Origin: an uncultured Gammaproteobacteria bacterium
GTDB taxonomy: Bacteria; Patescibacteriota; Patescibacteriia; Magasanikbacterales; UBA922
DNA: 64,000 nt
NCBI GenBank assembly: GCA_964522435.1
Contig: CAZFUL010000001.1
Span: 117,075 to 181,074, forward strand
Reading direction: 5' to 3'
Part shown: piece by piece, positions 1-64,000 of the stretch
How the letters are laid out: every line of letters begins with the position of its first letter
How positions within the stretch are numbered: position 1 is the first letter of the stretch
Translations under genes and position numbers: made by a program
The notes under the pieces: model-generated
Told to the model about the DNA's origin: nothing
What the model saw: only the letters and a program-made list of their open reading frames with translations
Databases searched by the model: none

Positions 1-996
1 TTTCATGTTATTTATAAAACAGATGAAGATGCGGGACGAGAATATGAACTCTCTCATGTCTTAATTGCAAAACACACAGAAGCAGATATTTTACCTCCCT
101 ATAGCGCGTGGAAAACAACAGGGCTATCAGGAAAACAATTAGAACGCGCAGAAGTAGTAACAGATCCAACAACAGGTATGTTACATATTTCTTTACGCTT
201 TGATAAAGAAGGGGCACAACTGTTTGAAGATCTTACGAGAAATAATATTGGTCAGCCTATTGCTATCTTTTTAGACGGCAGCATTATTTCTCAACCAACC
301 GTACAGCAAGCAATTAGTGGTGGAGAAGCGGTAATTACCGGAACCTTTACCTTGCCAGAAGCAAAATTATTGGCGCAACGCTTAAATACGGGTGCCCTTC
401 CTATTCCTATTGAATTAGTCTCACAGCATACGGTAGGGGCAACGCTTGGTGCACTGTCACTCTCAAAGAGCGTACAAGCCGGTATTATTGGTATTGTGAT
501 ATTGATGCTCTTTATGGTGGCATATTATCGCTTACCAGGGGTACTTTCTGTAATTTCCTTACTATTATATATAGCCTTGACATTAGCTATATTTAAGTTT
601 ATTGGTGTTACCTTAACCTTGGCTGGTATTGCGGGATTGATTTTGTCTGTGGGAATGGCGATTGATGCCAATGTATTAATTTTTGAACGTCTCAAAGAAG
701 AACTACGCGCAGGAAAAAATCTTCGCATTGCTTCAGAAGAAGGATTTGTGCGTGCATGGACCTCTATTCGTGATGGAAATGTCTCTACCTTAATTACTTG
801 TGCCATTTTGATTTGGTTTGGTACTAGTTTTGTGCAAGGATTTGCCTTAACGCTTGCTATTGGTATTTGTGTGAGTATGTTTTGTGCGATTACGGTTACC
901 CGTGCATTATTACGTTTTATTATTCCTTGGTTTCCTCGATATGGAAACGCATTATTCTTAGGTGCTCGAAAAGAAGTACCAACCCAAACCGAATAA
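1..996 (+). CDS. secD: Protein translocase subunit SecD, C-terminal portion (5' end lies upstream of window start; frame 1 is open from nt 1)
   Basis: Open frame from position 1 with no upstream stop. C-terminal SecD/SecF-type 6-TM domain (LAGIAGLILSVGMAIDANVLIFERLKEE). Immediately followed by secF. Confidence 0.85.
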   Translation, partial: FHVIYKTDEDAGREYELSHVLIAKHTEADILPPYSAWKTTGLSGKQLERAEVVTDPTTGMLHISLRFDKEGAQLFEDLTRNNIGQPIAIFLDGSIISQPTVQQAISGGEAVITGTFTLPEAKLLAQRLNTGALPIPIELVSQHTVGATLGALSLSKSVQAGIIGIVILMLFMVAYYRLPGVLSVISLLLYIALTLAIFKFIGVTLTLAGIAGLILSVGMAIDANVLIFERLKEELRAGKNLRIASEEGFVRAWTSIRDGNVSTLITCAILIWFGTSFVQGFALTLAIGICVSMFCAITVTRALLRFIIPWFPRYGNALFLGARKEVPTQTE

Positions 997-999
997 TAT

Positions 1000-1923
1000 A
1001 TGATCGATATTATCAAATATAAACATATTCCTTTTATTTTTTCCGCAGTACTATTTCTTACGAGTGTTGTGTTGTTGATTACCATCGGGTTAAAACCGGG
1101 GATTGATTTTACCGGGGGAACTCTTATGGAATTAGATTTTTCTGAGTCACGACCTGATTTAGCGCAAATGCAAGAGGTGTTAGATGCGCAAGAATTGGGC
1201 ACGGTGCTTGTGCAGCCAGTAGATAGCACTGGCTATATTATAAAAATGGCGTATTTGAATGAAGACCAACACCAGCAAGTATTGAATGCGATTCGTACGA
1301 ACTTTCAACAAGGCGAAGAACGTATTTTAGAAAAACGGTTAGAAACCGTCGGGCCGTCTATTAGTAATGAATTAACGGAACGAGCAACAAAAACAGGGGT
1401 CGTCGTCGTGCTCGCCATTGTTATCTATGTTGCCTATGCCTTTCGTAAGGTCACCCAACCGATATCATCATGGAAATTTGGGGTAACAGCAATTATTGCG
1501 TTGTTGCATGATGTGCTTATTACCATGGGGGTGTTTGTGCTCTTGGGTAAATATGCCGGTGTCGAGGTAGATATTCCGTTTATTGTTGCGCTTCTTACTA
1601 TTTTAGGCTATTCCGTCAATGATACGATTGTCGTGTTTGATCGTATTCGCGAAAAATTATTGTTACGTGGTGGACAAGGCTTTGCGGATACGATTAACAA
1701 AAGTATTCACGAAACAATTCCTCGTTCTATTAATACCTCCGGGACAACCGTATTAGTATTGCTTGCCTTATTCTTATTTGGTGGAGAAAGTATTCGTTAT
1801 TTTGCCTTGGCATTAATTATTGGTATTGGATTTGGAACCTATTCATCTATATTCTTGGCAAGTCCGCTGTTACTGGTGTGGCATACGTTGGATGAAAAAT
1901 TTCGTAAAACAAAAAAAGCCTAA
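1000..1923 (+). CDS. secF: Protein translocase subunit SecF
   Basis: N-terminal TM followed by GIDFTGGT motif and a C-terminal SecD/F membrane domain. Start lies 4 nt after the secD stop. Confidence 0.9.
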   Translation: MIDIIKYKHIPFIFSAVLFLTSVVLLITIGLKPGIDFTGGTLMELDFSESRPDLAQMQEVLDAQELGTVLVQPVDSTGYIIKMAYLNEDQHQQVLNAIRTNFQQGEERILEKRLETVGPSISNELTERATKTGVVVVLAIVIYVAYAFRKVTQPISSWKFGVTAIIALLHDVLITMGVFVLLGKYAGVEVDIPFIVALLTILGYSVNDTIVVFDRIREKLLLRGGQGFADTINKSIHETIPRSINTSGTTVLVLLALFLFGGESIRYFALALIIGIGFGTYSSIFLASPLLLVWHTLDEKFRKTKKA

Positions 1924-1926
1924 GCA

Positions 1927-1960
1927 ATAAAAAACCCGAGCTTTCGGGTTTTTTTATTTT
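1927..1960 (+). terminator. Rho-independent terminator after secF
   Basis: aacccga-gctt-tcgggtt hairpin followed by a T-run. Confidence 0.6.
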
Positions 1961-2062
1961 TTGCTATACTTGCTTTATCTATACAGAAAATGATCGACCA
2001 TTCCTAACAAGAGTACATGAGGAATTGGCTCGATACTTAACTATCGTTGTAATACTCTTTGT

Positions 2063-2224
2063 ATGAATGATAAAACCTTACGCCATCTTATTGCAGGTCT
2101 TGTCACCGCCGCGGGCATTGTTATTTACCTTCAAGGCTATGTCTCTGGGGCGCGCGGTTGGTGGTTGACTATTGTTACCTTAATCGGGGTTTATCTTATT
2201 GTGTATAAATTAGTTGAAGCCTAA
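2063..2224 (+). CDS. Small hydrophobic protein (53 aa, about 2 TM)
   Basis: ATG-initiated ORF MNDKTLRHLIAGLVTAAGIVIYLQGYVSGARGWWLTIVTLIGVYLIVYKLVEA. It is below the 60-aa cutoff of the ORF track. It lies in the intergenic gap between secF and the next gene. Confidence 0.3.
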   Translation: MNDKTLRHLIAGLVTAAGIVIYLQGYVSGARGWWLTIVTLIGVYLIVYKLVEA

Positions 2225-2239
2225 TAACGGCATGTTGGT

Positions 2240-3610
2240 ATGCAAATTGGTCCGGTGTTTATTGATATGTCCTATCTGCAAGGTCTTTTGGATCGTGGCT
2301 TGTTTGGTATATTAGGCGAATTATTTATTCTTGGAGGATTTTTACTCTTTGTTTGGGTGTGTTTCTTTTTTGCTTTATCCTATTATCAAGAATATCGAGA
2401 AAATAAATTTACTGCAGATTGGCGATGGGTGGTATTAGCCGTAGACATTCCTCCGTTAAATGTACAAACACCCAAAGCCATTGAACAAATGTTTGCGCAC
2501 TTGGCGGGGGCATTTGATAAACCTGGAATAAAAGATAAGTTTCGTGGGGGCTATAAACAGCGCTGGTTTAGTTTTGAAATTATTAGTATCGAAGGCTATA
2601 TTCAATTTGTGATTCGCACAGAGGCTGCGTTTCAAAAATTGGTAGAAGCGGCATTATATGCCCAGTATCCTGATGCCGAAATTACAGAAGTAGAAGATTA
2701 TGTACAAGGATTACCAGATACCTTTCCAGATAAAACCTATGACATGTGGGCAGCTGACTTTGGTTTAGCCGAAAACGATGCCTTTCCTATCCGCAGTTAT
2801 CATGATTTTGAACATAGTATTTCTAAAGATACGGTGTTAAAAGACCCCATGGGAGCATTTTTAGAAAGTTTTAGCCATATTGGTCCAGGAGAACAAATGT
2901 GGTTTCAGATTATGATTGAGCCAATTGATAATGGCTGGAAAGATAAAGCAATTAAAAAAATTAAAGAACTTATTGGAGAAAAAGAAAAAGCAAAAACCAG
3001 TCCGCTTCAAAAATTATTAGATGTGCCTATTCAGACCGTTGGCTTATTAAGTGATCAGATTTACGGCGCTGTGGAGCGTGGTGGGGCAAAAGAAGAAAAA
3101 GGAGATAAAAATGAATTGCGCTATCTTACCCCAGGACAAAGTAAATTAGTAGAAGCCATGGAACAAAAAATTTCCATGATCGGGTTTAAAACAAAAATTC
3201 GCGGCGTGTATATTGCGCGTAAAGAAGTCTTTAAGCCAGAACGTGGCGTGCCTGCCCTTATTGGGGCAATGAATCAGTTTAATATTCCTACCTCCAATTC
3301 AATTGTGCCAAAATCAGGTGCGTCAAGTAATGAAAAAAAGACCCTGTTTATGATGGCCTATAAAAAGCGAAAATTAAAAATTGGTGCAAATCCATTTGTC
3401 TTGAATGTGGAAGAATTAGCAACCATTTGGCATTTCCCCATGTCTCATGTAAAAACGCCTATGGTGCAAAAAGTGGAAACCAAACAATCAGAGCCTCCTA
3501 TTGGTTTACCTATTGAGCGTGTTGATGCCCCAATTATTGCGGAAAAAAAGAAAAAAACAGAAAGTAGCACCGATGCCTTTGGCTACTCAAGTGATATGCA
3601 TTTTGGATAG
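2240..3610 (+). CDS. Hypothetical membrane-anchored protein (N-terminal TM helices, large soluble domain)
   Basis: 456-aa ORF with host-like AT-rich codon usage. No family recognised from sequence alone. Confidence 0.6.
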   Translation: MQIGPVFIDMSYLQGLLDRGLFGILGELFILGGFLLFVWVCFFFALSYYQEYRENKFTADWRWVVLAVDIPPLNVQTPKAIEQMFAHLAGAFDKPGIKDKFRGGYKQRWFSFEIISIEGYIQFVIRTEAAFQKLVEAALYAQYPDAEITEVEDYVQGLPDTFPDKTYDMWAADFGLAENDAFPIRSYHDFEHSISKDTVLKDPMGAFLESFSHIGPGEQMWFQIMIEPIDNGWKDKAIKKIKELIGEKEKAKTSPLQKLLDVPIQTVGLLSDQIYGAVERGGAKEEKGDKNELRYLTPGQSKLVEAMEQKISMIGFKTKIRGVYIARKEVFKPERGVPALIGAMNQFNIPTSNSIVPKSGASSNEKKTLFMMAYKKRKLKIGANPFVLNVEELATIWHFPMSHVKTPMVQKVETKQSEPPIGLPIERVDAPIIAEKKKKTESSTDAFGYSSDMHFG

Positions 3611-3616
3611 TCAATA

Positions 3617-3695
3617 AAAAAAACCGTTCCACTCTCCCTCGAAAATACTCGTATAGATAAAGTACTTTCGGTGGCGTTGGAACGGTTTTTTTGTT
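3617..3695 (+). terminator. Composite hairpin terminator (long stem aaccgttcca...ggaacggtt followed by T-run)
   Basis: Inverted repeat enclosing an inner hairpin, followed by tttttttg. Confidence 0.45.
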
Positions 3696-3722
3696 CACTG
3701 CCCCCGTTGTTTTTGTCGTCGG

Positions 3723-3908
3723 TCACTTGCGGCGTTTGGGCATCGTGTTTAAGGCAAATGCGCCAGAAATCACGAATAACGTGAGAGAAATATAGGCAAT
3801 CCACTCGGCCAGCCGAGGGAAGCCCAGGCCTTTGGTCGGCAGTGACAGCCAGACCGTAGCGAAGGAAAGCGCAAATGCTTTTGCGCTGATTCTGTTGATA
3901 GTTTCCAT
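3723..3908 (-). CDS. Small 2-TM membrane protein (61 aa) encoded in a G+C-rich islet
   Basis: Strong SD ggagga 6 nt upstream of the ATG on the minus strand. Local GC is about 50% against about 35% in the flanks. Hydrophobic profile with a basic C-terminus (MPKRRK). Confidence 0.45.
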   Translation of the reverse strand: METINRISAKAFALSFATVWLSLPTKGLGFPRLAEWIAYISLTLFVISGAFALNTMPKRRK

Positions 3909-4013
3909 CGATATCCTCCATCCTGTTGGGGGTGTAGGGCTATGCTAATAGCTCTTTTGCTTCTTGTCAACTGCTTGATTTTTTCCTCATGTTTCGCTAG
4001 TATCAATGCTATT

Positions 4014-4988
4014 ATGTGGGTAAACAATATTTTAAAACAAAAAAAACATATTCTTGCCTTGTCACCTATGGCAGACATGACGGATTCTTCGTTTTGCCAA
4101 ATGGTACGCCAAATTGGGGGAGCGGATGTCGTATTTAGAGAAATGGTAAGTAGCGAAGCCATTGTCCGAGAAAATGCCAAAACAATTGGCATGACTGATT
4201 TTGTGGAAGCGGAGCGTCCTATTGTGCAGCAAATTTTTGGCTCTGATCCACTCATTATGGCAAAAGCCGCTGAGATTGTGATGCAGCATGCCGCGCCAGA
4301 GGGGATTGATTTAAACATGGGTTGTCCGGTATATAAAATTACGAGCAATTTTAATGGTTGTGCTTTGATGAAAGATCCAGAACGGGCTGCCGCAATTATT
4401 AAAGAAATTAAACAAGCCATTGGTGATACGCCAGTTTCGGTAAAAATTCGTTTAGGGTGGAGCGATCCAGATGATTTTAAAAAATTTATCCCGGTTATAG
4501 AACAAGCGGGTGCAAGCTTAATTACCGTGCATGGCCGCACCAAAGCGCAAGGCTATAGTGGTAAAAGTGATTGGCAACGGATTGCACAAGCAAAAAAAAT
4601 TGCCACTGTGCCGTTATTAGCGAATGGCGATATTCATGAATGGCATCAGGTTACTGAGGCGCTTGATATTACGGGAGCTGATGGGGTACTCATTGCACGA
4701 GGTGCCTTGGGGAATCCTTGGTTTTTTCAACAATATCTCAAACAAGAGGGGAGTATTTCATTAGAAGAAAGAAAACGAGTGGTACTTGCCCATGCGCAGT
4801 TGCATGTACAACAATATGGAGAGCGAGGCATGGTAACCTTTCGTAAACATTTGGCCTGGTATTTTAAAACAAGTAAAATCGGATTTGAAATTCCAGGTAT
4901 TAAAGAATGGCGGATGAGAGCGATGCAGGTGGAGACCTTGGTAGAATTGCAAGGCTTGTTGCAAGAGCTCGTAGGCGAATCACTATAG
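4014..4988 (+). CDS. dus: tRNA-dihydrouridine synthase (Dus family)
   Basis: LSPMADMTD motif (LAPMAGxTD), FMN-binding TIM-barrel motifs and NMGCP. The real start is probably ATG 4014 or 4068 rather than 3942. Confidence 0.85.
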   Translation: MWVNNILKQKKHILALSPMADMTDSSFCQMVRQIGGADVVFREMVSSEAIVRENAKTIGMTDFVEAERPIVQQIFGSDPLIMAKAAEIVMQHAAPEGIDLNMGCPVYKITSNFNGCALMKDPERAAAIIKEIKQAIGDTPVSVKIRLGWSDPDDFKKFIPVIEQAGASLITVHGRTKAQGYSGKSDWQRIAQAKKIATVPLLANGDIHEWHQVTEALDITGADGVLIARGALGNPWFFQQYLKQEGSISLEERKRVVLAHAQLHVQQYGERGMVTFRKHLAWYFKTSKIGFEIPGIKEWRMRAMQVETLVELQGLLQELVGESL

Positions 4989-5051
4989 GGGGTTCTCTAC
5001 TTTATTAGTCTTTTTTTACTTATTTTAGCAAAATTTAATAATATATATCCC

Positions 5052-5079
5052 AAAAGCCTCTTGACAAAAGGCTTTTTTT
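5052..5079 (+). terminator. Hairpin aaaagcc(11 nt)ggctttt plus T-run after dus
   Basis: Seen in sequence. It overlaps the promoter below. Confidence 0.5.
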
Positions 5080-5089
5080 GTGCTATTAT
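5061..5089 (+). promoter_or_regulatory. Sigma70-like promoter TTGACA-17-TATTAT
   Basis: Perfect -35 TTGACA (5061-5066), 17-nt spacer and -10 TATTAT (5084-5089). It reads into GC-rich islet B and the ORF at 5790. Confidence 0.55.
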
Positions 5090-5255
5090 GTTTCGTTATC
5101 GTCGTATTTCATAACAGCAGCTATTGCCTGTTATTATGAAAACCGACGAGTCGTGTGTTACGACTTACGGTCCAGCGGCATTCCTGCCGCGAGCTGCTAT
5201 AACTGACCCAAGCAGTGTAAATAAATGGGTCCCCGTGGCATGAAGGAGAATACCC

Positions 5256-5516
5256 ATGCCCAATCCCGGTGAAACCCCCAGCACCCCTGCCACCACCTCC
5301 ATGGTGGCGCCCGTCCAGCCGGCCGCCGAGGTGCAGCCGGATCTGGCGTCTGTCGCCCCGGCCGAAGAGCCCCCCACCGTCACGGCGGTGGCCTCTGATA
5401 CCGACGGTAACGGGCTCACCGACCGCGTCGTCATGACCGGGGGGGGGATCATCCCCCTGGGAATCGCGGGAGGGGGGTCCCGTCCCGATCGTCCCCGGAT
5501 GCGCGGTAGCAACTAG
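5256..5516 (+). CDS. Possible small Pro/Ala/Gly-rich protein in a very GC-rich islet (uncertain coding)
   Basis: AAGGAG lies 8 nt upstream of the ATG. The region is over 70% GC and has long ORFs in several frames, so the coding call is weak. Confidence 0.2.
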   Translation: MPNPGETPSTPATTSMVAPVQPAAEVQPDLASVAPAEEPPTVTAVASDTDGNGLTDRVVMTGGGIIPLGIAGGGSRPDRPRMRGSN

Positions 5517-5789
5517 CCCCTCGGCGGGACCTCTTTATATGTACGCGTTCTGCGTATAAAGAGTTCATCTTCTGAACGCAGCACCTGGCCGGTCGCGCTT
5601 TTATAAGCGACCCTGCACAAGCGCTTGACTGTCATCCTCTGACATTCGCGCGACCGGCCCCACAAAAAAGTACATCAATAGTGGTGTGCTTTTTTGTTTT
5701 TATGAGGAATACACTGATATGTAACCAAATTGAATTAAAGGAAAAATAATGATAGTCTAACAAATGAAATTGTATTTAATCGTATTATT

Positions 5790-7181
5790 ATGTTTGCAGA
5801 GTTTAGACCAGAATATTTTTCTATTACAGATATTCATCAATTACCTGCTCAGGAACAGCAACGTCATATTGAATATTATTTAGAAACGAATATACGAGAA
5901 CTTATTCAATCTCGAGGAATACTTTCTGATGAAAGTTATGTGTTTTTAATGGATAGCTTAATGGAAAGGGGGGTATTGGATGCGGTTTTCCGTGATGGAG
6001 AAGATGCTCTGAATCCTCGAGATATACAATATTTAAGTCGATCTGAAAAAGGAAAAGAACTGCTCTTACATTTTTTTTCTAAGATTATGGTGTTGTTTAC
6101 TCCTGAACAATTAATTGATCTGTTAAAACAACAACAAGCCGATGAACAACTTATAGGAACTATTATTGAAAAAGTTCGTTCTCTTGAAAAGAGAAATGAG
6201 TTGGTTCAAGAAGTCTATACAGAATTTTCTAGGGAACCACAGACAGATATATTGGGAATAATAGTCAGCCTATACGAAAAAGGGATATTAACGGCTCGTC
6301 CTATATTTTGGGAAGAACATTCAGAAGATTTATTGCGGTTTAGTGTTCGTACGGGGAAGTCTTTTTCATTAACCTCTTTAGGTTATGTGTATGATACAAG
6401 CCAAAATCGTGAAAGACTTATTGCGGAAATACAAACAGAAAAGACCATTGCTAAAATTGTTATTAATAATGAAGCCGTTTCTGTATTGGAAGTTCTATTT
6501 ATTGCTCCTATAGATCAACAAGATGTCCCTCTTTCGACGGGGAATAATTTTGAAAATCCTAAGGCAGAGTTATATACAAAAGATAGCCCGGAACCAGGAT
6601 CTTCTTTTTGTGTTGGAGGAGCAAATACGTCAGAAGACATAAACAGTTTAGAGAAAATTAACAGTATTGCTATTGATGAAATCGAACGAGTAATGAAATC
6701 ACGAGGTGATCTTGATATCCAAGCGGGAGATTTAAAATTTGCTATTGCTGATAGTGGGTATCTTGGTGCTGAAGATAGCCTTAGGGAAACATTATTAGCT
6801 GATAATGAAACAGTTCAAACATTAGGGACAAATCATCAAACATTAGCTGTAGATTTATTTATTTTTCAGCGCTTAGCATATTTACTTCCTTCTGGTGAAT
6901 CAAAATCTCATATTGATTGTGTGTATGCTGGTGTTCCACTTCGTATTGATTGTAAACTAAGAACGCCAAGTCCTATTGATTCCCCTTTTGGAGATGAGAC
7001 TAGAGGACGTCAAGATATTATTGTAACAAACAAGAAAACAGGAAAATCAATATTTTTTTCTGAGCTACATCCATATATGATGTATCGATATGGGTTTTAT
7101 GAAGGAAAAGGTTGTTCCTATCGTTTAAATCCTAAAGATGTATTCGAGTTATTAAAAACCGATTTAGAAGAAAAAAAATAG
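5790..7181 (+). CDS. Hypothetical protein (463 aa), no recognisable domain
   Basis: Long ATG ORF with host-like composition. No family motifs recognised. Confidence 0.6.
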   Translation: MFAEFRPEYFSITDIHQLPAQEQQRHIEYYLETNIRELIQSRGILSDESYVFLMDSLMERGVLDAVFRDGEDALNPRDIQYLSRSEKGKELLLHFFSKIMVLFTPEQLIDLLKQQQADEQLIGTIIEKVRSLEKRNELVQEVYTEFSREPQTDILGIIVSLYEKGILTARPIFWEEHSEDLLRFSVRTGKSFSLTSLGYVYDTSQNRERLIAEIQTEKTIAKIVINNEAVSVLEVLFIAPIDQQDVPLSTGNNFENPKAELYTKDSPEPGSSFCVGGANTSEDINSLEKINSIAIDEIERVMKSRGDLDIQAGDLKFAIADSGYLGAEDSLRETLLADNETVQTLGTNHQTLAVDLFIFQRLAYLLPSGESKSHIDCVYAGVPLRIDCKLRTPSPIDSPFGDETRGRQDIIVTNKKTGKSIFFSELHPYMMYRYGFYEGKGCSYRLNPKDVFELLKTDLEEKK

Positions 7182-7234
7182 ATATATAGACTGTGTTGAA
7201 TAAGCGCTGAGTATATGCTAGGCTACCCCTAGCT

Positions 7235-9031
7235 ATGACCGATACAGAACGTATTAAAGAGGCAATGGATATCGTCGGCTTTATTGGTGAATATGTGCCC
7301 TTAAAATCTTCTGGCATCCACCATAAAGGGCGCTGTCCATTTCATTCTGAAAAATCACCCTCATTTATGGTAAGCCGAGAGCGAAATTCTTGGCATTGTT
7401 TTGGTTGTAATAAAGGGGGCGATATTTTTAGCTTTGTCCAAGAAATTGAAGGCATGGAATTTGTTGAGGCCTTAACGTTTTTAGCAAATCGTGCAGGTAT
7501 TGAATTAACCGGTAAACGAGCTACGGGAGAAGGTGGCACACAAAAAAATAGATTAAAAGAGATCATGACTGATGCGAGCAAATTTTATCATCATATTTTA
7601 GTCAACATGTCAGCAGCAAAAGCGGCAAGAGACTATGTAGCAACACGCGGCGTGAGTGACCAAAGTATTGTTGACTGGCGCATAGGGTTTGTGCCAGATC
7701 AATGGGATTTACTCACCAAATATTTATTAAAAAAAGGACATGCGATTGATGACCTTGTTGCCGCGGGGCTTACTATTAAACGGGATAATGCCAATCCGCA
7801 AAATTATAAAGGATTTTATGATCGTTTTCGTGGACGCATTATGTTTCCTATTAACGACGTCCATGGATATACCGTTGGTTTTACTGGACGAGTGCTTGTG
7901 GAAACAGAAAAAAGTGGGGGAAAGTATGTAAATACGCCTCAAACACTGTTATATGATAAATCACTGGTAGTATTTGGTTTGGATAAAGCAAAAAAAGTCA
8001 TTAAAGAAAAAAATGTGGCGGTTATTGTAGAAGGACAAATGGATGTGATAGCTTGCCACCAAGCAGGAATGAAGAACGTCGTGGCAAGTAGTGGCACGGC
8101 GCTTACAGAACAGCAGGTAGGCTTATTAAAACGCTATAGTGATAACATGGCTATGGCCTTTGATATGGATGCGGCGGGTCAACGAGCTGCAAAGCGGGGG
8201 ATTGATATTGCCATTGAACAAGGCTGTAGTGTGCGAGTGATTCGTATTCCTGATGGAAAAGGAAAAGATGCGGATGAGTGTATTCAAAAAAACAAAGAGG
8301 TATGGTTTGCCTCGGTGGAGAATGCACAAGATATTATGCAATGGTATTTGGATAAAGCGCTGAGCAAGGTAACCAATATTCATGATCCAAAACAAAAGCA
8401 GCTATTGGCAAATGAATTACTTCCAGATATTGCCCGGATTCCCTTTGCCGTAGAACAAGATCATTGGCTACAACGAGTGGCGCAATTGTTGCAGGTAGAG
8501 GTAGCGGTGTTACGAGAAGACATGAAACGGTATCCGGTAAAACCAGCGCCACAAACAGCCCCACAACAACCAGAGACGCCGCAACCCAAGGCGGCTGTTA
8601 CGGCGGTAAAAAAACCAGTCGCGCTCTCTCGTAAAGAACAATTGCAAGAACGTCTGTATATGTTGTTATTACGATTCACGGATTTACCTCAGATAGATAC
8701 CTTTTTTTCGTATCATAAGGCGCTTGAACAGGGGGCGTATAGCGCTCTTTACGAATATATAAAAAGCAGGTATACTCTTGGGAGTGCCAGTAGCGCTTTT
8801 GTAGGAGATATGCCTCTTTCGTTAGAGGTGCTTTTACTTAAAGCAGATGCTGAATTTGGTCATTTAATGCAAGACCAAGCGAGTATCGAGGCGAAAGGCT
8901 TATTAGAGGCTATTTACAACGAATGGAAAAAAGAACGACGCCAATTTCTTGAACGAGAAATTCAGCAAGCAGAACAGCAGGGCAACAGTGCCCAATTGGC
9001 CGCATTACTTCAAGAAGTACAACAATTATAA
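7235..9031 (+). CDS. dnaG: DNA primase DnaG
   Basis: CHC2 zinc finger ([13 protein letters not shown]...[11 protein letters not shown]) and a Toprim region ([11 protein letters not shown]). Followed by rpoD. Confidence 0.9.
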
Positions 9032-9051
9032 TTTATATTTTTTTTCGGCAC

Positions 9052-10428
9052 ATGCCAGCAAAAAAAAATACAACCAAACGAACTGCCGCGGTGAAAACCG
9101 TTGCAACCAAAAAACGTGGAGTGAAACCCACTGCACGCAATACATCTCATAGTAAGCCTGTTGTTAAAAAGACAACGGCTTCAACAAAAAAAGCTCCTGC
9201 AAAACGCAGTATCATCGTTACCAAAACAAAAAAACCTGTCAGTAAAAAGCCGTCGCCTGATCTGCGACCAACAAATAGTCCTAGTAGAAAAGTACCACTC
9301 GAACCGGTGCTTCCTGTTGTTGAACCAACAGACGAAGCTGTGCGTATCCTGGTGCATAAAGGAAGAGGCAGAGGATTTTTAACAGAAAAAGAAGTAATCG
9401 CATTGTTTGATCGCTTAGAACAATATGTCTTTATTTACGAAGGATTTTTAGATTTACTTGATAAAAATAATATTGCGATTGTGGAAACCCCTGGCGGAGG
9501 GGGAGGATTACTCGGTCACTCAAAAGATCGTGCCGCCTTGTTATCTCATATTCAAGGCAAACAACCAGATGAAGAACGAGGGACATTTGACTTAGGAAAA
9601 ATATCTCAAGATTCTATTCAGATGTACTTGCGTGAAATTGGAAAAATTCCGTTGCTTTCTGCAGAAGATGAAGTGTCATTGGCAAAGAGAAAAGAGCGAG
9701 GAGACAAAATTGCAGAGCAACGCATGATTGAAGCAAATTTGCGCTTGGTGGTCTCTATTGCGAAAAAATTTGTGGGCAAACAACTCACCTTACTTGATTT
9801 GATTCAAGAAGGAAACATTGGGTTGTTTCGTGCGGTAAAAAAATTCGATTATCGTAAAGGATATAAATTTTCCACCTATGCCACGTGGTGGATTCGTCAA
9901 GCCATTACTCGTGCACTTGCAGATCAATCTCGTACCATTCGTATTCCGGTGCACATGGTAGAAACCATTAATCGCTTTAAACAAGTACAACGACGTTTAT
10001 TGCAAGATTTAGGGCGTGATCCAACACCAGAAGAATTGGCTGCGGAAATGGGTGAAGAATTGGTGAAAGTAAAACAAATTATCAAAATTTCTCAAGATAC
10101 GATTTCTTTAGAAACCTCTGTCGGCGATGATGATGACGATGATTCTCCGTTATCTGACTTTATTGAAGACGTAAAGAATGCGAGCCCTTCTCATGTGGCT
10201 GGGGTTGAACTCTTAAAAGAATATATTGATGAAGCCATTTCTCAATTATCTCCTCGAGAACAAAAGATTTTGGAAATGCGCTTTGGGTTGAAAGATGGGG
10301 TAACGCATACCTTGGAAGAAGTAGGAAAAGAATTTGATGTGACACGTGAACGTATCCGTCAAATTGAAGCAAAAGCTTTGGAAAAAATAAAAAACTTTGA
10401 TGTAATCCAAAAGTTGCAGGATTACTAA
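9052..10428 (+). CDS. rpoD: RNA polymerase sigma-70 factor RpoD with a Lys/Ala/Pro-rich N-terminal extension
   Basis: Regions 2-4 motifs ([40 protein letters not shown]; region 4 [22 protein letters not shown]). N-terminal ~90 aa resembles histone H1. Confidence 0.9.
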
Positions 10429-10446
10429 GAGATGTATATAAAAATC

Positions 10447-10482
10447 CGATAGTTCCTCTATCGGATTTTTTTTGTGTATGAT
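10447..10482 (+). terminator. Rho-independent terminator after rpoD
   Basis: atccgatag-ttcct-ctatcggat hairpin plus T8. Confidence 0.55.
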
Positions 10483-10517
10483 ATAATTAGCATAGTTTTT
10501 AACCGAAACATATCCCT

Positions 10518-11648
10518 ATGGGATTATTTCAAAAACAAGAGGGCTATTTAGGAATTGATATTGGTGCGCAAGGCATGAAGCTTGTTGAGTTACGAAAAAC
10601 AAAAAGTCGTCCACAATTGTGGACCTATGCCCTGTTGCATCATCCGATAGATATTCATGAATTAGCTCCTGCTGGGGCTAGTATGGTGCCTCCTGCCGAT
10701 GGGGCGTTTATGTCTGAAGGACAGAAGCAACCGGTATCGCCCATAACTGCAGATGATCCCCGCATTGATGAATACGCGCAGTTGCTGAAAGAATTGGTAA
10801 AAAAATCTCAGGCAACCAGTCGGCGGGCAACGGCCAGTTTACCGGTTTCACAAGTGTTTCATGCGGTGATTACCTTGCCGACGGTCGATCTAAAAGAATT
10901 AGATCATCATGTACGCGCAAAAGTAAAAAAAATGTTGCCGCAATCTATTGATGATATGCAGGTGGTGCACCAGTTGATTCCGAATAAAGAAGAAGATAAA
11001 AAACCAAAATTTATGCGGGTCCTCGTGACTGCCGCACCCAAACCCTTAGTCTCCTTTTATAGCGCGATCTTTCAAAAAGCAGGCTTACAATTAGAAGAGC
11101 TTGAAACAGAAGCCTTTGCTCTCGAGCGATCGTTGGTAGGACATGATCAGTCCACCATTATGCTCGTGGATATTGGTGCAGAGCGGACAAACTTTTTTGT
11201 GGTAGACCAAGGCTTACCCATTACGCATAGAAGTATTGCGCTTGGGGGAGATGCGATTGATAAAGAATTAAGTGCGCGCTTGGGAATTGATATTGCGCTC
11301 GTGAATCAAATGAAAATAGATTTGTCTCGTTCACCCAAAACGGGAAATAGTGCCGCAGTATTTACGAATCTGTTTGACCCTATTGTAAAAGAGATAGAAT
11401 ATAGTGTGGATTTGTTTATTCACCAAACAGGAAATGAAGGAAAACGCTTAGAAAAAATTATTCTAACCGGTGGCGCCGCCTTATTTCCCCCAATTATTGA
11501 TGTGATCCGCCAATCCTTTTCTGTGAATGTCTTTATTGGCGATCCTTGGGCCCGGGTCGTGTATCAACCTGGCTTACGGCAGGTACTTGACGATATCGGT
11601 GCCCGTATGGCGGTAAGTATTGGCCTTGCAATGAGAAATATAGTATAA
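10518..11648 (+). CDS. pilM: Type IV pilus assembly ATPase-like protein PilM (actin-like fold)
   Basis: N-terminal LGIDIG...KLVEL actin/HSP70-like phosphate-1 motif. Lies in a pilin/PilD neighbourhood. Confidence 0.7.
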   Translation: MGLFQKQEGYLGIDIGAQGMKLVELRKTKSRPQLWTYALLHHPIDIHELAPAGASMVPPADGAFMSEGQKQPVSPITADDPRIDEYAQLLKELVKKSQATSRRATASLPVSQVFHAVITLPTVDLKELDHHVRAKVKKMLPQSIDDMQVVHQLIPNKEEDKKPKFMRVLVTAAPKPLVSFYSAIFQKAGLQLEELETEAFALERSLVGHDQSTIMLVDIGAERTNFFVVDQGLPITHRSIALGGDAIDKELSARLGIDIALVNQMKIDLSRSPKTGNSAAVFTNLFDPIVKEIEYSVDLFIHQTGNEGKRLEKIILTGGAALFPPIIDVIRQSFSVNVFIGDPWARVVYQPGLRQVLDDIGARMAVSIGLAMRNIV

Positions 11649-11689
11649 TAGTAATATACCTTTTACGTTAACATTATCTTTATCTACCT

Positions 11690-12070
11690 ATGGCAAAAAA
11701 GAACTATTCCGTCCTTCTTGTCGAAGATGACAGTTTTCTTGCGAATATCTACAAAACAAAGTTTGAAATGGAGGGATTTAAAGTAACTGTTGCCGGCAAC
11801 GGGGAGTTAGGATTAAAAGAAGCAAAGAAAAAAATACCAGATGTGATATTACTGGATATTTTGTTACCCAAAATGGATGGGTTTACGGTATTGGAACATT
11901 TGAAAGAAGATACAGAACTCAAAGCAGTCCCGGTTATTTTGTTAACCAACTTAGGACAAAAAGATGATGTGGATAAAGGATTAAAACTTGGTGCGGCAGA
12001 TTATTTGATTAAGGCACACTTTAAACCATCTGAAACGGTTGAGAAGGTGATGAAAGTGTTGGAGGGTTAA
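11690..12070 (+). CDS. Stand-alone response regulator receiver (CheY-like)
   Basis: VLLVEDD, phospho-acceptor D in ILLDILLP, and the conserved T and K (LIKAHF...KP). Confidence 0.8.
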   Translation: MAKKNYSVLLVEDDSFLANIYKTKFEMEGFKVTVAGNGELGLKEAKKKIPDVILLDILLPKMDGFTVLEHLKEDTELKAVPVILLTNLGQKDDVDKGLKLGAADYLIKAHFKPSETVEKVMKVLEG

Positions 12071-12124
12071 TAATTGAATCGTTATTATGACGAAATTTTT
12101 GAAAAGAGAGGGGGTGACAGAGAT

Positions 12125-12556
12125 ATGAATAAAAAAGGATTTACCTTGATTGAATTATTGGTTGTTATCGCAATCATTGGTCTTTTGTCTACTCTGGCGG
12201 TTGTTGCGCTTGGTAGTGCTCGTGAAAAAGCACGCGACTCAAAACGCTTAGCAGACTTAAAACAAGTACAAACCGCGTTGGAATTGTACTATACCGATAA
12301 TAATGAATACCCAATCGTGGCTGCTCCTGGAGAAGATCTAGGAACAGGAAATTACGCTTGTTTGAATAATGCTGGGTTTGCAGCAACAGGTTGTGCAAGT
12401 CCATACATGGGACAAGTTCCAGTAGGACCACTTCCAGCTGAAGTATACGTCTATACTTCTCCAACCGGAACATCATACACCATTGATGCTACTCTAGAAG
12501 GAGACGTAAATGGGTTAACGGACGATATTCAAGCAACACCATCTGGTATTCAATAG
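12125..12556 (+). CDS. Type IV pilin-like protein (prepilin N-terminal methylation motif)
   Basis: [18 protein letters not shown] class III signal motif. SD-like ggggtga upstream of ATG 12125. Confidence 0.75.
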
Positions 12557-12568
12557 TCTATCGTTATA

Positions 12569-12601
12569 AAAAGACCTGAGCCCATTGCTCGGGTTTTTTT
12601 T
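12569..12601 (+). terminator. Hairpin plus T-run after the pilin gene
   Basis: cctgagcccattgctcggg followed by ttttttttt. Confidence 0.5.
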
Positions 12602-12638
12602 ATTGTTCATTCTGACAAGTTTTGCTATACTACACGCT

Positions 12639-15466
<2,828 letters not shown>

Positions 15467-15475
15467 AGATACTCA

Positions 15476-15600
15476 GTTCTGTCACTCCGAGCGAAAGGAG
15501 GCATTAGCCGACTGAAGTCGAGGAGTTTAGGATATTAGTACTGATGATATAAAGTTCCTTAACCTCTCGACTCCCTACGGTCGCTCGAGGTGACACATGA
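15476..15600. other. Long imperfect palindrome / structured element between ligA and gatC
   Basis: gtcactccgagcga...tcgctcgaggtgac and gtcgaggag...cctctcgac nested inverted repeats. Locally more GC-rich than the flanks. Confidence 0.4.
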
Positions 15601-15644
15601 TGGGTCTTTTCTTCTAGAAATTTTTTTGCTACACTAGCCCTACT

Positions 15645-15950
15645 ATGAAACTGCAAAAAAGTGATGTAGAACATATTGCGCTTCTTGCGAGAATCGCCTT
15701 AACCGAAGAAGAAAAAGAACGCTATACCGAAGAATTATCCGGTATTTTTGGCTATGTTGAGCTGTTGAATGAAGTAGATATTTCTGCGGTAGAAGAAACA
15801 TCACAAGTAACCGGATTACAAGACCTTACCCGCGAGGATATTGCCCTGCCTCAAGATGAGGAAACAACCAAAAAATTGATTGCTGCATTTCCGCAACGCT
15901 TTGGCGTGTTTTTGCAAGTGCCCGGAGTATTTACTGAGCCGGAAGAATAA
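15645..15950 (+). CDS. gatC: Asp/Glu-tRNA amidotransferase subunit C
   Basis: About 100 aa with characteristic LxxVExIAxLARIxLTEEE N-terminus. Directly precedes gatA. Confidence 0.8.
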   Translation: MKLQKSDVEHIALLARIALTEEEKERYTEELSGIFGYVELLNEVDISAVEETSQVTGLQDLTREDIALPQDEETTKKLIAAFPQRFGVFLQVPGVFTEPEE

Positions 15951-15953
15951 TAT

Positions 15954-17393
15954 TTGTTTATGTCACTAAATACCTTAAGCGTTACAGAAGCCTGTATTGG
16001 CTTACGAAAAAAAGAATTTTCCGCGGTAGAATTAACCGAGGCCTGTTTAGATAGAATTGATGCGCGTAATGACCATATTAATGCCTTTATTAGTGTTAAT
16101 AAAGAGCAGGCGCTTGAACAAGCCCGTGAAGCAGATACACAATTAGCACAAGGCACGGCACCCATATTGGCTGGGATTCCGTTTTCGGTAAAAGATGCTA
16201 TTTGTACCAAAGATATTCGTTCCACTGGTTCTGCAAAGATATTAGATAATTATGTTCCACCCTTTGATGCAACGGTGATTGAACGTTTGTGTACAGAAGG
16301 TGGTATTGTGATTGGAAAAACAAATTGCGATAGTTTTGGCCATGGCGCGAGTAATGAAAATTCTATGTATGGCCCGGTGCGAAATCCGCATGATGAAAGC
16401 AAAGTGTCCGGAGGATCAAGTGGTGGTTCTGCGGCGTCTGTTGCCGATGATCAATGTTTGTTTTCTGTTGCAGAAGATACGGGTGGCTCTATTCGTCAGC
16501 CAGCAGCGTTTTGTGGTATTGCTGGGTTACGCCCAAGTTATGGACGCAACTCTCGCTACGGTATTATGCCTATGGCAAGTTCTCTTGATACGGTTGGCCC
16601 CATGGCAAAAAGCGTCGAAGATATTGCGCTCTTAATGGAAATTATGGCAGGGCAAGATCCCTATGATCTTACCTCTGTGCCAGATGCGGTCCCTGCGTAT
16701 CGTGAACTCATTCAACAATCGCTTAAGGGCTTAACCGTCGGGATTCCAGAAGAATATTTTTCACTCGAGGGCATGGATGAGGAATCTCGTCGTATGGTAG
16801 AAGAGGCGATACAGCAATTTACTGAGCTCGGTTGTACGCTTAAACGAGTATCCTTGCCACATACCAAATACGCTATTCCTACCTATTATATTGTGGTTCC
16901 CTGTGAAGACAGTTCTAATTTGGCGCGCATTGATGGTATTCGCTATGGGGTGCAAGAAAAACACGAACGCTTGGTAGATATGTATCGCTATTCTCGTGAT
17001 CGCGGATTTCCCCCAGAAGTAAAACGCCGTATTATGATTGGCACCTATGCTTTATCTGCGGGCTACTATGATGCGTATTATCGGAAAGCACAAAAAGTGC
17101 GCACGCTTATTAAACAAGATTTTGAACAAGTGTTTGCCAACGAAGTGGATGTGTTAGTAACACCAACATCACCTTATCCTGCGTTTGGCATTGGAGAAAA
17201 AGCAAATGATCCCTTAGCAATGTACTTGGCAGATGTGTTTGTGAGTCCTGCGTCTTTGGCCGGAGTGCCCGCATTATCTGTTCCGGTAGGTAAAACGGCT
17301 GCAGGATTACCGGTGGGTATGCAAATTATTGGACCCCGACTTTCTGAAGGGCTTGTGTTACGCGTGGGACACCAATATTCAATGAACAACTAG
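15954..17393 (+). CDS. gatA: Glutamyl-tRNA(Gln) amidotransferase subunit A (amidase signature)
   Basis: GGSSGGSAA amidase signature and a K...S...S catalytic context. Confidence 0.9.
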   Translation: MFMSLNTLSVTEACIGLRKKEFSAVELTEACLDRIDARNDHINAFISVNKEQALEQAREADTQLAQGTAPILAGIPFSVKDAICTKDIRSTGSAKILDNYVPPFDATVIERLCTEGGIVIGKTNCDSFGHGASNENSMYGPVRNPHDESKVSGGSSGGSAASVADDQCLFSVAEDTGGSIRQPAAFCGIAGLRPSYGRNSRYGIMPMASSLDTVGPMAKSVEDIALLMEIMAGQDPYDLTSVPDAVPAYRELIQQSLKGLTVGIPEEYFSLEGMDEESRRMVEEAIQQFTELGCTLKRVSLPHTKYAIPTYYIVVPCEDSSNLARIDGIRYGVQEKHERLVDMYRYSRDRGFPPEVKRRIMIGTYALSAGYYDAYYRKAQKVRTLIKQDFEQVFANEVDVLVTPTSPYPAFGIGEKANDPLAMYLADVFVSPASLAGVPALSVPVGKTAAGLPVGMQIIGPRLSEGLVLRVGHQYSMNN

Positions 17394-17445
17394 CAATTAA
17401 CAATGAACAATTCTTTAAAATTTTTGTTAATTGCTAATTGTTAAA
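17392..17445. promoter_or_regulatory. Perfect 12-bp inverted repeat agcaattaacaa / ttgttaattgct spanning the gatA stop and the LOG start
   Basis: Seen in sequence. AT-rich TTAATTG-type repeats lie between the arms. Confidence 0.3.
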
Positions 17446-18782
17446 TGTTAATTGTCTCTATGGATAAACAATATAGCTTTGGATTAAATGAAACAGGCAA
17501 CTACCGCGAACCGTGGCAGATTTTTCGTATCATGTCTGAATTTGTGGAAGGTTACCAATTTTTAAGCACGCTCAAAAAAGAAGTGACCATATTAGGATCT
17601 GCGCGCTTTTTACCTCATCAAGAATATTACAAAGTTGCGCAAGAGTTAGGCGCACTGCTCGGAAAATCTGGCTATAACACGCTTACTGGTGGCGGACCAG
17701 GGATTATGGAAGCAGCAAACCGTGGTGCGTTTGAAGTAGGGGGAGAATCTATTGGCTTAAATATCGAACTCCCGCTTGAACAAAAACTCAGTCCTTATGT
17801 AAAAAAGTCTGTATCGTTTTCGTACTTTTTTACTCGCAAAGTCATGTTAACTTCACCCGCACATAGTTTTGTGTTTTTTCCCGGAGGCTTTGGGACCTTA
17901 GACGAATTTTTTGAAGTAGTCGACCACATGGATATTGGCAAAATGAGTGAAGTGCCCGTTATTTTGGTAGGAAAAGAATATTGGGAACCCTTGGTTGCCT
18001 TTTTAGAAGATCGCTGTTGTGCGCATGGAACAACCTCGCATACCCGTATTCAATCATGGAAAATCGTTGAAACGGCAGAAGAAGCCTTTGCCCTTATTCA
18101 AGAACATGGAAAAGAAGCAAATAATTGCGAGCTTTCTCCCGCGCGCTTTCATAGTGGAGAATATGATGTGGATTGGAAAGTATTCCGCATTATGGCAGAA
18201 CTGGTGCAAGGCTTTGAGTTTTTAACCGGATTAGTAGAAGACGTCACCGTGCTTGGGACAAAATCCATGGAGCCAACAAATCCTTTTTACGAACAGGCGT
18301 ATCAATTAGGTCGTTCTTTAGGCGAAAATGGCTATGCCGTGGTTACCGGAGGAGCAACGGGCGTTGCCGAAGCAGCAAACAAAGGAGCCATGGCGGTCGG
18401 TGGAGAATCCATTGGGATTGGTATGGAAGTAGAAGGGGAGAATCGCTTAAACGAATTTGTGAATCGTTCTATTACCTTTAAATTTCCCTTTACCCGTAAA
18501 CTTATTGTCACGGCGCCATCCAAAGCCTTTGTCTTTTTTCCTGGTGGATTTGGTACCTTGCATCAACTGTTTGAAGTATTAACCTTAATACAAACCGGCA
18601 AAATGCCTCGCGTGCCAATTATTTTATTTGGAGAAACCTATTGGCAAGGGGTTGATGACTTTATTCGCAATGTGTTGTCTGAACGCTTGCAAACCATTAA
18701 TGTAGAAGATACCAAACTCTATACTATTGTTGATTCTGTAGAAGACAGCCTTACCCTTATTAATGATTTTCGGGGGAAATAA
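17445..18782 (+). CDS. Tandem LOG-family (TIGR00730 / Rossmann-fold nucleotide-binding) protein
   Basis: Two copies of GGGPGIMEAANRGA and PGGFGTL(D/H)E motifs. 445 aa. Confidence 0.75.
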   Translation: MLIVSMDKQYSFGLNETGNYREPWQIFRIMSEFVEGYQFLSTLKKEVTILGSARFLPHQEYYKVAQELGALLGKSGYNTLTGGGPGIMEAANRGAFEVGGESIGLNIELPLEQKLSPYVKKSVSFSYFFTRKVMLTSPAHSFVFFPGGFGTLDEFFEVVDHMDIGKMSEVPVILVGKEYWEPLVAFLEDRCCAHGTTSHTRIQSWKIVETAEEAFALIQEHGKEANNCELSPARFHSGEYDVDWKVFRIMAELVQGFEFLTGLVEDVTVLGTKSMEPTNPFYEQAYQLGRSLGENGYAVVTGGATGVAEAANKGAMAVGGESIGIGMEVEGENRLNEFVNRSITFKFPFTRKLIVTAPSKAFVFFPGGFGTLHQLFEVLTLIQTGKMPRVPIILFGETYWQGVDDFIRNVLSERLQTINVEDTKLYTIVDSVEDSLTLINDFRGK

Positions 18783-18785
18783 TAT

Positions 18786-18876
18786 TGGCGGAAGGTGAGG
18801 GATTCGAACCCTCGATACCCTTTCAGGTATACCACCTTTCCAAGGTGGCGCACTCGACCAACTATGCGAACCTTCC
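18786..18876 (-). tRNA. tRNA-Ser (anticodon GGA), class II with long variable arm, CCA encoded
   Basis: Manual cloverleaf: acceptor GGAAGGT/ACCTTCC, D-stem GCA/TGC, anticodon stem CCACC/GGTGG with loop TTGGAAA, variable arm ATACC-TGAAA-GGGTAT, T-arm GAGGG-TTCGAAT-CCCTC. Confidence 0.85.
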
Positions 18877-19241
18877 GTAAGTGTGACTAAGACTATCACA
18901 AAAAGGGAGCAAAATCAACTCCAAGACAGCTGCTTTTAGGCGGTGATTTTTATTGTTGAAGAATAGGGGAGAATTTGGTAGGATGGGGGAAGGTATATTC
19001 CCTCGCAAAAGCCGTCGAGTTAGTATTCGGAGCTACTGTGTAGTCGTTAAAATGTATAATGATTTCGTATAAGAATGAGTTATCTGAAATATTCCTTTTC
19101 TTTTCCGACGATAGTCGGTTGTTTTAAAAATTTTCAAATTTCTTTTTCCAATGGGGGGTTCCTATTGGAAAAATTATTTTATAGGGGAATAAAGAGGTGT
19201 CCCTCCGTATAATCGGCGGGACGATTATCTAAAATATAAAC

Positions 19242-20048
19242 ATGATTCCACCAAACTATAAAAGCTACTTTGAAATAAACCACTCTAATATTGAACGAGT
19301 GCAAATCTTTTTAAGTAGCAAATATATTTTCACTATCGGGATTTACAAAAAGGAAATGGGATTTTACATTGATTTTCCTAAATTTAACAAGTCAAACACG
19401 ACAGTTGCAAAATATATATTGCCCAAAGGACAAAGCTATATTGAAAAACTTGATCCCACGGCAACCGAACAAAAAAATATTTGTCCGAAATTAAGTTTTC
19501 ATGAATCAGGCTGGGTACTACTATCCAAGAGCGGATTTTTCTTTGATAAAACAATATCTCGCCAAAAAACCAATGATTCAATATTTAAAAATGATGGTAC
19601 GCACGTATTTACCATATCATTGCAAAATCCTAATTTTCTTCCCGACGAACCTCCTGCGATGAAAACACGCACCCGTGATATTGCATTACCGTCTTCTCCA
19701 CTTCCTAATGCAATCAAATTCGTAGGAAATTTATGGAAAAAGAGTGATCTTCAAGAAAGTTTTAAAGAATTTGGAATGCTAAAAAATGAAACTGAGTATC
19801 CCATAATATGGCCACGCAACGATGGAAGTAATTTGGGTGATATTGTGTTCATATTAAAATTTTGCCACTTAGTAGATTCAGAACCACTTTATTTGAGTGT
19901 CCGATGTATGATTATTCCAATTATGGATAAAGAATATTCAAAAGGAACTTTATTGACGTTGATGAGTGGCTTCATTTTTGGTGATGTGATCAATACTGAA
20001 AAAGAGACTGATTTCATCAGTTTTATTGCAAAAAGAGAACGAAATTGA
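19242..20048 (+). CDS. Hypothetical protein (268 aa), first gene of the defence island
   Basis: ATG ORF with no recognisable motif. Lies between tRNA-Ser and the HTH/methyltransferase genes. Confidence 0.5.
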   Translation: MIPPNYKSYFEINHSNIERVQIFLSSKYIFTIGIYKKEMGFYIDFPKFNKSNTTVAKYILPKGQSYIEKLDPTATEQKNICPKLSFHESGWVLLSKSGFFFDKTISRQKTNDSIFKNDGTHVFTISLQNPNFLPDEPPAMKTRTRDIALPSSPLPNAIKFVGNLWKKSDLQESFKEFGMLKNETEYPIIWPRNDGSNLGDIVFILKFCHLVDSEPLYLSVRCMIIPIMDKEYSKGTLLTLMSGFIFGDVINTEKETDFISFIAKRERN

Positions 20049-20100
20049 CATAAAGTAGGCAGAAGAGTAACCTACATTAAAACATATACATTATATTGGT

Positions 20101-20310
20101 ATGCCAAATACAAAAAATACTATTGCAAAAAACATTAAACGTTTGCGAACTGAACAGCAATTATCGCAGGATCGTTTATCAAAATTAGCCGACCTTTCTT
20201 TGAATACGATTGTTACTGTTGAAAGTGGTGCGAATGAAAATCCCACAATCGATACACTAGTAAAAATTGCATCTGCTTTCGGTGTTGGTGTAGATGATTT
20301 AATGAAATGA
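20101..20310 (+). CDS. XRE-family HTH transcriptional regulator (69 aa), possibly a controller for the adjacent R-M genes
   Basis: HTH_3 pattern IKRLRTEQQLSQDRLSKLADLSLNTIVTVESG. Stop is 2 nt before the next ORF. Confidence 0.75.
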   Translation: MPNTKNTIAKNIKRLRTEQQLSQDRLSKLADLSLNTIVTVESGANENPTIDTLVKIASAFGVGVDDLMK

Positions 20311-20311
20311 T

Positions 20312-20980
20312 ATGGCCAACCAGATCATTTCAAAAAAACGTGTCACAGATCATGGTGAAGTGTTTACTTCTGAGCGAGAAGTGAATGCTATGCTGGATCT
20401 TGTAAAACAGGAAACAGAACGTATAGAATCTCGTTTTCTGGAACCTGCGTGTGGTACAGGTAATTTTTTGGATCCAATTCTTAGAAGAAAACTAGAAGTT
20501 ATAAGTAAGCGATATAAAAAAAGTCAGTTGGAATTTGAAAGAAACGGTGTCGTTACGATTGGGAGTATTTACGGTGTCGATATTTTACATGACAATGTCG
20601 TAGAGTGTAGAAACAGGTTGTTTGGTATCTTTGATTCTTGCTATACTGAATTGTATAAGAAAAAATGCACAGATGAATATCGTCGTGTTATACGTTTTAT
20701 TTTGGAGAGAAATATTTTACTTGGAGATGCACTAACACTCAAGACAGTGGGAAGTAAATCAGAGCCAATCGTATTTTCTGAGTGGTCTCTTGTGAGAGGG
20801 AGTGATATCAAACGTAGAGATTATGCCTTTGCTGAATTGATTCCAAATCAATCAAAAGAAAGTACATTATTTACTACAACACAAGTGTCCGATACAGGCT
20901 CTCCTGTATTTATACCAGAACCAAAAACTGAATTTCCTTTGACGCATTTTCTAAAATTACCGTATGAGACTACCCACTAA
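20312..20980 (+). CDS. N6-adenine methyltransferase N-terminal module only (motif X GEVFTS and motif I EPACGTGNFL, no NPPY): truncated paralog or accessory subunit
   Basis: Motifs read from the translation. Overlaps the full methyltransferase by 17 nt. Confidence 0.5.
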   Translation: MANQIISKKRVTDHGEVFTSEREVNAMLDLVKQETERIESRFLEPACGTGNFLDPILRRKLEVISKRYKKSQLEFERNGVVTIGSIYGVDILHDNVVECRNRLFGIFDSCYTELYKKKCTDEYRRVIRFILERNILLGDALTLKTVGSKSEPIVFSEWSLVRGSDIKRRDYAFAELIPNQSKESTLFTTTQVSDTGSPVFIPEPKTEFPLTHFLKLPYETTH

Positions 20981-22469
20981 CTACAATCCAGACGTACTCA
21001 CATGTTTGGCGAACTTGAGTAACGACGAGGTATTTACACCTCCTAGTTTGGTCAATGAGATTCTCGATCTTTTACCAAAAAAAATTTGGAAAAATAAACA
21101 TGCTAAATTTCTTGATCCTGTGACTAAAACAGGCGTATTTCTCAGAGAAATAGCAGCTCGATTGATTGATGGTCTTGAAAAAGAGATACCAGACAGACAA
21201 GAACGAATCAATCATATCTATACCAATCAGCTCTACGGTATTGCAATTACAGAACTCACTGCACTGCTTGCACGACGAAGTGTGTACTGCTCCAAAATAG
21301 CAAACGGAAAATACTCTATCTGTACGGAATTTACAGACGAACAAGGAAATATCCGTTTCAACAGGGTAGAGCATGAGTGGCAAGGAGAAAAATGTCGATA
21401 CTGTGGAGCAAGTAAATCAGAATATGATAGAGAAGATGCACTCGAAACACACGCCTATGAGTTTATTCATACCGATGATCCAAATAACTTGTATAACAAT
21501 ATGAAATTTGATGTCATCATTGGAAATCCACCGTATCAATTGAGTGACGCTGGACACGGTAGAAGTGCAAGTCCTATCTATCATAAGTTTATTGAGCAAG
21601 CGAAAAAGATGAATCCAAGGTATTTGACGATGATTATTCCTGCTCGTTGGTTTGCTGGTGGAAAAGGGCTTGATGAATTTCGTTCTGAAATGCTCGGTGA
21701 TAAGCGTATCCGAAGAATGGTAGACTTTGAAAATTCAAATGATGTATTTTCTGGTGTTGATATTGCTGGTGGTATTTGTTATTTCCTTTGGGATAGGGAT
21801 AATACGGGACTGTGTGAAGTAACTAATTTTATCAATGGTAAAGTAGAAAGTTCTTTGCGATATCTTGATGAGTTTCCAATTTTTATCCGTCATAGTAACG
21901 CAATTCCGATTATCAAAAAAGTGCTTGCAAAAAAAGAAAATGGTGGTAAGAATTTGAGTTCTGTGGTTTCTTCTCGAAAACCATTTGGTCTCCCCACAAA
22001 CTATCCACCAAAAAATTCTGGTGTACCTTGTTGGTTTATCCAAAAAATAGGTCTTAAATACGCAAGTAAAAAAGACGTTATCGATGATGTGGGGTTGTTG
22101 GATAAATGGAAATTGTTAATTCCTCCTGCTCCTATTGCTGGACAAACTGATTTTTCTAAACCAGTAGGCTTTTATTATGATGGAAATGTAAAAATAGCGA
22201 AACCGGGTGAGTGTTGTACTGAATCTTTTATTGTGGGTGGTGCTTTTGATACTAAAAAAGAAGTAGAATCGTTCAAAACATATTTGTTTACAAAAATTGT
22301 TCGATTTTTACTTTTACAAACAGTTGTATCCCAACATGTCACTAAAGATAAATTTATTTTTATACCAGATATCGGCAAATATGAGGGTGTTTTTACAGAT
22401 GAAATGTTATGTAAGCGATGGGGTATAACAAAAGACGAATGGAAGTTTATTGATTCACGCATTAAATAG
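20964..22469 (+). CDS. N6-adenine DNA methyltransferase, gamma-class, Eco57I-like
   Basis: Motif X EVFTPPSLVNEILDLL, motif I FLDPVTKTGVFL and motif IV NPPY (VIIGNPPYQ). C-terminal Eco57I-like region. Confidence 0.8.
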   Translation: MRLPTNYNPDVLTCLANLSNDEVFTPPSLVNEILDLLPKKIWKNKHAKFLDPVTKTGVFLREIAARLIDGLEKEIPDRQERINHIYTNQLYGIAITELTALLARRSVYCSKIANGKYSICTEFTDEQGNIRFNRVEHEWQGEKCRYCGASKSEYDREDALETHAYEFIHTDDPNNLYNNMKFDVIIGNPPYQLSDAGHGRSASPIYHKFIEQAKKMNPRYLTMIIPARWFAGGKGLDEFRSEMLGDKRIRRMVDFENSNDVFSGVDIAGGICYFLWDRDNTGLCEVTNFINGKVESSLRYLDEFPIFIRHSNAIPIIKKVLAKKENGGKNLSSVVSSRKPFGLPTNYPPKNSGVPCWFIQKIGLKYASKKDVIDDVGLLDKWKLLIPPAPIAGQTDFSKPVGFYYDGNVKIAKPGECCTESFIVGGAFDTKKEVESFKTYLFTKIVRFLLLQTVVSQHVTKDKFIFIPDIGKYEGVFTDEMLCKRWGITKDEWKFIDSRIK

Positions 22470-22477
22470 TTTTTTGT

Positions 22478-24994
22478 ATGATCAATCAAACTTTTTTCCC
22501 GCTTCGTCCAGAAGCTAAACCAACAATATATGTGTACAGATTCAAAGGTGTTAATACGCATGAAGGTCTTCTGAAAATTGGATATACTACGAGAAATGCT
22601 AAAGATCGTATCGCTGAACAGCTCACTACGAGTCGCCTTGAGCATGAAATTATTCTTGAAGAATCGGCGATGAGAAATGATGGTACTGCGTTTAGTGATC
22701 ACGATGTACATAGATATTTACGAAAAAACAATATTGAGCATGTAAATGGTGAGTGGTTCCGCTGTACGCTCAAAGATGTGAAATCTGCACTTGTAGCTAT
22801 TAAGTCCGGTGCCTTGAATGTAGAAAATAGAACACAGACTTTTGGTCTTCGCCCAGAACAAGAAAAGGCTATAGAAAAAACAATTACCTATTTCAAAAAT
22901 GTTAAAAAAGAAGGTGATAATAAAACACCACACTTCTTGTGGAATGCAAAAATGCGTTTTGGGAAAACATTTACTTCGTACCAGCTTGCAAAGAAAATGA
23001 ATTGGAAACGAGTACTCGTACTCACATTTAAGCCAGCAGTACAAAATGCGTGGGAAGAGGATCTCAAATCCCATGTTGATTTTGAAGGGTGGCAGTTTAT
23101 CTCACCAAATAGTCTCTCATACGAAGACGCTGATAAAGATAAACCACTTATTTGTTTTGGTTCATTTCAAGATTATCTGGGAAGAAACAAAAGTACAGGT
23201 GGTATTAAAACCAAAAATGAATGGGTACACACAACAAATTGGGACTGTGTCATCCTCGACGAGTACCACTATGGAGCGTGGAGAGAAAACGCAAAAGACT
23301 TGTTTGAGGCTGAAGAAAAACGTGTACAGCAAGATGAAGAGGGGGAAGGGCTTGAGTACTTTAGTGAAAGTGAAATGCCTATTACTACGGGGGCGTATCT
23401 GTATCTGTCGGGTACACCGTTCCGTGCGATTGCATCTGGTGAATTTATCGAAGAGCAAATTTTTAACTGGACATATTCAGATGAACAGCGTGCCAAAGAG
23501 CTGTGGCAAGGGGAGAATAACCCCTACGCATCACTACCTCGCATGGTGATGATGACCTATCAATTGCCCGATACTATTCGTGAAATTGCAATGGGTGGAG
23601 AGTTCAACGAGTTTGATCTCAACCTCTTTTTTTCAGCAGATGGGAAAGAAGAGCAAGCTCGCTTTACCTATGAAGATGAAGTTCAGAAATGGCTTGATCT
23701 GATTCGTGGGTCGTTTCAAGAGACAACAATTGATAACTTGAAACTTGGTGCAAAAAAACCACCACTTCCATTTTCTCATGCTCCGTTGCTGAGTGTATTG
23801 ACTCACACATTTTGGTTTTTACCGAGTGTGTCCTCTTGTTATGCGATGAAGAATCTACTCCAATCGAGACAAAACAAATTTTATAATGACTATAAAATCA
23901 TAGTAGCCGCAGGTAACAAAGCAGGGCTTGGTGCAGATGCACTCGAGCCTGTAGTCAAGGCGATGACACCTCCGCTTGAAACAAAAACAATTACACTCTC
24001 ATGTGGAAAATTAACGACGGGTGTTTCGGTAAAACCATGGACGGGTATTTTTATGTTGCGAAATTCTTCTAGTCCTGAAACATATTTTCAAGCCGCTTTT
24101 CGTGTACAGACACCATGGACGATCAAAAATCCAGACGGTAAGTCTCCTGATGAAGAAATGATACTCAAAAATGAGTGCTATGTGTTCGATTTTGCACCTG
24201 ATCGCGCGCTCCGACAGATTGCTGATTATAGTTGCCGTTTGAGTGTAGGGGACAAGAACCCAGAACAGAAAGTAGCAGAGTTTATCCATTTTTTGCCCGT
24301 TCTTGCGTATGATGGGAGTGCGATGAAACAGATTGATGCGGCTGGTATCTTGGATATGGCGATGAGTGGAACGACAGCGACACTGCTCGCTCGTCGTTGG
24401 GAAAGTGCCCTACTTGTAAACGTCGACAACTATACACTCAAACGCTTGATGGACAATGAAGATGCGATGAACGCCTTGATGAATATCGAGGGATTCCGCA
24501 GTCTCAATGCTGATATTGAAACGATTATCAACAAGTCAGAGGCTGTCGAAAAAACAAAAAAAGAAGCAAATGATAGAGAACTCACCAAAAAAGAAAAACA
24601 AGAACTCTCTGAGCAAGAAAAAGAGTATAAGATCGTGCGTAAACAGATTCAAGAGAAACTCATCAAGTTTGCTACTCGTGTGCCTGTTTTCATGTATCTG
24701 ACAGATTATCGTGAGAGAACTCTCAAAGATGTGATCACCCAATTGGAGCCTGGACTATTCAAAAAGGTCACTGGTTTAAGTGTGAAAGACTTTGAACTGC
24801 TAGTAAGTCTCAATGTGTTCAATAGTGCCCTCATGAACGATGCTGTATATAAATTTAAGCGATACGAAGACGCTAGTCTTAGTTATGCTGGTATCAGTAA
24901 GCACGAAGGAGAAAGTATTGGTCTGTACGACACTGTGATTCAACGAAGTGAGTTTGATCAGGTGTTTGAGAATACGGTAAAGTTGCAAACGTAA
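22478..24994 (+). CDS. T5orf172 (GIY-YIG-like) domain fused to ResIII / SF2 DEAH helicase (838 aa): putative restriction/translocase subunit
   Basis: N-terminus IYVYRF...GLLKIGYTTRNAKDRIAEQL...GEWF (T5orf172 hallmarks). LRPEQEKAI with Walker A FGKTFTS and motif II ILDEYHYGA. About 400-aa C-terminal region of unknown function. Confidence 0.75.
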   Translation: MINQTFFPLRPEAKPTIYVYRFKGVNTHEGLLKIGYTTRNAKDRIAEQLTTSRLEHEIILEESAMRNDGTAFSDHDVHRYLRKNNIEHVNGEWFRCTLKDVKSALVAIKSGALNVENRTQTFGLRPEQEKAIEKTITYFKNVKKEGDNKTPHFLWNAKMRFGKTFTSYQLAKKMNWKRVLVLTFKPAVQNAWEEDLKSHVDFEGWQFISPNSLSYEDADKDKPLICFGSFQDYLGRNKSTGGIKTKNEWVHTTNWDCVILDEYHYGAWRENAKDLFEAEEKRVQQDEEGEGLEYFSESEMPITTGAYLYLSGTPFRAIASGEFIEEQIFNWTYSDEQRAKELWQGENNPYASLPRMVMMTYQLPDTIREIAMGGEFNEFDLNLFFSADGKEEQARFTYEDEVQKWLDLIRGSFQETTIDNLKLGAKKPPLPFSHAPLLSVLTHTFWFLPSVSSCYAMKNLLQSRQNKFYNDYKIIVAAGNKAGLGADALEPVVKAMTPPLETKTITLSCGKLTTGVSVKPWTGIFMLRNSSSPETYFQAAFRVQTPWTIKNPDGKSPDEEMILKNECYVFDFAPDRALRQIADYSCRLSVGDKNPEQKVAEFIHFLPVLAYDGSAMKQIDAAGILDMAMSGTTATLLARRWESALLVNVDNYTLKRLMDNEDAMNALMNIEGFRSLNADIETIINKSEAVEKTKKEANDRELTKKEKQELSEQEKEYKIVRKQIQEKLIKFATRVPVFMYLTDYRERTLKDVITQLEPGLFKKVTGLSVKDFELLVSLNVFNSALMNDAVYKFKRYEDASLSYAGISKHEGESIGLYDTVIQRSEFDQVFENTVKLQT

Positions 24995-25259
24995 TACTTT
25001 GTAGAATATTTTGAAATAATCCATATTAGAGAAGCTTAAAGACATAACCGATGGTACAGAAAAAAGGGATTTAAGTGAATTACATGAGACTATCAAGCCA
25101 AAGTTCCCCAGCTATATCCCTTGGATGATGGCAGCCATTTTAACTGCTGTAATTTTTTGTATAATTTTCTTAATCTATTATTGCAACAAGTAAAATTTTC
25201 ATTACATCCGACAACAGAGACTTTGTTGTTCAATTTATTAAAATAAAGGATAAAAAATC

Positions 25260-25640
25260 TTAGCCTTTCTTGAAATCGTTTCTTCCGACAATAAGTGAAA
25301 TCAATATTGCTGCAGATAATATGAGTCGATACCATACTGTGGTGCCTACTTGTGACAGATCGAGTAGGTGTGTTACTAACCCAAGGCTTACAAGTATTAA
25401 ACCAAGTGTATAAGCCCAATGTTTTGCTTTGAGCAAAAAACAGCCGATCAAAATACCTATAACGGCGGATATAATGTTGATGATTTGGGTCAACTCATTC
25501 GCCGTAGCTTGGAGACTTTCTGGTTCTATGGATGAGGGAGAACTTGTTAGATTTGTGAACGTGACAATCAAATTAATCAATCCTGCTATCATGAAGAGGC
25601 CTGCAGCAACTTTGATAGGGGAGGAAAGAGTATTACTCAT
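25260..25640 (-). CDS. Hypothetical small polytopic membrane protein (126 aa)
   Basis: Hydrophobic segments. ATG ORF on the minus strand between the helicase gene and the mrr cassette. Confidence 0.5.
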   Translation of the reverse strand: MSNTLSSPIKVAAGLFMIAGLINLIVTFTNLTSSPSSIEPESLQATANELTQIINIISAVIGILIGCFLLKAKHWAYTLGLILVSLGLVTHLLDLSQVGTTVWYRLILSAAILISLIVGRNDFKKG

Positions 25641-25676
25641 ATGGGTATAGTTACTATCTGCATTTTTTATATATAA

Positions 25677-25765
25677 ATCATAGCAAATATAGTACGAAAC
25701 ACAAACCTTTGCTATACTTTTTTTAGTATATCCTAGTATTATGCCCCCCTCAATTCCCTACACCC
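25677..25765. repeat. Direct repeat copy 1 (about 89 bp) flanking the mrr cassette
   Basis: Near-identical to 26748-26838 with 1-2 mismatches. Contains the palindromic tatac-T8-gtata element and the first codons (MPPSIPYTL) of a truncated copy of the YgjP-like gene. Confidence 0.8.
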
Positions 25766-26653
25766 TTAAGTTTCTTCAAAAAAGTCTTCGTCTATTTCTT
25801 TTACTTCGTATTTATTTTTAACTTGTAACCCCACTCCATATTCGTGCATTAAATCAACAAGTTTTTTGCCGTCAATGAGTATTATCGAATGATGTGCCTC
25901 TCTTGCTTTGTGTATGGCAGATTCATCGAAAGAAGAAGTCGTGACAAAAACTCCTTTACTTGTATCTCCGCTCATTGCTCCTATAAAATTACGAATCTCT
26001 TTTTCTCTTATTTTATTTTCATTATAACGCTTAGCTTGGATATATATTTTTGCTAGGCCTAATTTGTCTTCGTTAATAATACCATCTATTCCTCCATCAC
26101 CACTTTTCGAAGTTTCGATAAAATCTCCGTAGCCCATCTTATTTAATAGTAGCAAAACAACTTTTTCAAAATAATAAGGGTCTATTTCTTTAAGTCTTTC
26201 GAGAAGCTCATTTTTGACTTGCTTTTCAATAGCACTAAATCCCGAGTCAATCATATCTTGCGGAGAAGCATTTTCATCTTCCAAATCTATTTCAGAATCT
26301 TTTTCTTCTTTTTTTGCTTCCCTATGCGCTTGAAAATCAGGATCGTTAATTAAATCTGATAATGTTAAATTTCCACTCTTTACAACTTTTAAACCTTTTT
26401 CCGATATTTTTACCATCGCTCTTTCTGGTTGTTCAATCATTTTTGCCTGTTTGAGATATGCTTTTCCCCAGCCAATTCTATTTAATATTAGAATGTCTCC
26501 ACTCTTCGTCTTTTTTTCTAATAATTCTTCGCTCAAATTTGAATAATATTCATCCCGAACACGCTTTCGTAATTCGTTGTAATGTAAAATTTGACCATCG
26601 CTCAGTACGTTTAATATTGGTATAAATGTTTCGTGATATTTTGGTAGATCCAT
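25766..26653 (-). CDS. mrr: Mrr-family restriction endonuclease (type IV, modification-dependent)
   Basis: N-terminal winged-helix Mrr_N and C-terminal Mrr_cat motifs GDGGIDGI...IQAKRY. 295 aa. Confidence 0.8.
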   Translation of the reverse strand: MDLPKYHETFIPILNVLSDGQILHYNELRKRVRDEYYSNLSEELLEKKTKSGDILILNRIGWGKAYLKQAKMIEQPERAMVKISEKGLKVVKSGNLTLSDLINDPDFQAHREAKKEEKDSEIDLEDENASPQDMIDSGFSAIEKQVKNELLERLKEIDPYYFEKVVLLLLNKMGYGDFIETSKSGDGGIDGIINEDKLGLAKIYIQAKRYNENKIREKEIRNFIGAMSGDTSKGVFVTTSSFDESAIHKAREAHHSIILIDGKKLVDLMHEYGVGLQVKNKYEVKEIDEDFFEET

Positions 26654-26747
26654 ATTTTTGAGTTAATTTATCAATATTTTGCTTTTTTAAAAAATTTTTA
26701 TCATAAAAAAAGCGTATTTAATATAACTTACTTTTACCCAACCTTAT

Positions 26748-26838
26748 AAATCATAGCAAATATAGTACGAAACACAAACCTTTGCTATACTTTTTTTAGT
26801 ATATCCTAGTATTATGCCCCCCTTAATTCCCTACACCC
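26748..26838. repeat. Direct repeat copy 2, carrying the promoter and start of the YgjP-like gene
   Basis: See copy 1. The ATG of ORF 26814 lies inside the repeat. Confidence 0.8.
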
Positions 26839-27374
26839 TGAAAAAAAACGCTAAGGCTAAGTACCTGCGTATTGTTATTAATAGGGATGCCACTGTTTCT
26901 GTGGTGGCGCCAACACGGGTGAGCATGAAAGAAATAGAACAATTTATTGCAGATAAAACACTGTGGATACAAAAGCACGTGAGAGCGTTTCAAAAAAAGA
27001 AAGAAGCCGTAACCCCCGTACTTCCTGTAGGGTTTTCTCGTACAGACTACCATTCCTGCGTGGCACGAGCCAGAAAATTAGTAAAAGATCGCTTGGCACA
27101 TTTTAATGCTATCTATCAATGTCATTTTGCTCGGGTGAGTATAAAAAAACAAAGCACGGTGTGGGGGAGTTGCTCGGCAAAAAAGAATTTGAATTTTAAT
27201 TATAAAATAGTCTTATTACCCCCACATTTAGCGGATTATATTATTGTGCATGAACTCTGTCATTTGAAAGAAATGAACCATGGCAAACAATTTTGGTTGT
27301 TGGTAGCAAAAACAATACCCGAACATAAACAATATAGAAAAGAATTAGTGGCCTATGAAAGATATTTTTCTTAA
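26814..27374 (+). CDS. DUF45 / YgjP-like metal-dependent hydrolase (HExxH)
   Basis: HELCHLKEMNH zinc-binding motif near the C-terminus. 186 aa. Confidence 0.7.
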   Translation: MPPLIPYTLKKNAKAKYLRIVINRDATVSVVAPTRVSMKEIEQFIADKTLWIQKHVRAFQKKKEAVTPVLPVGFSRTDYHSCVARARKLVKDRLAHFNAIYQCHFARVSIKKQSTVWGSCSAKKNLNFNYKIVLLPPHLADYIIVHELCHLKEMNHGKQFWLLVAKTIPEHKQYRKELVAYERYFS

Positions 27375-27383
27375 TCTGTTTTT

Positions 27384-28127
27384 ATGACCATGCAACTGTT
27401 GGGTGTCTTTTTTGTTGGCCTCGCCGCGAGTTTTTTAAGCGGTATTGCGGGAGGTGGCGCTGGGCTTATTACCATTCCCTTATTAATATTTTTAGGAATT
27501 GATCCAAAAATTACCGCAGCAACAACTACCTTTGGGGGATTAGGATTGGGGATAGGCGCGTTGTTTCGCTTTCGTAAGGAAAAAAATTTACGAAAACAAT
27601 ATAGTAAACCTTTCACTCTTATTTCTATATTTGCCGGATTGTGTGGACCCTTTATATTATTTTTCTTAGAGAGTAGTTGGGTAAAAATCGTTGTGGGTTC
27701 TATTATATTACTTATTGTTCCTTTGTTTTTGTTAAAGAAAAAGATTGGAACAGAACAAAAAGAAACAAGTCAAAGAAAAAAAATTATTGGCTATCTCTTG
27801 TATGCGTTGCTGTTAACCTTGCAAGTGGCCTTTGGCTCTGGGATTGGCATTGCTATCATTTTTGTCTTGGTGGCATTTTTTGGGCTTACCTTAATAGAAA
27901 CAAGTGCAACATTACGGTTACCACAACTGGTTTCTTCTTTTATCTCTCTGTTTTTATATGGCTATCAAGGATTATTAGATTATCGTTATGGAATAGTGCT
28001 TATGCTTGCGATGATTTTGGGAGGGTATCTGGGTTCTCATGTGGCAATAAAAGCGGGTAATGCGGTTATTCGCTGGGTTTTTGCTGCTATGGCAGCGATC
28101 CTCGCGGTAATCTTGTTGATTCAATAA
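27384..28127 (+). CDS. TauE/SafE (TSUP) family membrane transporter
   Basis: GIAGGGAGLITIPLLIFLG repeat motif. Polytopic. Confidence 0.75.
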   Translation: MTMQLLGVFFVGLAASFLSGIAGGGAGLITIPLLIFLGIDPKITAATTTFGGLGLGIGALFRFRKEKNLRKQYSKPFTLISIFAGLCGPFILFFLESSWVKIVVGSIILLIVPLFLLKKKIGTEQKETSQRKKIIGYLLYALLLTLQVAFGSGIGIAIIFVLVAFFGLTLIETSATLRLPQLVSSFISLFLYGYQGLLDYRYGIVLMLAMILGGYLGSHVAIKAGNAVIRWVFAAMAAILAVILLIQ

Positions 28128-28131
28128 AACA

Positions 28132-28164
28132 AAAACCCTATACCGTTCTGGTACAGGGTTTTTG
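28132..28164 (+). terminator. Rho-independent terminator (ccctgtacc.../ggtacaggg + T-run)
   Basis: aaaaaccctataccgttctggtacagggttttt. Confidence 0.55.
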
Positions 28165-28238
28165 AATTGCTCCGACGGGGGTGGGGAACTGCCGAAGCAA
28201 TTCATCCGCGTCGTCGGGGCGGAACTCCTTGTTTGTCG

Positions 28239-28760
28239 TCAGGGGGTCCCTGTATTGTACGGGTCAAGGAAGATGAACCGTTCTTCTTTGGGATAGTACC
28301 CTGGGTATACCGTCCAGACCGTGAAGTGCCATTGCTGGTTGCGCTCTTTGCGCATCCGAACTTTCATGGTGAGTTGGGTAGTTTTTGGAGCCAGGATGAG
28401 CTCCTTGGGGAGGACGGGAATCCCGGATGACGGCCTTCTCAGCTGCTGTTGCAAGTATGGCTGGGTGGGGACACGGGTCACCCAGCCAATATGGCGGGGA
28501 AGACTCAGGGTGATCGAATGATCTTCTTTACCCCGTTCAATTGCGCTGCGCAGGGCCGCGCCCAAGTGTGCAGCAACCTCTTGGTCATCGACGCAGGCTT
28601 GCAGGTTTGGCCAGGCAGAAATATTTCCGGCCAGTGGAGCGCCTGCCAGACGGAAATGGTCAGTTTGTACCTGGACTATGGTCTCGTGGGGAAAGATGAC
28701 CTTGACCACCGGTGCGCCGTCCGGTCCCATAGGAAGGATCAGATATTTGGCGAAAAGCAT
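28239..28760 (-). CDS. Hypothetical protein (173 aa) in GC-rich islet C
   Basis: RBS aaggaa upstream of the ATG on the minus strand. GC about 55%. The + strand ORFs here are shadow ORFs. Confidence 0.45.
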   Translation of the reverse strand: MLFAKYLILPMGPDGAPVVKVIFPHETIVQVQTDHFRLAGAPLAGNISAWPNLQACVDDQEVAAHLGAALRSAIERGKEDHSITLSLPRHIGWVTRVPTQPYLQQQLRRPSSGIPVLPKELILAPKTTQLTMKVRMRKERNQQWHFTVWTVYPGYYPKEERFIFLDPYNTGTP

Positions 28761-28772
28761 GAACGTTTCCTT

Positions 28773-29375
28773 TCAGTTGTTGTGTTTTTTGTTCATGTGG
28801 CGAATTGCGATTGCCACACTGCCGTTGCCCATCACCCCGATGAGGATGGGGTGTACGAGGGATACCAGTTGTTGCTCTGGCTGCCAGTGGATGACCAGGT
28901 TCGTAGTCATGATCATATACGACACCACCGCAATGTACCAGGGCAAGATGTTTTCTTTGTTGCCTTTGAGTACACCGAGGACGGTGGGAATGAACGATAG
29001 CACATATACTGCTTGAAGCAGCAAGTTGGCCATTACATCATCACCGCTGGTACGCCAGTAGTAGACAATGACGCCGGCGATTGCCAGAATCATCCATTCT
29101 GTTGGCCCGATTTTGCTAAAGCGCTTGTTGAACGCTGCGTAGCCAAGGATCAAAAGCGATCCGAGGCATGCTGCGCCAGTTGCTGCCCAGCGGCTCAGGT
29201 CACCATCTACCACTTTGAAATAGGTGACTGAGTTGACCACATTGACGCTGCCCCAAATTGCCCAGGTTGCGGCGTTTGGGGTGATATTGCCCTTGATCAC
29301 GTAGTACAGGTACATGCTGAGCAAGAGTAGCACACCCGACATTGAAATGAGTGAAAGAATATCAATGAGCGCCAT
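28773..29375 (-). CDS. Hypothetical polytopic membrane protein (about 200 aa) in GC-rich islet C
   Basis: RBS aaggag 6 nt upstream of the internal ATG (MALIDIL...). The longer ORF to 29429 was rejected as an upstream extension. Confidence 0.45.
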   Translation of the reverse strand: MALIDILSLISMSGVLLLLSMYLYYVIKGNITPNAATWAIWGSVNVVNSVTYFKVVDGDLSRWAATGAACLGSLLILGYAAFNKRFSKIGPTEWMILAIAGVIVYYWRTSGDDVMANLLLQAVYVLSFIPTVLGVLKGNKENILPWYIAVVSYMIMTTNLVIHWQPEQQLVSLVHPILIGVMGNGSVAIAIRHMNKKHNN

Positions 29376-29427
29376 TGCAGGCTCCTTTGTCTGACGTTTT
29401 TCTTGGCAGAGACTAGAATAGAACATC

Positions 29428-30288
29428 ATGATTTTAATCAGTTGTCAATATAGCGTATGTATGGGAAAATATTCGTATATGCGTGATACCACACACAACA
29501 GAGCATGGGTACGAAACATCGGTATTGTCTGTTTTATTTTTATCCAATTCTTGGGAATTGCCATTAATCTTATAAAGCAGCAAGATTGTTATAAACAAGA
29601 GCAGTCCATAGAGCAACAGTTTTCCAGCAGGCAAGAAGGAGATGTTCGTGTATTAAAAGAAGATATGCTCAATCATTTTGATTGTGGCATGTCGTTTGGC
29701 GTGCCTGCGCCTATTGTCTATGTCAAAGATGATACAGGCAGTGTTGGGGTATTGCCTCAAAGTATTGTGTTTAATATTGTGCTCTATGCTGCCGTTTTTT
29801 TTGCGGTTATGCGTGGGTATGCCTTGTTCAAACAACAGCGCTATACGCGTGTAGGTGTGGAAAGCATATTGTGTATTGTGGGATTGTTTATTGCTGCTAT
29901 ATTATTGCAATTATCGTTTCGGTATAGTGGGCTTATGTATACCGGAGGGCCTGTAATACGATTTCCTTCGTTGATACCATCAACACAGTCGTTTGTGGAT
30001 ATAGGGGCTGAGTATGTGTTTTATGTTCTTACTATGCTTGCCGCAGGATTTTTTTCTGTATATACCTGGTATGGTTATGCGGCAATTATTTTTTTATATC
30101 TTGTATTATTTGGAATCGTTGTATACCGGATACAAAAAATATATATACCACTCTCATATAAAAAATTGTTGACCTGGGGAATTGTTGGATTTATTTTTTT
30201 CTATCTTTTTATGTCGTATAGTGCGTTTATTACGCAAGGGGTGGTTGATCTGAATTGTTTACATAACAATAGTGGTTGTGACGGCTAG
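29428..30288 (+). CDS. Hypothetical polytopic membrane protein
   Basis: ATG ORF with multiple hydrophobic segments. Start uncertain. Confidence 0.5.
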   Translation: MILISCQYSVCMGKYSYMRDTTHNRAWVRNIGIVCFIFIQFLGIAINLIKQQDCYKQEQSIEQQFSSRQEGDVRVLKEDMLNHFDCGMSFGVPAPIVYVKDDTGSVGVLPQSIVFNIVLYAAVFFAVMRGYALFKQQRYTRVGVESILCIVGLFIAAILLQLSFRYSGLMYTGGPVIRFPSLIPSTQSFVDIGAEYVFYVLTMLAAGFFSVYTWYGYAAIIFLYLVLFGIVVYRIQKIYIPLSYKKLLTWGIVGFIFFYLFMSYSAFITQGVVDLNCLHNNSGCDG

Positions 30289-30369
30289 TATGAGGTGTAA
30301 CTCGACACAAAAGAAATAACGGGGTTTGTCAACAACGGTGGTTCATGATAGTGTTATCTATATAGTAGT

Positions 30370-30756
30370 ATGTTTTCTATGAATAATACCCAATGGCAAC
30401 CGCTTACCCCAGAAGAAGAAAACGTTATTGTACACAAAGGTACCGAACGTCCCTTTACTGGTAAATACACCGATCATCAAGAAGAAGGGGGCTATGTGTG
30501 TAAACGCTGCCGTACCTTGTTATATCGCTCTGAAGATAAATTTCAATCGCACTGTGGCTGGCCGAGTTTTGATAGCGAAGTTCCTGGATCAGTAAAACGT
30601 ATTGTGGACGCGGATGGCATTCGCACCGAAATTGTTTGTGCAAATTGTGATGCGCATTTAGGACATGTATTTAGTGGTGAAGGCTATACGGCAAAAAATA
30701 TTCGCCATTGTGTGAATTCTATTTCCATGGATTTTGTTCCGAAAAAAGATTTGTAA
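30370..30756 (+). CDS. msrB: Peptide methionine sulfoxide reductase MsrB
   Basis: GTERPFTGKY, CxxC...CxxC zinc site, GWPSF and HLGHVF motifs. Confidence 0.85.
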   Translation: MFSMNNTQWQPLTPEEENVIVHKGTERPFTGKYTDHQEEGGYVCKRCRTLLYRSEDKFQSHCGWPSFDSEVPGSVKRIVDADGIRTEIVCANCDAHLGHVFSGEGYTAKNIRHCVNSISMDFVPKKDL

Positions 30757-30773
30757 TAGTAATCCGTATATAT

Positions 30774-31073
30774 ATGTTTAAAGAATTTGCGTCATTTATT
30801 AAAGAATATAATATCGTTGGACTTGCGATGGCCTTTATTATGGGCGCGGCAAGTAATTCCTTGGTAAAGTCATTGGTGGATAACATGATTATGCCTTTGG
30901 TAAACCCGCTTATTTCTGGAGGCAATTGGAAAGAGGGACTCCTGAGCATTGGGCCATTTCAGTTTGGGGTGGGCGCATTTTTTTCTGAATTATTACACTT
31001 TTTTATTTTGGCGCTGGTGGTGTTTATTATTGCCAAAAAGATTTTAAAAGAAGAAACCGTGACAAAAAAATAA
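30774..31073 (+). CDS. mscL: Large-conductance mechanosensitive channel MscL
   Basis: N-terminal MFKEFASFIK...NIVGLAMAFIMGAA and a second TM. About 100 aa. Confidence 0.75.
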   Translation: MFKEFASFIKEYNIVGLAMAFIMGAASNSLVKSLVDNMIMPLVNPLISGGNWKEGLLSIGPFQFGVGAFFSELLHFFILALVVFIIAKKILKEETVTKK

Positions 31074-31135
31074 TGCGATTTTCCTATTTTTTTATTTTTT
31101 TCTTGATTTTTTAGAGAAGGAACGTATACTACCTA

Positions 31136-31702
31136 GTGTTCTTATTCTCCTATTCATGTATGTCAACATCAATTCCACCATTGGTACAAAAAATAGGGAA
31201 CTGGGTATCTGCTATTCTTCTTGGTAATACGAGAGAATTTATTGCACGCATTGATGAGCGTACCCTCCACATGTTGCATGATATCGCTGAAATGAAAAAA
31301 GATATGAATGTGGTGAAACAAAAAGTAGATGAAATGAGCCCAACGGTAGAAATTTTATGGAAAAATAAAATTGCCCCAAGTAATTCTCCGCGTCAGTTAA
31401 ATGAACAGGGGCAGATTATTTTACAACAAAGTGGCATTAAAGAAATTGTTGATAGTAAAAAGACAGAATTATTTAATCGGGTCAAAGCACTAGAACCCAA
31501 AAATGCCTATGATGCTGAAAAAGAAATAGAAAAAGTGATGAATCAATTATTAGAGTATTATCCGGAATTGGTTGATACGATTAAAGATGGGGCATTTCGT
31601 ACGGGAGAAGATATTATTACCGTGCTGTATGTTGGCTCGATATATCTGCGTAATTTAATTTTTGCTGACTTAGGTTTTTCTATGGTTGATTCGGAAAAAT
31701 AA
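31136..31702 (+). CDS. Hypothetical protein
   Basis: GTG at 31136 in the ORF track. A more likely ATG start is at 31160. A TTGATT-15-TATACT promoter-like element lies upstream at 31104-31130. Confidence 0.5.
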   Translation: MFLFSYSCMSTSIPPLVQKIGNWVSAILLGNTREFIARIDERTLHMLHDIAEMKKDMNVVKQKVDEMSPTVEILWKNKIAPSNSPRQLNEQGQIILQQSGIKEIVDSKKTELFNRVKALEPKNAYDAEKEIEKVMNQLLEYYPELVDTIKDGAFRTGEDIITVLYVGSIYLRNLIFADLGFSMVDSEK

Positions 31703-31785
31703 TTATTTATACACAAGACAAGGTTTGACAAACATCTATTTAGGGCGTAGGGTAGAAACATCGTATGAAAAGATACTCAGTAAAT

Positions 31786-31876
31786 AATCATCGTCGTTAC
31801 AGCGACCTCGGATAACTTCCGCTAGGAATTGTTATCATTGAGGTCGCAGCAATCCCGCTATAATCGGGATTTTTTA
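31786..31876 (+). ncRNA. Candidate small structured RNA, unit 1 of a tandem paralogous pair (conserved 5' box, long hairpin, intrinsic terminator)
   Basis: aatcatcgtcgt box, then hairpin gacctcggataac...gttatcattgaggtc, then atcccg-ctataa-tcgggat plus T6. Confidence 0.4.
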
Positions 31877-31916
31877 TTTATTTATGAATAAGTGATATAT
31901 GAATTGTTTTGTGTGT

Positions 31917-32010
31917 AATCATCGTCGTCGCGTGGACCTCCGATAACATTCGTTAGGTATTGTTATCGTTGAGGTCCGCTATATCGCCACATTGGGCGAT
32001 ATTTTTTTTC
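31917..32010 (+). ncRNA. Candidate small structured RNA, unit 2 (structure conserved with sequence changes)
   Basis: aatcatcgtcgt box, then hairpin ggacctccgataac...gttatcgttgaggtcc, then atatcgcc-cacatt-gggcgatat plus T8. Confidence 0.4.
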
Positions 32011-32134
32011 CGTACATTATGGGAAGAGAAGGACAGACGATAGCAATATCTGATAGTAGCCTCTTCTCATAATCAGTAGCAATGCTGTTGCTGAACGTGG
32101 GAAGAGTAACGCTGTTGTATAGGAGGACGTTGTC

Positions 32135-32950
32135 ATGGCACCATACTTTTCTTGGCTGGTAGCGTCTGGAGTTATTGAACGAACAATGCCCGATGGAGGG
32201 GTGGTTCATGTTTCCACCTTGCCTGACGCAGCGGTGGCAGCTGCGGGCTGGTGGGGGACGGAAAATCTGCGTCCCGAGTATTGCTTGAGCGGCGGCTGCT
32301 TGTTTGATGCGCGTTGGCAGCTGCAGTTTCCTGCACAAAACAAAGGACACCAAGGCGCTGTTCGTACCTTGTCCTTGCCGCGTGAGCGCGATGATGCGTA
32401 TGCGCGTTTGAAGAAAGGACAAACGCCACTTGCCCTGCACCTGCCGAAAGGGCCTGGCGTGTATCAGCAGACGCTCATTCGCTGGCAAGCAGCGGTGTTT
32501 CGTCGCTTGCAGCCCACACAGATTCTGTACCATCTTCCGACCGATGAATATCGTGTCTACATTCAAGAGATGGAACAACATCTGGGCTATGCCGTTCCTG
32601 CTGCCTACACACAGCTTGACCAGCTCGCTGTCTCTATTCGTGCGCTTATGGTGCGGGAGTTTGGGGCTGCTCTCATGGCACGTGTTCGCTTCGTGCGTCC
32701 TATGCACACGCATGGAGTGAAAGATACGACACAGTCCTACCTGCATCCCTACTTGTTTCCGGAGTTGTATGGGATCACTCCTGCCAATACCGTTGGTGTG
32801 GAAGATCTTGTTGAACTCCGTCTTGCCTACGAAGCATGGCGCATGCGCGGACACCAGATTTCGGTGTACGCAGCTGCCCTTGCCCTGCCTCCTCCCTACG
32901 CAGATAAAACGCTGCGGCCTGGGGAATTCACGACCGTTGAGCTGATGTGA
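32135..32950 (+). CDS. Hypothetical protein (271 aa) in GC-rich islet D, strong SD
   Basis: taggagga lies 8 nt upstream of the ATG. GC is well above the flanks. The antisense ORF 31979-32854 is judged a shadow. Confidence 0.5.
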   Translation: MAPYFSWLVASGVIERTMPDGGVVHVSTLPDAAVAAAGWWGTENLRPEYCLSGGCLFDARWQLQFPAQNKGHQGAVRTLSLPRERDDAYARLKKGQTPLALHLPKGPGVYQQTLIRWQAAVFRRLQPTQILYHLPTDEYRVYIQEMEQHLGYAVPAAYTQLDQLAVSIRALMVREFGAALMARVRFVRPMHTHGVKDTTQSYLHPYLFPELYGITPANTVGVEDLVELRLAYEAWRMRGHQISVYAAALALPPPYADKTLRPGEFTTVELM

Positions 32951-33011
32951 TATACACCTCAGCTCCGGTCACCATCCCATAAATAGTTATTTTTTATTAT
33001 ACTATATCCAT

Positions 33012-34004
33012 ATGTTCTATCTCTCAAAAAAAAATCTTAATGCATTACGCATCGGGAGTTTATGTTGTGCGACGGGTGGTGGTTTATCGTATCGTGATCA
33101 TGGAAAAGCCTTTGATGCTGCGTTATCAAAAAAATCAAAGATTCTCTGTAAAGAAATAGCCGAATTTCACGCAACTGACTATCTTGCGTCTATCTATGGT
33201 GTTGGAGATCCATCACAAGTAAAAGGAGATTTTGTTTCTGTGATTAAGACAGGAGTAAAAAAGTATACACAACTCACTGGGATTACACCGAAAGGAATTA
33301 TTCCTGGAGAAATTGGTGCGGAAGGCTTAGCATTTCAGGCTGCTAGCTATCTTAATTTGCCAGTCGTTGATTCTGATTTAGTTGGTGGAAGGGCTGCTCC
33401 AGAAATTCAAATGGATGTATTTTCTGTGTACGATCTTCCACTTACTCCATTATTAGCGGTGAGTATGAATGGAAAAGAGTTATTTCTCAACGGTGCATTT
33501 GGCGCAAAAGAAATTGAAGGATTGATTCGTTTATTTTTTAAAAATAATGGCAGTAATGGATTACTTATTGGTTATCCTATACAAGCCAAACAGTATCAAC
33601 AATATGGAATGAGTGGAACGATTTCTCGGGCAATTGCTATTGGCGACTGTTTGTTAAAAAAGGATTTGCCGGGAGTATTAGAACATACTCAAGGAAAGAT
33701 TCTTGGTGAAGAAACAATAGACGCCGTCTCGCTCTCTAGTCAGGACGGATTTTTGCAAGGATGGCTTTCTCTTGGTGATATGAGTGTCTTGGTAAAAAAT
33801 GAATATATTCTGGTAAAGAAAAAAAATAAGATGCTTTGCCAGGCACCAGAGAATATTATGCTACTTGATAAAGACTTGTTTCCGATTCACAGCACACAGG
33901 TACAACAATATGCAGGAAAAAAAGTATCTGTGTTCGTTATTCCTGGACAAGGATATTGGAAAGTACAACGAGCAAAAAAATTATGGGATTCAGCAAAAAA
34001 ATAA
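33012..34004 (+). CDS. DUF917-family protein (hydantoinase-like fold)
   Basis: Glycine-rich ATGGGLSY plus overall family resemblance. Moderate confidence. Confidence 0.55.
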   Translation: MFYLSKKNLNALRIGSLCCATGGGLSYRDHGKAFDAALSKKSKILCKEIAEFHATDYLASIYGVGDPSQVKGDFVSVIKTGVKKYTQLTGITPKGIIPGEIGAEGLAFQAASYLNLPVVDSDLVGGRAAPEIQMDVFSVYDLPLTPLLAVSMNGKELFLNGAFGAKEIEGLIRLFFKNNGSNGLLIGYPIQAKQYQQYGMSGTISRAIAIGDCLLKKDLPGVLEHTQGKILGEETIDAVSLSSQDGFLQGWLSLGDMSVLVKNEYILVKKKNKMLCQAPENIMLLDKDLFPIHSTQVQQYAGKKVSVFVIPGQGYWKVQRAKKLWDSAKK

Positions 34005-34221
34005 CGTAGGTAGCCAAATATTTGTCGAAATGAACAAGCCCACTGCATTCTTCCCGTAGAATGAGTGGGCTTTTTTGTTTTTGGAAAGGTTATCCACAAA
34101 GTGGAGAACAACTACTTGCTCGGGGAAGATAAGTGGTATAAAATGGATATATGTGGGGAGAAGTGGGGAAAAAATAAGTAACGTGCTTGTCTACTTAACC
34201 CCCAATCTTGTTCAAACCACT

Positions 34222-34653
34222 ATGTTTATCGGTGAGTACAGCCACAATTTAGATGATAAAGGCCGTTTAGCTGTCCCAAAAAAATTTCGTACCAAATTAG
34301 CAAAAGGTGCGGTAATTACCCGGGGGCTCGATGACTGTCTTTTTCTCTACACCAAAGAAGAGTGGAAAGTGTTGGCAGAAAAATTAGCCAATCTTCCTTT
34401 TTCGCAGGCAAATGCCCGCGCCTTTGCGCGTCTTATGCTTGCTGGTGCTATGGATGTCGTGCTTGATAAACAAGGGAGAATTGTTATCCCTGATTATTTA
34501 CGCACCTACGCTGATTTGACAAAAGAAATTATCGTGGCAGGTTTGTACAACCGCCTCGAAGTGTGGAATCAGCAAAAATGGCGTGAATACACCACAAAAA
34601 GTGAAGCAAATAAAAATGATATTGCAGAACAACTTGGGGCACTTGGCATTTAA
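34222..34653 (+). CDS. mraZ: Transcriptional regulator MraZ
   Basis: MFIGEYSHNLDDKGRLAVPKKFR and a second DxxGR repeat (LDKQGRIVIP). Start at ATG 34222. Confidence 0.85.
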   Translation: MFIGEYSHNLDDKGRLAVPKKFRTKLAKGAVITRGLDDCLFLYTKEEWKVLAEKLANLPFSQANARAFARLMLAGAMDVVLDKQGRIVIPDYLRTYADLTKEIIVAGLYNRLEVWNQQKWREYTTKSEANKNDIAEQLGALGI

Positions 34654-34677
34654 TTCGCACTGATTATCCTCTTTGCT

Positions 34678-35577
34678 ATGAGACATACCCCGGTTCTTCT
34701 TCAAGAAACCTTAGACGCGCTTCATCTTTCTGTAGGAAATATTGTTGTTGATTGTACGCTCGGAGACGCAGGACATACGGAAAAAATAGTGGAACAACTT
34801 GGCCCCGAAGGAAAAGTCCTTGGGATTGATGTTGATCCAGAAGCAATACTTCGGGCAAAACATTTTTTGCATGAGTACGGCGACCGAGTGATTTTTATAC
34901 GAAAGAGCTTTTCGCATTTGAGCGAGATTTTGAAAGAACAGAACATTGCTGGGGTGCATGCCATTTTGATGGATTTAGGCTGGTCAACACCGCAATTTGA
35001 AGAACGAGGACGAGGCTTTAGTTTTTTGAAACCAGAAGAACCCCTTGATATGCGGTTGTCCGCAGATACCGGAATAACGGCGGCGGAACTCTTGGCCACG
35101 GTATCAGAAGAACAACTTGCCTATGTATTGCGAGTCTATGGAGAAGAACCATTAGCCAAAGAAATTGCTGGGGTGGTTATACAAAAACGACAGGATGGTC
35201 CAATAGAGAAGGTAGCCGATTTTGTAGAATGTGTGTTACTTGCCTATAGAAAAAAGCTTAAAACAGATAAAGAAGTCCCGTGGATTGGGGGATTACATCC
35301 GGCAACCAAATCATTTCAGGCACTGCGGATTGCGGTAAATAATGAACTTGATGTATTAGAAGAAAGTCTTCCGCAAGCCATTGATGCCTTACTGCCTGGT
35401 GGAAGATTGGCCGTGATTTCCTTTCATTCACTGGAAGATCGGGTAGTAAAACATTTTTTTAAATCACAAAAAAACATTCGCTTTATTCATAAAAAACCTC
35501 TTGTGTGTGGAGATGAAGAATATCGTTCAAATCCACGGGCGCGTTCTGCAAAATTACGCGTCGTAGAAAAAATATGA
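34678..35577 (+). CDS. rsmH: 16S rRNA (cytosine1402-N4)-methyltransferase RsmH (MraW)
   Basis: HTPVLLQE...VDCTLGDAGH N-terminus. About 300 aa. Follows mraZ. Confidence 0.9.
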   Translation: MRHTPVLLQETLDALHLSVGNIVVDCTLGDAGHTEKIVEQLGPEGKVLGIDVDPEAILRAKHFLHEYGDRVIFIRKSFSHLSEILKEQNIAGVHAILMDLGWSTPQFEERGRGFSFLKPEEPLDMRLSADTGITAAELLATVSEEQLAYVLRVYGEEPLAKEIAGVVIQKRQDGPIEKVADFVECVLLAYRKKLKTDKEVPWIGGLHPATKSFQALRIAVNNELDVLEESLPQAIDALLPGGRLAVISFHSLEDRVVKHFFKSQKNIRFIHKKPLVCGDEEYRSNPRARSAKLRVVEKI

Positions 35578-35912
35578 TCAGACACAATAAACAAACCATT
35601 CGTGAAAAAAGAAATGCGGTAAAGCAGCTATTTATTAGTACTGGATTTCGGGTTGGATTACTGGTGTGTGCGGTGGTGTTATTGGTGTTAGATGTGGTGC
35701 AGGTAAGTGCCATTTCTACGAAAGGCTATGACATTAGTGATTATCAACGACAGATACAAGAATTAGAACGAGAACATGAACGCATTCAACTAGAAATTGC
35801 CAAACATCGCTCTATGAAAAGTATTGAAGAGCGAATAAAAAGATTGCAGTTAGTAGATGCAGAACAGCCACAGTTTACTCGGCTCACGGACACTGCGGTC
35901 GCACGTCGATAA
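35574..35912 (+). CDS. ftsL: Cell division protein FtsL-like (single TM plus coiled coil)
   Basis: Position after rsmH. One TM (VGLLVCAVVLLVL) and a coiled-coil tail. Confidence 0.55.
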   Translation: MIRHNKQTIREKRNAVKQLFISTGFRVGLLVCAVVLLVLDVVQVSAISTKGYDISDYQRQIQELEREHERIQLEIAKHRSMKSIEERIKRLQLVDAEQPQFTRLTDTAVARR

Positions 35913-35986
35913 GAAAAAAAGAATCTCCTGTTATTGGGAGATTTTTTGTTTTATGGTACACTACGAGAAGTGTTATATAAAACAGG

Positions 35987-36361
35987 TTGTATCATATGTT
36001 TCTTCTCATTGCCCAACGCATTCTTCTCGATATTGTTTGGGATATTGTGTATTTTCCTATCTGGTGGTATAGCGCCGGGGCTAAAAAAATATTGCTCGGC
36101 TGCTTTCGCATGATTGCCGAGTATAATAGAAGTCTTGCCCCAGGATTGTGGTTGAAAAACATCTTTGTTCCCATGTACGGTCAATATGATTGGCAGGGGA
36201 GATTGATGAGTTTTTTTATGCGTCTCGTGAATATTATTGGACGCAGTATTGCGTTACTTATTTGTACGAGTATTATCCTCGCATTATTTTTTGTGTGGCT
36301 CGCCTTTCCACTTATCTTATCGTATGTTCTTGTTTCGTCATTGTTGATTCTATTTGTGTAA
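35987..36361 (+). CDS. Small hypothetical membrane protein
   Basis: ATG ORF with 3 hydrophobic segments. Confidence 0.4.
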   Translation: MYHMFLLIAQRILLDIVWDIVYFPIWWYSAGAKKILLGCFRMIAEYNRSLAPGLWLKNIFVPMYGQYDWQGRLMSFFMRLVNIIGRSIALLICTSIILALFFVWLAFPLILSYVLVSSLLILFV

Positions 36362-39035
36362 TATGGGGGCATCATTATTTGATACAATTAAACCATTTTC
36401 ATTGACCACTGATCCCACAAGTAAAGGGAAAAAGAACCCCAGGATAGGACATGTGTTGCGGGATACCTTTTATTATATTGCAGACCCCTTAAGCGTCTAT
36501 CGTATTCGGTTAGCACAAGCCAGAAAGTATGTACGCATATTTCAGATTGCCGGTGCTTGTTTGTTTGCGGGCATGTTTTTGTTGTTTGCGGTGATGAATA
36601 TTCTTTCTGTCGATATAGACGATCTATTGCGTTCTGCGTTTTGGCAACAATCAGGCAATAGTGTGCCTTTGTATATTTGTCTAAGTTTGTTATTTGCGGC
36701 CTTTGCGTTATATAAACGCATGCGTCCGGTATATACCTCTGCCTTGGTTGAAAGTAAGAGCTATACCCAAACAAAAAAACATAAGTCCACTGCGTTAAGA
36801 ATAGATGTTTGGCAAACCCTCGATGAAGAATCAAAACAGCATATTGAACGCGGGTTTTTATTGCTTCGTAAACAAGGCAAAGCACATATGAGTGCGGTTG
36901 ATGTTCTTTCTGCTTTACTTACTGTTCCTCGCATCAGTACCTTATTTGTTCGCTTAGGGGTGAGTGTGAGCATGATACAAGCAAAATTAGCGCCGCTAGT
37001 ATCTGTTGAACAAGCAAAAGAAGATGATTTGTATCAAATTACCTTTCATGCCTATGAACAAGCGCGAGCATCTCGTTTGCAGTATGTTGGCGCATCTGAA
37101 TTTGTGTTGGCGGCTATTTTGCATTCAGAACATATACAAGAAGTATTATATGATTTGAATATTGATAAAGAAAAATTGTTGCATGTGATTGGTTGGGTAC
37201 GATTAAAAGAACGGCTTCGTCAACAATACACTACCTTTCGTAAAGCAGCGGCGACACGCAATAAATATGGTTTAGATAGAGCCATGACCGCTGTCGCAAC
37301 ACCATATTTAAATAGTTTTAGTCAGGATCTTACGATGGCTGCGGTCTTAGGTCATTTGGAACCTTGCGTCTCACGAGAAAAAGAATTGGAAGAAATCTGT
37401 CGTATTGTTGAAAGTGGCCGACAGAGTATTTTATTAGTTGGGGATCATGGAGTAGGAAAATTAAGTATTATTCAAGGACTGGTGGAGCGCATGATTGAAG
37501 ATGATGTGCCTGATCGGATTAAAGATAAACGCTTGGTGCAATTATCTACCTCTGCCTTATTAGCAGGAACAACGGTGAGTGGGGCGCAAGAACGCTTATT
37601 ACATATTGTGAATGAAATACGTCGTGCAGGGAACATTATTTTATTTATCAACAACATTCATGATCTCCTCGCAACAAGTGGCGCCAGTGAAGGCTTAGAT
37701 GTCTCAGAAACCTTGGCAGATGTTATTGGTTCTGGCGACGTACTCGTTATTGCCACCACGACGCCAGAAGGGTATAGTCATGCAATTATGCATTCAGAAA
37801 TTGGGAATGTCATGGTACAGGTGCATATAGAAGAAATGAACGAAGGGCAAACGATTGATGTGTTACAAGCAAAAGCAGGGTTATTTGAATATAAACAAAA
37901 AGTATTTTATTTTTATGATGCCCTTGCGACGGCGGCATCCTTGGCAGGCCGTTTTTTGCATGAACAACGCTTACCAGAAAGTGCTATTGAGCTTATGAGT
38001 GAAGCCGCGAGTTATGTTCATAGCCAACAAGGGGATAATGCTTTTGTGACAAAAAATGACGTTGCGCATATTATTTCGCAAAAAACAGGTATTTTGGCAA
38101 CGAGTATTACAGAAAATGAATCTGCAAAATTACTGCGGTTAGAAGAGGCCATGCATGAACGGGTCATTGGCCAACATGAAGCGGTGGTTGTTGTGGCAAA
38201 TGCCTTGCGTCGCGCGCGGGCAGAAGTTCGCTCAACAAAGCGGCCTATTGCAAACTTTTTATTTTTAGGGTCAACTGGTGTAGGTAAAACTGAATTAGCC
38301 AAAACAATTGCAGAAGTATATTTTGGGGGAGAGCAACGCATGATTCGGGTGGATATGAGTGAATATCAAGAAAGCAGTAGTATGTATCGCTTAATTGGTC
38401 AGCCTGGGCAACAGGGGACAGGATTGTTAACGGAAGCCGTACGCCAACAACCATTTTCATTGGTCCTGTTAGATGAAATGGAAAAAGCGGATCCAAAAAT
38501 ACTCGATTTATTTTTGCAAGTATTTGACGATGGTCGTTTAACTGATAGTATGGGACGAGTGATTGATTTTACGAATAGTATTATTATTGCTACCTCAAAC
38601 GCTGGAACGAGTTTTGTGCAAGATGCGATCCGACAAGGTATGAGTGTGGCACAGATGCAAGAGCAACTATTGCGAAGCGAATTAAAAAAATATTTTCGTC
38701 CTGAATTTTTAAACCGCTTTGATAGTATTGTTGTCTTTCATCCTTTGGAAAAAGACGATATTAAAAAAATTGCGCGACTTATGCTTAACCGTGTGGCGAA
38801 AGATTTGGAACAAAAAGGAGTTATGTTCCAAGTAACGGACCCTGGCTTAGATGCCTTGGCTGCTGTTGGCTATGATCCAGAATTTGGTGCACGCCCCATG
38901 CGACGAGCGATTCAAGAGTTGGTTGAAAATAAATTGGCTGATTTGCTATTATCTGGAAAAGTGCAGCGTCGGGATGTGATTATTTTTGAAGGAGAAAACA
39001 ATTTACGCGTAGAAAGGGGAGTAGGAATTAGATAA
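36354..39035 (+). CDS. ClpC/ClpB-like AAA+ ATPase with N-terminal membrane anchor. First AAA module has a degenerate Walker A
   Basis: D2 has the canonical GSTGVGKTELAKTIA and a sensor region. D1 reads GDHGVGKLS instead of GxPGVGKT. N-terminal about 150 aa has 2-3 TM segments. Confidence 0.8.
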   Translation: MCNMGASLFDTIKPFSLTTDPTSKGKKNPRIGHVLRDTFYYIADPLSVYRIRLAQARKYVRIFQIAGACLFAGMFLLFAVMNILSVDIDDLLRSAFWQQSGNSVPLYICLSLLFAAFALYKRMRPVYTSALVESKSYTQTKKHKSTALRIDVWQTLDEESKQHIERGFLLLRKQGKAHMSAVDVLSALLTVPRISTLFVRLGVSVSMIQAKLAPLVSVEQAKEDDLYQITFHAYEQARASRLQYVGASEFVLAAILHSEHIQEVLYDLNIDKEKLLHVIGWVRLKERLRQQYTTFRKAAATRNKYGLDRAMTAVATPYLNSFSQDLTMAAVLGHLEPCVSREKELEEICRIVESGRQSILLVGDHGVGKLSIIQGLVERMIEDDVPDRIKDKRLVQLSTSALLAGTTVSGAQERLLHIVNEIRRAGNIILFINNIHDLLATSGASEGLDVSETLADVIGSGDVLVIATTTPEGYSHAIMHSEIGNVMVQVHIEEMNEGQTIDVLQAKAGLFEYKQKVFYFYDALATAASLAGRFLHEQRLPESAIELMSEAASYVHSQQGDNAFVTKNDVAHIISQKTGILATSITENESAKLLRLEEAMHERVIGQHEAVVVVANALRRARAEVRSTKRPIANFLFLGSTGVGKTELAKTIAEVYFGGEQRMIRVDMSEYQESSSMYRLIGQPGQQGTGLLTEAVRQQPFSLVLLDEMEKADPKILDLFLQVFDDGRLTDSMGRVIDFTNSIIIATSNAGTSFVQDAIRQGMSVAQMQEQLLRSELKKYFRPEFLNRFDSIVVFHPLEKDDIKKIARLMLNRVAKDLEQKGVMFQVTDPGLDALAAVGYDPEFGARPMRRAIQELVENKLADLLLSGKVQRRDVIIFEGENNLRVERGVGIR

Positions 39036-39064
39036 TCGTGATATGACGTCTGACCAGTGAGCCT

Positions 39065-40120
39065 ATGCTGTGGTTTTACTTTATTACAACCATATTGATC
39101 AGTTTTTTTCTCACCCCGCTCGTGATTTTTATTATGAGACGAACGGGTATTATTGACCGTGCAAAAAAAGAGAAAAGAAAAATTCACAAAAAGCATATTC
39201 CCCTTGGGGGAGGCATTGTTATTTTTGTCTCCTTTTTTGTTGCCCTTGCCTTGGCTGTGTTTGCCTTTGGTGATGTCGGCACAGATATTAGTAAAAAAAC
39301 CTTACTTGGTGTTGCGCTCGGCGGATTAGTTATTATTATTGGCGGGCTTCTGGATGATGCGTACACCTTACGACCAAGATATCAAATTATTTTTCCTGTA
39401 CTGGCCAGTAGTATTGCGATTCTTTCTGGTATTGGCATAGAAAGCATCTCGCACCCCACTGGGGGAATCATCCACTTAACCGGGATTACTATTTCCGTAA
39501 GTGGCCTAGGAAAATTTTTAGTCTTGGCTGATTTACTCGTCTTTTTTTGGCTTATGGGCTTAATGATGAGTACCAAATTTTTAGATGGGTTAGACGGCCT
39601 TGTTTCTGGTATTGCGGCCATTGGCGGCATTGTTATCTTTTTTGTCAGCAGGCAAGCACAATGGTTTCAACCAGAAGTGGGGTTAGTTTCCTTGCTATTT
39701 GCGGCGGCCTGTATTGGCTTTCTTGTATGGAATTTTCATCCAGCAAAAATATTTTTAGGAGAAGGAGGCAGTGTGTTTACTGGCTATATGCTTGGGGTGC
39801 TTGCGCTTATTTCGGGCAGTAAAATAGCCACCACCTTATTAGTGATGGGATTTCCTATGTTAGATCTCTGTCGCGTGATTATCATGCGGTTACTCAAAAA
39901 AAGACCCGTTTTTGTTGGAGATCAAGAGCATTTGCATTTTCGTTTGATTCATTCTGGCTTAAGTCAACGGCAAGCAGTCCTTTTGTTATATAGTATTTCA
40001 TTACTCTTTGGTCTGAGTGTCTTATTTTTGCAGCAGCATCAACAAGTGGTTGCCTTGGGGCTGTTGGGAGTTACCATGCTGTTGCTGTCATTGTTTTTAG
40101 TCAAAAATCAACCATCATAG
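39065..40120 (+). CDS. Glycosyltransferase family 4, polyprenyl-phosphate sugar-1-phosphate transferase (MraY/WecA type)
   Basis: LDDAYTL and DGLDGL motifs. About 10 TM. Cell-division gene neighbourhood. Confidence 0.75.
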   Translation: MLWFYFITTILISFFLTPLVIFIMRRTGIIDRAKKEKRKIHKKHIPLGGGIVIFVSFFVALALAVFAFGDVGTDISKKTLLGVALGGLVIIIGGLLDDAYTLRPRYQIIFPVLASSIAILSGIGIESISHPTGGIIHLTGITISVSGLGKFLVLADLLVFFWLMGLMMSTKFLDGLDGLVSGIAAIGGIVIFFVSRQAQWFQPEVGLVSLLFAAACIGFLVWNFHPAKIFLGEGGSVFTGYMLGVLALISGSKIATTLLVMGFPMLDLCRVIIMRLLKKRPVFVGDQEHLHFRLIHSGLSQRQAVLLLYSISLLFGLSVLFLQQHQQVVALGLLGVTMLLLSLFLVKNQPS

Positions 40121-40124
40121 GCCT

Positions 40125-40607
40125 ATGTTTGTTGGAAAAAAAGAAGGATCAAAAAAAGGACATATCCTATTTGGCGTAGTGTTTATTATTGGCTTATTAT
40201 TGAGTGTTTGGTGGCAACACACGTGGCCAGAAGAGCGTATTATCGTCGCCCAACAAGAACTTACCCTGTTGGTTGCGAAAACCCCTTGGCATTGGCAACG
40301 GGGCTTAGGAAAGCGAGAAAGTCTTCCGGATGGAATAGACGGGATGTTGTTTGTCTTTCCTTTTTCGGATAGACATGGCTTTGTGATGAGAAATATGGAG
40401 TTTCCTCTAGATATTCTCTGGATTGATAATAGTATTATTGTCGATATTGCCCCATCTGTTCCCACAGAGCCAGGGATAGCCGAAGAGCGCTTAACCGTGT
40501 ATCGCCCTCGTCAGGAGGCACAATTAGTTATCGAACTGCCTGCTGGCTGGGTAGAAAAGCATGGGGTAGCCATTGGGGATAGGATAGCGCTTCCTCCACG
40601 TCCCTGA
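40125..40607 (+). CDS. DUF192-family protein
   Basis: MLFVFPF...FVMRNMEFPLDILWID motif pattern. Confidence 0.65.
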   Translation: MFVGKKEGSKKGHILFGVVFIIGLLLSVWWQHTWPEERIIVAQQELTLLVAKTPWHWQRGLGKRESLPDGIDGMLFVFPFSDRHGFVMRNMEFPLDILWIDNSIIVDIAPSVPTEPGIAEERLTVYRPRQEAQLVIELPAGWVEKHGVAIGDRIALPPRP

Positions 40608-40671
40608 TATTGACATTTTTTTCAGGGTGGTCTATACTAAGCCCACGTTATTATATAACAAGTCATATTCT

Positions 40672-40983
40672 ATGTTTGCCGTTATTGAAAGTGGTTCAAA
40701 ACAATACTTAGTTCAAACCGGTGCTCTTCTAAAAATTGAAAAATTAGACGGAGATGTTGGTGCTGAAGTCGTGTTTGATAAAGTGTTACTTCTTGCAAAA
40801 GATGATGGAAGTGATGTTCAAATCGGCACACCCTATCTTGATGGTGTGAGCATTGCTGCAACCGTAGAAGAACAGTCAAGATCAAAAAAGATTCGTGTAG
40901 TCAAATTTAAACGAAAAGTACGCTACAAACGTGTCCATGGACACCGCCAAGCCGTGAGTAAAGTAAGTATCAAAAAAGTATAA
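40672..40983 (+). CDS. rplU: 50S ribosomal protein L21
   Basis: MFAVIESGSKQY N-terminus. 104 aa. Start ATG at 40672. Confidence 0.9.
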   Translation: MFAVIESGSKQYLVQTGALLKIEKLDGDVGAEVVFDKVLLLAKDDGSDVQIGTPYLDGVSIAATVEEQSRSKKIRVVKFKRKVRYKRVHGHRQAVSKVSIKKV

Positions 40984-40987
40984 CGAA

Positions 40988-41024
40988 AAAACCCCCGACT
41001 CAATCGGGGTTTTTTATTTTTCTA
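40988..41024 (+). terminator. Rho-independent terminator after rplU
   Basis: cccccgactcaatcgggg plus T-run. Confidence 0.65.
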
Positions 41025-41039
41025 TATGGTGCTATGATA

Positions 41040-41330
41040 CGGGCAACGTCTGGTGCGGGTGAAGAAACACCCGATTGGATGCGGTTATTGTTTCTTGTTC
41101 CTAACGCTCAAGAAACAATAGGAGAGTCCTTTGACTCTTGAGAGGGGGGGGTAACCTCACTCTCCCGAGTATCAGTGCGCTGCACTGGATCAGACGCCAG
41201 GGGGCTGAATCATAAACAGAGAAACGTTTTTTCCTCACTTCACACGCACAAAACGTACACCCTGCGGGGAATACTGCATGAAGTCAGAAGGAATAACGAT
41301 TCACTGGAGTGGTTCAGCTCCCGCTCCAAT
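41040..41330. other. GC-rich non-coding structured region (islet E) between convergent rplU and recR: candidate ncRNA
   Basis: No convincing ORF. Several stable hairpins (aagaaaca...tgtttctt; ctcaaga...gagtc-cttt-gactc...tgag; cagtgc-gct-gcactg). GC is well above the flanks. Confidence 0.3.
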
Positions 41331-41334
41331 TCCC

Positions 41335-41928
41335 TTATCTTCTGTTTTCAAATGCGCTTTGTAAGGTAATATCATCGGCGTACTGCACGTCAGAGCCCAT
41401 CGGCAGTCCACGGGCAAGGCGAGTTACCTTTATCTGGGGTGAACCCTGTTTTATTTTTCCACTAATATATATCATCGTGCTTTCTCCTTGCATGTCAGGA
41501 TTTAAGGCAAGGATAACTTCTCTTATTGTTTCTTTTTGTAAACGATCAAACAATTCAGGCAGTTTTAATTGCGCTTGTTGTTGTTCATCTGTGGTATCAA
41601 TGGTACCGCGTAATATATGGTAGAGACCTCTATAGGCCTTTGTTTTTTCAATAGCTTCTCGATCTTGGGGAGTAGCAACGACGCAGAGTATATCTTGCCC
41701 TCTGGTTTGATCACGGCATACCTCGCAAGGGGAGCTGTCTGAAAAGGTATAACAGCGTTCACAACTTTTAATCGTGTCCATGACTTGCTTTAAAGCAACT
41801 AACAGTTCTCCTACATCTTTTTTCCCTCTATGAAGGAGTGAAAAAACAAAACGCTCTGCTGTACGAGGACCAACTCCAGGCAGGCGTTTGAGTGCTTGGA
41901 TGAGTTGTCGGATTGGTTGAGCGTACAT
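41335..41928 (-). CDS. recR: Recombination protein RecR
   Basis: LIQALKRLPGVGPRTAERF HhH, a C4 zinc finger (CERC...CEVC) and a Toprim. ATG at 41928 is preferred over the GTG at 42003. Confidence 0.85.
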   Translation of the reverse strand: MYAQPIRQLIQALKRLPGVGPRTAERFVFSLLHRGKKDVGELLVALKQVMDTIKSCERCYTFSDSSPCEVCRDQTRGQDILCVVATPQDREAIEKTKAYRGLYHILRGTIDTTDEQQQAQLKLPELFDRLQKETIREVILALNPDMQGESTMIYISGKIKQGSPQIKVTRLARGLPMGSDVQYADDITLQSAFENRR

Positions 41929-41971
41929 ACAGAGCGTGAAAGGGCGGAGAGATTGTAGGACTGATTCCGGG

Positions 41972-42274
41972 TTATGATAATCCTGGAATGTTTGGAAGGC
42001 CACCCATTTCTTTGAGTTTCATTGCCATGACCCGTTGCATTTTTTTACTTGCGTCTTCATGAGCGCTTTTAATTGCTTCTTGGAGTTGTTCTTTTTTATT
42101 TGGGCTGAGCATCTCATCATCAATTGCTAAACCTACCATAGCCATGTTTCCGTCCATGGTCATAACCACTTTATCACCGGCAGCTTTTACAGTAATTGTT
42201 TCTCCTGCCAATTTTTCTTGAAGTTCTTTCGCTTGTTTACGAATGTCTTGAAATTGTTTTAGTTTGTTAAACAT
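41972..42274 (-). CDS. ybaB: Nucleoid-associated protein YbaB/EbfC
   Basis: About 100 aa with characteristic MxxLxxxAxxLQxxL...GGLP pattern. Lies upstream of recR. Confidence 0.85.
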   Translation of the reverse strand: MFNKLKQFQDIRKQAKELQEKLAGETITVKAAGDKVVMTMDGNMAMVGLAIDDEMLSPNKKEQLQEAIKSAHEDASKKMQRVMAMKLKEMGGLPNIPGLS

Positions 42275-42355
42275 ATTCAGAATAATAATTAAATGATAGT
42301 TGTGTTTCCATCAGCATACTATAGCGAAAAAGCGTTGCTCTTTCAAGAGGGGGCG

Positions 42356-43798
42356 CTATGGCAACGGCCCACCACTGTACATACCCGGACTACTTGGTTG
42401 TGTTGGTCCTGGGTCTCCGCTACTTGCACCTATATGCATATCAACGTTTTTAAAGCTGGTGCGGGCACCATCAAAAAATAATTTCACCATGCCCGTTGGC
42501 CCGTTACGGTGCTTCGCAATATGCACCTCGGCAATATGGCGTTCGTCGGGGGGGATATCTTCTAGTTGATAATTTCGATCAACGGCTTTTCTATATAAAA
42601 ATAGTACCACATCCGCATCTTGCTCAATACTTCCAGAATCGCGTAAATGAGATAGTTTTGGGATTGCTGGTTTTGTTTGTTCTACTGCACGTGAGAGCTG
42701 CGAAAGCGCAATAACAGGAATATTGAGTTCGCGGGCAATTCCTTTTAAATGTCGACTCATCTCCGCGACTTCTTGCACCCGATTTTCTGTTTGTTTGGTG
42801 CTATGTGGGGTCATGAGCTGTAAATAATCAATAATAATCATGCCTAAGCCATGTTCTGCTTGTAAGCGTCGTGCTTTTGCACGAATTTGCATCACCGTGT
42901 TTCCGGGATGATCATCAATATAAATTGGTGCATCAGAGAGTACTCCCATCGCGCGCCCAATACGGGGAAAATCATCACTATCAGGATGATCAGATAAGTT
43001 TCCTGTGCGCATTTTCCATAAATCAACACCTGCTTCTGCACAAAGCATTTTATCTACCAATTGTTCTTTGCTCATTTCAAGCGAAAAAACGCCTACTGGG
43101 ACATTTCCTTTAATCGCTGCGTTACGCGCAATATCCAAACAAAATGATGTTTTTCCTACAGAAGGACGTGCTGCCAAAATAATTAAGTCAGAGTTTTGAA
43201 ATCCCGCAAGGACATTATCTAAATCACGAAAGCCACTTGGCACGCCACGCAATTTTCCCTTATCACGATGCAGTTCATCAATACGCTCAAACGCGCTATG
43301 CAGGACGGATTGAATGGAACTAAAATTACTTTGTAAATGTTTTTGGGTAATGGAGTACAGTTGTTGTTGTGCTTGATCTAATATATCTTCAACCACTTCG
43401 GCATCTTCTTTATAGCCTAATTCGGTAATGCGTTCTGCTGCAGCCAACAGTTTTCGATGGATAGATTTTTTTGAAACAATTTTTGCATATTCTTCGATAT
43501 GCGTGGCTGTGGGAACAACATTTGATAAACGAACCACATAGCTATGACCACCGGCTTGATCTAATAAATTTTTTTCTTTTAAGCGGTTGCTTAGGGTTAA
43601 GACATCAATCGGTTCATTGCGCCCATATAAATCAAGCATGGTCGCATAAATATCTTTATGACTATGTTGATAAAAATCTTCTGGACTCATTGAGTCTACA
43701 ATTTTTATCATGGACTCTTTATCCAGCAAAATAGAGCCTAACAAGGACATTTCTGCATCGATATTTTGAGGAGGAATTTTACCAAGAATGTTGTTCAT
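42356..43798 (-). CDS. dnaB: Replicative DNA helicase DnaB
   Basis: N-terminal PPQNIDAEMSLLGSILLD, Walker A ARPSVGKTSF and RecA-like C-terminal domain. 480 aa with no intein. Confidence 0.9.
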   Translation of the reverse strand: MNNILGKIPPQNIDAEMSLLGSILLDKESMIKIVDSMSPEDFYQHSHKDIYATMLDLYGRNEPIDVLTLSNRLKEKNLLDQAGGHSYVVRLSNVVPTATHIEEYAKIVSKKSIHRKLLAAAERITELGYKEDAEVVEDILDQAQQQLYSITQKHLQSNFSSIQSVLHSAFERIDELHRDKGKLRGVPSGFRDLDNVLAGFQNSDLIILAARPSVGKTSFCLDIARNAAIKGNVPVGVFSLEMSKEQLVDKMLCAEAGVDLWKMRTGNLSDHPDSDDFPRIGRAMGVLSDAPIYIDDHPGNTVMQIRAKARRLQAEHGLGMIIIDYLQLMTPHSTKQTENRVQEVAEMSRHLKGIARELNIPVIALSQLSRAVEQTKPAIPKLSHLRDSGSIEQDADVVLFLYRKAVDRNYQLEDIPPDERHIAEVHIAKHRNGPTGMVKLFFDGARTSFKNVDMHIGASSGDPGPTQPSSPGMYSGGPLP

Positions 43799-44032
43799 AT
43801 CGATGGAGAGGATGCTAAATAGTAGAGCTATGATATCCTAGAGCCGATTCTTTTTCAACAGGTCTTTGGTTAAACTCTGTTAAGAAGAGTGTGCAAAAGC
43901 TGTGGATTAATAGGTAATTATCACTTCTCAGCATACAAGCACGAAAGCAACTCGCTTCGGGTGCCAAGATGCACCCTGCGCTGCGACTGCTTTCTTTGCT
44001 TATATGCTGTAGAAGGATATTCGTGATACCGA

Positions 44033-44061
44033 TTGAAAAAAATACCGAACTCTTCTATACT
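44033..44061 (+). promoter_or_regulatory. Sigma70-like promoter TTGAAA-17-TATACT; the GT4 ATG is only 8 nt after the -10 (near-leaderless)
   Basis: Seen in sequence. Confidence 0.5.
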
Positions 44062-44069
44062 CGCTGCAT

Positions 44070-45305
44070 ATGATACCCAATACAGAAGCGTCATCAGATA
44101 CACAAACACAGCCACTGAGCGTGTGCGTTATTAATAATATCTATCCACCCTTTCATCGTGGGGGAGCCGAACAGGTGGTGGTAAAAACCGTCGAAGGGCT
44201 TATTGCTGCCGGCCATCGAGTTATCCTTATCACGAGCACCCCAGAGGAGGAACATGTTGAAACACAGGGGAGACTTACGATCTATCGTATTCATCCAAAA
44301 AATGTGTATTTTTATACACAAGCAGAGCACTATCATCCACTCGTTCGGTTGCTTTGGCATGTGGTGAATGTGTTTCACCTATCGGTTGCGTCAACAATAC
44401 AAGGTATTTTACAAAAAGAACAACCCACTATTGTGCATACGCATAATTTAATGGGACTGAGTTTTTTTATTCCTCGCATGATTCGCCGCTTGGGGATAGC
44501 CCATGTGCATACGGTGCACGACGTGCAGTTGGTAGAACCCAGTGGGATTATTTTAAAAGAAAAAGAACATACCTGGCGCTACACCGGATGGCATAGTCGT
44601 ATATACACCGCCCTTGTTCGCGGATTATTTGGATCTCCGCATGTGGTTATTTCTCCATCAAAATTTTTATTAAAGTTGTATCAAGAACGAGGATTTTTTT
44701 CGCACTCTCGTACGGTTTTGGTACGCAATCCACTCACGTTTCAATCTGTGTTGCCCCCACAAAGCCGCTCACATACAAAAGAAGTGAAGTATATTTATGT
44801 GGGGCAAATAGAATCGCATAAAGGAATTACCTTGTTAATTGACGCGTTTATGCGTATCAATAATCCGCATATTCGTTTACATGTGGTAGGAAATGGATCA
44901 CTCCTTGCGGAGATTAAAAAACAGAGTGCGCCAGATTCTCGTATTACGGTCTATGGTCGATTAGAACGAGAGTCATTAGCTGCCTTATTTATGCGTATGG
45001 ATATGACGATTGTTCCCTCACTCTGCTATGAAAATTCTCCAACCGTTATTTTTGAAAGTTTTTCTTTTGGCATTCCTGTGTTAGCAAGTAATGTAGAAGG
45101 AATCGCCGAGTTAATTGAAGAAGGAAACAATGGCATGACCTTTCAGCCAGGAAACAGTGCCTCGCTCGAAGAAAAAATGCTGTGGTCTATTGAACACCGG
45201 TCAGAGATTGCTGCTATGGGAAAAAACACGCAACGGTTTTTACGCGAGATTACCAAAGAAGAATATCTTACGGAACTGTTGGCGCTGTATCGCGGCTGTA
45301 TATAA
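44070..45305 (+). CDS. Glycosyltransferase, GT4 family
   Basis: N-terminal PPFHRGGAEQVV and C-terminal GT1/4 E-x7-E region. Confidence 0.8.
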   Translation: MIPNTEASSDTQTQPLSVCVINNIYPPFHRGGAEQVVVKTVEGLIAAGHRVILITSTPEEEHVETQGRLTIYRIHPKNVYFYTQAEHYHPLVRLLWHVVNVFHLSVASTIQGILQKEQPTIVHTHNLMGLSFFIPRMIRRLGIAHVHTVHDVQLVEPSGIILKEKEHTWRYTGWHSRIYTALVRGLFGSPHVVISPSKFLLKLYQERGFFSHSRTVLVRNPLTFQSVLPPQSRSHTKEVKYIYVGQIESHKGITLLIDAFMRINNPHIRLHVVGNGSLLAEIKKQSAPDSRITVYGRLERESLAALFMRMDMTIVPSLCYENSPTVIFESFSFGIPVLASNVEGIAELIEEGNNGMTFQPGNSASLEEKMLWSIEHRSEIAAMGKNTQRFLREITKEEYLTELLALYRGCI

Positions 45306-47379
45306 AAATGTGTATGTGATCATTGTTGAGCGATACCCATTCATCCGCACTTTCTTTTGCCTTCGCAACAATAGTTGTATAGTTATCCCAAAAACTACTC
45401 ATCACAAAATAGCCGGTATCTGCGCCAGTAAGTGCAAGCGCGTCTTGCATATCAGAACGTTGTTGTCCTTCATACACGAGTTTATTGTAGTAGCCGTATA
45501 ACGGGCCCCCAGTTGGAATAGCATAATAAAACAGTTCGCCTTGTTCGGTCATAAAATGTTTGGCAAAGCTATATTTACTGAGCGCGGCAATACTCGTGAG
45601 TGAGTTTGCCAAGACAATATAATTATCATCAGTGCCTTGCTTGTTATGAATCCATTCAACTGCGGTGATGTCGTTATTGGTTACATTATAGCCAGGGAAA
45701 AACACTTTGGGATTTCGTTGGGGGTAAGAAAAATATAAAGAGACTGTTAATACTACCCCAATCCCTATAGCAGCTGCAACACGAATAAACAGCTGTTTGG
45801 TAAGCCCTGCAAAGCGTGTCTGGATCTGTTTTATTATCACAAATATACCGACACAACTGAGGGGCAGTAAAAATAACACGCTTGCCCACAAGAGCCGAAG
45901 GGGATAGTTATCTTGTTCTGCTGCAGCAACATTAGGGAAAAATAACCAGGTACGTAAAAACCAGGCAGCAATTACAAAAGTCACAAAGCCTATCCAAAAA
46001 AAGAGCGGAGAAGTTTTTATTTTTTTGCTATAACTGCCTACTATCGCCAAAAGAATAATAAAAAGAGGAATAACCCGTTGATATTGATACAGCATATCAA
46101 ACAGAGGAGTACTTGTTTGTGCATACCAATAGGGTCTATCAAATAGTGATAAAAAGAGATCAGTTTTCGTAAAGGGATTGATGAGTGCTGGGAATCCAAA
46201 GCCACCTAAATAATTATTGAAAGAAAACATGGCGCTTGGCAAAAGAGAGACGATACCACCATACAGCGCAATAAGTACGGCCGTAGGAAGTTTTTTTGTC
46301 TGATAAAGATACCAGGTGATAGAAAATAATAGGAGCGGGAGTCCTAACAAGGGGTGCATGACGAGCGCAACAACAGAGAGCGCAAGAGGAATGGCAATAG
46401 GCAGTCGTTGTTGTGCATAGGCAAACAGAGAACATATGGTGAGGACACACAACAGCAACACCAGATTATGTGGCGTGGTGAGGTTTAAGGTAATAAAATA
46501 CAAAAAGGGAACACTGTAGCTGCATACCGCTGCGAGCCAGTCTGGCAGCGTCTGTTTAAGTGCATACATGATCGTTCTGGGGAGCAATAAACACGAGGCA
46601 ATAGGCACGAGCCAGGTATCCAGAATAAATACCGGCAGTTGGGTGAGGAGCGCAAAAAACGCAATTAGACTATATTGTCCAATATAGTAGGGTGTTTTTG
46701 GTTCAATAACACCATGCTGTACGATCCATTCTTCTGTGGCGCGGTGAATAAATCCATCAAAGCCAAATCCATACACATACAGAATTGCAGCAATGCTATA
46801 CCAGATAAACAGGTACAGACTAATAATGCTGCTTTGTTGTAAGGCGTTTTTTGCATAATACGAAGACAGCATACTTGCGGCAATGCCAAGGGCAAAGAGC
46901 ATAAAAAACCACGCCTCCAGTGTTTGCCAGGGAGAAACAAGGAGCCCGGTGGTACGATTCATAATGAGGGTACTCATGAGTATCACGGCAATGAGAACCG
47001 AGAGGCTCGTTGAGAGAATATATTGTGTAGAGAATGAGTTGCGTGAGACAGGGAGGTGAGAAAGGGGAGCAGGTTTTTTGGGATAGAAATAGATACTCAA
47101 TAGTAATAGCATGATGATACTCACACTGTGCGTGGTGATCCCAACCACATAGTAGCTAAGGGTGCTGAGAATAATAAGAATACTCCCGGCACAAAGGATA
47201 CCCCAATAGTGGCGGAATTCTGTGATCGTATGGGGCAATAGTGTTCCAATATGTTTTCCAAGCAACACAAAAAATATAGCTAGCAGGGGAATGCCGACGA
47301 GGGGTATTTGGAACCACCATAAATTTATGAGGAGGCCGAGTGTTGTCGCGATACTAATAAACAGGTGTTTTGTATTCAT
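45268..47379 (-). CDS. Large polytopic membrane protein (about 700 aa, 15+ TM), possible glycosyl/ligase-type transferase partner of the GT4
   Basis: Continuous hydrophobic profile with a C-terminal soluble domain. Exact start not resolved. Confidence 0.55.
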   Translation of the reverse strand: MNTKHLFISIATTLGLLINLWWFQIPLVGIPLLAIFFVLLGKHIGTLLPHTITEFRHYWGILCAGSILIILSTLSYYVVGITTHSVSIIMLLLLSIYFYPKKPAPLSHLPVSRNSFSTQYILSTSLSVLIAVILMSTLIMNRTTGLLVSPWQTLEAWFFMLFALGIAASMLSSYYAKNALQQSSIISLYLFIWYSIAAILYVYGFGFDGFIHRATEEWIVQHGVIEPKTPYYIGQYSLIAFFALLTQLPVFILDTWLVPIASCLLLPRTIMYALKQTLPDWLAAVCSYSVPFLYFITLNLTTPHNLVLLLCVLTICSLFAYAQQRLPIAIPLALSVVALVMHPLLGLPLLLFSITWYLYQTKKLPTAVLIALYGGIVSLLPSAMFSFNNYLGGFGFPALINPFTKTDLFLSLFDRPYWYAQTSTPLFDMLYQYQRVIPLFIILLAIVGSYSKKIKTSPLFFWIGFVTFVIAAWFLRTWLFFPNVAAAEQDNYPLRLLWASVLFLLPLSCVGIFVIIKQIQTRFAGLTKQLFIRVAAAIGIGVVLTVSLYFSYPQRNPKVFFPGYNVTNNDITAVEWIHNKQGTDDNYIVLANSLTSIAALSKYSFAKHFMTEQGELFYYAIPTGGPLYGYYNKLVYEGQQRSDMQDALALTGADTGYFVMSSFWDNYTTIVAKAKESADEWVSLNNDHIHIFIYSRDTAPTVP

Positions 47380-47511
47380 AGATCGTATTTTAGCGAAGAT
47401 TTATGGTTATATCAACTGAGAGAATAGATAAAACAGAGTTAGCTATACACAGTTGAAGCAATAATTATAATACGGTATACTGATAAAATATCATTTATTT
47501 ATGTACTCGTT

Positions 47512-47865
47512 ATGCAAGATATTCAAGCTATTTTTCATCGCATTGAAGAGAATAAAGCAAAAATGAAAGATTTAAAAAATGTTCTCAAAGATGCGCTTTC
47601 TAATAATCAATCGTATGTTGAAGCGAGTGATGTCGCAAAAAATGCCACAGAAAAAAAGAAAAGTATTAAAAAAGAAATTGAAAGTGGTATCAGCGATGTC
47701 ATGATGAAATTACAAGATTTAAAAATTGATATGGATTCTGATTTGGAATTATTGAGTGATGCCGCTATGACCATGATTACCCAAGGACAAAGTGTGTCAC
47801 TGTCAGATAAATACGAAAATGAATATGAGCCCGTGTTTAAAGTGAATTTTAAAAAAATAACTTAG
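47512..47865 (+). CDS. Hypothetical coiled-coil protein
   Basis: ATG ORF, charged and alpha-helical in composition. Confidence 0.45.
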   Translation: MQDIQAIFHRIEENKAKMKDLKNVLKDALSNNQSYVEASDVAKNATEKKKSIKKEIESGISDVMMKLQDLKIDMDSDLELLSDAAMTMITQGQSVSLSDKYENEYEPVFKVNFKKIT

Positions 47866-47942
47866 GTTTTCTGAAGGTGCTCATTTTTATTGCGTAACTA
47901 CGTTCATTCAGCTAACTAAGAAGATTCTTTAATGAAATATAT

Positions 47943-48173
47943 ATGTCAGTAACTGTTTACTCCACTCCATCTTGTCCTTTTTGCCACAAAGCAAAAGACT
48001 ATTTAACAGAAAAAGGAATTGCGTTTGAAGATGTGAATGTTGCCGAAGACGAAGTTCGTGCGCATGAAATGATTGAAAAATCCGGGCAAATGGGTGTCCC
48101 TGTGTTGGACATCAACGGCAAGATTATTGTTGGCTACGATGTGCCAAAAATTGATGCGGCACTTTCTGCATAA
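47943..48173 (+). CDS. Glutaredoxin-like protein (NrdH/Grx, CPFC active site)
   Basis: VYSTPSCPFCHKAK...GVPVL fold motifs. 76 aa. Confidence 0.8.
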   Translation: MSVTVYSTPSCPFCHKAKDYLTEKGIAFEDVNVAEDEVRAHEMIEKSGQMGVPVLDINGKIIVGYDVPKIDAALSA

Positions 48174-48255
48174 CAACTATTTATTTATCTAAAGAAAAAA
48201 TCCACTGTAACAGGTGGTTTTTTTATACCTACCCTGTGATATACTTATTAAACAT

Positions 48256-48876
48256 ATGAAATATATTCCCTCCACTATTATTTTTATTTTTTTATGTTGC
48301 CTTCCCAGTAGTACATTGGCGCATCCAGGTAGAACAGATGGATCAGGTTGTCATACTTGTCGTACAAATTGTAGCGATTGGGGTTTAGATACAGGTGAGT
48401 ATCATTGTCACAATGCAAAAGCGCTTCCTCAACCAGAGGAGCCGGTTACGAGTCATTACGGAGAACAGGGAACAGGCTATACCACTCCTGTGGCGGAACA
48501 TACCCCCGTAGCAGAAGTGGTTGTACCTTCTGTTAATCCTGTTGTAAAAGAATTAGAAAGAGAGCCTGTGAGTACTATCGAGCGTCAAGAAGTGTCAAAA
48601 GATCCTATTGTTTCGGTATCACCAACAAAGAAGGTAACAGATGAAATAAAAGAAGAATTGCTTGTTCCACTCCCTGCTGTTGAAAAAAAACAGATTCCGA
48701 AACAACCACAAAATGAAGGAGCTATTCCTCCAACTTCTTCTGTAAATATTATTTCTGACCTGAGCAGACCCCACAGACAAGAAGAAAAAAAACTTGAGAC
48801 AACTGTACCCGTAAAAAAAGAAAAAGCACCTCGTTGGGTATTGCGTTTTTTGAAGTTTATTATTACCCGAACGTAG
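48256..48876 (+). CDS. Secreted YHYH-motif protein
   Basis: Signal peptide, then GEYHCHN (YHYH family) and a Cys-rich N-terminal region. Start at ATG 48256. Confidence 0.55.
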   Translation: MKYIPSTIIFIFLCCLPSSTLAHPGRTDGSGCHTCRTNCSDWGLDTGEYHCHNAKALPQPEEPVTSHYGEQGTGYTTPVAEHTPVAEVVVPSVNPVVKELEREPVSTIERQEVSKDPIVSVSPTKKVTDEIKEELLVPLPAVEKKQIPKQPQNEGAIPPTSSVNIISDLSRPHRQEEKKLETTVPVKKEKAPRWVLRFLKFIITRT

Positions 48877-48895
48877 TAAAAAATATAAAGAAATA

Positions 48896-48925
48896 AAAAT
48901 TCCACATGCTGTGGAATTTTTTATA
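48896..48925 (+). terminator. Rho-independent terminator (attccaca-tgct-gtggaat + T-run)
   Basis: Seen in sequence. Confidence 0.6.
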
Positions 48926-49070
48926 TTGTGAACCTAAGAATAATTGATTGGAATTATAGTCTATGAAGAATTGAAGCAATGGAAAAAACTAAGAGAATCT
49001 TATTGACATAATTATCATTTTATGATATTGATCTCTGATCAATCAAATTTCTACCAGAGGAGGTACTCCT

Positions 49071-49463
49071 GTGCTGAATAAAATCCTGCTCATTGAAGAC
49101 GACATCGAGACAGGGATCTTGATCCGGGGGGGGCTGCAGGGCGTAGAGGATGAAAACTGGGAACCCCTGTATGACGTGTTCTACGCAACCAACCTGAACG
49201 ATGCACGGTTGCGGCTCGACAAAGGGGACATCGACCTCTTGATATCCGACACCTGCGTCGATAGCAAGAACCGGCCTGATGCCCACGTGCTGATCGAGGA
49301 GGTACGGCAACGCTACCCCAATATGCCGATTCTCGGAATGTCTAGTTCTGACTTCTACCGAGATATCATGTTGGAGGCGGGATGCAACCGCTTCTACACC
49401 AAATCACCCCGTGACCTGCAGTTCGCAGGGCTGCTGGAATTAGTGCAGGAGCTTCTGCCTTGA
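49071..49463 (+). CDS. Stand-alone CheY-like receiver domain protein, GTG start, in GC-rich islet F
   Basis: gaggagg lies 7 nt before the GTG. ILLIEDD, phospho-acceptor D in DLLISD, and T/K positions are conserved. GC is about 55% against AT-rich flanks. Confidence 0.6.
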   Translation: MLNKILLIEDDIETGILIRGGLQGVEDENWEPLYDVFYATNLNDARLRLDKGDIDLLISDTCVDSKNRPDAHVLIEEVRQRYPNMPILGMSSSDFYRDIMLEAGCNRFYTKSPRDLQFAGLLELVQELLP

Positions 49464-49564
49464 CGTAGCGACCCTCCATTTGTGAAGACTCAAAGGCAAG
49501 CGCGAGTATAAACGCTTCCAATCCCCATCCTAAAATTATTTTGAAAAAAAGTAGTTTGAGGATA

Positions 49565-49598
49565 AAAAATCACCGTTAAAACGGTGGTTTTTTATTTC
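49565..49598 (+). terminator. Bidirectional rho-independent terminator (caccgtt-aaaa-cggtg flanked by A- and T-runs)
   Basis: Seen in sequence. Confidence 0.6.
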
Positions 49599-49632
49599 TG
49601 TGACCCCGGTGGGGAATCTCACTGCTCGTGAC
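49599..49632 (-). pseudogene. Degenerate partial copy of the tRNA-Lys 3' end (variable loop, T-arm, acceptor 3' strand)
   Basis: tgtgaccccggtggggaatctcactgctcgtgacca versus the intact gtgaccccggtggggatcgaacccacgacca. About 30 nt of homology with a 7-nt insertion and substitutions. Confidence 0.45.
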
Positions 49633-49787
49633 CAGCTAAAGCGCTGGTCACTGCGCTTTGAGAAACCTTCGGGTTTCTCAATACTCATCCTCCGCAAGTA
49701 AGGGGGCGCTGCCCCCTTACCATCCCCCAATTCGATCCCCCTCGACCCAAAAATAAAACCCCCACATAAGTGGAGGTTTTATTTTAG

Positions 49788-49860
49788 TGACCCCGGTGGG
49801 GATCGAACCCACGACCATTGGCTTAAAAGGCCACTGCTCTACCGGCTGAGCTACAGGGTC
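49788..49860 (-). tRNA. tRNA-Lys (anticodon UUU); CCA not encoded
   Basis: Manual cloverleaf: acceptor GACCCTG/CGGGGTC, D-arm GCTC-AGCCGGTA-GAGC, anticodon loop CTTTTAA, T-arm GTGGG-TTCGATC-CCCAC. Confidence 0.85.
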
Positions 49861-49930
49861 ATTATTTTATAGAGAAATAATCGTTGACTATGATATACTA
49901 TAGCCTGAAAAAAGTCAATAATATTTTTCT

Positions 49931-52567
49931 ATGGATATTCACGCAATGAGTATAGCACAAACAGTGGCGCAATATAAGACCCATGAGACAAAAGGCTTAA
50001 AAACCGCTGAGGCACAAAAACGGCAAGCCTTGGGGAAAAATATATTGCCACAAACGCAAGCAAAAGCAAATCGGATGCGCATTTTTTTACATCAATGGAA
50101 AAGTCCATTGATTATTATTTTATTAGTCGCCGCAACGATTAGTGGTATTTTGGGTGAAACCGTCGATATGGTAATTATTTATGTCACCGCATTAGTAAAT
50201 GCCATTATTGGATTTTTTCAAGAATATAAAGCCAATGCTGCGTTAGAGCGCTTGCAACATTTTGTTTCATTTTATTCATTTTGTTTACGAGATGGAAAAA
50301 AACAGCGGGTATCGAGTGATGAATTGGTTTGTGGAGACATTGTCTTTTTAGAAGCAGGGGATTATGTTCCTGCTGACGGACGCTTACTTATTGCGAATGA
50401 ATTATCCATAAATGAAGCAGCGCTTACCGGAGAATCGCAGCCCGTGCTAAAAAAAACGGCTATTTGTGATGCTGCACTGCCCTTGGCGGAAAGAATAAAT
50501 ATGGTATTTAAAGGAACGGCTGTAATAAACGGGTCTGGGCAATTTATTGTGACGCAGATTGGTATTGATACGCAATTAGGAAACATTGCCATGCTGGTAA
50601 AAGAAACAAAAGATGAATTGACTCCCTTACAAAAACAATTAGAATTGGTGGCAAAAAAATTGAGTATCATTATCATTATATTAGCGCTGAGTATTTTTAT
50701 TATTGGTTTGTTATTTGGCAAAGATCAATACACGGCGTTTGAATTATTTGAAACCGCAATCGCTGTGGCTGTTGCGGCAATTCCTGAAGGATTAGTTATT
50801 TCATTAACCGTTATTCTCGCTATTGGTATGCAGTTTATTTTAAAACGGCATGCCCTGGTGCGTCGTCTGGTTGCCGCAGAAACCTTAGGATCGGTGAGTG
50901 TTATTTGTACAGATAAGACAGGCACCTTAACAGAAGGAAATATGTCTGTGGTGCAAATGTACACGGCTGAGGGAATGATAGAAGGAATTGCATTAAAACA
51001 ATTGAGCGATATGTCTGATGCCCGATTGGCCTTAGATATTGGGGCATTATGTAACAATGCAATAGAACATACGAAAGAGGGCAAGACCGTCTATTTAGGT
51101 GATACCACAGAGACTGCCTTACTCGCCGCTGCGCATCGTGCAGGTATTAACAAACAGGCATTGGAAAAAGACATGCCTCGTTTGCAAGAGTTGCCCTTTT
51201 CGAGTGAACGCAAATACATGGCAACGCTGCATCGGTTTGGAAAAGGAAAACGCCTATTAGTAAAAGGCGCACCAGAAATTATGTTGGATGCGTCAGCGTT
51301 GTATATAGACAGCGGGAAACAAAAAAAATTATCTGCAAAACAACGAACATTCTTTTTATCACAAGCAGCAGGCGCAGCTGCCGCAGGTTATCGTACCCTT
51401 GCGTTATGTTATAAAGAGAGTGAAAGTAACAAGGTACAACAGAGCGATATTGATGCACTTGTATTTGTTGGCTTGGTGGCGATTGCAGATCCGGTAAGAA
51501 GTGATGTAAAAGAAATGTTGGGTCTGGCACAGCAAGCGGGTATTCGCGTTATTATGATGACGGGGGACCATGCTGATACCGCAAAAGCGATTGCAAAACA
51601 ATTAGGATTATTTGATGCAGAGAGTAACCAGCAGGTCTGTGAAGGAAAAGAGTTAGATACCTTAACGACCGCACAACTGAAAAAAACCTTGTCGCAGGTA
51701 ACGGTATTTGCCCGTGTTGCTCCAGAACACAAAATACGCTTAGTACAACTCTTGCAACAACAAGGAGAAGTGGTTGCGATGACCGGAGACGGCGTAAATG
51801 ATGCCCCTGCTATTAAAGCGGCGGATATTGGTATTGCGGTTGGGTCTGGAACAGACGTAGCAAAAGAAACAGCAGATATGGTGTTGTTGAATGATAGTTT
51901 TTCTACCATTGTTGCTGCGATTCAAGAAGGCAGAAATATTTATCAAAATATAAAAAAAATAGTGTTGTATTTATTGTCGAGTAGCTTTGCGGAAGTGGTG
52001 ATGATTACGGGCAGTATTTTAGCAGGCTTGCCAGTGGCTGCATTACCTGCACAAATTTTGTGGGTAAATGTGCTGCAAGATTCTTTTCCTACCATGGCGC
52101 TGGCCTTTGACCGTTCTGATAAAGATGCGATGAGTGATCCGCCACGAAAAAAAGATGAACCGCTTATTGATAAAGACATGAAAATCATGATATTGTTAAA
52201 GAGTATTCTTTCAAATATTGCGCTTTTTTGTATCTTTGTCTACATCTTAAAAAGCACAGAAGATGTTGCATTGGCACGAACCATGGTGTTTGTGGGTTTT
52301 GCGGTCGATGCGTTGTTTTACATCTTTTCTATTCGCAGTTTGCGACATTCTGTGTGGCAAATTAATCCCTTTGGAAATAGATATTTACTGGCGGCCATTG
52401 CCTTTGGGTGGATTATGCTGGTCGCGGCTATTTATGTAGCGCCATTACAATTTTTTCTCCATACTGTGCCGCTCAGTCTTACCCACTGGGGAATGATGAT
52501 TGCCTTTGGTATATTTAACCTCTGTATTATGGAGGCAATGAAACGACTCTTTTTTATAAAAAAATAA
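49931..52567 (+). CDS. P-type cation-transporting ATPase (type IIA-like)
   Basis: DKTGTLT phosphorylation site, TGES, MTGDGVNDAPA hinge and 10 TM. 878 aa. Confidence 0.9.
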   Translation: MDIHAMSIAQTVAQYKTHETKGLKTAEAQKRQALGKNILPQTQAKANRMRIFLHQWKSPLIIILLVAATISGILGETVDMVIIYVTALVNAIIGFFQEYKANAALERLQHFVSFYSFCLRDGKKQRVSSDELVCGDIVFLEAGDYVPADGRLLIANELSINEAALTGESQPVLKKTAICDAALPLAERINMVFKGTAVINGSGQFIVTQIGIDTQLGNIAMLVKETKDELTPLQKQLELVAKKLSIIIIILALSIFIIGLLFGKDQYTAFELFETAIAVAVAAIPEGLVISLTVILAIGMQFILKRHALVRRLVAAETLGSVSVICTDKTGTLTEGNMSVVQMYTAEGMIEGIALKQLSDMSDARLALDIGALCNNAIEHTKEGKTVYLGDTTETALLAAAHRAGINKQALEKDMPRLQELPFSSERKYMATLHRFGKGKRLLVKGAPEIMLDASALYIDSGKQKKLSAKQRTFFLSQAAGAAAAGYRTLALCYKESESNKVQQSDIDALVFVGLVAIADPVRSDVKEMLGLAQQAGIRVIMMTGDHADTAKAIAKQLGLFDAESNQQVCEGKELDTLTTAQLKKTLSQVTVFARVAPEHKIRLVQLLQQQGEVVAMTGDGVNDAPAIKAADIGIAVGSGTDVAKETADMVLLNDSFSTIVAAIQEGRNIYQNIKKIVLYLLSSSFAEVVMITGSILAGLPVAALPAQILWVNVLQDSFPTMALAFDRSDKDAMSDPPRKKDEPLIDKDMKIMILLKSILSNIALFCIFVYILKSTEDVALARTMVFVGFAVDALFYIFSIRSLRHSVWQINPFGNRYLLAAIAFGWIMLVAAIYVAPLQFFLHTVPLSLTHWGMMIAFGIFNLCIMEAMKRLFFIKK

Positions 52568-52595
52568 TAGGCTATTCACCGTAATCACTATATCT

Positions 52596-53177
52596 ATGCC
52601 TCTCGATAAAAAATATCTGAATCAACTCCGAAATACCTTGCATGATCAAGCGCTAATGCGCCGAGAAATTATTAAGCAAGGTGGGGATGCGTTACACCAT
52701 GCAAAGCGCGCAATTTTTGCCTTGCATCGCGATCAGCTTGGTGAGGCAAAAAAGAAACTCGATGAGGCACTCAGTTTATTGAAACAATTATCCAAGCGGT
52801 ATGGGAAACAGCCAGAGATGCATACGGAAGGATCATATAAAGCAGCACTCGAAGAATATGTGGAAGCAGTATTGCTGTACCAATTTGTAGAAAAAAGAAG
52901 CGTGGGAAAAATTACCTCCATTGCCGTGCCGACCGATGTGTATTTGGCAGGGTTGTCTGATGTGCCCGGAGAATTATATCGCTACGCTATTCGCGCAGCA
53001 ACCGCAGGGGATACAAAAACGGTACAGGATTGTGAGGCTATGTCGAGTGATATATTAGCGGAACTTATTGAATTTGATGTGACCAAATATCTTCGCACCA
53101 AATTTGATCAAGCAAAAGCCGCCCATCAAAAATTAGAAATTGTCTTATACGAATTAGCGATTCGCGATAAAAAATAA
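52596..53177 (+). CDS. Translin-family-like protein (tentative)
   Basis: Overall helical pattern resembling archaeal/bacterial translin. Based on recall only. Confidence 0.4.
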   Translation: MPLDKKYLNQLRNTLHDQALMRREIIKQGGDALHHAKRAIFALHRDQLGEAKKKLDEALSLLKQLSKRYGKQPEMHTEGSYKAALEEYVEAVLLYQFVEKRSVGKITSIAVPTDVYLAGLSDVPGELYRYAIRAATAGDTKTVQDCEAMSSDILAELIEFDVTKYLRTKFDQAKAAHQKLEIVLYELAIRDKK

Positions 53178-53271
53178 AACAGCACCCGTTGACGGGTACT
53201 GTATAATTGACTAGGATAATCGGGTCGGTGGCGCAGGCCTCCAGACCCGCGCCGATTTCGTTTGTTTCTCC

Positions 53272-53493
53272 TTATCGATCGCGATGCTCTCGAGTGTTTT
53301 TGCTCACTCGTTGCATCAGTCGTTGCCATGTTTTGACAACCCAGCCGCGCTCGCGCTTGTGCAGATATTTGTTCTGCCGGCGATTGCAGTGTTTGCATTG
53401 GAACGTTGCGTAGACGCCTTCTCCTTTCATGAAGCGATCCCGATAGACCATTGTCTTTCGACAACATTTCGGTCCTTGGGGTAACCGTCCCAT
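53272..53493 (-). CDS. Small basic zinc-ribbon protein (74 aa) in GC-rich islet G
   Basis: ggagaaagg SD upstream of the ATG (minus strand). CC...CxxC pattern (PKCC...CKHC). Highly basic. Confidence 0.35.
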   Translation of the reverse strand: MGRLPQGPKCCRKTMVYRDRFMKGEGVYATFQCKHCNRRQNKYLHKRERGWVVKTWQRLMQRVSKNTREHRDR

Positions 53494-53575
53494 CACGTAG
53501 GCCTTTCTCCCGCATAGGGGGTGTGTGGGTGCCGATAGTATAGCGAAGTATATTGTCTTGTCAATTGTTTTGCGT

Positions 53576-54934
53576 ATGAAATCATATATAAAAAAAATTC
53601 TTCCTAAGTCTGTGCGTAACCTCAAGCATTTGTTTTATGCCTGGTATGGTGCGCAGGTGTATCATCATCCCTCAGAGGAATTGTTTGTGATTGGGGTAAC
53701 CGGAACCAGTGGCAAATCAAGTACGATTGCATTTTTGCGTCAGGTGCTGGAGTCTGCCGGATTTCGCGTGGGGTCATTATCCACCGTGGATTTTGTTATT
53801 GCCGGAGAGCAAAAAATGAATGATCAAAAAATGACCATGCTCGGAAAAATGAAAATACAACAGTATTTGCGAGAAATGGTAGATGCGCAGTGTGATATTG
53901 CGATTATTGAAACGACCTCAGAAGGTCGGGTGCAGCATCGGCATCGTTTTATTAATTATGACATGATGCTCTTAACGAATTTATATCCAGAGCATATTGA
54001 ATCCCATGGCAGTTTTGAAAAATATCGTCAAGCAAAAGTAGATATATTTCGTGCAGTGGCAACTGCTCGACGAAAAAAGAGTGCTCGTTTTAAAACATTG
54101 GCAGCACTCAATCAACGTTCAGAAATTTTTATTAAAAAAACTGCCATTGTGAACGGGGATAGTGACGACCGTGCATTCTTTTTATTAGATACCTTTGATG
54201 AACGCTATACCTTTGGTAAAGAAAAACAGAACACTCAACACACGATTCATCTTAGGGCGAGTGATCGCGAGCTCAGTAAACAAGGCCTGCGCTTTAGCGT
54301 TGACGGGCATGCGTTTGTTGCACCCATACTTGGTGAATATAACATCATGAATATTCTTTCTGTTATTGCGACCTGCCGCGCACTTGGATTAGATTGGAAA
54401 AGCATTATCGCAGGCGTTGCACAGGTGCAGGGTGTGCCCGGGCGTTTAGAATTTATTCCTGAAGCAAAAAAACAGGGCGTTGATGTTATTGTTGATTATG
54501 CGTTTGAACCAGTTGCAATAAAAGCCTTATATAAAATGGTGCGCTTATACAAACCAACACGTATTATTCATGTGTTTGGCTCAACGGGCGGAGGGCGCGA
54601 TGTTTCTCGTCGTACGACAGTGGGAGAATATGTCGGAAAAAAAGCAGATATTTGTATTGTGACGGATGAAGACCCTTACGATGATAATCCAGAAACGATT
54701 ATTGCTGATGTGATGTCTGCCGTAGTATCTGCAGGAAAAGAAGAAGGGAAAAATGCTTTTCGCTTTTTGGATCGTGGCAAAGCAATTCAGGCAGCCATTG
54801 ATATGGCACAAAAAGGAGATATGATCCTTGTGACAGGAAAGGGCAGTGAACAAGCCATGGTCGTAAAAGGAAAACTGATTCCGTGGGATGATAGAGAAGC
54901 AGTACGACGTGCCTTGGCACAAAAAAAGAAATAA
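53576..54934 (+). CDS. Mur ligase family protein
   Basis: VIGVTGTSGKSST P-loop, Mur ligase middle and C-terminal domains. Start at ATG 53576. Confidence 0.75.
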   Translation: MKSYIKKILPKSVRNLKHLFYAWYGAQVYHHPSEELFVIGVTGTSGKSSTIAFLRQVLESAGFRVGSLSTVDFVIAGEQKMNDQKMTMLGKMKIQQYLREMVDAQCDIAIIETTSEGRVQHRHRFINYDMMLLTNLYPEHIESHGSFEKYRQAKVDIFRAVATARRKKSARFKTLAALNQRSEIFIKKTAIVNGDSDDRAFFLLDTFDERYTFGKEKQNTQHTIHLRASDRELSKQGLRFSVDGHAFVAPILGEYNIMNILSVIATCRALGLDWKSIIAGVAQVQGVPGRLEFIPEAKKQGVDVIVDYAFEPVAIKALYKMVRLYKPTRIIHVFGSTGGGRDVSRRTTVGEYVGKKADICIVTDEDPYDDNPETIIADVMSAVVSAGKEEGKNAFRFLDRGKAIQAAIDMAQKGDMILVTGKGSEQAMVVKGKLIPWDDREAVRRALAQKKK

Positions 54935-54995
54935 ATAACATGGCAGCAGCCTCTTCTCGCCGTTTTATATTAAATTTGCTATACTCGAGCGTAGT

Positions 54996-55415
54996 ATGAC
55001 TATGCGAAACCAAGACAATCCTTTTCGGCGTTTTTTTGCATCACGCTTATTTTTGATTATATTGTTTATTGTGATTGCGCTTATTGCCATGAGTTATACG
55101 CGTGCGTATTATCAACATTATAAAATTCAAAAAGAAATTGCATCCCTAAAACAAGAAATTGGCTTGTTAGAAAAAAAGAAGTTGGAGTCTATCAGTATTT
55201 TAGAATATGTACAGAGCGATACCTTTGTAGAAGAAAAAGCACGGACCGAATTACATAAGAAAAAACCAGGGGAACAAGTGCTCTTTATAGAATCAGAAGA
55301 GATAGATATTTCAGAAAAAGAGACGAGCCTATCCGCAGAAAACAGTAGACAAGATATGCCAAACCCAGTAAAATGGTGGTATTACTTTACTCATTCAACT
55401 CCTCAAGAGGAATAA
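54996..55415 (+). CDS. Septum formation initiator FtsB/DivIC-like
   Basis: Single TM followed by a coiled coil (KIQKEIASLKQEIGLLEKK). Confidence 0.55.
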   Translation: MTMRNQDNPFRRFFASRLFLIILFIVIALIAMSYTRAYYQHYKIQKEIASLKQEIGLLEKKKLESISILEYVQSDTFVEEKARTELHKKKPGEQVLFIESEEIDISEKETSLSAENSRQDMPNPVKWWYYFTHSTPQEE

Positions 55416-55425
55416 TTTATATTGT

Positions 55426-56487
55426 ATGGAAGAAACACCTATGCAAACGTCTATGAAAGAATCAGCAATGCCTGCTCATGATCAGACGTCAGAGACTACA
55501 CCCAAAAAAAATATGCTACCACTCGTAGCAGGACTAGCGATTGTGCTTGTGTTATTTGGTATTGGCGCCTATGCCGTAACCCGTATGCAAGTAGCGCGTC
55601 TTTCTGAAAGCCCTCTGGTGCTCACTGCGGCCCGATTGTTTCATATTCCTGCGGTAAAGGTGAATGGCGATGCTATATTGTATAGTGATTATGTTGATGA
55701 TAAAAAAACACTCGCTTATTTTTACGGTCAACAACCAGAAGCACAAGTAAACCCTTCAACCGATGAGGATATTTCTGACATGGCGATTAGCCGGTTAATT
55801 GCCACAACCGTTATTACGGATTTTGCAAAAAAATGGAATGTAGAGGTAACAAAAGAGGATATTCAAGATAAAAAAGATATTTTGATTACCAATATTGGGA
55901 GTGAAGAAGCTGCAGAACAAGAAGTAATGGCAAATTATGGATGGAGTTTAAATATGTATATTGATCGCGTGGTTGTGCCTCTTATTCGTGAAGAAAAAAT
56001 AAAAGCCTATTTTGAAACACAACAAGTAGAGGGTGCTGACGCGTTTGGACAAGAAGAAGTGCATGCGCGACATATTTTATTCCGCGTTGAAGAAGAGAGT
56101 GAAGATGCAACCGTAAAACAAGCTGCAACAGATGTGTTAACGAGAATTAAAAATGGAGAAGACTTTGCAACCCTAGCAAAAGAATTTGGCAGTGATGGCA
56201 CTGCAGAAGTGGGTGGCGACTTAGGCTGGTTTGGCCGTGGCGTAATGGTACCAGAGTTTGAAGTAGGCGTATTTGCGCTTAACCCTGGGCAAGTAGGGGA
56301 TGAATTAGTGAAAACAGATTTTGGCTATCACATTGTTCAAGTAGATGAAAAACGCCAAGGAAAAAACTTTATTGCTTTTATGGATGAACAGTTTAATACC
56401 GCGGATATTGATTTCCTTATCCCTATCCATAACCCATTTGAAGAAGCCGCAATGATGCAAATAGAAGAAGGGGAAATGCAACAATAA
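55426..56487 (+). CDS. Parvulin-type peptidyl-prolyl cis-trans isomerase (PrsA/SurA-like), membrane anchored
   Basis: PpiC domain HARHILF...GGDLGWF...GYHIVQV. Confidence 0.75.
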   Translation: MEETPMQTSMKESAMPAHDQTSETTPKKNMLPLVAGLAIVLVLFGIGAYAVTRMQVARLSESPLVLTAARLFHIPAVKVNGDAILYSDYVDDKKTLAYFYGQQPEAQVNPSTDEDISDMAISRLIATTVITDFAKKWNVEVTKEDIQDKKDILITNIGSEEAAEQEVMANYGWSLNMYIDRVVVPLIREEKIKAYFETQQVEGADAFGQEEVHARHILFRVEEESEDATVKQAATDVLTRIKNGEDFATLAKEFGSDGTAEVGGDLGWFGRGVMVPEFEVGVFALNPGQVGDELVKTDFGYHIVQVDEKRQGKNFIAFMDEQFNTADIDFLIPIHNPFEEAAMMQIEEGEMQQ

Positions 56488-56559
56488 ATTGTTTGACAGC
56501 AGAAACAAGAAAAGGTACGCTTATATGCGCGAAAGCGCTGTATTCGTACCTTTTTTTAT

Positions 56560-56632
56560 GCCCGCGTAGCTCAATTGGCAGAGCGACGGTATCGTAAACC
56601 GTAGGTTACCAGTTCGATTCTGGTCGTGGGCT
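56560..56632 (+). tRNA. tRNA-Thr (anticodon CGU)
   Basis: Manual cloverleaf: acceptor GCCCGCG/CGTGGGC, D-arm GCTC-AATTGGCA-GAGC, anticodon stem ACGGT/ACCGT with loop ATCGTAA, T-arm ACCAG-TTCGATT-CTGGT. Preceded by a gcgc-gaaa-gcgc hairpin and T7 terminator. Confidence 0.85.
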
Positions 56633-56679
56633 CAGAAATGACAATTAACGATGAGCATTTAACAATTAACAAAATATAT

Positions 56680-57267
56680 ATGAATGCAGAGCGGTTGAAA
56701 AGTATTATTGCGTTTATGGATGTAACAGAACGCATGAAAATTATTTATCGCACCGTAAAAGTGTCTACCCTGGATAGGGGAGAAAGTGATGCAGAACATT
56801 CCTGGCATTTGGCATTGTTGCTTATGTTACTTGAAAAAGAATTACCTGCAGAAATTAATATCCTAAAATTATACAAAATGTTGTTGATCCATGATTTGGT
56901 AGAAGTATATGCTGGAGATACGTCTGTTTATGATACCGTAGGACGGCTCGATAAGGCAGAACGTGAAGCCAAAGCCGCTGAAACATTGTTTAGTCAACTT
57001 CCCTCTGACCTAAAAGAAGAATTTTTTGCCTTGTTTCATGAATTTGAAGCACGAGAAACGCTTGAAGCAAACATAGCAAAAGCCTTGGATAAATTGCACC
57101 CACTTATGCAAAATTTATCTTCTGAGGGGACAGATTATTTGGAATTTTCTGCGACTTATGAAGATGAAAAGCAGAGAATAAAACCATATGTTGACTTTCA
57201 TCCTACGTTAGCGCAAATGGCCACTGTCTTACTCGATGAAGCAAAAAGTCGGGGGTACATAGAATAA
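56680..57267 (+). CDS. HD-domain phosphohydrolase (YfbR-like)
   Basis: HSWHLALL...LIHDLVEVYAGD HD motif. Confidence 0.7.
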   Translation: MNAERLKSIIAFMDVTERMKIIYRTVKVSTLDRGESDAEHSWHLALLLMLLEKELPAEINILKLYKMLLIHDLVEVYAGDTSVYDTVGRLDKAEREAKAAETLFSQLPSDLKEEFFALFHEFEARETLEANIAKALDKLHPLMQNLSSEGTDYLEFSATYEDEKQRIKPYVDFHPTLAQMATVLLDEAKSRGYIE

Positions 57268-57270
57268 CAT

Positions 57271-58098
57271 ATGATGACAAATATTCTCAAAAGAACTGAC
57301 CCTGCTTGGCTTGATAAACAATATGCTAGTCCTTCTAATTTAGAAGATCGTGTGGCACTACATCGCGTTTGTGGGAGTGATGCGGGTAAGTGGTATGAGT
57401 GGGTATTTGATCAAATGAAACAGGTCATACCTCCTACTGAAAAAAGTAGGCTCTTAGAAATAGGTGGGGGAAGTGGAAATATCTGGATACAAAATCATCA
57501 TCTTATTCCACCAAATTGGGAAATTTTTTTTACGGACAGATCAGAGGGCATGGTGACTGCTGCCAGTGCAGCACTGTCTCAGAATGCGCAGTTTCATTTT
57601 TCTGTGTTAGATGCAAGTCAGGTATTTCCGTTTGTAAGTGGCTCGTTTGATATTGTTGTCGCCAATCACGTGCTCTATCATATTGAGAAATTAGATGAGT
57701 GTTTGGGTGAAATACGACGAGTATTAACGGATGCTGGTGTGCTCTTTGCGACTTGTACTGGCAAGCAGCATATGCAGCAGTTATATGAATGGTTGCATGA
57801 ATTTGAACCTTCTGTTCCTGCGTTTGTATCTCGACATATGAATATGCAAGATGGAAAAGCAATATTAGAAAAATATGCCACATCAGTCGATGTGATTATG
57901 CCGGCTAGTCAACTCACCATTACAGAAGAGCATATTCCTTTATTAGTACGCTACGCATACTCTATTGATGAGGTAAAACAGCATGTTGGGGAAGAAAATA
58001 AAAGACAACTCCATGATTTTTTCATACAAAAATTACAGGAACAGCAAGGAACATTAGTCATTCCCAAAGAAGAGGGACTGTTTATCGCAAAAAAATAA
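57271..58098 (+). CDS. Class I SAM-dependent methyltransferase
   Basis: Motif I LLEIGGGSGNIW and post-I/II VVANHVLYHI. Confidence 0.75.
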   Translation: MMTNILKRTDPAWLDKQYASPSNLEDRVALHRVCGSDAGKWYEWVFDQMKQVIPPTEKSRLLEIGGGSGNIWIQNHHLIPPNWEIFFTDRSEGMVTAASAALSQNAQFHFSVLDASQVFPFVSGSFDIVVANHVLYHIEKLDECLGEIRRVLTDAGVLFATCTGKQHMQQLYEWLHEFEPSVPAFVSRHMNMQDGKAILEKYATSVDVIMPASQLTITEEHIPLLVRYAYSIDEVKQHVGEENKRQLHDFFIQKLQEQQGTLVIPKEEGLFIAKK

Positions 58099-58100
58099 AT

Positions 58101-58661
58101 ATGACACAAAAAAAAGAGCAAATACTTTTGTCAGAGGGGGTATTAAAAAATTTTGGTGTTGATATTTCTTTATGGGGAAAAGAATCTGGGAATAAAACAA
58201 TTATTGATTTACAAAAAGAAATAGATCAGGGTGAAAGTGTACTTATAGAAGAACAAGGCCGGCTCATTAGAAAAGTTGCGGGTATTCAGGCTGACGTATA
58301 TTATGAAGAATTTCCAAAAAAAAAATTACGTCTGATTGAGGAAAAACAAGTATTTCTTAATGGTGAGGAAAGAAAAAGATCATTTGTGCGTTCTATAGGA
58401 GAAAAGATGAAAACCAAAGAACAACCTCATGAGGCACTTATAAGAGGGTTGCAAGAAGAATTGGGAGTAATGGGGGCAATAAATTATGTTCAAAAAGATC
58501 TATTGGTTGAAACAAAATACTCTCAAAGTTATGTTGGGTTATTATCTGAGTTTACCACCTATATATTTTCTGTGTTTTTAACAAAAGATCAGTTTAAACA
58601 AGATGGGTATATTGAAATCGGGGATAATTGCACTACCTATTTTGTTTGGATAGAAGAATAA
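58101..58661 (+). CDS. Nudix-like hydrolase (divergent Nudix box)
   Basis: GEKMKTKEQPHEALIRGLQEELGV approximates GX5EX7REUXEEXGU with substitutions. Confidence 0.4.
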   Translation: MTQKKEQILLSEGVLKNFGVDISLWGKESGNKTIIDLQKEIDQGESVLIEEQGRLIRKVAGIQADVYYEEFPKKKLRLIEEKQVFLNGEERKRSFVRSIGEKMKTKEQPHEALIRGLQEELGVMGAINYVQKDLLVETKYSQSYVGLLSEFTTYIFSVFLTKDQFKQDGYIEIGDNCTTYFVWIEE

Positions 58662-58664
58662 TGT

Positions 58665-59528
58665 ATGTTTATGGAAATAAATAATAATATACATATATTT
58701 GCACAAAAAAAGAATTGGATGTTTGTTGGGGAGGGGCTTGATAATCTGGTCTATACCAATAGCAAAAAAGAGCTTGTATTTCGTGTACCAAAAAAAGAAG
58801 ATACTCAAGAGGCAATCAAAAAAGAAGCTGTTGTTTTACCTCGTTTAGCGGGTAACGTGAAGAATATACATATTCCCATACCAACGATATTCGATAGCGA
58901 AGAAATTTGGTATGCGTCATATCCGTTTGTCAAAGGAGTATGTCTGGATACGGTCAAAGATGTCGCACGACGACAAAACGCATTTGAACAACTAGGCGTT
59001 GCTTTAGCTGAATTACATACACAGGATGTGTCTTTATTTTCAGAAATCACTCGCATCGTTCCTGAAAAAAAATATCACATCGTGCAGGAAAAGGCTGTTC
59101 AGTTGCCAAAGAATGTATTGAATGATGAGCAACGGAGGTATATTCAAGAATTATTTGCAGCATTTTTTTCTTTTATAAAACCACAAACAATTCCTTTAGC
59201 TCTGGTGCATGGGGATATTTCCGAAGAGCATATATATTATAACGAGGCACAACATGTTGTTAGCATTATTGATTGGAGTGATATAACGATGACTGATCCT
59301 GCATATGAATTTTATCATCTGCTGCGCGATGTCTCTGCTAGAGAGCAAGAGTTTTTTATACAAGCTTATAATACGACTGATCCGTTATTTTGGAAACGCG
59401 CAGAGTATTACATGTATTTGGATACAATTGAGGTATTATGTCTGTTTGTAGAGAAACATAATACAGAACAAATTAAACAGTTTATCGCTTGTGTAGATCA
59501 AGATAGCAAGAATTGGAAAGCGATGTAG
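58665..59528 (+). CDS. Aminoglycoside/choline-kinase-like phosphotransferase (APH fold)
   Basis: LVHGDISEEHI...IIDWSD (Brenner HGD...N and DxxD motifs). Confidence 0.7.
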   Translation: MFMEINNNIHIFAQKKNWMFVGEGLDNLVYTNSKKELVFRVPKKEDTQEAIKKEAVVLPRLAGNVKNIHIPIPTIFDSEEIWYASYPFVKGVCLDTVKDVARRQNAFEQLGVALAELHTQDVSLFSEITRIVPEKKYHIVQEKAVQLPKNVLNDEQRRYIQELFAAFFSFIKPQTIPLALVHGDISEEHIYYNEAQHVVSIIDWSDITMTDPAYEFYHLLRDVSAREQEFFIQAYNTTDPLFWKRAEYYMYLDTIEVLCLFVEKHNTEQIKQFIACVDQDSKNWKAM

Positions 59529-59595
59529 CGATTGGTTGTATTGTTTGGGTATCTATTCTATACTACCTCTATCTATTTTTAACGATTTTTATTCT

Positions 59596-60318
59596 ATGAA
59601 AACAATTATTGGTGCAGTTCTTGGCTTTTTTATTGGAGGGATTATTGGCTTTTTGGTTGTATGGGGAGGCGGGTTTGAACAAACTTCAGAAGAAATCGCT
59701 ATCGATAATACCGCGAGTGCTCCCATGCATACGAACGATGACCATGGTGCCATGTCTGGGGCAATGGATGCGATGACCGGATCGTTAGAAGGAAAACAAG
59801 GTGATGATTTTGACCGTGCGTTTATCAATGAAATGATTGTGCATCATGAAGGAGCTGTAGCAATGGCAGAGTTAGCAAAACAATATGCTGGGCATGCTGA
59901 AATAAAAACCCTTGCAGATGCGATTATTGCGGCTCAAACAGCAGAAATCGCTCAAATGCAAGAATGGAGAAAAAATTGGTTTGAACAAAATGCAATGATG
60001 ATGGCAGAGATGCCCGCAGCAAATGCGACCACCGAGGTTATTGCCGTCGGAAGTAAAAACTTTTCTTTCTTTGTAAATGGAAAAGAAAATCCTGATATTA
60101 CCGTAAAAGAAGGCGATATCGTGCGAATTGAGTTTACGAGTGACGGTGGATTTCATGACTTTGTGATTGACGAATTTAGTGCCGCAACAGAAAAAATTCA
60201 AACAGGCGGAAAAAGTACGGTAGAATTTGTTGCAAACAAAAAAGGAAGTTTTGAATATTACTGTAGTGTTGGTTCTCATCGAGAGATGGGGATGAAAGGA
60301 CGCTTTATTGTCGAGTAG
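59596..60318 (+). CDS. DUF305 (ferritin-like) domain fused to a C-terminal cupredoxin (type-1 copper site)
   Basis: HHEGAVAMAE...AEIAQMQEW (DUF305). Then FHDF...YYCSVGSHREMGM (H...C...H...M blue-copper ligands). Confidence 0.65.
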   Translation: MKTIIGAVLGFFIGGIIGFLVVWGGGFEQTSEEIAIDNTASAPMHTNDDHGAMSGAMDAMTGSLEGKQGDDFDRAFINEMIVHHEGAVAMAELAKQYAGHAEIKTLADAIIAAQTAEIAQMQEWRKNWFEQNAMMMAEMPAANATTEVIAVGSKNFSFFVNGKENPDITVKEGDIVRIEFTSDGGFHDFVIDEFSAATEKIQTGGKSTVEFVANKKGSFEYYCSVGSHREMGMKGRFIVE

Positions 60319-60335
60319 TGCCTGAGTCAGTAAGG

Positions 60336-60392
60336 GACGTCATTGAGACCTAGCTCGATGTATCGAGAGCACGCTCAATGACGTTTTTTATT
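60336..60392 (+). terminator. Composite terminator: long stem gacgtcattgag...ctcaatgacgt with inner hairpin, then T6
   Basis: Seen in sequence. Confidence 0.55.
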
Positions 60393-60506
60393 TATGCGTG
60401 TTTCTCTCTGGTTGAGATATTGACTTTTTGTTCTTATTCCTATATACTCGAGGCTCTTGAATGCCTCTTTGAGATGGCTTCCTTTATTTGTTATTAATTT
60501 GTCTGT

Positions 60507-62291
60507 ATGGATATTCGAAATATCGCTATTATTGCCCACGTTGACCACGGAAAAACGACATTAACCGATGCCTTGTTGCGTTTTGCTGGTATGGTTGATG
60601 ACGAACGAAGTATGGATAGTAATGCCTTGGAACAAGAGCGCGGTATTACCATTTATGCAAAAAATACGACGCTTTTTTATAAAGATACCAAAGTAAATAT
60701 TGTGGATACGCCAGGCCATGCGGATTTTGGTTCTGAAGTGGAACGCGTTCTTCGATCAATCGATGCCGTTATTTTAGTGGTAGATGCGCAAGAAGGACCA
60801 ATGCCTCAAACAAAATTTGTGTTGAAAAAAAGTTTAGAATTGGGATTAAAACCACTTGTCGTGTTAAATAAAATAGATAAACCAGCTGCACGTCCAAAAG
60901 AAGTGTACGATGAAGTATTGGAATTATTTATTGACTTGGGTGCTAATGATGATCAATTAAATTTTCCTTATTGTTACGCTATTGGAAAACAAGGTATTGC
61001 AAAAAGAACATTGGATGATGACTCAACAACCGTTGCGCCATTACTCGACATGATTTTAGAACATGTTCCTCAAGCGCCACATAACACTGGCGCGGCATTT
61101 CGTATGCAGCCATTTAATTTGGCATATGATGATTATGTCGGACGCTTAGCGATTGGTCGTATTTATGAAGGAACCGTTCATGTGGGTGACAAAGTGGTGA
61201 TTAAAAAACCAGAAGGAGCAACCCGCCAAGGAAGTATTACCAAATTACAACAATTTAAAGGATTTGATCGTATTGAAGTTACCGAAGCCTCTGCTGGAGA
61301 TATTGTTATGATCGCTGGTATTGCGGATATTGATATTGGAGAAACGATTTGTGAGAATGTTGATCAAGAAGCACTTCCAGCAATTCATGTAGACGAACCG
61401 ACAATTGCGGTGTTCTTTTTAGTAAACAATTCTCCTTTTGCAGGAAAAGAAGGAAAATTTGTGACGAGTCGTCAAATTCGTGAACGCTTAGAAAAAGAAT
61501 TGGAAGTAAATGTGGGATTAAAAGTTGATTTTAGTGAGATTGATCGATTTAAGGTGTATGGACGAGGAGAATTGCATATTGCGATTTTACTTGAACAAAT
61601 GCGCCGAGAAGGCTTTGAATTACAAGTAAGCCAGCCCCAAGTTATTTTGAAAGAAATTGATGGAGTAAAATGTGAACCATTTGAAGAAGTAACCGTGGAT
61701 GTCCCTGATGTTTCTGCTGGTATTGTTATTGAAAAAATGGGAAGACGAAAAGGTACTATGACAAAAATGTCTAATATCCATGGACAAACCCGTATGGTGT
61801 TTGAAATTCCTTCTCGTGGATTATTAGGTTACCGAGGACAATTTATCATGGATACAAAGGGAGAAGGAATTATGGCGAGTCAAGGAATTGGTTTCCGTCC
61901 ATATGTCGGAGAAATTGAAAAACGTGCGGTTGGCTCTATGATTTCTATGGTTCCTGGAAAAGCATTAGGATACTCATTGTATAACCTACAAGATCGTGGT
62001 GTATTGTATATTCCACCAAATACTGAGGTATATGAAGGTATGGTTATTGGAAATACGGCAAAAGGAGAAGATATGGCAGTAAACCCAATTAAAGGAAAAC
62101 AATTAACCAATATGCGGGCGAGTGGGTCTGATGATGCTATTCAGTTAACCCCACCCCTTCTTGTTACTTTAGAGCGAGGAATGGAGATTATGGCAGAGGA
62201 TGAATACCTAGAAATTACCCCAAAAAACATTCGTATCCGAAAGCAATTATTAACAGAAAATGATCGTAAGCGCGCAGGAAGAAAGGCATAA
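60507..62291 (+). CDS. typA: Translational GTPase TypA/BipA
   Basis: [16 protein letters not shown]1, DTPGHADF G3, NKID G4 and EF-G-like domains. 594 aa. Confidence 0.9.
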
Positions 62292-62315
62292 AAGGAAAAG
62301 CATGCACAGGAGGAC

Positions 62316-62344
62316 TTGAATTATATCTCAAAGTGTGCTATTAT
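62316..62344 (+). promoter_or_regulatory. Sigma70-like promoter TTGAAT-17-TATTAT upstream of csp, giving an ~100-nt 5' UTR
   Basis: Seen in sequence. The ORF-track start at 62316 is just the TTG of the -35 box. Confidence 0.5.
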
Positions 62345-62450
62345 ATTGACAATACTTCCACTCATTGGAAGAACAAGTATAGTTTTGGGAATAGTGTCGA
62401 GTATTCTCACAAAGCTAACTATCTTATTTACAGACACAATTTCCCAACCT

Positions 62451-62651
62451 ATGACAGGGACAATCCGACGTTTGATGGATAAAGGATATGGTTTCATTGG
62501 CGTAGATGGCCAAGAAAAAGATATCTTTTTCCATGCAAAAAACTTAGTTGGTGGTGCGCAATTTTCTGACCTCAAAGAAGGTGACATGGTTACTTTCGAG
62601 ATGGAAGACTCTCCACGTGGTCCACAAGCGATCAACGTTGCACGCGCATAA
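62451..62651 (+). CDS. Cold-shock protein (CspA family)
   Basis: MTGTIRRLMDKGYGFIGVDGQEKDIFFH RNP1/RNP2 motifs. 66 aa. Confidence 0.85.
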   Translation: MTGTIRRLMDKGYGFIGVDGQEKDIFFHAKNLVGGAQFSDLKEGDMVTFEMEDSPRGPQAINVARA

Positions 62652-62667
62652 TAGCAACACAAACCAT

Positions 62668-62698
62668 AAAAAAATCCTGATTCGTCAGGATTTTTTAT
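62668..62698 (+). terminator. Rho-independent terminator (atcctga-ttcg-tcaggat + T6)
   Basis: Seen in sequence. Confidence 0.65.
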
Positions 62699-63757
62699 TT
62701 GAAAAAATATCTACTATTCTGTATTATACCTCTATTATTAGTATTCATGAGTATGACACCAGAAGAATGGAAACAGTGGGCAACAGCAGTTGCAGAGAGC
62801 CAAGGATACCGCTTGGGGGATCAACTCTCTGTAGGAACATTTTATAAAAAAGATCATATACGAAATATGATCTATCGTGTGCATACAAAAGATGGGAAAA
62901 GCGCTATATTAAAATTATATGCTGATTTTAAAATTACCGATGAACCCATTGCCATGCAGGCGTTTGAGCAACAAAATAAGAGTACTCGGCTCATAAATAT
63001 TCCCTTAGTTGCGATGCATATTGAGTCACCCAAAAAAGGCTGGTTTATCATGGAAGAACTTCCTTTGGATATTGAAAGATTTGCTTCTCCGTTAAGCGCA
63101 GAGCAAATAGATACATTTGTTCAGGTATATATAGAATATAGAAAATATTTTCCTAAAGAGCCGACAAGAGAATTACGTTTGAGTGAATATTTATCTGCTT
63201 CTGAGTTTCATACGATTCGTATATATTCCTGGTTTCGCTTAGCAAATGAACAAGAAGAAGCAAGAAGACAACAGGGTATACCGCTGTTATTAGCACCTCA
63301 TAGCTTTGTTCCTCTATATGAAAAAGCATTAGCAGCTATCCGTGATGCCTATGCAAATAAACAAATGATCTGGTCACATGGGCATGTGAAACCGCAGGAG
63401 ATTTTGTATTCTCCATCAAAAGATTTGTATTACCTGTTAGATTTTGCGCATACCAAGATGTATCCCGTAGGCTATGAACAAGGATTTATTATTTGGGCGG
63501 ATCTGTTTATGGGAGATTGGAATACCGCTATTCATAATAGCTATGATTCTTGGAGAACTGCTATTTCACGCTGGGAAGAAGTACTTTGTCCGACCTTGAC
63601 TGTTGACGCAAACAGTCCATTTTGGCGGGCAATCGTATTAGAGCGCTGTCTTGGCACCATTCTTGCTGATGTCACCGCCAGTGATCAATTAGCCCGTGAA
63701 TTACAAGAAAAGAAACGAGACTATGTGTTACGGTTGGTAGAAGAATTATTGGCTTAA
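62699..63757 (+). CDS. Kinase-like phosphotransferase (APH/HSK-II-like fold), hypothetical
   Basis: WSHGHVKPQEIL...YLLDFAHT resembles the Brenner and DFG-like motifs. Start may be the ATG at 62747. Confidence 0.45.
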   Translation: MKKYLLFCIIPLLLVFMSMTPEEWKQWATAVAESQGYRLGDQLSVGTFYKKDHIRNMIYRVHTKDGKSAILKLYADFKITDEPIAMQAFEQQNKSTRLINIPLVAMHIESPKKGWFIMEELPLDIERFASPLSAEQIDTFVQVYIEYRKYFPKEPTRELRLSEYLSASEFHTIRIYSWFRLANEQEEARRQQGIPLLLAPHSFVPLYEKALAAIRDAYANKQMIWSHGHVKPQEILYSPSKDLYYLLDFAHTKMYPVGYEQGFIIWADLFMGDWNTAIHNSYDSWRTAISRWEEVLCPTLTVDANSPFWRAIVLERCLGTILADVTASDQLARELQEKKRDYVLRLVEELLA

Positions 63758-64000
63758 TTTGTTCCTTTGTATATACTTAAAAGGAGACCGGTACCAATAG
63801 GAATGATGCTGTGTTGAAATGCGCTGTCTGCATGCATGTTGTTAAGAAATGGTTGCATCTCTTTAGCATGTGAGATAACATTATCACTAATCACGAGTGC
63901 ATGAGGGGATAATTTTCCTTTGAGTGCCTCAACATAGAGAGGATGTTCTTGCTTGGTCGCGTCTAAAAAAACCAAATCAAAGGTATAGGGAAGATCAACA
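63754..64000 (-). CDS. Class I SAM-dependent O-methyltransferase (family 3, CCoAOMT-like), C-terminal part; N-terminus beyond window end
   Basis: VFLDA(T/D)KxxYxxYxE...LVISDNV motif typical of PF01596-type O-methyltransferases. The minus-strand frame stays open to nt 64000. Confidence 0.55.
   Translation of the reverse strand, partial: VDLPYTFDLVFLDATKQEHPLYVEALKGKLSPHALVISDNVISHAKEMQPFLNNMHADSAFQHSIIPIGTGLLLSIYKGTN

What the first reader, a model, noticed from the sequence alone, without database searches (positions are those of the whole stretch)
20312..22469. Tandem duplication of the methyltransferase N-terminal module: a 222-aa ORF with motifs X+I but no NPPY, overlapping the full methyltransferase
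ORF 20312-20980 carries GEVFTS...EPACGTGNFL, the SAM-binding half of a gamma-class N6A methyltransferase, and then diverges and stops. The next ORF restarts 17 nt before that stop with its own motif X, motif I and NPPY. This could be a decaying duplicate (pseudogene), a regulatory SAM-binding subunit, or the product of a frameshift or assembly error that splits a longer gene.
Basis: seen in the sequence. Interest (0 to 1): 0.5.

Follow-up and report, generated by a model that had tools for sequence, protein, structure and literature searches.

The report
DrdVI-type split-methylase restriction system
The short "half methyltransferase" gene is not a decaying duplicate or a sequencing error. It is the conserved small subunit (M1) of a catalogued but little-studied restriction-modification system of the DrdVI type, so this locus is an ordinary new member of a known family.

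Summary
ORF 20312-20980 (222 aa) has intact methyltransferase motifs X, I, II and III but no NPPY. It overlaps by 17 nt a 501-aa Eco57I-family methyltransferase (20964-22469) that has its own N-terminal module and NPPY.

The pseudogene, frameshift and assembly-error readings are refuted.
- The 222-aa protein belongs to a very large family of about 210-290-aa proteins, roughly 60-70% identical over their full length.
- Against its closest relative dN/dS is about 0.10.
- In 75 of 80 species genomes it lies directly before the Eco57I-type gene, usually overlapping it by 2-29 nt and never fused in frame. A T5orf172 (GIY-YIG-clan) plus helicase gene normally follows.

The three window proteins are 41%, 47% and 56% identical to M1.DrdVI, M2.DrdVI and DrdVI of Deinococcus wulumuqiensis plasmid pDrdVI. 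REBASE and New England Biolabs papers call this a "split methylase" Type IIG system (m6A at GCAGCC).

Two points may be new.
- M1 carries the canonical AdoMet-binding residues. M2's own N-terminal module is degenerate: Lys in motif I and no motif II acid in any relative examined.
- Single-chain relatives join an M1-type N-half directly to an M2-type catalytic half.

I infer that M1 supplies AdoMet binding. Verdict: new member of a known kind, low to moderate interest.

The parts
20312..20980 (+). M1 subunit, 222 aa. It is the AdoMet-binding half of a gamma-class N6-adenine methyltransferase. Motif X (GEVFT) is at 20354-20368, motif I (LEPACGTGNFL) at 20438-20470, motif II (YGVDI) at 20570-20584 and motif III (LLGDAL) at 20717-20734. 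The conserved FSEW strand is at 20774-20785. There is no NPPY.
20964..20980 (+). 17-nt overlap between the M1 stop and the M2 start, consistent with translational coupling.
   Evidence: In 80 related loci the estimated M1-stop to M2-start distance is an overlap of 2-29 nt in 55 cases, with modes at 17, 14 and 11 nt.
20964..22469 (+). M2 subunit, 501 aa, an Eco57I-family N6-adenine methyltransferase. Its degenerate N-terminal module (DEVFTPP, FLDPVTKTGVFL, YGIAIT) covers about aa 19-105, 21018-21278. A Cys/His zinc-ribbon-like insert covers aa 109-147, 21288-21404. NPPY is at 21525-21536. The variable C-terminal target-recognition half covers about aa 241-501, 21684-22466.
   Evidence: Pfam Eco57I at 3.6e-42. 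47% identity to M2.DrdVI, E 2e-167. AlphaFold2 gives a complete seven-strand core. The best Foldseek matches are CamA, BrxX/PglX, LlaBIII and DrdV. Mosaic identity to the closest relative: 85-97% for aa 1-240 and 20-50% for aa 241-501.
22478..24994 (+). R subunit, 838 aa. A T5orf172/MUG113 (GIY-YIG-clan) nuclease-like domain covers aa 17-105, 22526-22792. It is fused to an SF2 (ResIII) helicase/translocase, whose Pfam match covers aa 123-279, 22844-23314.
   Evidence: Pfam. 56% identity over the full length to the DrdVI R protein. DrdVI is described as a fused translocase and REase with a GIY-YIG domain in PMC4996451.
20101..20310 (+). XRE-type HTH protein, 69 aa, control-protein-like. It ends 1 nt before the M1 start codon. 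It is an accessory peculiar to this locus, not part of the conserved cassette.
   Evidence: Pfam HTH_3 at 1.6e-11. PADLOC Control_protein at 2e-10. No homologue lies upstream of M1 in the other loci held at that point, L001-L093.
18786..18876 (-). tRNA-Ser(GGA). It marks the left edge of a low-GC island (about 34-37% against about 43-44%) that holds this cassette and an Mrr gene.
   Evidence: ARAGORN and the composition profile.

Best explanation
Genes 20312-24994 form a DrdVI-type restriction-modification cassette, which REBASE files as a Type IIG "split methylase". M1 (222 aa) and M2 (501 aa) together make the N6-adenine methyltransferase. The 838-aa GIY-YIG-like nuclease plus helicase is the ATP-driven restriction subunit.

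Shown here:
- Each of the three proteins is homologous to its DrdVI counterpart.
- The cassette and the M1/M2 overlap are conserved across phyla.
- M1 is under purifying selection.
- The C-terminal half of M2 is swapped between close relatives, as expected for a specificity determinant.

Inferred:
- M1 is the AdoMet-binding part of the enzyme. It keeps every canonical cofactor-binding motif (X, I, II, III).
- M2 supplies the catalytic NPPY loop, the rest of the Rossmann fold and target recognition.
- M2's own N-terminal module is a degenerate copy that probably no longer binds AdoMet normally and may serve as a scaffold.
- The 17-nt overlap couples translation of the two subunits.

The geometry by which M1-bound AdoMet would reach M2's NPPY site is unknown.
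For: - Homology to DrdVI on pDrdVI (L013): M1 41%, M2 47%, R 56%. The annotated gene order is the same.
- Fomenkov et al. [quoted passage not shown] PMC4996451 describes DrdVI itself as a fused translocase and REase.
- Cassette conservation: 75 of 80 species loci have M2 directly after M1. Of 49 loci with at least 5 kb downstream of M1, 44 have M1, M2 and R. The same order is seen in metagenome and plasmid loci.
- Complementary motifs: M1 motif II is D in 87 matches and E in 5, and FLEPACGxGNF is invariant. M2 motif I has Lys in 86 of 86 matches. The M2 motif II position is A/G/C/S in 61 of 61 matches, never acidic.
- Single-chain relatives P0288, P0304, P0314, P0320, P0343 and P0370 join an M1-type N-half (44-69% identical to M1 proteins) directly to an M2-type catalytic half that starts at FDVIIGNPPY. 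They lack M2's N-terminal module. An M1-type module therefore occupies the N-half position of an M2-type catalytic domain in these proteins.
- In the distant Lactococcus variant R and M2 are fused, yet M1 is still a separate gene and M2's motif I is again degenerate.
- dN/dS for M1 is about 0.10.
Against: - AlphaFold2 folds M2 alone as a complete seven-strand methyltransferase core, with its own N-terminal module in the canonical place at pLDDT above 90. That leaves no obvious slot for M1's strands.
- M2's N-terminal module is itself strongly conserved (DEVFTPP and FLDPxxKxGxFLRE are invariant), so it has some function and could still bind AdoMet in an unusual way.
- The papers I could read cloned M1 and M2 together. 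None reports that M1 is required.
- I could not model the complex, so the composite-site step is inference only.
- The single-chain proteins have not been shown to be active.
Confidence: 0.8

Rival explanations
1. M2 is a self-sufficient methyltransferase. M1 is an accessory AdoMet-binding subunit, either a cofactor sensor or an adaptor, that gates or couples the nuclease-helicase. This would resemble the AdoMet stimulation of cleavage in Type I, III and IIG enzymes. In this reading M1 does not contribute to catalysis.
For: AlphaFold2 predicts a complete methyltransferase core for M2 alone. M2's N-terminal module is strongly conserved. M1 stays a separate polypeptide even where R and M2 are fused. 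The four single-chain relatives whose contigs were examined have no R gene on the DNA held, although two of those contigs end close to the gene. A free M1 therefore seems to go together with the presence of R.
Against: M2 lacks the motif II acidic residue in every relative examined and has Lys in the glycine-rich motif I loop. The single-chain relatives replace M2's module with an M1-type module. That is what a catalytic, not regulatory, role for the M1 module would predict.
Confidence: 0.17
2. The short ORF is a decaying duplicate (pseudogene) of the methyltransferase N-terminus.
For: It lacks NPPY and the C-terminal half of the fold.
Against: There are thousands of full-length relatives at 60-70% identity, and many columns are invariant right up to the C-terminal tail. 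dN/dS is about 0.10. Its position in the cassette is conserved across phyla. It is present in the functional DrdVI clone.
Confidence: 0.01
3. A frameshift or assembly error has split one longer gene.
For: The two ORFs overlap in different frames. Single-chain relatives exist.
Against: M1's C-terminus and M2's N-terminus each align end to end with their homologues. The same split is found in 75 of 80 independent genomes, with an overlap in 55 of them. The single-chain forms lack about 175 residues of M2, so they are not the window's two ORFs read in one frame.
Confidence: 0.01

Closest known systems
DrdVI (M1.DrdVI, M2.DrdVI and DrdVI) of Deinococcus wulumuqiensis NEB 479 plasmid pDrdVI. REBASE Type IIG, GCAGCC, m6A (PMC6430315).
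   Same: The three-gene order is the same, and the sizes are similar (212/539/851 aa against 222/501/838 aa). Identities are 41%, 47% and 56% over essentially the full lengths. M2's motif I and II are degenerate in the same way: FLDPCTKSGVFL and FGIGIT.
   Different: M2's C-terminal half differs, so the recognition sequence is probably different. M1's FSEW is VVEW in DrdVI. M1 and M2 overlap here but are 8 nt apart in pDrdVI. The window has an extra HTH gene upstream.
MaeIV (M1.MaeIV and M2.MaeIV) of Methanococcus aeolicus. GCACY, m6A (PMC10113651).
   Same: The authors describe it as belonging to the same "split methylase/RM" family as DrdVI. M1 and M2 were cloned together and gave site-specific m6A.
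   Different: I had no MaeIV sequence here, so the relationship rests on the paper's statement alone.
Type ISP enzymes LlaGI and LlaBIII (PDB 4xqk).
   Different: Type ISP enzymes are a single polypeptide with an Mrr-type PD-(D/E)xK nuclease and one complete methyltransferase domain. Here there are three polypeptides, a GIY-YIG-clan nuclease and an extra half methyltransferase.
Single-chain Eco57I-family methyltransferases of 483-580 aa (P0288, P0304, P0314, P0320, P0343, P0370).
   Same: The N-half is 44-69% identical to M1 proteins. The C-half is 35-45% identical to M2 from NPPY onward.
   Different: They are one polypeptide, with no second N-terminal module, no zinc-ribbon insert and no R gene on the DNA held around the four that were looked up.
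Naturally split or heteromeric methyltransferases: M.AquI alpha/beta, and METTL3-METTL14 (from my own knowledge, not tested here).
   Same: The idea is shared: methyltransferase function divided between two polypeptides, or a pair in which one partner has lost a functional site.
   Different: M.AquI is a clean cut of a C5 methyltransferase with no duplicated module. In METTL3-METTL14 one subunit keeps both the cofactor site and the catalytic site. Here the intact cofactor motifs and the catalytic motif lie on different subunits.

Membership tests
DrdVI-type split-methylase R-M system (REBASE Type IIG) | A three-gene cassette in the order small M1 (about 210-230 aa), Eco57I-family M2 (about 500-540 aa), then a fused GIY-YIG-type nuclease and helicase (about 840-850 aa). 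| tested here: met
   compared with pDrdVI.
DrdVI-type split-methylase R-M system (REBASE Type IIG) | Full-length sequence homology of each protein to M1.DrdVI, M2.DrdVI and DrdVI. | tested here: met
   41% at E 4e-50, 47% at E 2e-167, and 56% at a reported E of 0.0.
DrdVI-type split-methylase R-M system (REBASE Type IIG) | Canonical motif I on M1 and the catalytic NPPY on M2. | tested here: met
DrdVI-type split-methylase R-M system (REBASE Type IIG) | M1 and M2 together give site-specific m6A on one strand of a short asymmetric site. | not testable with these tools
   Reported for DrdVI and MaeIV only. The recognition site of the window's system is unknown.
DrdVI-type split-methylase R-M system (REBASE Type IIG) | ATP-dependent restriction by the translocase-nuclease. 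| not testable with these tools
   Only the domain content was checked: T5orf172/MUG113 plus ResIII.
Type ISP restriction enzymes (LlaGI, LlaBIII) | A single polypeptide carrying an Mrr-type nuclease, helicase, methyltransferase and target-recognition domain. | tested here: not met
   There are three separate genes, and the nuclease domain is of the GIY-YIG clan. The system works like a Type ISP enzyme but is not a member.
Pseudogene or degraded methyltransferase | Relaxed selection, truncation relative to homologues, and sporadic occurrence. | tested here: not met
   dN/dS is about 0.10. Homologues have the same length. The position is conserved in 75 of 80 genomes.

The most novel reading that the evidence does not exclude
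M1 is more than the N-terminal piece of a cut enzyme. After a duplication of the AdoMet-binding module, the two copies degenerated in complementary ways: M1 kept the cofactor site and lost catalysis, while M2 kept catalysis and lost the cofactor site. The holoenzyme would then need an inter-subunit composite active site, or would use M1 as an AdoMet sensor that licenses methylation against restriction. Neither arrangement has been described for a DNA methyltransferase of an R-M system.
Probability: 0.2. Interest if true: 0.55.

Novelty: new member of a known kind. Interest (0 to 1): 0.27.

Why it matters
For annotation, the short gene should be called the M1 subunit of a DrdVI-like R-M system. 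It should not be called a pseudogene, a frameshift or a stand-alone "SAM-dependent DNA methyltransferase".

More broadly, the family is very widespread. More than 600 stretches matched in the collection of species-representative genomes, spread across most bacterial phyla, plus one from a Bathyarchaeia genome. Yet I found it in only three papers, and none gives biochemistry. The complementary motif pattern and the single-chain relatives yield a concrete, testable hypothesis for why the methylase needs two subunits. That would interest people who work on R-M enzymes, but it does not change any general picture.

Tried and rejected
- Sequence search of the Protein Data Bank: the M1 profile gave only weak motif-I-level hits, and M2 gave none.
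- NCBIfam gave no family-level hit for M1, M2 or R.
- PADLOC files M2 and R under a fused "REase_MTase_IIG" model (PDLC03626) and M1 only under generic methyltransferase models. There is no match to Hma, MADS, BREX or any other named defence system beyond motif level.
- A literature search for T5orf172, Eco57I and helicase together found nothing. "Split methylase" found only the M. aeolicus paper.
- An exact look-up of the window's own contig failed, so the source organism was not identified. The cluster look-up gave no names.
- I considered modelling an M1-linker-M2 chain with AlphaFold2.
- The promoter and terminator scan of the cassette was uninformative: 21 promoter-like sites against 21.7 expected.
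- I looked for a conserved control protein upstream of M1 in relatives and found none.

Full report
**1. The observation.**
ORF 20312-20980 (+) encodes 222 aa. Its motifs are:
- motif X, GEVFT
- motif I, FLEPACGTGNFL
- motif II, YGVDI
- motif III, LLGDAL

It has no [NDS]PP[YFW] motif. The next ORF starts at ATG 20964, 17 nt before the TAA at 20978-20980. It encodes a 501-aa protein with DEVFTPP, FLDPVTKTGVFL and GNPPYQ, and it matches Pfam Eco57I at E 3.6e-42.

The two N-terminal modules are significantly but remotely similar. BLASTP gives 34% identity over 77 aa at E 4e-7. hhalign between the two family profiles gives 92.5% probability, E 5e-7, over 85 columns. The aligned region ends at motif II.

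**2. The short ORF is not a pseudogene, a frameshift or an assembly error.**
The listed hits were 218-252 aa long and 59-86% identical over 95-100% of the query.
- An alignment of 33 of them is conserved to the C-terminal tail. FLEPACGxGNF, YG, NI..G.A and PI.FS.W are among the invariant columns.
- An exhaustive HMMER search of 1.84 billion representatives found 3,282 clusters at E ≤ 0.001. Nearly all of the listed ones are 200-290 aa.
- Against the closest relative (L094, 85% identical) Nei-Gojobori gives dN 0.091 and dS 0.88, a ratio of about 0.10.
Of these, 599 were confirmed by tblastn, from nearly every bacterial phylum plus one from a Bathyarchaeia genome.
- I analysed the 80 best loci. 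In 75 of them an M2 homologue directly follows M1. Of the other five, three run out of contig and two are degraded.
- The estimated M1-stop to M2-start distance is an overlap of 2-29 nt in 55 loci, a gap of 1-22 nt in 10, and an insertion of 107-1218 nt in 10. The two genes are never fused in frame.
- Of 49 loci with at least 5 kb downstream of M1, 44 carry M1, M2 and the nuclease-helicase.

**3. What it is.**
A tblastn search of plasmids with the short protein found the same cassette on Deinococcus wulumuqiensis NEB 479 plasmid pDrdVI. [quoted passage not shown]

Two other papers mention the family:
[quoted passage not shown] The window's three proteins are 41% (E 4e-50), 47% (E 2e-167) and 56% (reported E 0.0) identical to the three pDrdVI proteins, over essentially their full lengths. 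The window therefore holds a new member of this known family:
- M1, 20312-20980
- M2, 20964-22469
- R, 22478-24994 (T5orf172/MUG113 plus ResIII)

**4. How it probably works.**
M2 is the specificity subunit. Between the window and its closest relative, M2 residues 1-240 are 85-97% identical while residues 241-501 are only 20-50% identical. M1 (85%) and R (94%) stay close. This is the signature of a swapped target-recognition domain.

The role of M1 rests on inference from three results.
- **The two subunits have complementary motif patterns.** In the loci held, M1's motif II residue is always acidic (D in 87 matches, E in 5) and its motif I is canonical. M2 always has Lys inside motif I (FLDPxxKxG, 86 of 86). 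At the motif II position it has A, G, C or S (61 of 61), never the acidic residue that binds the AdoMet ribose in class I methyltransferases. The role of that acidic residue is established knowledge of the fold.
- **Single-chain relatives exist.** P0288, P0304, P0314, P0320, P0343 and P0370 (483-580 aa) have an N-half 44-69% identical to M1 proteins. It is joined directly to a C-half 35-45% identical to M2 from FDVIIGNPPY onward. They lack M2's own N-terminal module and its zinc-ribbon-like insert. In these proteins M1's FSEW hairpin and tail form a variable linker between motifs III and IV, and P0304 lacks that linker altogether. An M1-type module therefore occupies the N-half position of an M2-type catalytic domain in these proteins. 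The break point in the two-gene systems falls in a length-variable linker.
- **M1 stays separate in a distant variant.** In the Lactococcus cremoris pUC047G variant, R and M2 are fused into 1,461 aa. M1 is still a separate gene, and M2's motif I is again degenerate (ILEINSKTG).

Across the systems examined, each catalytic NPPY module comes with exactly one canonical AdoMet-binding module, either fused or as M1. I therefore favour M1 as the cofactor-binding part of an obligate M1·M2 methylase, with the short overlap giving coupled translation.

**5. What argues against this, and the main rival.**
- AlphaFold2 folds M2 alone as a complete seven-strand core, with its own N-terminal module in the canonical position (pLDDT above 90 for residues 30-100). 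The target-recognition half is poorly predicted, and the mean pLDDT is 61.
- M2's nearest solved folds are ordinary single-chain gamma methyltransferases: CamA, BrxX/PglX, LlaBIII and DrdV.
- M2's N-terminal module is also strongly conserved, so it does something.

The main rival is that M2 is self-sufficient and M1 is an AdoMet-binding accessory or sensor that couples to the nuclease-helicase. Supporting this, the single-chain relatives whose contigs I could examine have no R gene on the DNA held, although two of those contigs are short. The papers I could read cloned M1 and M2 together and do not report testing either alone. I could not model the complex.

**6. The "tandem duplication" idea.**
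Two N-terminal-type modules do sit in tandem. However, the M1 to M2 similarity (36 bits) is in the same range as each module's similarity to unrelated methyltransferase families. M1 scores 38.9 bits against PADLOC PDLC03313, and M2's module scores 34.2 bits against PDLC03338. A recent duplication is therefore not supported, and an ancient one can be neither shown nor excluded. The copy that looks degenerate is M2's, not the short ORF.

**7. Context.**
The cassette lies in a low-GC island (about 34-37% against about 43-44%) that starts at tRNA-Ser(GGA), 18786-18876, and also holds an Mrr gene. A 69-aa XRE-type HTH gene ends 1 nt before the M1 start codon. It has no counterpart upstream of M1 in the other loci held at that point, L001-L093.

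**8. Verdict.**
The locus is a new member of a known, REBASE-catalogued family. The complementary motif degeneration and the single-chain relatives are modest added value. Interest is low to moderate.

Noticed in passing
L015, L017, L020, L029, L033, L037, L040, L042, L054, L056, L057, L059, L063, L072, L073 and L009, between the M2 and R genes: In 24 of the 57 loci where the gap could be measured, 71-2975 nt are inserted between M2 and R. The recurring passengers are a roughly 340-410-aa protein resembling DUF1016/YhcG PD-(D/E)xK proteins (8 ORFs in 7 loci) and a roughly 285-aa protein of the Bro-N cluster (7 loci). L037 carries a protein with a Fic-like HPFxDGNGR motif, and L040 a protein that looks like an IS4-type transposase. 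Only the L009 Bro-N gene has a Pfam call on record; the other names are my reading of the sequences. Similar hitch-hiker genes are known inside Type I R-M operons.
   Followed up: partly
window 20101-20310, 20305-20330 and about 20055-20080: An XRE-type HTH (control-protein-like) gene ends 1 nt before the M1 start codon. An 11-nt inverted repeat, AAATGATATGG / CCAGATCATTT, spans that start codon. A GTAGG-N11-CCTAC repeat lies upstream of the HTH gene and could be an operator. None of the other loci held at that point (L001-L093) has this HTH gene upstream of M1.
   Followed up: partly
window 21684-22466 compared with L094 742-2253: M2 is a mosaic relative to its closest relative. Residues 1-240 are 85-97% identical and residues 241-501 are 20-50% identical, while M1 (85%) and R (94%) remain close. 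This indicates a recent exchange of the target-recognition half. The window's variant of that half is 75-82% identical in more than a hundred relatives from several phyla.
   Followed up: partly
window 25766-26653 (-), 25260-25640 (-) and 26814-27374 (+): An Mrr-family restriction endonuclease (Mrr_N plus Mrr_cat, E 5.6e-35) lies in the same low-GC island. Next to it are a small ORF that looks like a membrane protein and a 186-aa ORF with an HELCHLKEMNH zinc-hydrolase-like motif. Neither of these two was searched against any library.
   Followed up: no
window 19242-20048 (+): A 268-aa ORF lies between tRNA-Ser and the HTH gene. It has no hit that reaches a curated threshold in Pfam (one weak match, E 0.017) and none in NCBIfam or PADLOC. 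Whether it is real or belongs to the island is unknown.
   Followed up: no
M2, window about 21288-21404 (aa 109-147): The M2 family has a conserved Cys/His set (C109, H137, C144, C147) in an insert between motifs II and III. It looks like a zinc ribbon, and the single-chain relatives lack it. AlphaFold2 confidence is low to moderate across this stretch.
   Followed up: partly
L012 (Lactococcus cremoris pUC047G) 1970-7049: This is a distant variant of the system. M1 (230 aa) is followed by a 1,461-aa fusion of a helicase and an Eco57I-type methyltransferase. The N-terminal region of the fusion matches DUF4145 rather than T5orf172.
   Followed up: partly

Follow-up and report, generated by a model that had tools for sequence, protein, structure and literature searches.

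This work indicates that the gene located at positions 22478-24994 of the window (the whole 64,000-nucleotide stretch of DNA analyzed here) encodes a nuclease-translocase, hereafter R, which serves as the restriction subunit in a restriction-modification (R-M) system of the DrdVI family made up of three genes, M1-M2-R, and acting by the mechanism proposed below. We give this reading, mechanism included, a probability of about 80%. R is found on the forward strand and begins with ATG, and its 838-amino-acid frame, stop codon included, occupies the whole of this interval. An earlier note on this DNA had described a T5orf172 domain fused to an SF2 DExH ATPase, and this fusion was confirmed by Pfam matches, conserved residues and fold matches to translocases. 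The role in defense suggested there also holds in the broad sense. R was implicitly considered there as a gene standing alone, but it actually comes third in a conserved operon of the DrdVI family that also encodes methyltransferases. The window cassette adds another copy to an R-M family that is very common and listed in REBASE, where it is filed under "Type IIG."

Membership in this family was established by comparison with the plasmid pDrdVI (CP031164) of Deinococcus wulumuqiensis NEB 479, on which the three genes of the window recur in unchanged order. Over 97% of its length, R shared 56.4% identity with a pDrdVI "DEAD/DEAH box helicase family protein," M2 was 47% identical over its full length to a 539-aa protein (E 2e-167), and M1 was 41% identical to a 212-aa "DNA methyltransferase" (E 4e-50). 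Once cloned in E. coli, M1-2.DrdVI, designated "IIG," was shown to methylate GCAGCC, yielding m6A (PMC6430315), and the cloned M1 and M2 of MaeIV, from Methanococcus aeolicus, place m6A on GCACY. The DrdVI literature mentions "split methylase/RM genes" and, noting a GIY-YIG domain in R, calls this protein "a fused translocase and REase"; similarly, the window R comprises a GIY-YIG endonuclease domain (Pfam T5orf172) fused to a translocase (ResIII and fold matches). The target-recognition domain (TRD) of the window M2 differs from those of DrdVI and MaeIV, so that the recognition sequence is presumably different from that of DrdVI. Unlike the plasmid-borne DrdVI, the window copy is chromosomal, next to a tRNA-Ser gene, and preceded by a gene encoding an HTH protein.

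The two methyltransferase genes precede R on the forward strand. M2 (20964-22469; 501 aa), homologous to M2.DrdVI, is an N6-adenine methyltransferase of the Eco57I family with a C-terminal TRD, as indicated by Pfam (Eco57I PF07669, E 3.6e-42), PADLOC (MTase_II, E 3.9e-44) and the pDrdVI homology. Its catalytic motif IV, FDVIIGNPPY, is present at aa 182-191. Its motif I (FLDPVTKTGVFL) departs from the norm in having an invariant Lys in the usual place of the first Gly, and the acidic residue of motif II is lacking. M1 (20312-20980; 222 aa), a small "half" methyltransferase recognized by its pDrdVI homology and its SAM-binding motifs, is the homologue of M1.DrdVI. It possesses canonical motifs X (EVFTSEREV), I (FLEPACGTGNFL), II (IYGVDIL) and III (NILLGDAL), and PIVFSEWS occupies the position of the catalytic NPPY loop. 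Homologues of M1 are always stand-alone proteins of about 220-230 aa. Residues 16-91 of M1 resemble residues 22-95 of M2 (34% identity, E 4e-7), and M1 is a shortened paralogue of M2 that corresponds to its N-terminal half, having kept the SAM-binding motifs and being devoid of NPPY. An AF2 model of M1, calculated with database homologues (pLDDT 75), gave only weak Foldseek matches, to gamma-class m6A methyltransferases (MmeI, CamA, BsaXI and LlaGI), all with E > 0.02; such matches are consistent with a partial methyltransferase fold, with no value as proof. Searches of PDB sequences with M1 and M2 gave nothing meaningful.

Hypervariability within the cassette was confined to M2. Column conservation was 0.34-0.58 in the region spanning aa ~281-480 (21804-22403, forward strand), versus 0.75-0.90 in aa 1-280, and median pairwise identity was 34% (range 22-100%) in aa 281-480, versus 69% in the N-terminal part. 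This is the sole hypervariable, TRD-like region of the M1-M2-R cassette, and it is the putative target-recognition domain of the whole system, which may also direct cleavage. An M1 homologue also precedes a single-chain R-M2 fusion on an Enterococcus plasmid, and its retention upstream of such a fusion suggests that M1 is indispensable. A more ambitious hypothesis, which we put forward tentatively and consider rather doubtful as a whole, is that the DrdVI family constitutes a distinct ATP-dependent R-M class and not a variant of Type IIG. Its methyltransferase would then consist of M1 and M2, two reciprocally degenerate paralogues combined in an obligate heteromer, and M1 would have the additional role of licensing the R motor in a SAM-dependent manner.

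The SF2 motor of R is a two-lobe ATPase encompassing aa ~120-590 (22835-24247, forward strand). Its two RecA-like lobes display the complete SF2 set, on the same strand, namely the Q motif (LRPEQ), motif I (Walker A, 22946-22978), motif II (DExH, the DEYH box at 23258-23269), motif III (LSGTPF, 23405-23422), motif V (KLTTGVSV, aa 511-518, 24008-24031) and motif VI (YFQAAFRVQTP, aa 536-546, 24083-24115). The strings quoted for this part of R by the earlier note are all present: LRPEQEKAI at aa 124-132, the Walker A sequence AKMRFGKTFTS at aa 157-167 and DEYH at aa 261-264. Pfam ResIII (PF04851) matched aa 123-279 with 36.5 bits, for a cut-off of 22.5. In an alignment of 58 sequences, Q128, K158, G162, K163, D261, E262, H264, S311, G312 and T313 were invariant or nearly so, and Q538 and R542 of motif VI were invariant. 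A structure search with the model of the whole R chain returned fold matches to dsDNA translocases, the motor dominating the match lists, and the motor looks like a dsDNA translocase of the HsdR/SNF2 kind.

The C-terminal part of R, previously seen as a region of roughly 400 aa without any motif, turned out to consist, for about half of it, of the second RecA lobe (aa ~430-590), which bears motifs V and VI. The remainder (aa ~595-838, 24260-24991, forward strand) is mostly helical, with a pLDDT of 65-85, and had no family or solved-structure match by sequence in Pfam, PDB or PHROGs. It had been suggested that the C-terminus might recognize the target. A sequence-specific target-recognition domain is expected to vary, and this role was rejected because column conservation is 0.8-0.96 there; the helical domain (0.78-0.96 up to aa 820) is indeed among the most conserved parts of R. 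Further indications came from single-chain relatives of 1193-1464 aa, 30-36% identical to R, which carry T5orf172, ResIII and Eco57I domains, with the R part ahead of the M2 part: aa 10-830 of R map to their residues 7-893, and an M2-like part follows at 879-1365. The presence of the methyltransferase directly after the C-terminal domain in these proteins suggests that aa ~595-838 may act as a coupler or as a methyltransferase-docking domain.

From a mechanistic point of view, M1 and M2 would form the active methyltransferase and recognition module, which would methylate one strand of an asymmetric site of 5-6 bp and to which R would dock by means of its C-terminal domain. ATP hydrolysis and dsDNA translocation by the R motor would be licensed by an unmodified site, and the GIY-YIG domain would cut, probably away from the site, upon stalled translocation or upon convergence of two enzymes. 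In the literature that we surveyed, data on restriction, ATPase activity, translocation or cleavage were found for no member of the DrdVI family, and all the steps beyond methylation are thus deduced. Since adenine is present in just one strand of GCAGCC, replication leaves one daughter duplex with fully unmodified sites. To tell self from non-self, the system must therefore rely on sites communicating with one another, as Type III and Type ISP enzymes do, which would explain the presence of a motor within the enzyme. The same system may, alternatively, use this motor as an ATP-triggered sliding switch, like the Type III enzyme EcoP15I, or as a site-bound, loop-extruding motor of the Type I kind, instead of leaving the site and cutting upon collision in the Type ISP manner. 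This alternative is possible but unlikely in our opinion, considering that the single-chain relatives exhibit the Type ISP domain order, that the methyltransferase is a gamma-class, Eco57I-like enzyme with a C-terminal TRD and not a Type III Mod, and that there is no separate HsdS-like specificity subunit.

The association of R with M1 and M2 was conserved well beyond the window. The three genes are co-oriented on the forward strand, M1 and M2 overlapping and M2 being separated from R by 8 nt. When the neighbors in the window were compared by tblastn with 80 related loci, 72 contained M2 and 63 contained M1, directly upstream of M2, and the order M1-M2-R never varied; loci lacking M1 or M2 mostly corresponded to truncated contigs. 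The whole cassette was present in about 60 of the 80 related genomes, in many phyla, and M1, M2 and R travel together across bacterial and archaeal phyla. R goes far beyond what chance would produce: more than 8000 database clusters matched it, and relatives at 72-78% identity occur in the genomes of at least 595 species of bacteria and archaea. The window copy belongs to a very populous subfamily, the R proteins of which are ~72-80% identical to one another. Median pairwise identity of R was 76% across phyla, and the GC content of its gene (33-61%) tracks that of the host (r 0.93); the R sequence is under very strong purifying selection. Carriage by phages is rare, with 8 loci in 2.9 million viral contigs.

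Accessory genes varied from one locus to another. Many loci contain genes between M2 and R (Bro-N according to Pfam; RhuM-, DUF1016- and GxxExxY-like genes and toxin-antitoxin pairs by eye), which are of the kinds known as inserts in Type I operons. In the window, M1 is preceded by a gene (20101-20310, forward strand) for a 69-aa HTH_3 protein of the Cro/C1 type (Pfam HTH_3, E 1.6e-11), the stop codon of which ends one base ahead of the M1 start. This protein is a possible controller protein of the window copy. A homologue was found in only one of the 80 related loci, on the opposite strand, and the HTH_3 gene is not a conserved part of the cassette. The window copy is chromosomal and lies in a small island adjoining tRNA-Ser, with an Mrr-type enzyme nearby. 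A scan for promoters and terminators over 18800-26800 gave nothing above shuffled expectation, and neither orf268 nor the DUF7144 gene had a match in PHROGs.

A few related loci have decayed. In L016, L037 and L073, a long R frame is kept (808-853 aa) and the methyltransferase genes are deleted or interrupted, which fits an R unable to find DNA without the M/TRD module. In L016, the first ~80 nt of the matched region lie ahead of the 808-aa R frame. Such loci, together with the fragmented DrdVI-like systems of Bibersteinia (PMC4996451), lend some credit to the view that the window copy, or the whole family, is a restriction-inactive relic, with M1/M2 serving as an orphan epigenetic methyltransferase beside an R devoid of function. 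The DnmA-YeeB-YeeC cluster of B. subtilis, an analogous or related three-gene cluster, was indeed found to be without restriction or anti-phage effect (PMC9973331). We nevertheless hold this view to be improbable: the three ORFs of the window are full length for the family and retain every invariant catalytic residue, the very strong purifying selection on R speaks against decay, and Vibrio homologues of the YeeA/B/C type protect against phages, according to work cited in the same article (PMC9973331).

The nuclease domain of R, assigned to the T5orf172/GIY-YIG superfamily on the basis of Pfam, alignment and predicted topology, covers aa ~15-110 (22520-22807, forward strand). The corresponding strings of the earlier note are present as well: IYVYRF at aa 17-22, GLLKIGYTTRNAKDRIAEQL at aa 30-49 and GEWF at aa 91-94. 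A significant T5orf172 match at the N-terminus of R, named beforehand as the point on which this assignment could fail, was obtained with two Pfam profiles above their curated cut-offs. T5orf172 (PF10544) aligned aa 17-105 with profile positions 3-97 of 101 (35.8 bits for a cut-off of 20, E 1.2e-8), and MUG113 (PF13455) scored 36 bits for a cut-off of 22.3. T5orf172-like PHROG families also matched this domain (E 9e-6 to 6e-5). A profile of the T5orf172 domain found no solved structure among PDB sequences, and the assignment of aa 15-110 to the GIY-YIG fold draws on these Pfam profiles and on a predicted beta-beta-alpha-beta-alpha topology (pLDDT 84-93) compatible with that fold. This domain is the least conserved part of R (column conservation 0.64-0.79). 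Y18, K33, G35, T37, R44 and E92 were invariant or nearly so in the 58-sequence alignment (30-80% identity), and Y18, K33, R44, D74 and E92 were invariant in an alignment of the nuclease domain (27-52% identity). K33, G35 and T37 form the "KIGxT" strand. By analogy with Gp88/Odn of phage ICP1, in which the T5orf172 domain is a proven nuclease fold (PMC8263062), Y18 (GIY strand), R44 (first helix) and E92 are the candidate catalytic Tyr, Arg and Glu.

This pattern of conservation bears on the question of whether R cuts DNA at all. Interference may be of a non-cleaving, BREX-like type, the T5orf172 domain being a degenerate DNA-binding module and the motor displacing phage replication or blocking it. 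Domestication can turn a T5orf172 domain into a DNA binder that no longer cuts, and the T5orf172 protein CapR is the domesticated endonuclease of a phage satellite. A domesticated endonuclease in a phage satellite is described in one report (PMC8096241), and BREX and its relatives use a gamma-class methyltransferase that modifies a single strand, without DNA cleavage (PMC4752239). This possibility is, however, very improbable, as sequences sharing 27-80% identity with R all retain Y18, R44 and E92, and as PADLOC detected no match to BREX, DISARM or Hma components. Least credible of all is a stand-alone, methylation-independent helicase-nuclease defense or abortive-infection effector whose C-terminus would itself serve for sensing or recognition, since the occurrence of T5orf172 and SF2 domains in several defense-island proteins, a weak PADLOC match of the R N-terminus to the candidate PDC-S57 (E 0.0017) and the location in a small island by tRNA-Ser with an Mrr-type enzyme nearby are opposed by the tight, phylum-spanning linkage to M1 and M2, the covalent fusion to M2 in relatives, and a conserved R C-terminus, the only variable region being in M2.

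The DrdVI-family reading, which we favor, is poorly reflected in current annotations. PADLOC catches the window system only through a fused "Type IIG" profile, REase_MTase_IIG (PDLC03626), of which positions 154-801 were matched by R (E 8e-33) and positions 863-1315 by M2. NCBI names of family members are generic ("GIY-YIG nuclease family protein," "DEAD/DEAH box helicase family protein"), and no NCBIfam model matched R. Searches of PDB sequences with the whole of R or with a 58-sequence R profile gave nothing meaningful, namely RapA and XPB around the DExH box and spurious matches to NAP1, Mfa2 and S16. The right label keeps R from being counted as a "novel helicase-nuclease defense gene" in defense-island screens. 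Huge as it is, the DrdVI family is still without a published restriction mechanism; among characterized restriction enzymes, R would be the first to combine ATP-dependent translocation with cutting by a GIY-YIG nuclease, and the M1/M2 pair represents an unusual split, or reciprocally degenerate, methyltransferase.

Comparison with known systems further delineates this family. Type ISP membership was rejected, as both nuclease family and subunit structure differ. LlaGI and LlaBIII have an Mrr-type PD-(D/E)xK nuclease, whereas the window R has a T5orf172/GIY-YIG one, and Type ISP enzymes combine nuclease, motor, methyltransferase and TRD in one polypeptide, whereas the window has three polypeptides in a permuted gene order, including an M1 subunit without Type ISP counterpart. 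Forms with a single chain, in the Type ISP domain order, occur only among the relatives 30-36% identical to R, and searches of PDB sequences and with profiles revealed no sequence-level similarity between LlaGI/LlaBIII and the window R. A YeeB/YeeC-type system was also rejected, on architecture. OspHL35III and DnmA(YeeA)-YeeB-YeeC resemble the window in that one operon encodes a single-TRD m6A methyltransferase along with an SF2 translocase and a GIY-YIG/T5orf172 nuclease (PMC2731913, PMC4752239, PMC9973331). In that family, however, motor and nuclease are separate proteins encoded downstream of a full-length MmeI-like methyltransferase; the window is set apart by a fused nuclease and motor, by an Eco57I-type methyltransferase made of M1 and M2, and by methyltransferase genes that come first. 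Among PADLOC systems, R matched none of Hma, DISARM, BREX and MADS, for which just weak methyltransferase-level matches to mad2/PglX were seen. Type I HsdR proteins (EcoR124I; the Vibrio vulnificus HsdR fragment 3h1t) bear a PD-(D/E)xK nuclease, in contrast to the GIY-YIG domain of R, and show no sequence-level similarity to R beyond the SF2 motifs; unlike Type I systems, the window system has no HsdS and a single TRD for an asymmetric site. The Type III system EcoP15I (Mod/Res) shares with it a methyltransferase gene upstream of the motor-nuclease gene, as well as asymmetric sites, hemimethylation and the need for communication between sites. Finally, classical Type IIG enzymes (MmeI-like) are ATP-independent, have no motor and cut at a fixed distance, whereas the window R possesses a complete SF2 ATPase; a single TRD serves both restriction and modification in these enzymes; the one hypervariable region of the window cassette is in M2.

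The 838-aa reading frame under study, hereafter R, runs from an ATG at 22478 to 24994 (+), as the earlier note had placed it, and all the motifs quoted there were found: IYVYRF (aa 17-22), GLLKIGYTTRNAKDRIAEQL (aa 30-49), GEWF (aa 91-94), LRPEQEKAI (aa 124-132), the Walker A sequence AKMRFGKTFTS (aa 157-167) and DEYH (aa 261-264). The T5orf172/GIY-YIG match is indeed present at the profile level in Pfam (PF10544, aa 17-105, 35.8 bits against a cut-off of 20), while MUG113 (PF13455) and ResIII (PF04851, aa 123-279) also exceeded their curated thresholds. In an alignment of 58 relatives (30-80% identity to the query), Y18, K33, G35, T37, R44 and E92 of the nuclease domain were invariant or nearly so, and the same residues, plus D74, were conserved in a separate alignment of the nuclease domain only. 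Conserved motor residues were Q128, K158, G162-K163, D261-E262-x-H264, S311-G312-T313 and Q538/R542. The AlphaFold2 model built from the 58-relative alignment (mean pLDDT 81, pTM 0.77) opens with an N-terminal beta-beta-alpha-beta-alpha domain (aa 15-110). Two RecA-like lobes follow, the first containing a disordered acidic loop (aa 269-293) and the second (aa ~430-590) carrying motifs V (KLTTGVSV) and VI (YFQAAFRVQTP), and the chain closes with a C-terminal domain (aa ~595-838) that is largely helical. The proposed fusion of a nuclease to a motor is thus upheld. As for the 400 C-terminal residues that the earlier note could not place, they comprise the second motor lobe and one extra domain.

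Structural comparison of R gave values of 21.6 with a Type I HsdR fragment (3h1t), 20.1 with XPB, 19.3 with Ino80, 18.4 with SauUSI, 17.6 with EcoR124I HsdR, 17.0 with ZorD, 15.5 with LlaBIII and 15.0 with EcoP15I Res, and the Foldseek ranking comprised SNF2-type remodelers, ZorD, SauUSI and LlaBIII. Given these matches, the modeled motor looks like a dsDNA translocase, to which no single class of restriction enzyme is specifically close.

R does not stand alone, a context that had escaped the earlier note: two upstream genes are conserved with it, M1 (222 aa, 20312-20980, +) and M2, an Eco57I-type N6-adenine methyltransferase (501 aa, 20964-22469, +). Relatives of R were found in at least 595 species (scan, one genome per species), and the best 80 of these, at 72-78% identity, came from Bacteroidota, Verrucomicrobiota, Planctomycetota, Chloroflexota, Cyanobacteria, Proteobacteria, Actinobacteria and CPR phyla, as well as from the archaeal Thermoplasmata and Woesearchaeota. 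When the window's neighboring genes were compared with these 80 loci by tblastn, the order M1-M2-R was constant, with M2 present in 72 and M1 in 63 of them; loci lacking either were mostly truncated contigs, and no window neighbor other than M1 and M2 was conserved beside R. Within this set, which is biased toward close relatives, pairwise identities among R proteins, across phyla and archaea, had a median of 76% and a minimum of 69%, a degree of conservation that is unusually strong in a restriction subunit, and the GC content of the gene (33-61%) followed that of the host locus (r 0.93). Compared with cellular genomes, viral sequences seldom carry the family: eight viral or proviral contigs of IMG/VR encode close relatives of R (59-75% identity).

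The same three-gene cassette was found, by tblastn against annotated plasmids, on pDrdVI of Deinococcus wulumuqiensis NEB 479, as a 212-aa "DNA methyltransferase," a 539-aa Eco57I-domain protein and an 851-aa DEAD/DEAH helicase, to which M1, M2 and R are 41, 47 and 56% identical, respectively. The family is treated in three papers, of which the genome paper lists this plasmid system as "M1-2.DrdVI, GCAGCC, 6mA, IIG," and Type IIG-like systems made up of one methyltransferase bearing a target-recognition domain (TRD), a translocase and a GIY-YIG nuclease have already been described (PMC2731913, PMC4752239, PMC3553950). The window locus is therefore a further member of a known family, catalogued in REBASE as DrdVI. 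Methylation by this family has been demonstrated, and our literature search found no biochemistry of its restriction activity; how the family restricts, and what its unusual pairing of M1 with M2 does, would merit biochemical work.

The N-terminal 280 aa of M2 showed a median pairwise identity of 69%, and aa 281-480 one of 34% (range 22-100%), a variability that bears the signature of a TRD. The earlier note had offered target recognition as a role for the C-terminus of R; this is contradicted by the conservation of that domain (0.8-0.96), among the most conserved segments of the protein, which rules it out as a sequence-specific recognition module.

Over 77 aa, M1 is 34% identical (E 4e-7) to the N-terminal part of M2, of which it is a paralogue. 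Its canonical motifs X, I (FLEPACGxGNFL), II (YG[IV]D[IL]) and III (GDAL) are invariant, but an invariant PI[VI]FSEWS replaces NPPY at the catalytic-loop position, and the protein ends ~60 aa beyond it. M2 keeps an invariant catalytic motif, FDVI[IV]GNPPYQ, while its motif I (FLDPxxK[ST]GVF) has an invariant Lys at the usual first-Gly position and its motif II (G[IL]AIT) lacks the usual acidic residue. The DrdVI proteins and the methyltransferase parts of single-chain enzymes (see below) display the same pattern. This degeneration, reciprocal between the two proteins, agrees with the "split methylase" label in REBASE and suggests that M1 may supply or complete cofactor binding. M2 also contains an insertion between motifs II and IV (aa 137-169, window 21372-21470), in which every one of the 62 family members has H137, C144, C147 and H169 (…H-x6-C-x-x-C…H-x5-H…); it is possibly a zinc-binding element.

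The window copy keeps all invariant residues, and its three products have lengths in line with the family (M1 mostly 214-245 aa, with two longer; M2 497-529 aa; R mostly 827-912 aa, with extremes of 791 and 973). The reading frames of M1 and M2 share 17 nt, and 8 nt separate M2 from R. A 69-aa HTH gene starts at 20101 and ends one base before M1; its product may be a controller protein, and the gene was not conserved with the cassette in the best 80 loci (tblastn). About 25 nt upstream of its start lies a 5-bp inverted repeat, GTAGG-N11-CCTAC (20055-20075, +), which could be an operator for this protein and could equally be due to chance.

The stretch 18900-26700 has a GC content of 36.5%, against 40.5% for the whole window, starts at tRNA-Ser(GGA) (18786-18876, -), directly upstream of the cassette region, and resembles a small genomic island that has inserted beside this tRNA; no integrase was seen. 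Between the tRNA and the HTH gene, a 268-aa reading frame (19242-20048, +) had no match in Pfam, PADLOC, NCBIfam or PHROGs and was not conserved beside the cassette in other genomes. Downstream of R, a DUF7144 small membrane protein (25260-25640, -) precedes an Mrr-family Type IV (modification-dependent) restriction enzyme (25766-26653, -; Mrr_N and Mrr_cat; PADLOC mREase_IV, E 4.6e-55), convergent with the cassette, so that two restriction systems lie side by side. Just beyond it is a YgjP-like metallopeptidase (26814-27374, +), from a family often linked to Type I restriction-modification operons. Just before the tRNA, a 445-aa protein (17445-18782, +) with two SLOG-type domains (Lysine_decarbox/LOG and LDcluster4) matched PsyrA (E 1.2e-13) and ShosA in PADLOC, and may be either a housekeeping LOG-family enzyme or a defense-related SLOG protein.

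From a mechanistic point of view, the complement of GCAGCC contains no adenine, and the DrdVI methyltransferase can therefore mark one strand only; half of all GCACY sites are likewise markable on one strand only. Replication would then leave fully unmodified sites on one daughter duplex, and host DNA would be spared only if, for cleavage to occur, sites had to communicate and to lie in a certain orientation to one another, a logic established for Type III and Type ISP enzymes and, we propose, the reason why an ATP-driven motor is present. We infer that M1/M2 would bind the asymmetric site via the TRD of M2, that R would dock on them via aa 595-838, that an unmodified site would turn on ATP hydrolysis and dsDNA translocation, and that the T5orf172 domain would nick or cut where translocation stalls or two enzymes converge. 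Collision, sliding and loop extrusion are alternative models for such long-range action. Against restriction by the cassette stands an analogous cluster, YeeA/B/C of B. subtilis, which is inactive in restriction (PMC9973331). In favor of the proposed mechanism, T5orf172 is a proven nuclease in phage ICP1 Gp88/Odn, which keeps the catalytic Arg and Glu (PMC8263062).

Related loci lend this mechanism further support. A long R frame (808-853 aa) persists beside mere fragments of M1/M2, genes that have been deleted or disrupted by a transposase, in three loci: L016 (808 aa, start ~80 nt inside the matched region), L037 (a DDE transposase at the methyltransferase-gene position) and L073. Cells thus seem to tolerate R in the absence of its methyltransferases, as expected if, like Type I HsdR, it is harmless without its recognition module. 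Inserts of 1-3 kb separate M2 from R in 17 of the best 80 loci (L007, L013, L022, L024, L026, L030, L033-L035, L040, L045, L047, L053, L061, L073, L076 and L080); they encode Bro-N (Pfam-confirmed in L073) and, as assigned by eye, RhuM-like, DUF1016/YhcG-like and GxxExxY proteins as well as PIN and other toxin-antitoxin pairs. Type I operons are interrupted by the same kinds of genes.

The PADLOC profile "REase_MTase_IIG" (PDLC03626, 1359 positions) aligned with R over 154-801 and with M2 over 863-1315, and single-chain relatives of 1193-1464 aa were indeed found among 1.84 billion cluster representatives. In Pfam, all six carried ResIII and the Eco57I methyltransferase, and four carried T5orf172. 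On these chains, aa 10-830 of R corresponded to residues 7-893 and aa 10-501 of M2 to residues 879-1365, directly after the R part. That the methyltransferase adjoins the C-terminal domain of R speaks for a role of this domain in coupling or docking. The Enterococcus faecium plasmid pAT02-a (L082, 5232-10308) encodes one such single-chain enzyme (1445 aa) together with its own small M1 gene, which lies ahead of it and whose 248-aa product is homologous to M1 (35% identity, E 7e-33); the resistance gene optrA is next to them. Relatives of R occur on ~32 Enterococcus and 9 Lactococcus plasmids, the latter possibly including Type ISP enzymes. The single-chain relatives share with Type ISP enzymes the order nuclease, motor, linker, methyltransferase and TRD, whereas their nuclease is of the GIY-YIG type and that of Type ISP enzymes is of the Mrr type.

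What the first reader, a model, noticed from the sequence alone, without database searches (positions are those of the whole stretch)
25677..26838. Mrr restriction gene inserted as a cassette flanked by an ~89-bp direct repeat that duplicates a promoter and the 5' end of the adjacent gene
Two near-identical copies (25677-25765 and 26748-26838, differing at about 2 positions) bracket the minus-strand mrr gene exactly. The mrr stop codon abuts copy 1. The repeat contains a palindromic tatac-T8-gtata element, a likely divergent promoter, plus the ATG and first 9 codons of the YgjP-like gene. Copy 2 continues into the intact gene. Copy 1 continues into a 28-codon dead-end ORF. This is the footprint of a gene-cassette insertion or recombination at the 5' end of the YgjP-like gene. 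An 89-bp duplication is far too long for a normal transposon target-site duplication.
Basis: seen in the sequence. Interest (0 to 1): 0.65.

Follow-up and report, generated by a model that had tools for sequence, protein, structure and literature searches.

The report
Mrr gene flanked by duplicated promoter
A foreign restriction-enzyme gene (mrr) was spliced into the start of a housekeeping gene in a Patescibacteria-like genome, and about 94 bases of the target were duplicated on both sides; this is a clean but fairly ordinary scar of illegitimate DNA insertion, not a recognisable mobile element.

Summary
The repeat is real. Positions 25672-25769 and 26745-26842 match at 96 of 98 bases. The strictly shared part is 94 nt (25672-25765 and 26745-26838) with one mismatch. 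It is one of only two repeats found in the 64-kb window. The two copies bracket a 979-bp AT-rich segment (25766-26744) that holds a complete minus-strand Mrr type IV restriction gene and a 91-nt leader. Copy 2 runs into an intact YgjP-like gene. Copy 1 runs into a 26-codon fusion ORF. The repeat's last ~25 nt are native YgjP coding sequence, so the repeat comes from the target and was not brought in by mrr. The mrr gene looks foreign: its GC3 is 0.23 against 0.27-0.37 for eight other genes of the window, and it is 70-92% identical to proteins from other phyla. The nearest YgjP relatives (67-68% aa) lack mrr. The mrr-3' junction shows 2-nt microhomology. I found no transposase, integrase, terminal inverted repeats or attC features. 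At least six other members of this Mrr family sit in integron-type attC cassettes, but this locus fails the attC tests. The best reading is a one-off illegitimate or replicative insertion that duplicated the target and so kept the shared control region for both neighbouring genes. An exact empty site was not found, and the assembly could not be checked against reads. Interest is low to moderate.

The parts
25672..25765 (.). Repeat copy 1 (R1). It holds 69 nt of intergenic DNA plus the ATG and the first 8 1/3 codons of a YgjP-like gene. It lies 32 nt upstream of the DUF7144 gene start and abuts the mrr stop codon.
26745..26838 (.). Repeat copy 2 (R2). It matches R1 at 93 of 94 bases and continues into the intact YgjP-like gene. 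It lies 92 nt upstream of the mrr start codon on the other strand.
25766..26653 (-). mrr: a 295-aa type IV (modification-dependent) restriction endonuclease with Mrr_N and Mrr_cat domains. GC3 is 0.233, so it looks foreign.
   Evidence: Pfam 5.6e-35 and 1.4e-20; PADLOC mREase_IV 4.6e-55
26654..26744 (-). A 91-nt AT-rich (17.6% GC) leader that arrived with mrr. It has no homolog upstream of other mrr genes. On the mrr strand it begins AGGTTGGGT, and GTTGGGT (26742-26736) fits the integron core consensus GTTRRRY.
25764..25769 (.). Junction 1, between the truncated YgjP 5' end and the mrr 3' end. All aligned mrr relatives end ...TTAAG, and the uninterrupted target reads TTCAG on the same strand. 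That gives 2 nt of exact microhomology (AG), or 4 of 5.
25741..25821 (+). A 26-codon fusion ORF (MPPSIPYTLKFLQKSLRLFLLLRIYF). It joins the duplicated YgjP start to sequence antisense to the mrr 3' end and is probably a by-product.
25713..25730 (.). Palindrome TATACT-TTTTTT-AGTATA inside R1. The same palindrome is at 26786-26803 in R2. Each arm reads as a -10-like hexamer facing outwards.
   Evidence: only these 2 sites in the window; TTGAGG-17-TATACT on the minus strand, 25753-25725
26814..27374 (+). Intact YgjP-like (M48/SprT-type) metallohydrolase gene. Its N-terminus ...PYTLK... is shared with relatives.
25260..25640 (-). A 126-aa DUF7144 membrane protein gene, the left neighbour, transcribed away from R1.
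20312..24994 (+). Neighbouring restriction-modification genes: an Eco57I-type methyltransferase and a ResIII helicase with a T5orf172 domain. Both match a type IIG model. Together with mrr they form a low-GC defence island between tRNA-Ser (18786-18876) and YgjP.

Best explanation
A 979-bp piece of foreign DNA (25766-26744) entered the chromosome of a Patescibacteria-like bacterium. The piece was a promoter-poor mrr gene with a 91-nt leader. It was inserted in one non-homologous event, either a microhomology-mediated template switch or end-joining at a staggered break. The event left the target at about codon 9 of the YgjP-like gene and re-entered it 94 nt further upstream, so that stretch is now present on both sides of the insert. 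No dedicated recombinase or transposase was involved. Consequences: YgjP keeps its start codon and upstream region (copy 2). The divergent DUF7144 gene keeps the same region (copy 1). mrr now lies downstream of the leftward-facing side of copy 2 and can borrow whatever promoter that region holds. Copy 1's rightward side now reads into the mrr 3' end as antisense and encodes a 26-aa junk peptide. Shown here: the duplication, its exact boundaries, the target origin of the repeat, the foreignness of mrr, the microhomology at one junction, and the absence of mobile-element features. Inferred: the single-step mechanism, the order of events and promoter activity.
For: The repeat is real and near-identical (93/94), so it is recent. 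Its distal 25 nt are native YgjP coding sequence: relative L081 starts ATGAGTGTTCCCTACACCCTCAAA, giving MSVPYTLK. Homology to the YgjP genes of L081-L085 continues further into the gene. mrr is a compositional outlier, with GC3 0.233 against 0.27-0.37 for eight other genes of the window. Its protein is 70-92% identical to proteins labelled Nitrospina, Bacteroidetes, Melioribacteraceae and Gammaproteobacteria. By contrast, YgjP's best relatives are Patescibacteria-type and at most 68% identical. Nucleotide homology to other mrr loci covers only the ORF, from about 25 nt before the ATG to TTAAG at the stop, which lies exactly at junction 1. That junction has 2-nt microhomology with the target. 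The nearest relatives have YgjP...MsrB without mrr or DUF7144. No integrase or transposase domain was found in any ORF of at least 140 aa in the 64 kb. The ends of the insert are not inverted repeats. None of the other mrr loci tested shows a target-type duplication.
Against: No exact empty site or sister strain was found. The organism seems to have been sampled only once. The donor sequence at junction 2 (26744|26745) is unknown, so microhomology there cannot be scored. A single event that duplicates 94 bp is unusual for bacterial illegitimate recombination, which more often deletes. A recombination-based route using a pre-existing copy of the repeat would give the same product. The assembly has not been checked against reads.
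Confidence: 0.45

Rival explanations
1. Homology-driven integration. The incoming DNA was either a circle or a linear fragment from a sister strain and already carried a copy of R next to mrr. It recombined with the resident R by a Campbell-type single crossover, or by homology-facilitated illegitimate recombination: R/YgjP served as the homologous anchor, and the mrr 3' end joined illegitimately inside YgjP codon 9. The direct repeats are then the recombination substrate, and RecA could excise the 1073-bp unit again.
For: The two copies are 99% identical over 94 nt, with one internal SNP, as expected for alleles from two close strains. One boundary is a microhomology junction and the other is a clean end of homology. 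The window encodes a type IV pilus and competence-type apparatus (PilM, prepilin peptidase, pilin-like protein, DprA-like SLOG protein) that could support DNA uptake.
Against: It only pushes the problem back: mrr still had to be placed next to R once. No genome or contig with mrr next to YgjP was found among 85 YgjP loci or about 90 mrr loci. R is absent from every collection searched.
Confidence: 0.22
2. Two steps. mrr was first inserted between the DUF7144 gene and the shared intergenic region without any duplication. Later the 94-nt promoter-bearing segment was copied downstream of mrr. This would be promoter propagation, restoring a promoter to the DUF7144 gene.
For: Identical upstream segments in front of non-homologous genes are a described phenomenon: putative mobile promoters of 50-100 nt at 80% identity or more (PMC3488235). 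Here R sits upstream of both DUF7144 and mrr on the minus strand.
Against: It needs two rare events, and the second must end exactly at the mrr stop codon. The copied segment carries 25 nt of YgjP coding sequence, which is useless for a leftward promoter. R has only two copies in the window.
Confidence: 0.12
3. Site-specific recombination. The R copies are attL and attR of a small non-autonomous integrative element. It could be CIME-like or IMEX-like, using the TATACT-N6-AGTATA palindrome as a tyrosine-recombinase core site, or a degenerate integron cassette. A recombinase encoded elsewhere would mobilise it.
For: The palindrome with a 6-nt spacer sits in the middle of R and occurs nowhere else in the window. 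GTTGGGT (the integron consensus GTTRRRY) lies 3 nt from the R2 boundary on the mrr strand. At least six other members of this Mrr family are bona fide attC-flanked cassettes: L107, L121, L125, L126, L129 and L134.
Against: No recombinase domain was found in the 64 kb. R has no AAC...GTT core pair. Its ssDNA fold is no better than shuffles (z about -1), whereas the true attC sites of L126 and L134 reach z -2.3 and -2.6. The repeat identity does not end at G|TT. The end of R is native YgjP coding sequence. The palindrome is absent from the 98 loci held.
Confidence: 0.08
4. Assembly artefact or mis-resolved graph. The exact 79-nt shared stretch forms a loop in a de Bruijn graph. The true state could be an empty chromosomal site plus a 1073-bp circle, a tandem array, or a mixture of strains.
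For: The source is a metagenome-assembled contig of 257,606 nt. The longest exact stretch shared by the copies is 79 nt, longer than common k-mer sizes, so the path choice depended on read pairs.
Against: Both novel junctions must exist in reads for the contig to be built at all. The copies differ by an internal SNP, which a collapsed or duplicated repeat would not show. The mrr, YgjP and DUF7144 proteins are all recorded from the same public contig.
Confidence: 0.1

Closest known systems
Putative mobile promoters / promoter propagation (Matus-Garcia et al. 2012, PMC3488235)
   Same: A near-identical segment of about 94 nt lies upstream of two non-homologous genes in one genome (DUF7144 and mrr on the minus strand). 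The paper names random duplication by homologous or non-homologous recombination as the expected origin of two-copy families.
   Different: Here the duplicated piece also carries the first 9 codons of a third gene. The two copies exactly bracket one inserted gene, so the duplication looks like a by-product of the insertion rather than an independent promoter move. Promoter activity has not been shown.
Integron gene cassettes (attC-flanked), including defence-gene cassettes
   Same: A single, compact, promoter-poor defence gene of about 1 kb lies between direct repeats of about 100 nt. Other members of this same Mrr family are found in attC arrays with repeat spacings of 1021-1074 nt: L121, L125 and L134, with further attC-like sites in L107, L126 and L129. 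Restriction endonucleases are reported among integron cassettes (PMC10661359).
   Different: The window's repeat has no R''/R' cores and no significant hairpin. It ends in native coding sequence and not at G|TT. There is no intI gene and no array.
Microhomology-mediated illegitimate recombination / template switching (MMBIR-type model, PMC2621351; homology-facilitated illegitimate recombination in transformable bacteria, from my own knowledge)
   Same: A non-recurrent junction with 2-nt microhomology, and an insertion accompanied by duplication of adjacent target sequence.
   Different: Those models were built on eukaryotic copy-number variants or laboratory transformation. Neither has been demonstrated in Patescibacteria, and only one of the two junctions can be scored here.
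Transposon target-site duplications
   Same: A direct duplication of target sequence on both sides of an inserted segment.
   Different: The duplication is 94 bp, against the usual 2-14 bp. There are no terminal inverted repeats and no transposase.
E. coli-type Mrr (type IV modification-dependent restriction endonuclease) in defence or 'immigration control' islands
   Same: The same domain architecture (Mrr_N winged helix plus Mrr_cat), and a position beside another restriction-modification system.
   Different: The host lineage is different (Patescibacteria-like). The gene sits inside a duplicated promoter/5' gene segment. Its activity and specificity are untested.

Membership tests
Mrr type IV restriction endonuclease | N-terminal Mrr_N (winged-helix) domain plus C-terminal Mrr_cat (PD-(D/E)xK) domain in one protein of about 300 aa | tested here: met
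   Pfam Mrr_cat 5.6e-35 (residues 154-269) and Mrr_N 1.4e-20 (6-92). PADLOC mREase_IV 4.6e-55 over residues 1-293.
Mrr type IV restriction endonuclease | Intact catalytic core and a full-length ORF (not a pseudogene) | tested here: met
   The 295-aa ORF is colinear over 100% of its length with homologs of 292-300 aa. The ...GDGGIDG...IYIQAKRY... block is present and is invariant in the DNA alignment with L096, L086 and L087. Calling these the catalytic residues rests on my general knowledge of PD-(D/E)xK enzymes.
Mrr type IV restriction endonuclease | Cleavage dependent on modified DNA | not testable with these tools
   This needs a biochemical or in vivo assay.
Integron gene cassette / attC | attC site with complementary R'' (RYYYAAC) and R' (GTTRRRY) cores and inner L''/L' stems | tested here: not met
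   Custom scans found none on either side of mrr in the window. The same scans, or inspection, find such sites in L107, L121, L125, L126, L129 and L134. A lone GTTGGGT lies at 26742-26736 with no partner.
Integron gene cassette / attC | Folded single-strand hairpin | tested here: not met
   The ssDNA fold of R has z -0.9 and -1.1 on the two strands. The attC sites of L126 and L134 reach z -2.3 and -2.6.
Integron gene cassette / attC | Identity between neighbouring repeats ends at the G|TT crossover point | tested here: not met
   On the mrr strand R ends ...GATTTATA. It is followed by AGGTTGGGT in one copy and TATAAAAA in the other. In L125, L134 and L121 the repeats end at GTT(A).
Integron gene cassette / attC | intI integrase or an array of several cassettes nearby | tested here: not met
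   No Phage_integrase hit in any ORF of at least 140 aa. The window holds only two copies of R.
IS/transposon insertion | Transposase gene, terminal inverted repeats and a short (2-14 bp) target-site duplication | tested here: not met
   No transposase domain (same Pfam calls). No inverted repeat at the insert ends. The duplication is 94 bp.
Integrative element att sites (CIME/IMEX-like) | Cognate tyrosine or serine recombinase, and recombination within a short core | tested here: inconclusive
   No recombinase is in the window, but one could act in trans from elsewhere in the genome. A palindrome with a 6-nt spacer is present in R. No excision data are available.
Putative mobile promoter (PMP) family | At least 50 nt at 80% identity or more, upstream of non-homologous CDSs | tested here: inconclusive
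   R (94 nt, 99% identity) lies at -32 to -125 of DUF7144 and at -92 to -185 of mrr. In the paper's fixed -50 to -150 windows, only about 41 nt of R are common to both genes, which is below its 50-nt cut-off. So the concept is met but the operational rule is not.
Putative mobile promoter (PMP) family | The segment actually contains a promoter | tested here: inconclusive
   The consensus scan finds TTGAGG-17-TATACT on the minus strand inside R1. Overall, though, there are 5 sites against 7.2 expected by chance. No transcript data are available.

The most novel reading that the evidence does not exclude
The R-mrr-R unit could be an example of an unrecognised way in which small-genome Patescibacteria capture single promoterless defence genes, possibly former integron cassettes stripped of their attC. 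On this reading, a staggered or replicative insertion duplicates about 100 bp of a divergent promoter region. Both neighbours therefore stay expressed, the newcomer gains a promoter, and the unit stays excisable by recombination between the long repeats, making it in effect a recombinase-free cassette. The GTTGGGT core 3 nt from the R2 boundary, and the presence of the same Mrr family in true attC cassettes, would then be traces of where the gene came from.
Probability: 0.08. Interest if true: 0.6.

Novelty: new member of a known kind. Interest (0 to 1): 0.28.

Why it matters
This is a well-resolved single example of how a horizontally acquired defence gene can enter a compact genome inside a gene's 5' end without destroying either neighbour, because the target's control region was duplicated. 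If reads or sister strains confirmed it, the locus would record an illegitimate-recombination event in a lineage (Patescibacteria/CPR) where recombination pathways are poorly known. It would also be a natural case of promoter sharing by duplication. The side observation that this Mrr family also travels as integron cassettes is useful context for work on defence-gene mobility. None of this changes current understanding, so the value is illustrative.

Tried and rejected
1. Exact look-ups of the window's YgjP and Mrr proteins in the contig index returned nothing. The cluster look-up did show that both, and DUF7144, come from one NCBI contig of 257,606 nt.

It found neither the source genome nor an empty site.

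3. Exact-match scans for the repeat core found nothing in JGI metagenomes or in IMG/VR.

4. Plasmid and phage BLAST found only a 72% mrr match on a Chondrinema plasmid and no phage match. The viral protein scan gave one 37% relative.

5. Rfam found no RNA family in or near the repeat. The RNA fold of the minus strand of R is moderately stable (z -2.8), but it relies on G-U pairs and disappears with DNA parameters. I therefore did not pursue a structured-element reading.

6. The integron/attC hypothesis was tested and rejected for this locus.

7. I considered dif/Xer-like use of the 6-nt-spacer palindrome. GC skew does not change sign here, the motif is unique to R, and no recombinase is nearby, so this stays a low-probability rival.

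8. I looked for a repeat of tRNA-Ser that would mark an island boundary. No repeat other than R involves the 18.8-27 kb region.

9. I asked whether such repeats are common in related genomes. There are 25 pairs of at least 50 nt at 90% identity or more in 1.3 Mb of YgjP loci. In most of the eleven I inspected, the repeat lies between called ORFs, and several are hairpin or terminator-like sequences. No duplicated gene 5' end was evident.
Full report
**Observation**

The region was read directly and searched for repeats.
- One direct-repeat family stands out: 25672-25769 and 26745-26842, 98 nt, 96 of 98 identical, with a start-to-start spacing of 1073 nt.
- The mismatches are 25751 C / 26824 T and 25767 T / 26840 G.
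- A 73-nt core occurs exactly twice in the 64-kb window and in none of 100 shuffles.
- In a self-BLAST of the whole window this pair has E = 5e-42. The only other repeat is an unrelated 61-nt pair near 31.8 kb.
- The strictly shared block is 94 nt (25672-25765 and 26745-26838) with one mismatch. The remaining 4 nt overlap the mrr stop codon and are junction microhomology.

- The palindrome is TATACT-N6-AGTATA.
- The dead-end ORF has 26 codons.

**Anatomy**

Between the copies lie 979 bp (25766-26744).
- They hold a 295-aa minus-strand ORF (25766-26653) with Mrr_N and Mrr_cat domains. It also matches the PADLOC type IV methyl-directed restriction model at 4.6e-55.
- They also hold a 91-nt leader of 17.6% GC.
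- Copy 2 contains the ATG (26814) of a 186-aa YgjP-like metallohydrolase (Pfam 8.6e-44).
- Copy 1 contains the same ATG and runs into MPPSIPYTLKFLQKSLRLFLLLRIYF, which is antisense to the mrr 3' end.

To the left, a 126-aa DUF7144 membrane protein gene (25260-25640, minus strand) starts 32 nt from copy 1. Further left are an Eco57I-type methyltransferase and a ResIII/T5orf172 helicase. Both match a type IIG restriction-modification model. The stretch from tRNA-Ser (18786-18876) to copy 2 has lower GC (0.37, and 0.31 for the insert) than the window as a whole (0.405).

The rest of the window is ordinary chromosome: SecDF, DnaG, RpoD, pilus genes, LigA, GatCA, MsrB, MscL, MraZ/W, ClpB, RecR, DnaB, BipA. 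No integrase or transposase domain was found in any ORF of at least 140 aa.

**Which sequence is native and which is foreign**

YgjP's best relatives are Patescibacteria-type proteins. Apart from its own 100% match from an NCBI contig of 257,606 nt, the closest relatives reach only 68% and 67% identity.

Those relatives (L081, L082-L085) have a tRNA or Sua5 upstream of YgjP, followed by three small genes, MsrB and MsrA. Their MsrB is 81-86% identical to the window's, so they are the nearest sampled relatives. They carry no mrr and no DUF7144 gene.

L081's YgjP starts MSVPYTLK, encoded by ...CCCTACACCCTCAAA. This matches the last 11 nt of the repeat, so the repeat's distal end is native YgjP coding sequence. 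The repeat therefore comes from the target and was not brought in by mrr.

In contrast, mrr looks foreign:
- Its GC3 is 0.233, against 0.27-0.37 for eight other genes of the window.
- Its protein is 70-92% identical to proteins labelled Nitrospina, Bacteroidetes, Melioribacteraceae and Gammaproteobacteria.
- Its nucleotide homology to other mrr loci covers only the ORF, from about 25 nt before the ATG to TTAAG at the stop.

**Junctions**

On the mrr strand the product reads ...GAAGAAACTTAAG|GGTGTAGGG. All aligned mrr relatives end ...TTAAG. The uninterrupted target (copy 2) reads ...TTCAGGGTGTAGGG. Junction 1 therefore has 2 nt of exact microhomology (AG), or 4 of 5 positions, which is typical of illegitimate joining.

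Junction 2 (26744|26745) cannot be scored because no donor with the 91-nt leader was found.

**Tests of mobile-element readings**

Transposon: there are no terminal inverted repeats and no transposase, and the duplication is 94 bp.

Integron cassette: I fetched about 90 other mrr loci and tested 62 complete ones for flanking direct repeats.
- Long flanking repeats occur in L125 (70 nt), L134 (114 nt) and L121 (three copies).
- These repeats end at GTT(A) and pair with ACAYAAC-type cores. In L125 the cassette's own 5' end is complementary to its 3' attC arm.
- L107, L126 and L129 also carry attC-like sites.
- So this Mrr family does circulate as integron cassettes in at least 6 of about 68 loci. 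This fits reports of restriction endonucleases among cassettes (PMC10661359).

The window's repeat fails each attC criterion:
- It has no AAC/GTT core pair.
- Its ssDNA fold is no better than shuffles (z about -1), whereas true attC sites reach z -2.3 and -2.6.
- Its identity does not end at G|TT.
- There is no intI gene and no array.

A lone GTTGGGT, which fits the GTTRRRY consensus, sits 3 nt from the copy-2 boundary at the start of the mrr leader. That may be a relic of a cassette origin or may be chance. I record it as a lead only.

Site-specific att sites: the 6-nt-spacer palindrome is unique to R and could in principle be a recombinase core. However, no recombinase is nearby, and GC skew shows no terminus here.

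**Best explanation**

I favour a single illegitimate or replicative insertion that left the target at YgjP codon 9 and re-entered it 94 nt upstream, duplicating that stretch (confidence 0.45).

Rivals:
- Homology-driven integration of DNA that already carried R, by a Campbell-type crossover or homology-facilitated illegitimate recombination (0.22).
- A two-step history with later promoter propagation (0.12; concept from PMC3488235).
- Site-specific recombination (0.08).
- A mis-resolved assembly loop (0.10).

The internal SNP, and the need for both novel junctions to be present in reads, argue against a pure artefact. The 79-nt exact core nevertheless means the path choice depended on read pairs.

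**Functional consequences (inferred)**

- YgjP and DUF7144 each keep a full copy of their shared intergenic region.
- mrr lies 92 nt downstream of the leftward face of copy 2 and may be driven from it.
- Copy 1's rightward face points into the mrr 3' end.

Promoter prediction does not support or exclude this. One TTGAGG-17-TATACT site lies on the minus strand in copy 1, but the region as a whole has 5 sites against 7.2 expected.

**Background rate**

In 1.3 Mb of Patescibacteria-type YgjP loci there are 25 pairs of direct repeats of at least 50 nt at 90% identity or more. That is roughly one per 50-65 kb, so local repeats as such are not rare in these genomes. In most of the eleven pairs I inspected, the repeat lies between called ORFs, and several are hairpin or terminator-like sequences that bracket small genes. 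No duplicated gene 5' end was evident.

**Verdict**

The term 'cassette' is not supported in a mechanistic sense, and no exact empty site was found. This is a new instance of known kinds of events, namely a horizontally acquired Mrr gene in a defence island and a duplication-associated illegitimate insertion or promoter duplication. Interest is 0.28.

Noticed in passing
window 31785-31845 and 31916-31976 (with 31848-31876 and 31978-32009): This is the only other repeat in the window: two 61-nt copies (82% identity), 131 nt apart. Each has an internal stem (GACCTCGGATAAC...GTTATCATTGAGGTC) and is followed by a hairpin plus T-run that looks like a terminator. They look like two tandem small structured RNAs or leaders. 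Neither has an Rfam gathering hit.
   Followed up: partly
window 28160-28760 (and 32000-33000): GC-rich blocks (0.53) in a genome of 0.40 GC. The first holds a 173-aa minus-strand ORF with no Pfam hit. That ORF is weakly similar (23%, E 4e-8) to the 189-aa gene downstream of YgjP in relative L082, so it may be a conserved lineage-specific gene. The second block has overlapping ORFs on both strands and no Pfam hit.
   Followed up: partly
L107, L121, L125, L126, L129, L134 (metagenome loci): Members of the same Mrr family (64-72% aa identity to the window's) sit in integron-type cassettes flanked by attC-like repeats with GTT(A/G)TGT / ACA(T/C)AAC cores. L121 shows three repeat copies spaced 1027 and 868 nt apart. 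No integrase was looked for in these short contigs.
   Followed up: partly
window 26736-26742 (minus strand): GTTGGGT, a perfect match to the integron core consensus GTTRRRY, lies 3 nt from the boundary of repeat copy 2 at the start of the mrr leader. TAAGTT, 14 nt further in, is complementary to AACTTA at the mrr stop. This may be a relic of a cassette origin or a coincidence.
   Followed up: partly
window 20312-24994: An apparent split type IIG-like restriction-modification system. It has a 222-aa ORF with weak methyltransferase N-terminal matches that overlaps the start of the 501-aa Eco57I-type methyltransferase (a possible frameshift or a separate subunit). An 838-aa ResIII helicase with an N-terminal T5orf172/MUG113 domain follows. 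The 268-aa ORF at 19242-20048 has no match in Pfam or PADLOC.
   Followed up: no
L086-L095 (groundwater metagenome contigs): The 86%-identical Mrr (P0122) sits in one conserved context in at least 10 assemblies: an IS1595-family transposase, a 53-aa DUF7387 gene, mrr, then an EamA transporter. A PolX gene and a NiFe hydrogenase lie nearby. This is an unrelated host and context, which illustrates how mobile the gene is.
   Followed up: no
L019 8982-9547; L036 1201-1793; L042 693-1571; L075 15923-16871: In other Patescibacteria-type genomes, near-identical intergenic repeats of 60-150 nt, often hairpin or terminator-like, bracket one or two small genes. Examples are an HTH plus 142-aa pair in L042 and a GIY-YIG-like 98-aa gene in L075. 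This may be a recurrent way of packaging small accessory genes.
   Followed up: no

Follow-up and report, generated by a model that had tools for sequence, protein, structure and literature searches.

The question raised by this locus is whether a short GC-rich segment set between two genes was imported from a GC-richer organism, or whether its genes are long-term residents whose GC content is held above that of the host. The segment (islet C, positions 28165–29430) lies on a 257-kb contig within a stretch of 64,000 nucleotides that was analysed as a whole (the window); the host genome is probably patescibacterial (CPR). Taken alone, islet C is a small compositional island with two hypothetical genes, and as such commonplace. 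The family of one of these genes, A, offers a clean single-gene test of import against GC-biased gene conversion (gBGC) or selection holding GC up under a universal AT mutational bias.

Organisation of the islet operon

The features of the islet and its borders are as follows:

28130–28164, both strands: bidirectional intrinsic terminator, common to tauE (plus strand) and the islet operon (minus strand)
28165–28238, minus strand: GC-rich 3′ UTR of the operon, non-coding, GC 0.61
28239–28760, minus strand: gene A, 173-aa soluble protein, GC 0.559, GC3 0.626; by profile match a diverged copy within an unannotated family found across Patescibacteria
28767–28772, minus strand: Shine–Dalgarno motif (SD) of gene A, AAGGAA-N6-ATG, read from the sequence, within the B–A spacer
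28773–29375, minus strand: gene B, 200-aa 7-TM membrane protein of predicted SWEET/PQ-loop/KDEL-receptor-like fold
29382–29387, minus strand: SD of gene B, AAGGAG, read from the sequence, 6 nt ahead of the ATG at 29375
29443–29448, minus strand: TTGACA, putative −35 box of the operon promoter (perfect match)

Both minus-strand ORFs of the operon-like arrangement proposed in an earlier note on this DNA are present as described, in the order B then A with 12 nt between the B stop and the A start, and each ATG is preceded at N6 by the ribosome-binding site named there (AAGGAG for B, AAGGAA for A). Strong SDs are indeed atypical of this genome, being found at 4/5 islet gene starts versus ∼2/55 host genes (Fisher p=1.5e-4). 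The placement of the islet directly after the tauE terminator was likewise borne out: a hairpin with a 15-bp stem and a 5-nt loop, flanked by a U-tract on either strand, folds with −20.1 kcal/mol (z −3.95) on the plus strand and with −23.4 kcal/mol (z −6.0) on the minus strand, where the stem is perfect. A search of the islet against Rfam returned no family and only weak, terminator-like matches on the minus strand. At the other end of the operon, the 5′ UTR is unstructured (z +1.39); no good −10 hexamer was found 16–19 nt after the TTGACA, and a promoter scan listed no minus-strand promoter near 29443–29448.

Composition of islet C

Islet C has a GC content of 0.531, compared with 0.397 for the window without its four GC islets; for 28165–29390 the value is 0.535, with 300-bp peaks up to 0.587. 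The jump in GC over 1.3 kb that had been reported is therefore real, with a mean of about 53 % rather than 55 %. In the tetranucleotide and GC profiles, run as a check, islet C is the compositional extreme of the window: its GC lies at z 3.7 relative to all 1266-bp windows, the top-GC window of this length in the whole stretch starts at 28151, and its tetranucleotide profile is that of the most deviant 1266-bp segment (100th percentile). The edges are sharp and coincide with gene boundaries (GC 0.40 in the left flank, 27900–28129; 0.43 in the terminator; 0.355 in the right flank, 29391–29500).

The foreign composition extends to codon usage. GC3 of the islet genes is 0.63–0.65, versus ∼0.33 (0.32–0.37) in host genes, and their codon-usage score under a host model is −0.17 to −0.22, versus +0.11 to +0.26 for host genes. 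Gene B, which is outside the A family, shows the same shift as gene A, and because the 3′ UTR is GC-rich though non-coding, the shift is not one of codons alone. Four similar GC islets occur in the window, each at gene boundaries; they are not copies of each other, DNA and protein similarity being absent among them.

Gene A and its family

A word-indexed search with gene A returned only the query itself; an exhaustive HMMER search gave 31 relatives at 28–34 % identity (best 31–34 %). When the window sequence was left out of the family profile, gene A still scored 108 bits against it (E 4e-32, residues 15–155), and none of 2000 shuffled controls (0/2000) scored. The family motifs FR..AGN..W, GW, AP.T..LT and YPG are found in it; the family-invariant residues are N46, G92, W93 and G154. 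The C-terminal family motif, DxGELxGDxTxRE..VFFDWxHPG, is missing or diverged in the window's gene A, which reads YPGYYPKEERFIFLDPYNTGTP at this point, with the loop deleted and the W and H replaced. By these profile and motif comparisons, gene A is a divergent member of an undescribed, Patescibacteria-wide protein family: it has no match in Pfam, NCBIfam, PHROGs, PADLOC or PDB, and a literature search found no description of the family, of its leader RNA (see below) or of a gene-specific GC excess in Patescibacteria. A single-sequence AlphaFold model (pLDDT 44) was too poor for use.

For the genome scan the full A2 alignment was too diverse, and the search was narrowed to A3. Patescibacteria MAGs made up 17/19 genome matches; GC-rich Patescibacteria with gene A are L006, L011, L022, L030 and L032. 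At the A-family loci of other genomes no conserved neighbour and no B-like protein adjoining A was seen, and relatives of A or B were not found on viral contigs. The product of A is probably cytoplasmic and, as its linkage with B in one operon suggests, probably binds or processes the cargo of B.

Gene B

Gene B had been described as encoding a six-TM membrane protein; it is modelled instead with seven helices in a 3+1+3 arrangement, which superpose on solved members of the SWEET/PQ-loop/KDELR group (AlphaFold model from a 2-sequence input, pLDDT 74.6). On this model, gene B encodes a 7-TM protein of the SWEET/PQ-loop fold, which makes transport of a small solute through the membrane its most likely role. 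Within the SWEET/SemiSWEET/PQ-loop (cystinosin)/KDEL-receptor/MPC superfamily it differs in having no sequence-level match to the Pfam families of the clan or to PDB: MtN3_slv, PQ-loop, ER_lumen_recept, MPC and others gave no hit with E up to 10, a PDB profile search matched no chain, and the Pfam matches obtained were a sub-threshold YWFCY (E 0.039) and two others at chance level. Gene B would thus add a very divergent bacterial branch to the fold.

A single homologue is known (25 % identity), from Sulfidibacter, where its gene overlaps an Asp/Glu racemase gene and lies beside NRPS genes; this is the one contextual hint at the solute carried, and it makes amino acids leading candidates. Kinship of gene A with this racemase was considered and rejected, the proteins being unrelated. 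Two metagenome scans for further homologues of B, one with a hand-built ANLLLQ-x4-LSFIPT pattern, returned none.

Origin of the islet

We see about an even chance that the self-contained B-A operon of islet C was acquired laterally from GC-richer Patescibacteria and works as proposed here. The operon, which occupies the intergenic space from the tauE terminator to the start of the next gene, would have come from the accessory gene pool of these other Patescibacteria. Its transcripts would begin in the short AT-rich spacer (∼29376–29450), both cistrons being translated through SDs seldom used elsewhere in the genome, and transcription would stop at the bidirectional hairpin. B would carry a small solute, and A would bind or process that cargo.

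Composition, codon usage, the GC-rich 3′ UTR and the SDs agree with the earlier description of islet C as an inserted foreign islet; against it, the composition proved to be partly a family trait. Because A is GC-richer than its host in 20/20 genomes, atypical composition taken by itself does not prove that the insertion was recent. At the tauE loci of the five closest relatives (69 %, 69 %, 62 %, 50 % and 50 % identity) the islet is absent; these loci share no synteny with the window and so provide no true empty site. A convergent 178-aa gene after tauE in L026 was tried as a counterpart of A and rejected as unrelated. The closest named TauE relatives are from Saccharimonadales/Saccharibacteria (a genome scan with TauE found nothing), and together with the occurrence of the A family in Patescibacteria MAGs they make a donor pool within the phylum plausible. 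The GC-rich CPR loci sampled are themselves SD-poor, so that an SD-using donor is conjectural.

Islet C consists of two ORFs, neither of which matches Pfam, PHROGs or NCBIfam, with no integrase, recombinase or transposase. It has no meaningful direct or inverted terminal repeats, and no tRNA adjoins it (the nearest are at 18786 and 49787). The lack of these marks, and of any link to viruses, counts against import, as does that of a donor or close homologue, given the identities quoted above for A and B. Islet C resembles small horizontally acquired islets in its sharp intergenic discontinuity, its atypical codon usage, its accessory or orphan genes and its absence beside tauE in the relatives; it differs from them in lacking an integrase, a tRNA and direct repeats, and in that its GC lies above that of the host, acquired DNA being mostly AT-richer.

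Possible maintenance of GC in the A family

Simple import followed by amelioration does not predict that A should be GC-richer than the host in every genome examined, positional orthologues included. A possible alternative, of lower probability than lateral acquisition, is long residence of the operon or at minimum of A, with GC held up by GC-biased gene conversion at a locus that recombines often, or by selection on GC; the GC-richness would then not be the waning trace of a recent import. GC3 of A exceeds the median GC3 of the other ORFs of its locus in 20/20 genomes (mean +0.19, Wilcoxon p ∼2e-6); within its locus, A ranks first among the ORFs by GC in 14/20 genomes and first or second in 17/20. 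In the window its GC3 is 0.626 versus a median of 0.339, and it ranks first of 55 window ORFs by GC. The excess persists in GC-rich hosts, and is therefore not a regression toward the mean of a donor pool; GC3 of A also tracks that of the host (rho 0.67). In L009 and L019, two deeply diverged genomes, A stands at the same position with homologous DNA or genes on both sides (neighbour proteins 47–63 % identical), and its GC3 is 0.62 and 0.59, respectively, versus 0.24–0.40 in the neighbours. In patescibacterial genomes such as these, atypical GC alone should not be taken for recent transfer.

The GC3 shift is equal across 2-fold Y, 2-fold R and 4-fold sites, with L030 and L032 in agreement. Such uniformity across synonymous classes is expected of a compositional force rather than of translational selection, which was rejected as the cause since Y-ending and R-ending codons shift equally. 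Lassalle et al. (2015) reportedly proposed that gBGC raises GC3 in recombining bacterial genes. The A family resembles bacterial gBGC in that one particular gene exceeds its genome in GC3 whatever the class of synonymous site, and differs in that the excess is larger (+0.19 mean, up to +0.37) and belongs to one family phylum-wide.

Set against this evidence, maintained GC does not account for the like composition of gene B and of the 3′ UTR, nor for the other three islets, which are unrelated yet also GC-rich and SD-led, and L009/L019 is a single syntenic pair, at which independent replacement at one locus could have occurred. A further, tentative proposal is that A typifies genes, single or in tiny operons, that are “compositionally autonomous” throughout the phylum: their GC would be actively held well above that of AT-rich, SD-poor hosts, and the four GC-rich, SD-led islets of the window would be instances of this class, not random imports. 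gBGC, GC selection or an antisense gene may hold GC at that level; strong SDs may be needed, and canonical members may stand under a hitherto undescribed pseudoknotted leader.

Antisense reading frames

On the opposite strand of the islet the following is found:

28167–28430 and 28449–29000 (together 28167–29000), plus strand: antisense shadow ORFs, in the same frame, with one stop at 28428–28430

The plus-strand ORFs had been taken for compositional shadows, and this reading holds: it is the minus-strand frames that own the homologues and the third-position freedom, and conservation lies in the sense frame. The antisense frame, whose codon position 2 coincides with that of A and B, is open when TTA, CTA and TCA are avoided. 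A second protein, encoded antisense to A-family genes in this frame, would be another source of their GC-richness, since keeping both frames free of stop codons would push GC up; we give this explanation little probability.

A long antisense ORF overlaps A in 14/19 loci, (nearly) over its full span in about 12. In the A family, TTA, CTA and TCA together are observed 40 times, versus 88 expected from position-3 frequencies, and their depletion exceeds that of GC3-matched control ORFs in those loci 2–4-fold (∼12 vs. 27); this depletion is, however, largely generic to GC-rich genes. At sense 4-fold sites adenine is the most depleted base (0.14 vs. 0.27 for T), which removes the antisense T1 with which stop codons begin. 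The antisense translations share an amino-acid identity of 0.205, versus 0.193 in synonymous shuffles, a small excess explicable by residual shared ancestry; sense position 3 is nearly saturated (identity 0.33 vs. 0.27 expected), so that an antisense protein would be barely conserved. The antisense ORFs merely close in the AT-rich flanks, and a conserved start or an SD of their own was not seen. The window copy has only one stop in this frame, but that is enough to break it, and it is also broken in L010, L012, L014 and L016. Dual coding of A-family genes is thus unlikely.

The least probable origin, for which we see hardly any chance, is an artefact: a chimeric assembly, or read-through of contaminating DNA of some GC-richer organism in the same sample. 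The proteins of this assembly are singletons in the collection, but host-like sequence stands on both sides of the islet within the long contig, the operon ends exactly at the hairpin of the tauE terminator, whose fold is better still on the islet strand, gene A is of a family typical of the host's own phylum, and similar islets lie at gene boundaries of the same window.

Leader RNA of A-family genes

In other genomes the A-family genes carry a leader of ∼58 nt that directly adjoins the start codon and forms an H-type pseudoknot followed by a helix pairing part of the SD. It may be a riboswitch or, alternatively, a protein-binding or thermosensing element. The likeness to preQ1-I/II/III and SAM-II/SAM-V riboswitches lies in a small H-type pseudoknot ahead of the start codon with the SD partly paired; unlike these, the leader has no Rfam match, also at permissive thresholds, and is absent from the window. 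As a candidate it would be a new cis-regulatory RNA, from a phylum about whose gene regulation hardly anything is known.

In its canonical form A stands alone, behind a TTGACA promoter and a leader of its own, whereas the window's A follows B; in the window the leader model R1 reached ≤9.3 bits, and this at a site unrelated to A. That the window's A lacks the promoter and leader of its family and is joined to the end of B suggests that the cassette was rearranged.

R1 scored 59–77 bits in 8 loci. In the 8-sequence alignment 93.8 % of cells are paired, versus 34–40 % in slid controls, and 7/16 pairs are compensatory, which was matched by 0/500 shuffles. The model also recovered L032 as an independent match (31.9 bits), in which one further compensatory pair is found.

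Composition and genes of islet C

The interval 28165-29430 (islet C), for which the earlier note had claimed a jump to about 55% GC, shows a real jump with sharp edges that coincide with gene boundaries; its mean is about 53% (0.531 vs 0.397 in the window outside its four GC-rich islets). Islet C lies 3.7 sd above the mean GC of all 1266-bp windows, the GC-richest window of that size in the 64 kb starts at 28151, and the top tetranucleotide deviation within the 64 kb is also found here. At the left edge, GC is 0.40 in the final 230 nt of tauE, 0.43 in the terminator and 0.61 in the 74 nt past the A stop codon (3' UTR); at the right edge, the 110 nt past the B start are at 0.355. The following features were identified:

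28130-28164, both strands, bidirectional terminator hairpin, starting 3 nt past the tauE stop codon
28239-28760, minus strand, gene A, 173 aa, preceded by AAGGAA-N6
28773-29375, minus strand, gene B, 200 aa, ATG preceded by AAGGAG-N6

Both minus-strand genes noticed earlier were recovered with their strong Shine-Dalgarno (SD) sequences, B ahead of A with a 12 nt spacer. Their sizes stood, as did a soluble and a membrane product; seven helices are predicted for the latter, not six. The islet does follow the tauE terminator. The hairpin is a strong terminator both ways: on the plus strand, where it carries an A-C mismatch, it folds with -20.1 kcal/mol (z -3.95), and the minus-strand fold is better, at -23.4 kcal/mol (z -6.0), with a perfect 15-bp stem and a long U-tract. 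This difference in pairing suggests that the terminator is tuned to the islet operon at least as much as to tauE.

Codon usage and SD sequences

GC at third codon positions (GC3) is 0.626 in A and 0.652 in B vs 0.32-0.37 in tauE, ygjP, msrB, ligA, clpB and the P-type ATPase gene. A codon model built from 20 long ORFs of the host scored A at -0.22, B at -0.17 and host genes at +0.11 to +0.26. The SD sequences are atypical for this genome, as had been proposed: 38 of 45 long host ORFs of the window have no SD match of at least 4 nt, and in a stricter scan GGAGG or AGGAG precedes only 2 of 55 first starts. A strong SD starts a gene in all four GC-rich islets (at 5256, 29375, 32135 and 49071) vs 1-2 of ~55 ordinary genes (Fisher p = 1.5e-4), and most strong SDs of the 64 kb belong to these islets. 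The sampled loci from other Patescibacteria are SD-poor as well, the A gene excepted. That strong SDs go with GC-rich islets in a genome otherwise poor in SDs is worth following up on its own.

The protein family of gene A

Homology searches with both proteins, for which the earlier note had suggested tblastn, gave relatives for each: B has one full-length homolog, and A, which matched nothing but itself in a word-indexed search, has 31 relatives (174-234 aa, 28-34% identity) by exhaustive HMMER search. With a profile built from the relatives, the window sequence left out, A of the window scored 108 bits; none of 2000 shuffles and no other window ORF scored. In a codon alignment of 20 A-family genes, pairwise identity at codon positions 1, 2 and 3 is 0.50, 0.60 and 0.33, so protein-level selection acts on the annotated strand and frame of A. 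The protein is soluble and carries the family motifs FR..AGN..W, GW, AP.T..LT and YPG; the C-terminal family segment DxGELxGD...FFDWxHPG is missing from the window copy.

Neither A nor B matched Pfam, NCBIfam or PHROGs, and the A family as a whole had no match in Pfam, NCBIfam, PADLOC, PHROGs or PDB. Single-sequence structure prediction of A was too poor for use (pLDDT 44). A genome scan with a tight sub-alignment of the family gave 19 loci in species-representative genomes, 17 of them labelled Patescibacteria (Saccharibacteria, Uhr-, Kaiser-, Moran- and Taylorbacteria, Parcubacteria), one 'uncultured bacterium' and one Gammaproteobacteria. In these 19 genomes A stands alone, with neither a conserved neighbour nor a B-like partner beside it; the family was not found on viral contigs. 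As to the function of A, we infer it from linkage only.

GC excess of the A family

The GC content of A exceeds the median of the other ORFs of its locus in 19 of 20 genomes, and its GC3 does so in every one of the 20 (mean excess +0.19; Wilcoxon p about 2e-6). A is the most GC-rich ORF of the locus in 14/20 and among the top two in 17/20, and at 100-bp resolution the GC bump often matches the A ORF itself (L020, L021, L009, L015 and L019). The GC3 of A tracks that of the host (rho 0.67); since the excess is kept in GC-rich hosts (L006, L022, L024, also L030 and L032), it is not a regression toward a donor-pool mean.

In the A-family loci L009 and L019, which come from two deeply diverged genomes, A sits in one and the same place, between upstream sequence and downstream genes that are homologous in the two. 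These positional orthologs (L009:241-789 and L019:5959-6513) are 40% identical and have GC3 of 0.62 and 0.59, and the neighbouring proteins are 47-63% identical, with GC3 of 0.24-0.40. By the established reasoning on amelioration, imported composition should decay over such divergence; the high GC of A in this pair reflects either a composition that is actively maintained or replacements that recurred at this locus. The two genomes share another syntenic pair, of unrelated and fast-evolving genes (26% identity; L009:5193-6263 and L019:11409-12482, both minus strand), whose two members are GC-rich too, with GC3 of 0.52 and 0.56.

The GC shift of A is equal at 2-fold codons ending in a pyrimidine (0.27 to 0.56), at those ending in a purine (0.27 to 0.56) and at 4-fold sites. 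Such uniformity over the synonymous site classes speaks for a compositional force of a general kind rather than for translational selection, and GC-biased gene conversion, which Lassalle et al. reportedly proposed for bacteria in 2015, is a candidate cause. The GC-richness of A is a family trait, and owing to this family-wide excess composition is not a reliable clock here. The same excess counts for the main rival to an acquisition of islet C, a long residence with maintained GC, which we regard as possible but doubtful. A family found across the Patescibacteria with a persistent GC3 excess merits follow-up by itself.

A leader RNA upstream of A in other genomes

Upstream of A elsewhere lies a sigma-70-like promoter with an extended -10 element (TTGACA-N17-TGgTAttaT), followed by a conserved leader of ~58 nt that ends in the SD sequence. 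Its elements run in the order YGG/CGC - UAU - CCGUG - CCA/GCG - N2-4 - CACGG - A - CCUG - AA - CCAG - loop - CUGG - CAGGAGG and would form an H-type pseudoknot and a hairpin pairing the first half of the SD. In the alignment (n=8), 93.8% of cells are paired (slid controls, 34-40%); compensatory changes occur in 7 of 16 pairs, a number reached in 0/500 shuffles. The covariance model R1 scored 59-77 bits in these eight loci and weakly in L007 and L009. In L032, fetched independently afterwards, it gave 31.9 bits (E about 4e-11) with a new compensatory pair, CCUG/CAGG to CUUG/CAAG. The leaders are located as follows:

L006:5944-6001, L008:5815-5871, L011:5947-6004, L015:5505-5563, L016:5914-5972, leader
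L017:5911-5968, L018:630-688, L020:5876-5934, L032:3256-3310, leader
L007:5900-5959, L009:211-230, leader, weak

No match was found in Rfam, even permissively. As a candidate for a new cis-regulatory RNA in Patescibacteria, the leader merits follow-up by itself. The window contains no leader (best score 9.3 bits, at an unrelated place); A of the window has therefore swapped the family promoter and leader for a place behind B.

Antisense reading frames

Opposite A and B, the following ORFs occur:

28167-28430 and 28449-29000, plus strand, antisense ORFs in one frame with one stop, sharing codon position 2 with A and B

The frame stays open wherever TTA, CTA and TCA are avoided in the sense frame. 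A long ORF lies opposite A in 14 of 19 loci (L006-L024) and covers all or nearly all of A in about 12; the three codons number 40 vs 88 expected from position-3 frequencies, and against GC3-matched control ORFs of the same loci their depletion is still 2-4 times stronger. This recurrence and depletion would fit dual coding, with a second protein encoded opposite A. That reading is improbable, however: conservation of the antisense product barely exceeds that in synonymous shuffles (0.205 vs 0.193), an excess that could come from residual shared ancestry, and the sense third positions of A are nearly saturated. The plus-strand ORFs are probably shadows of high GC3, in agreement with the compositional shadows proposed earlier.

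Gene B

The full-length homolog of B is Sulfidibacter corallicola WP_237377816 (25% identity, E 6e-14); a function for B would be read from its predicted fold only. In S. corallicola (OZ219275.1), this sole homolog, at L001:5226-6597, overlaps the end of an Asp/Glu racemase gene by 8 nt, with large NRPS genes immediately upstream, a context that hints at an amino-acid-related substrate.

Origin of islet C

The most economical account for the window is lateral acquisition of the B-A cassette, to which we give about an even chance. A single event would have brought in B and A with their spacer and 3' UTR, all GC-rich, along with the SDs and a codon usage contrary to that of the host; given the spread of the A family among Patescibacteria, a source within the phylum is plausible. 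Against this account, no mobility genes, repeats or donor were found for islet C. A homologous islet at the same locus in relatives, which the earlier note had named as evidence against an insertion, was not encountered at the tauE loci examined; these five relatives share no synteny with the window, so they provide no empty site in a syntenic relative. From usual genomic islets, islet C differs in being GC-rich rather than AT-rich, in having no mobility machinery and in carrying a gene whose composition is a family trait. An assembly chimera is unlikely: both flanks are host-like, the terminator is shared, and the islet carries a member of a gene family typical of the phylum.

Those relatives of the window TauE that have names belong to Saccharimonadales/Saccharibacteria; together with the mostly Patescibacterial A-family loci, this makes the host probably a Patescibacterium. 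The closest, at 69% identity, lies in L004 (GCA_034680565.1, JAXOUH010029657.1), a 164-kb contig of GC 0.39 that, apart from tauE and a cold-shock gene located elsewhere, has no gene order in common with the window; the lineage therefore has a very fluid gene order.

Other compositional islets of the window

The three further GC-rich islets have no sequence similarity to islet C:

5111-5711, GC 0.59, ORF 5256-5516, 86 aa, Pro/Ala/Thr-rich, strong SD start
32081-33011, GC 0.54, ORF 32135-32950, 271 aa, strong SD start
49031-49871, GC 0.505, ORF 49071-49463, 130 aa, strong SD start, adjoining tRNA-Lys

ORF 32135-32950 had no Pfam match and has a 291-aa antisense shadow; the sequence of ORF 49071-49463 resembles that of a response-regulator receiver domain. 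In the region 22478-26653, an AT-rich stretch in which GC is 0.28-0.33 around 25650-26850 and the GC skew is reversed contains a minus-strand Mrr-type restriction endonuclease gene at 25766-26653, which adjoins a gene for an 838-aa T5orf172/MUG113 and ResIII helicase protein at 22478-24994. The region resembles a defence islet of its own, AT-rich and immediately upstream of ygjP-tauE.
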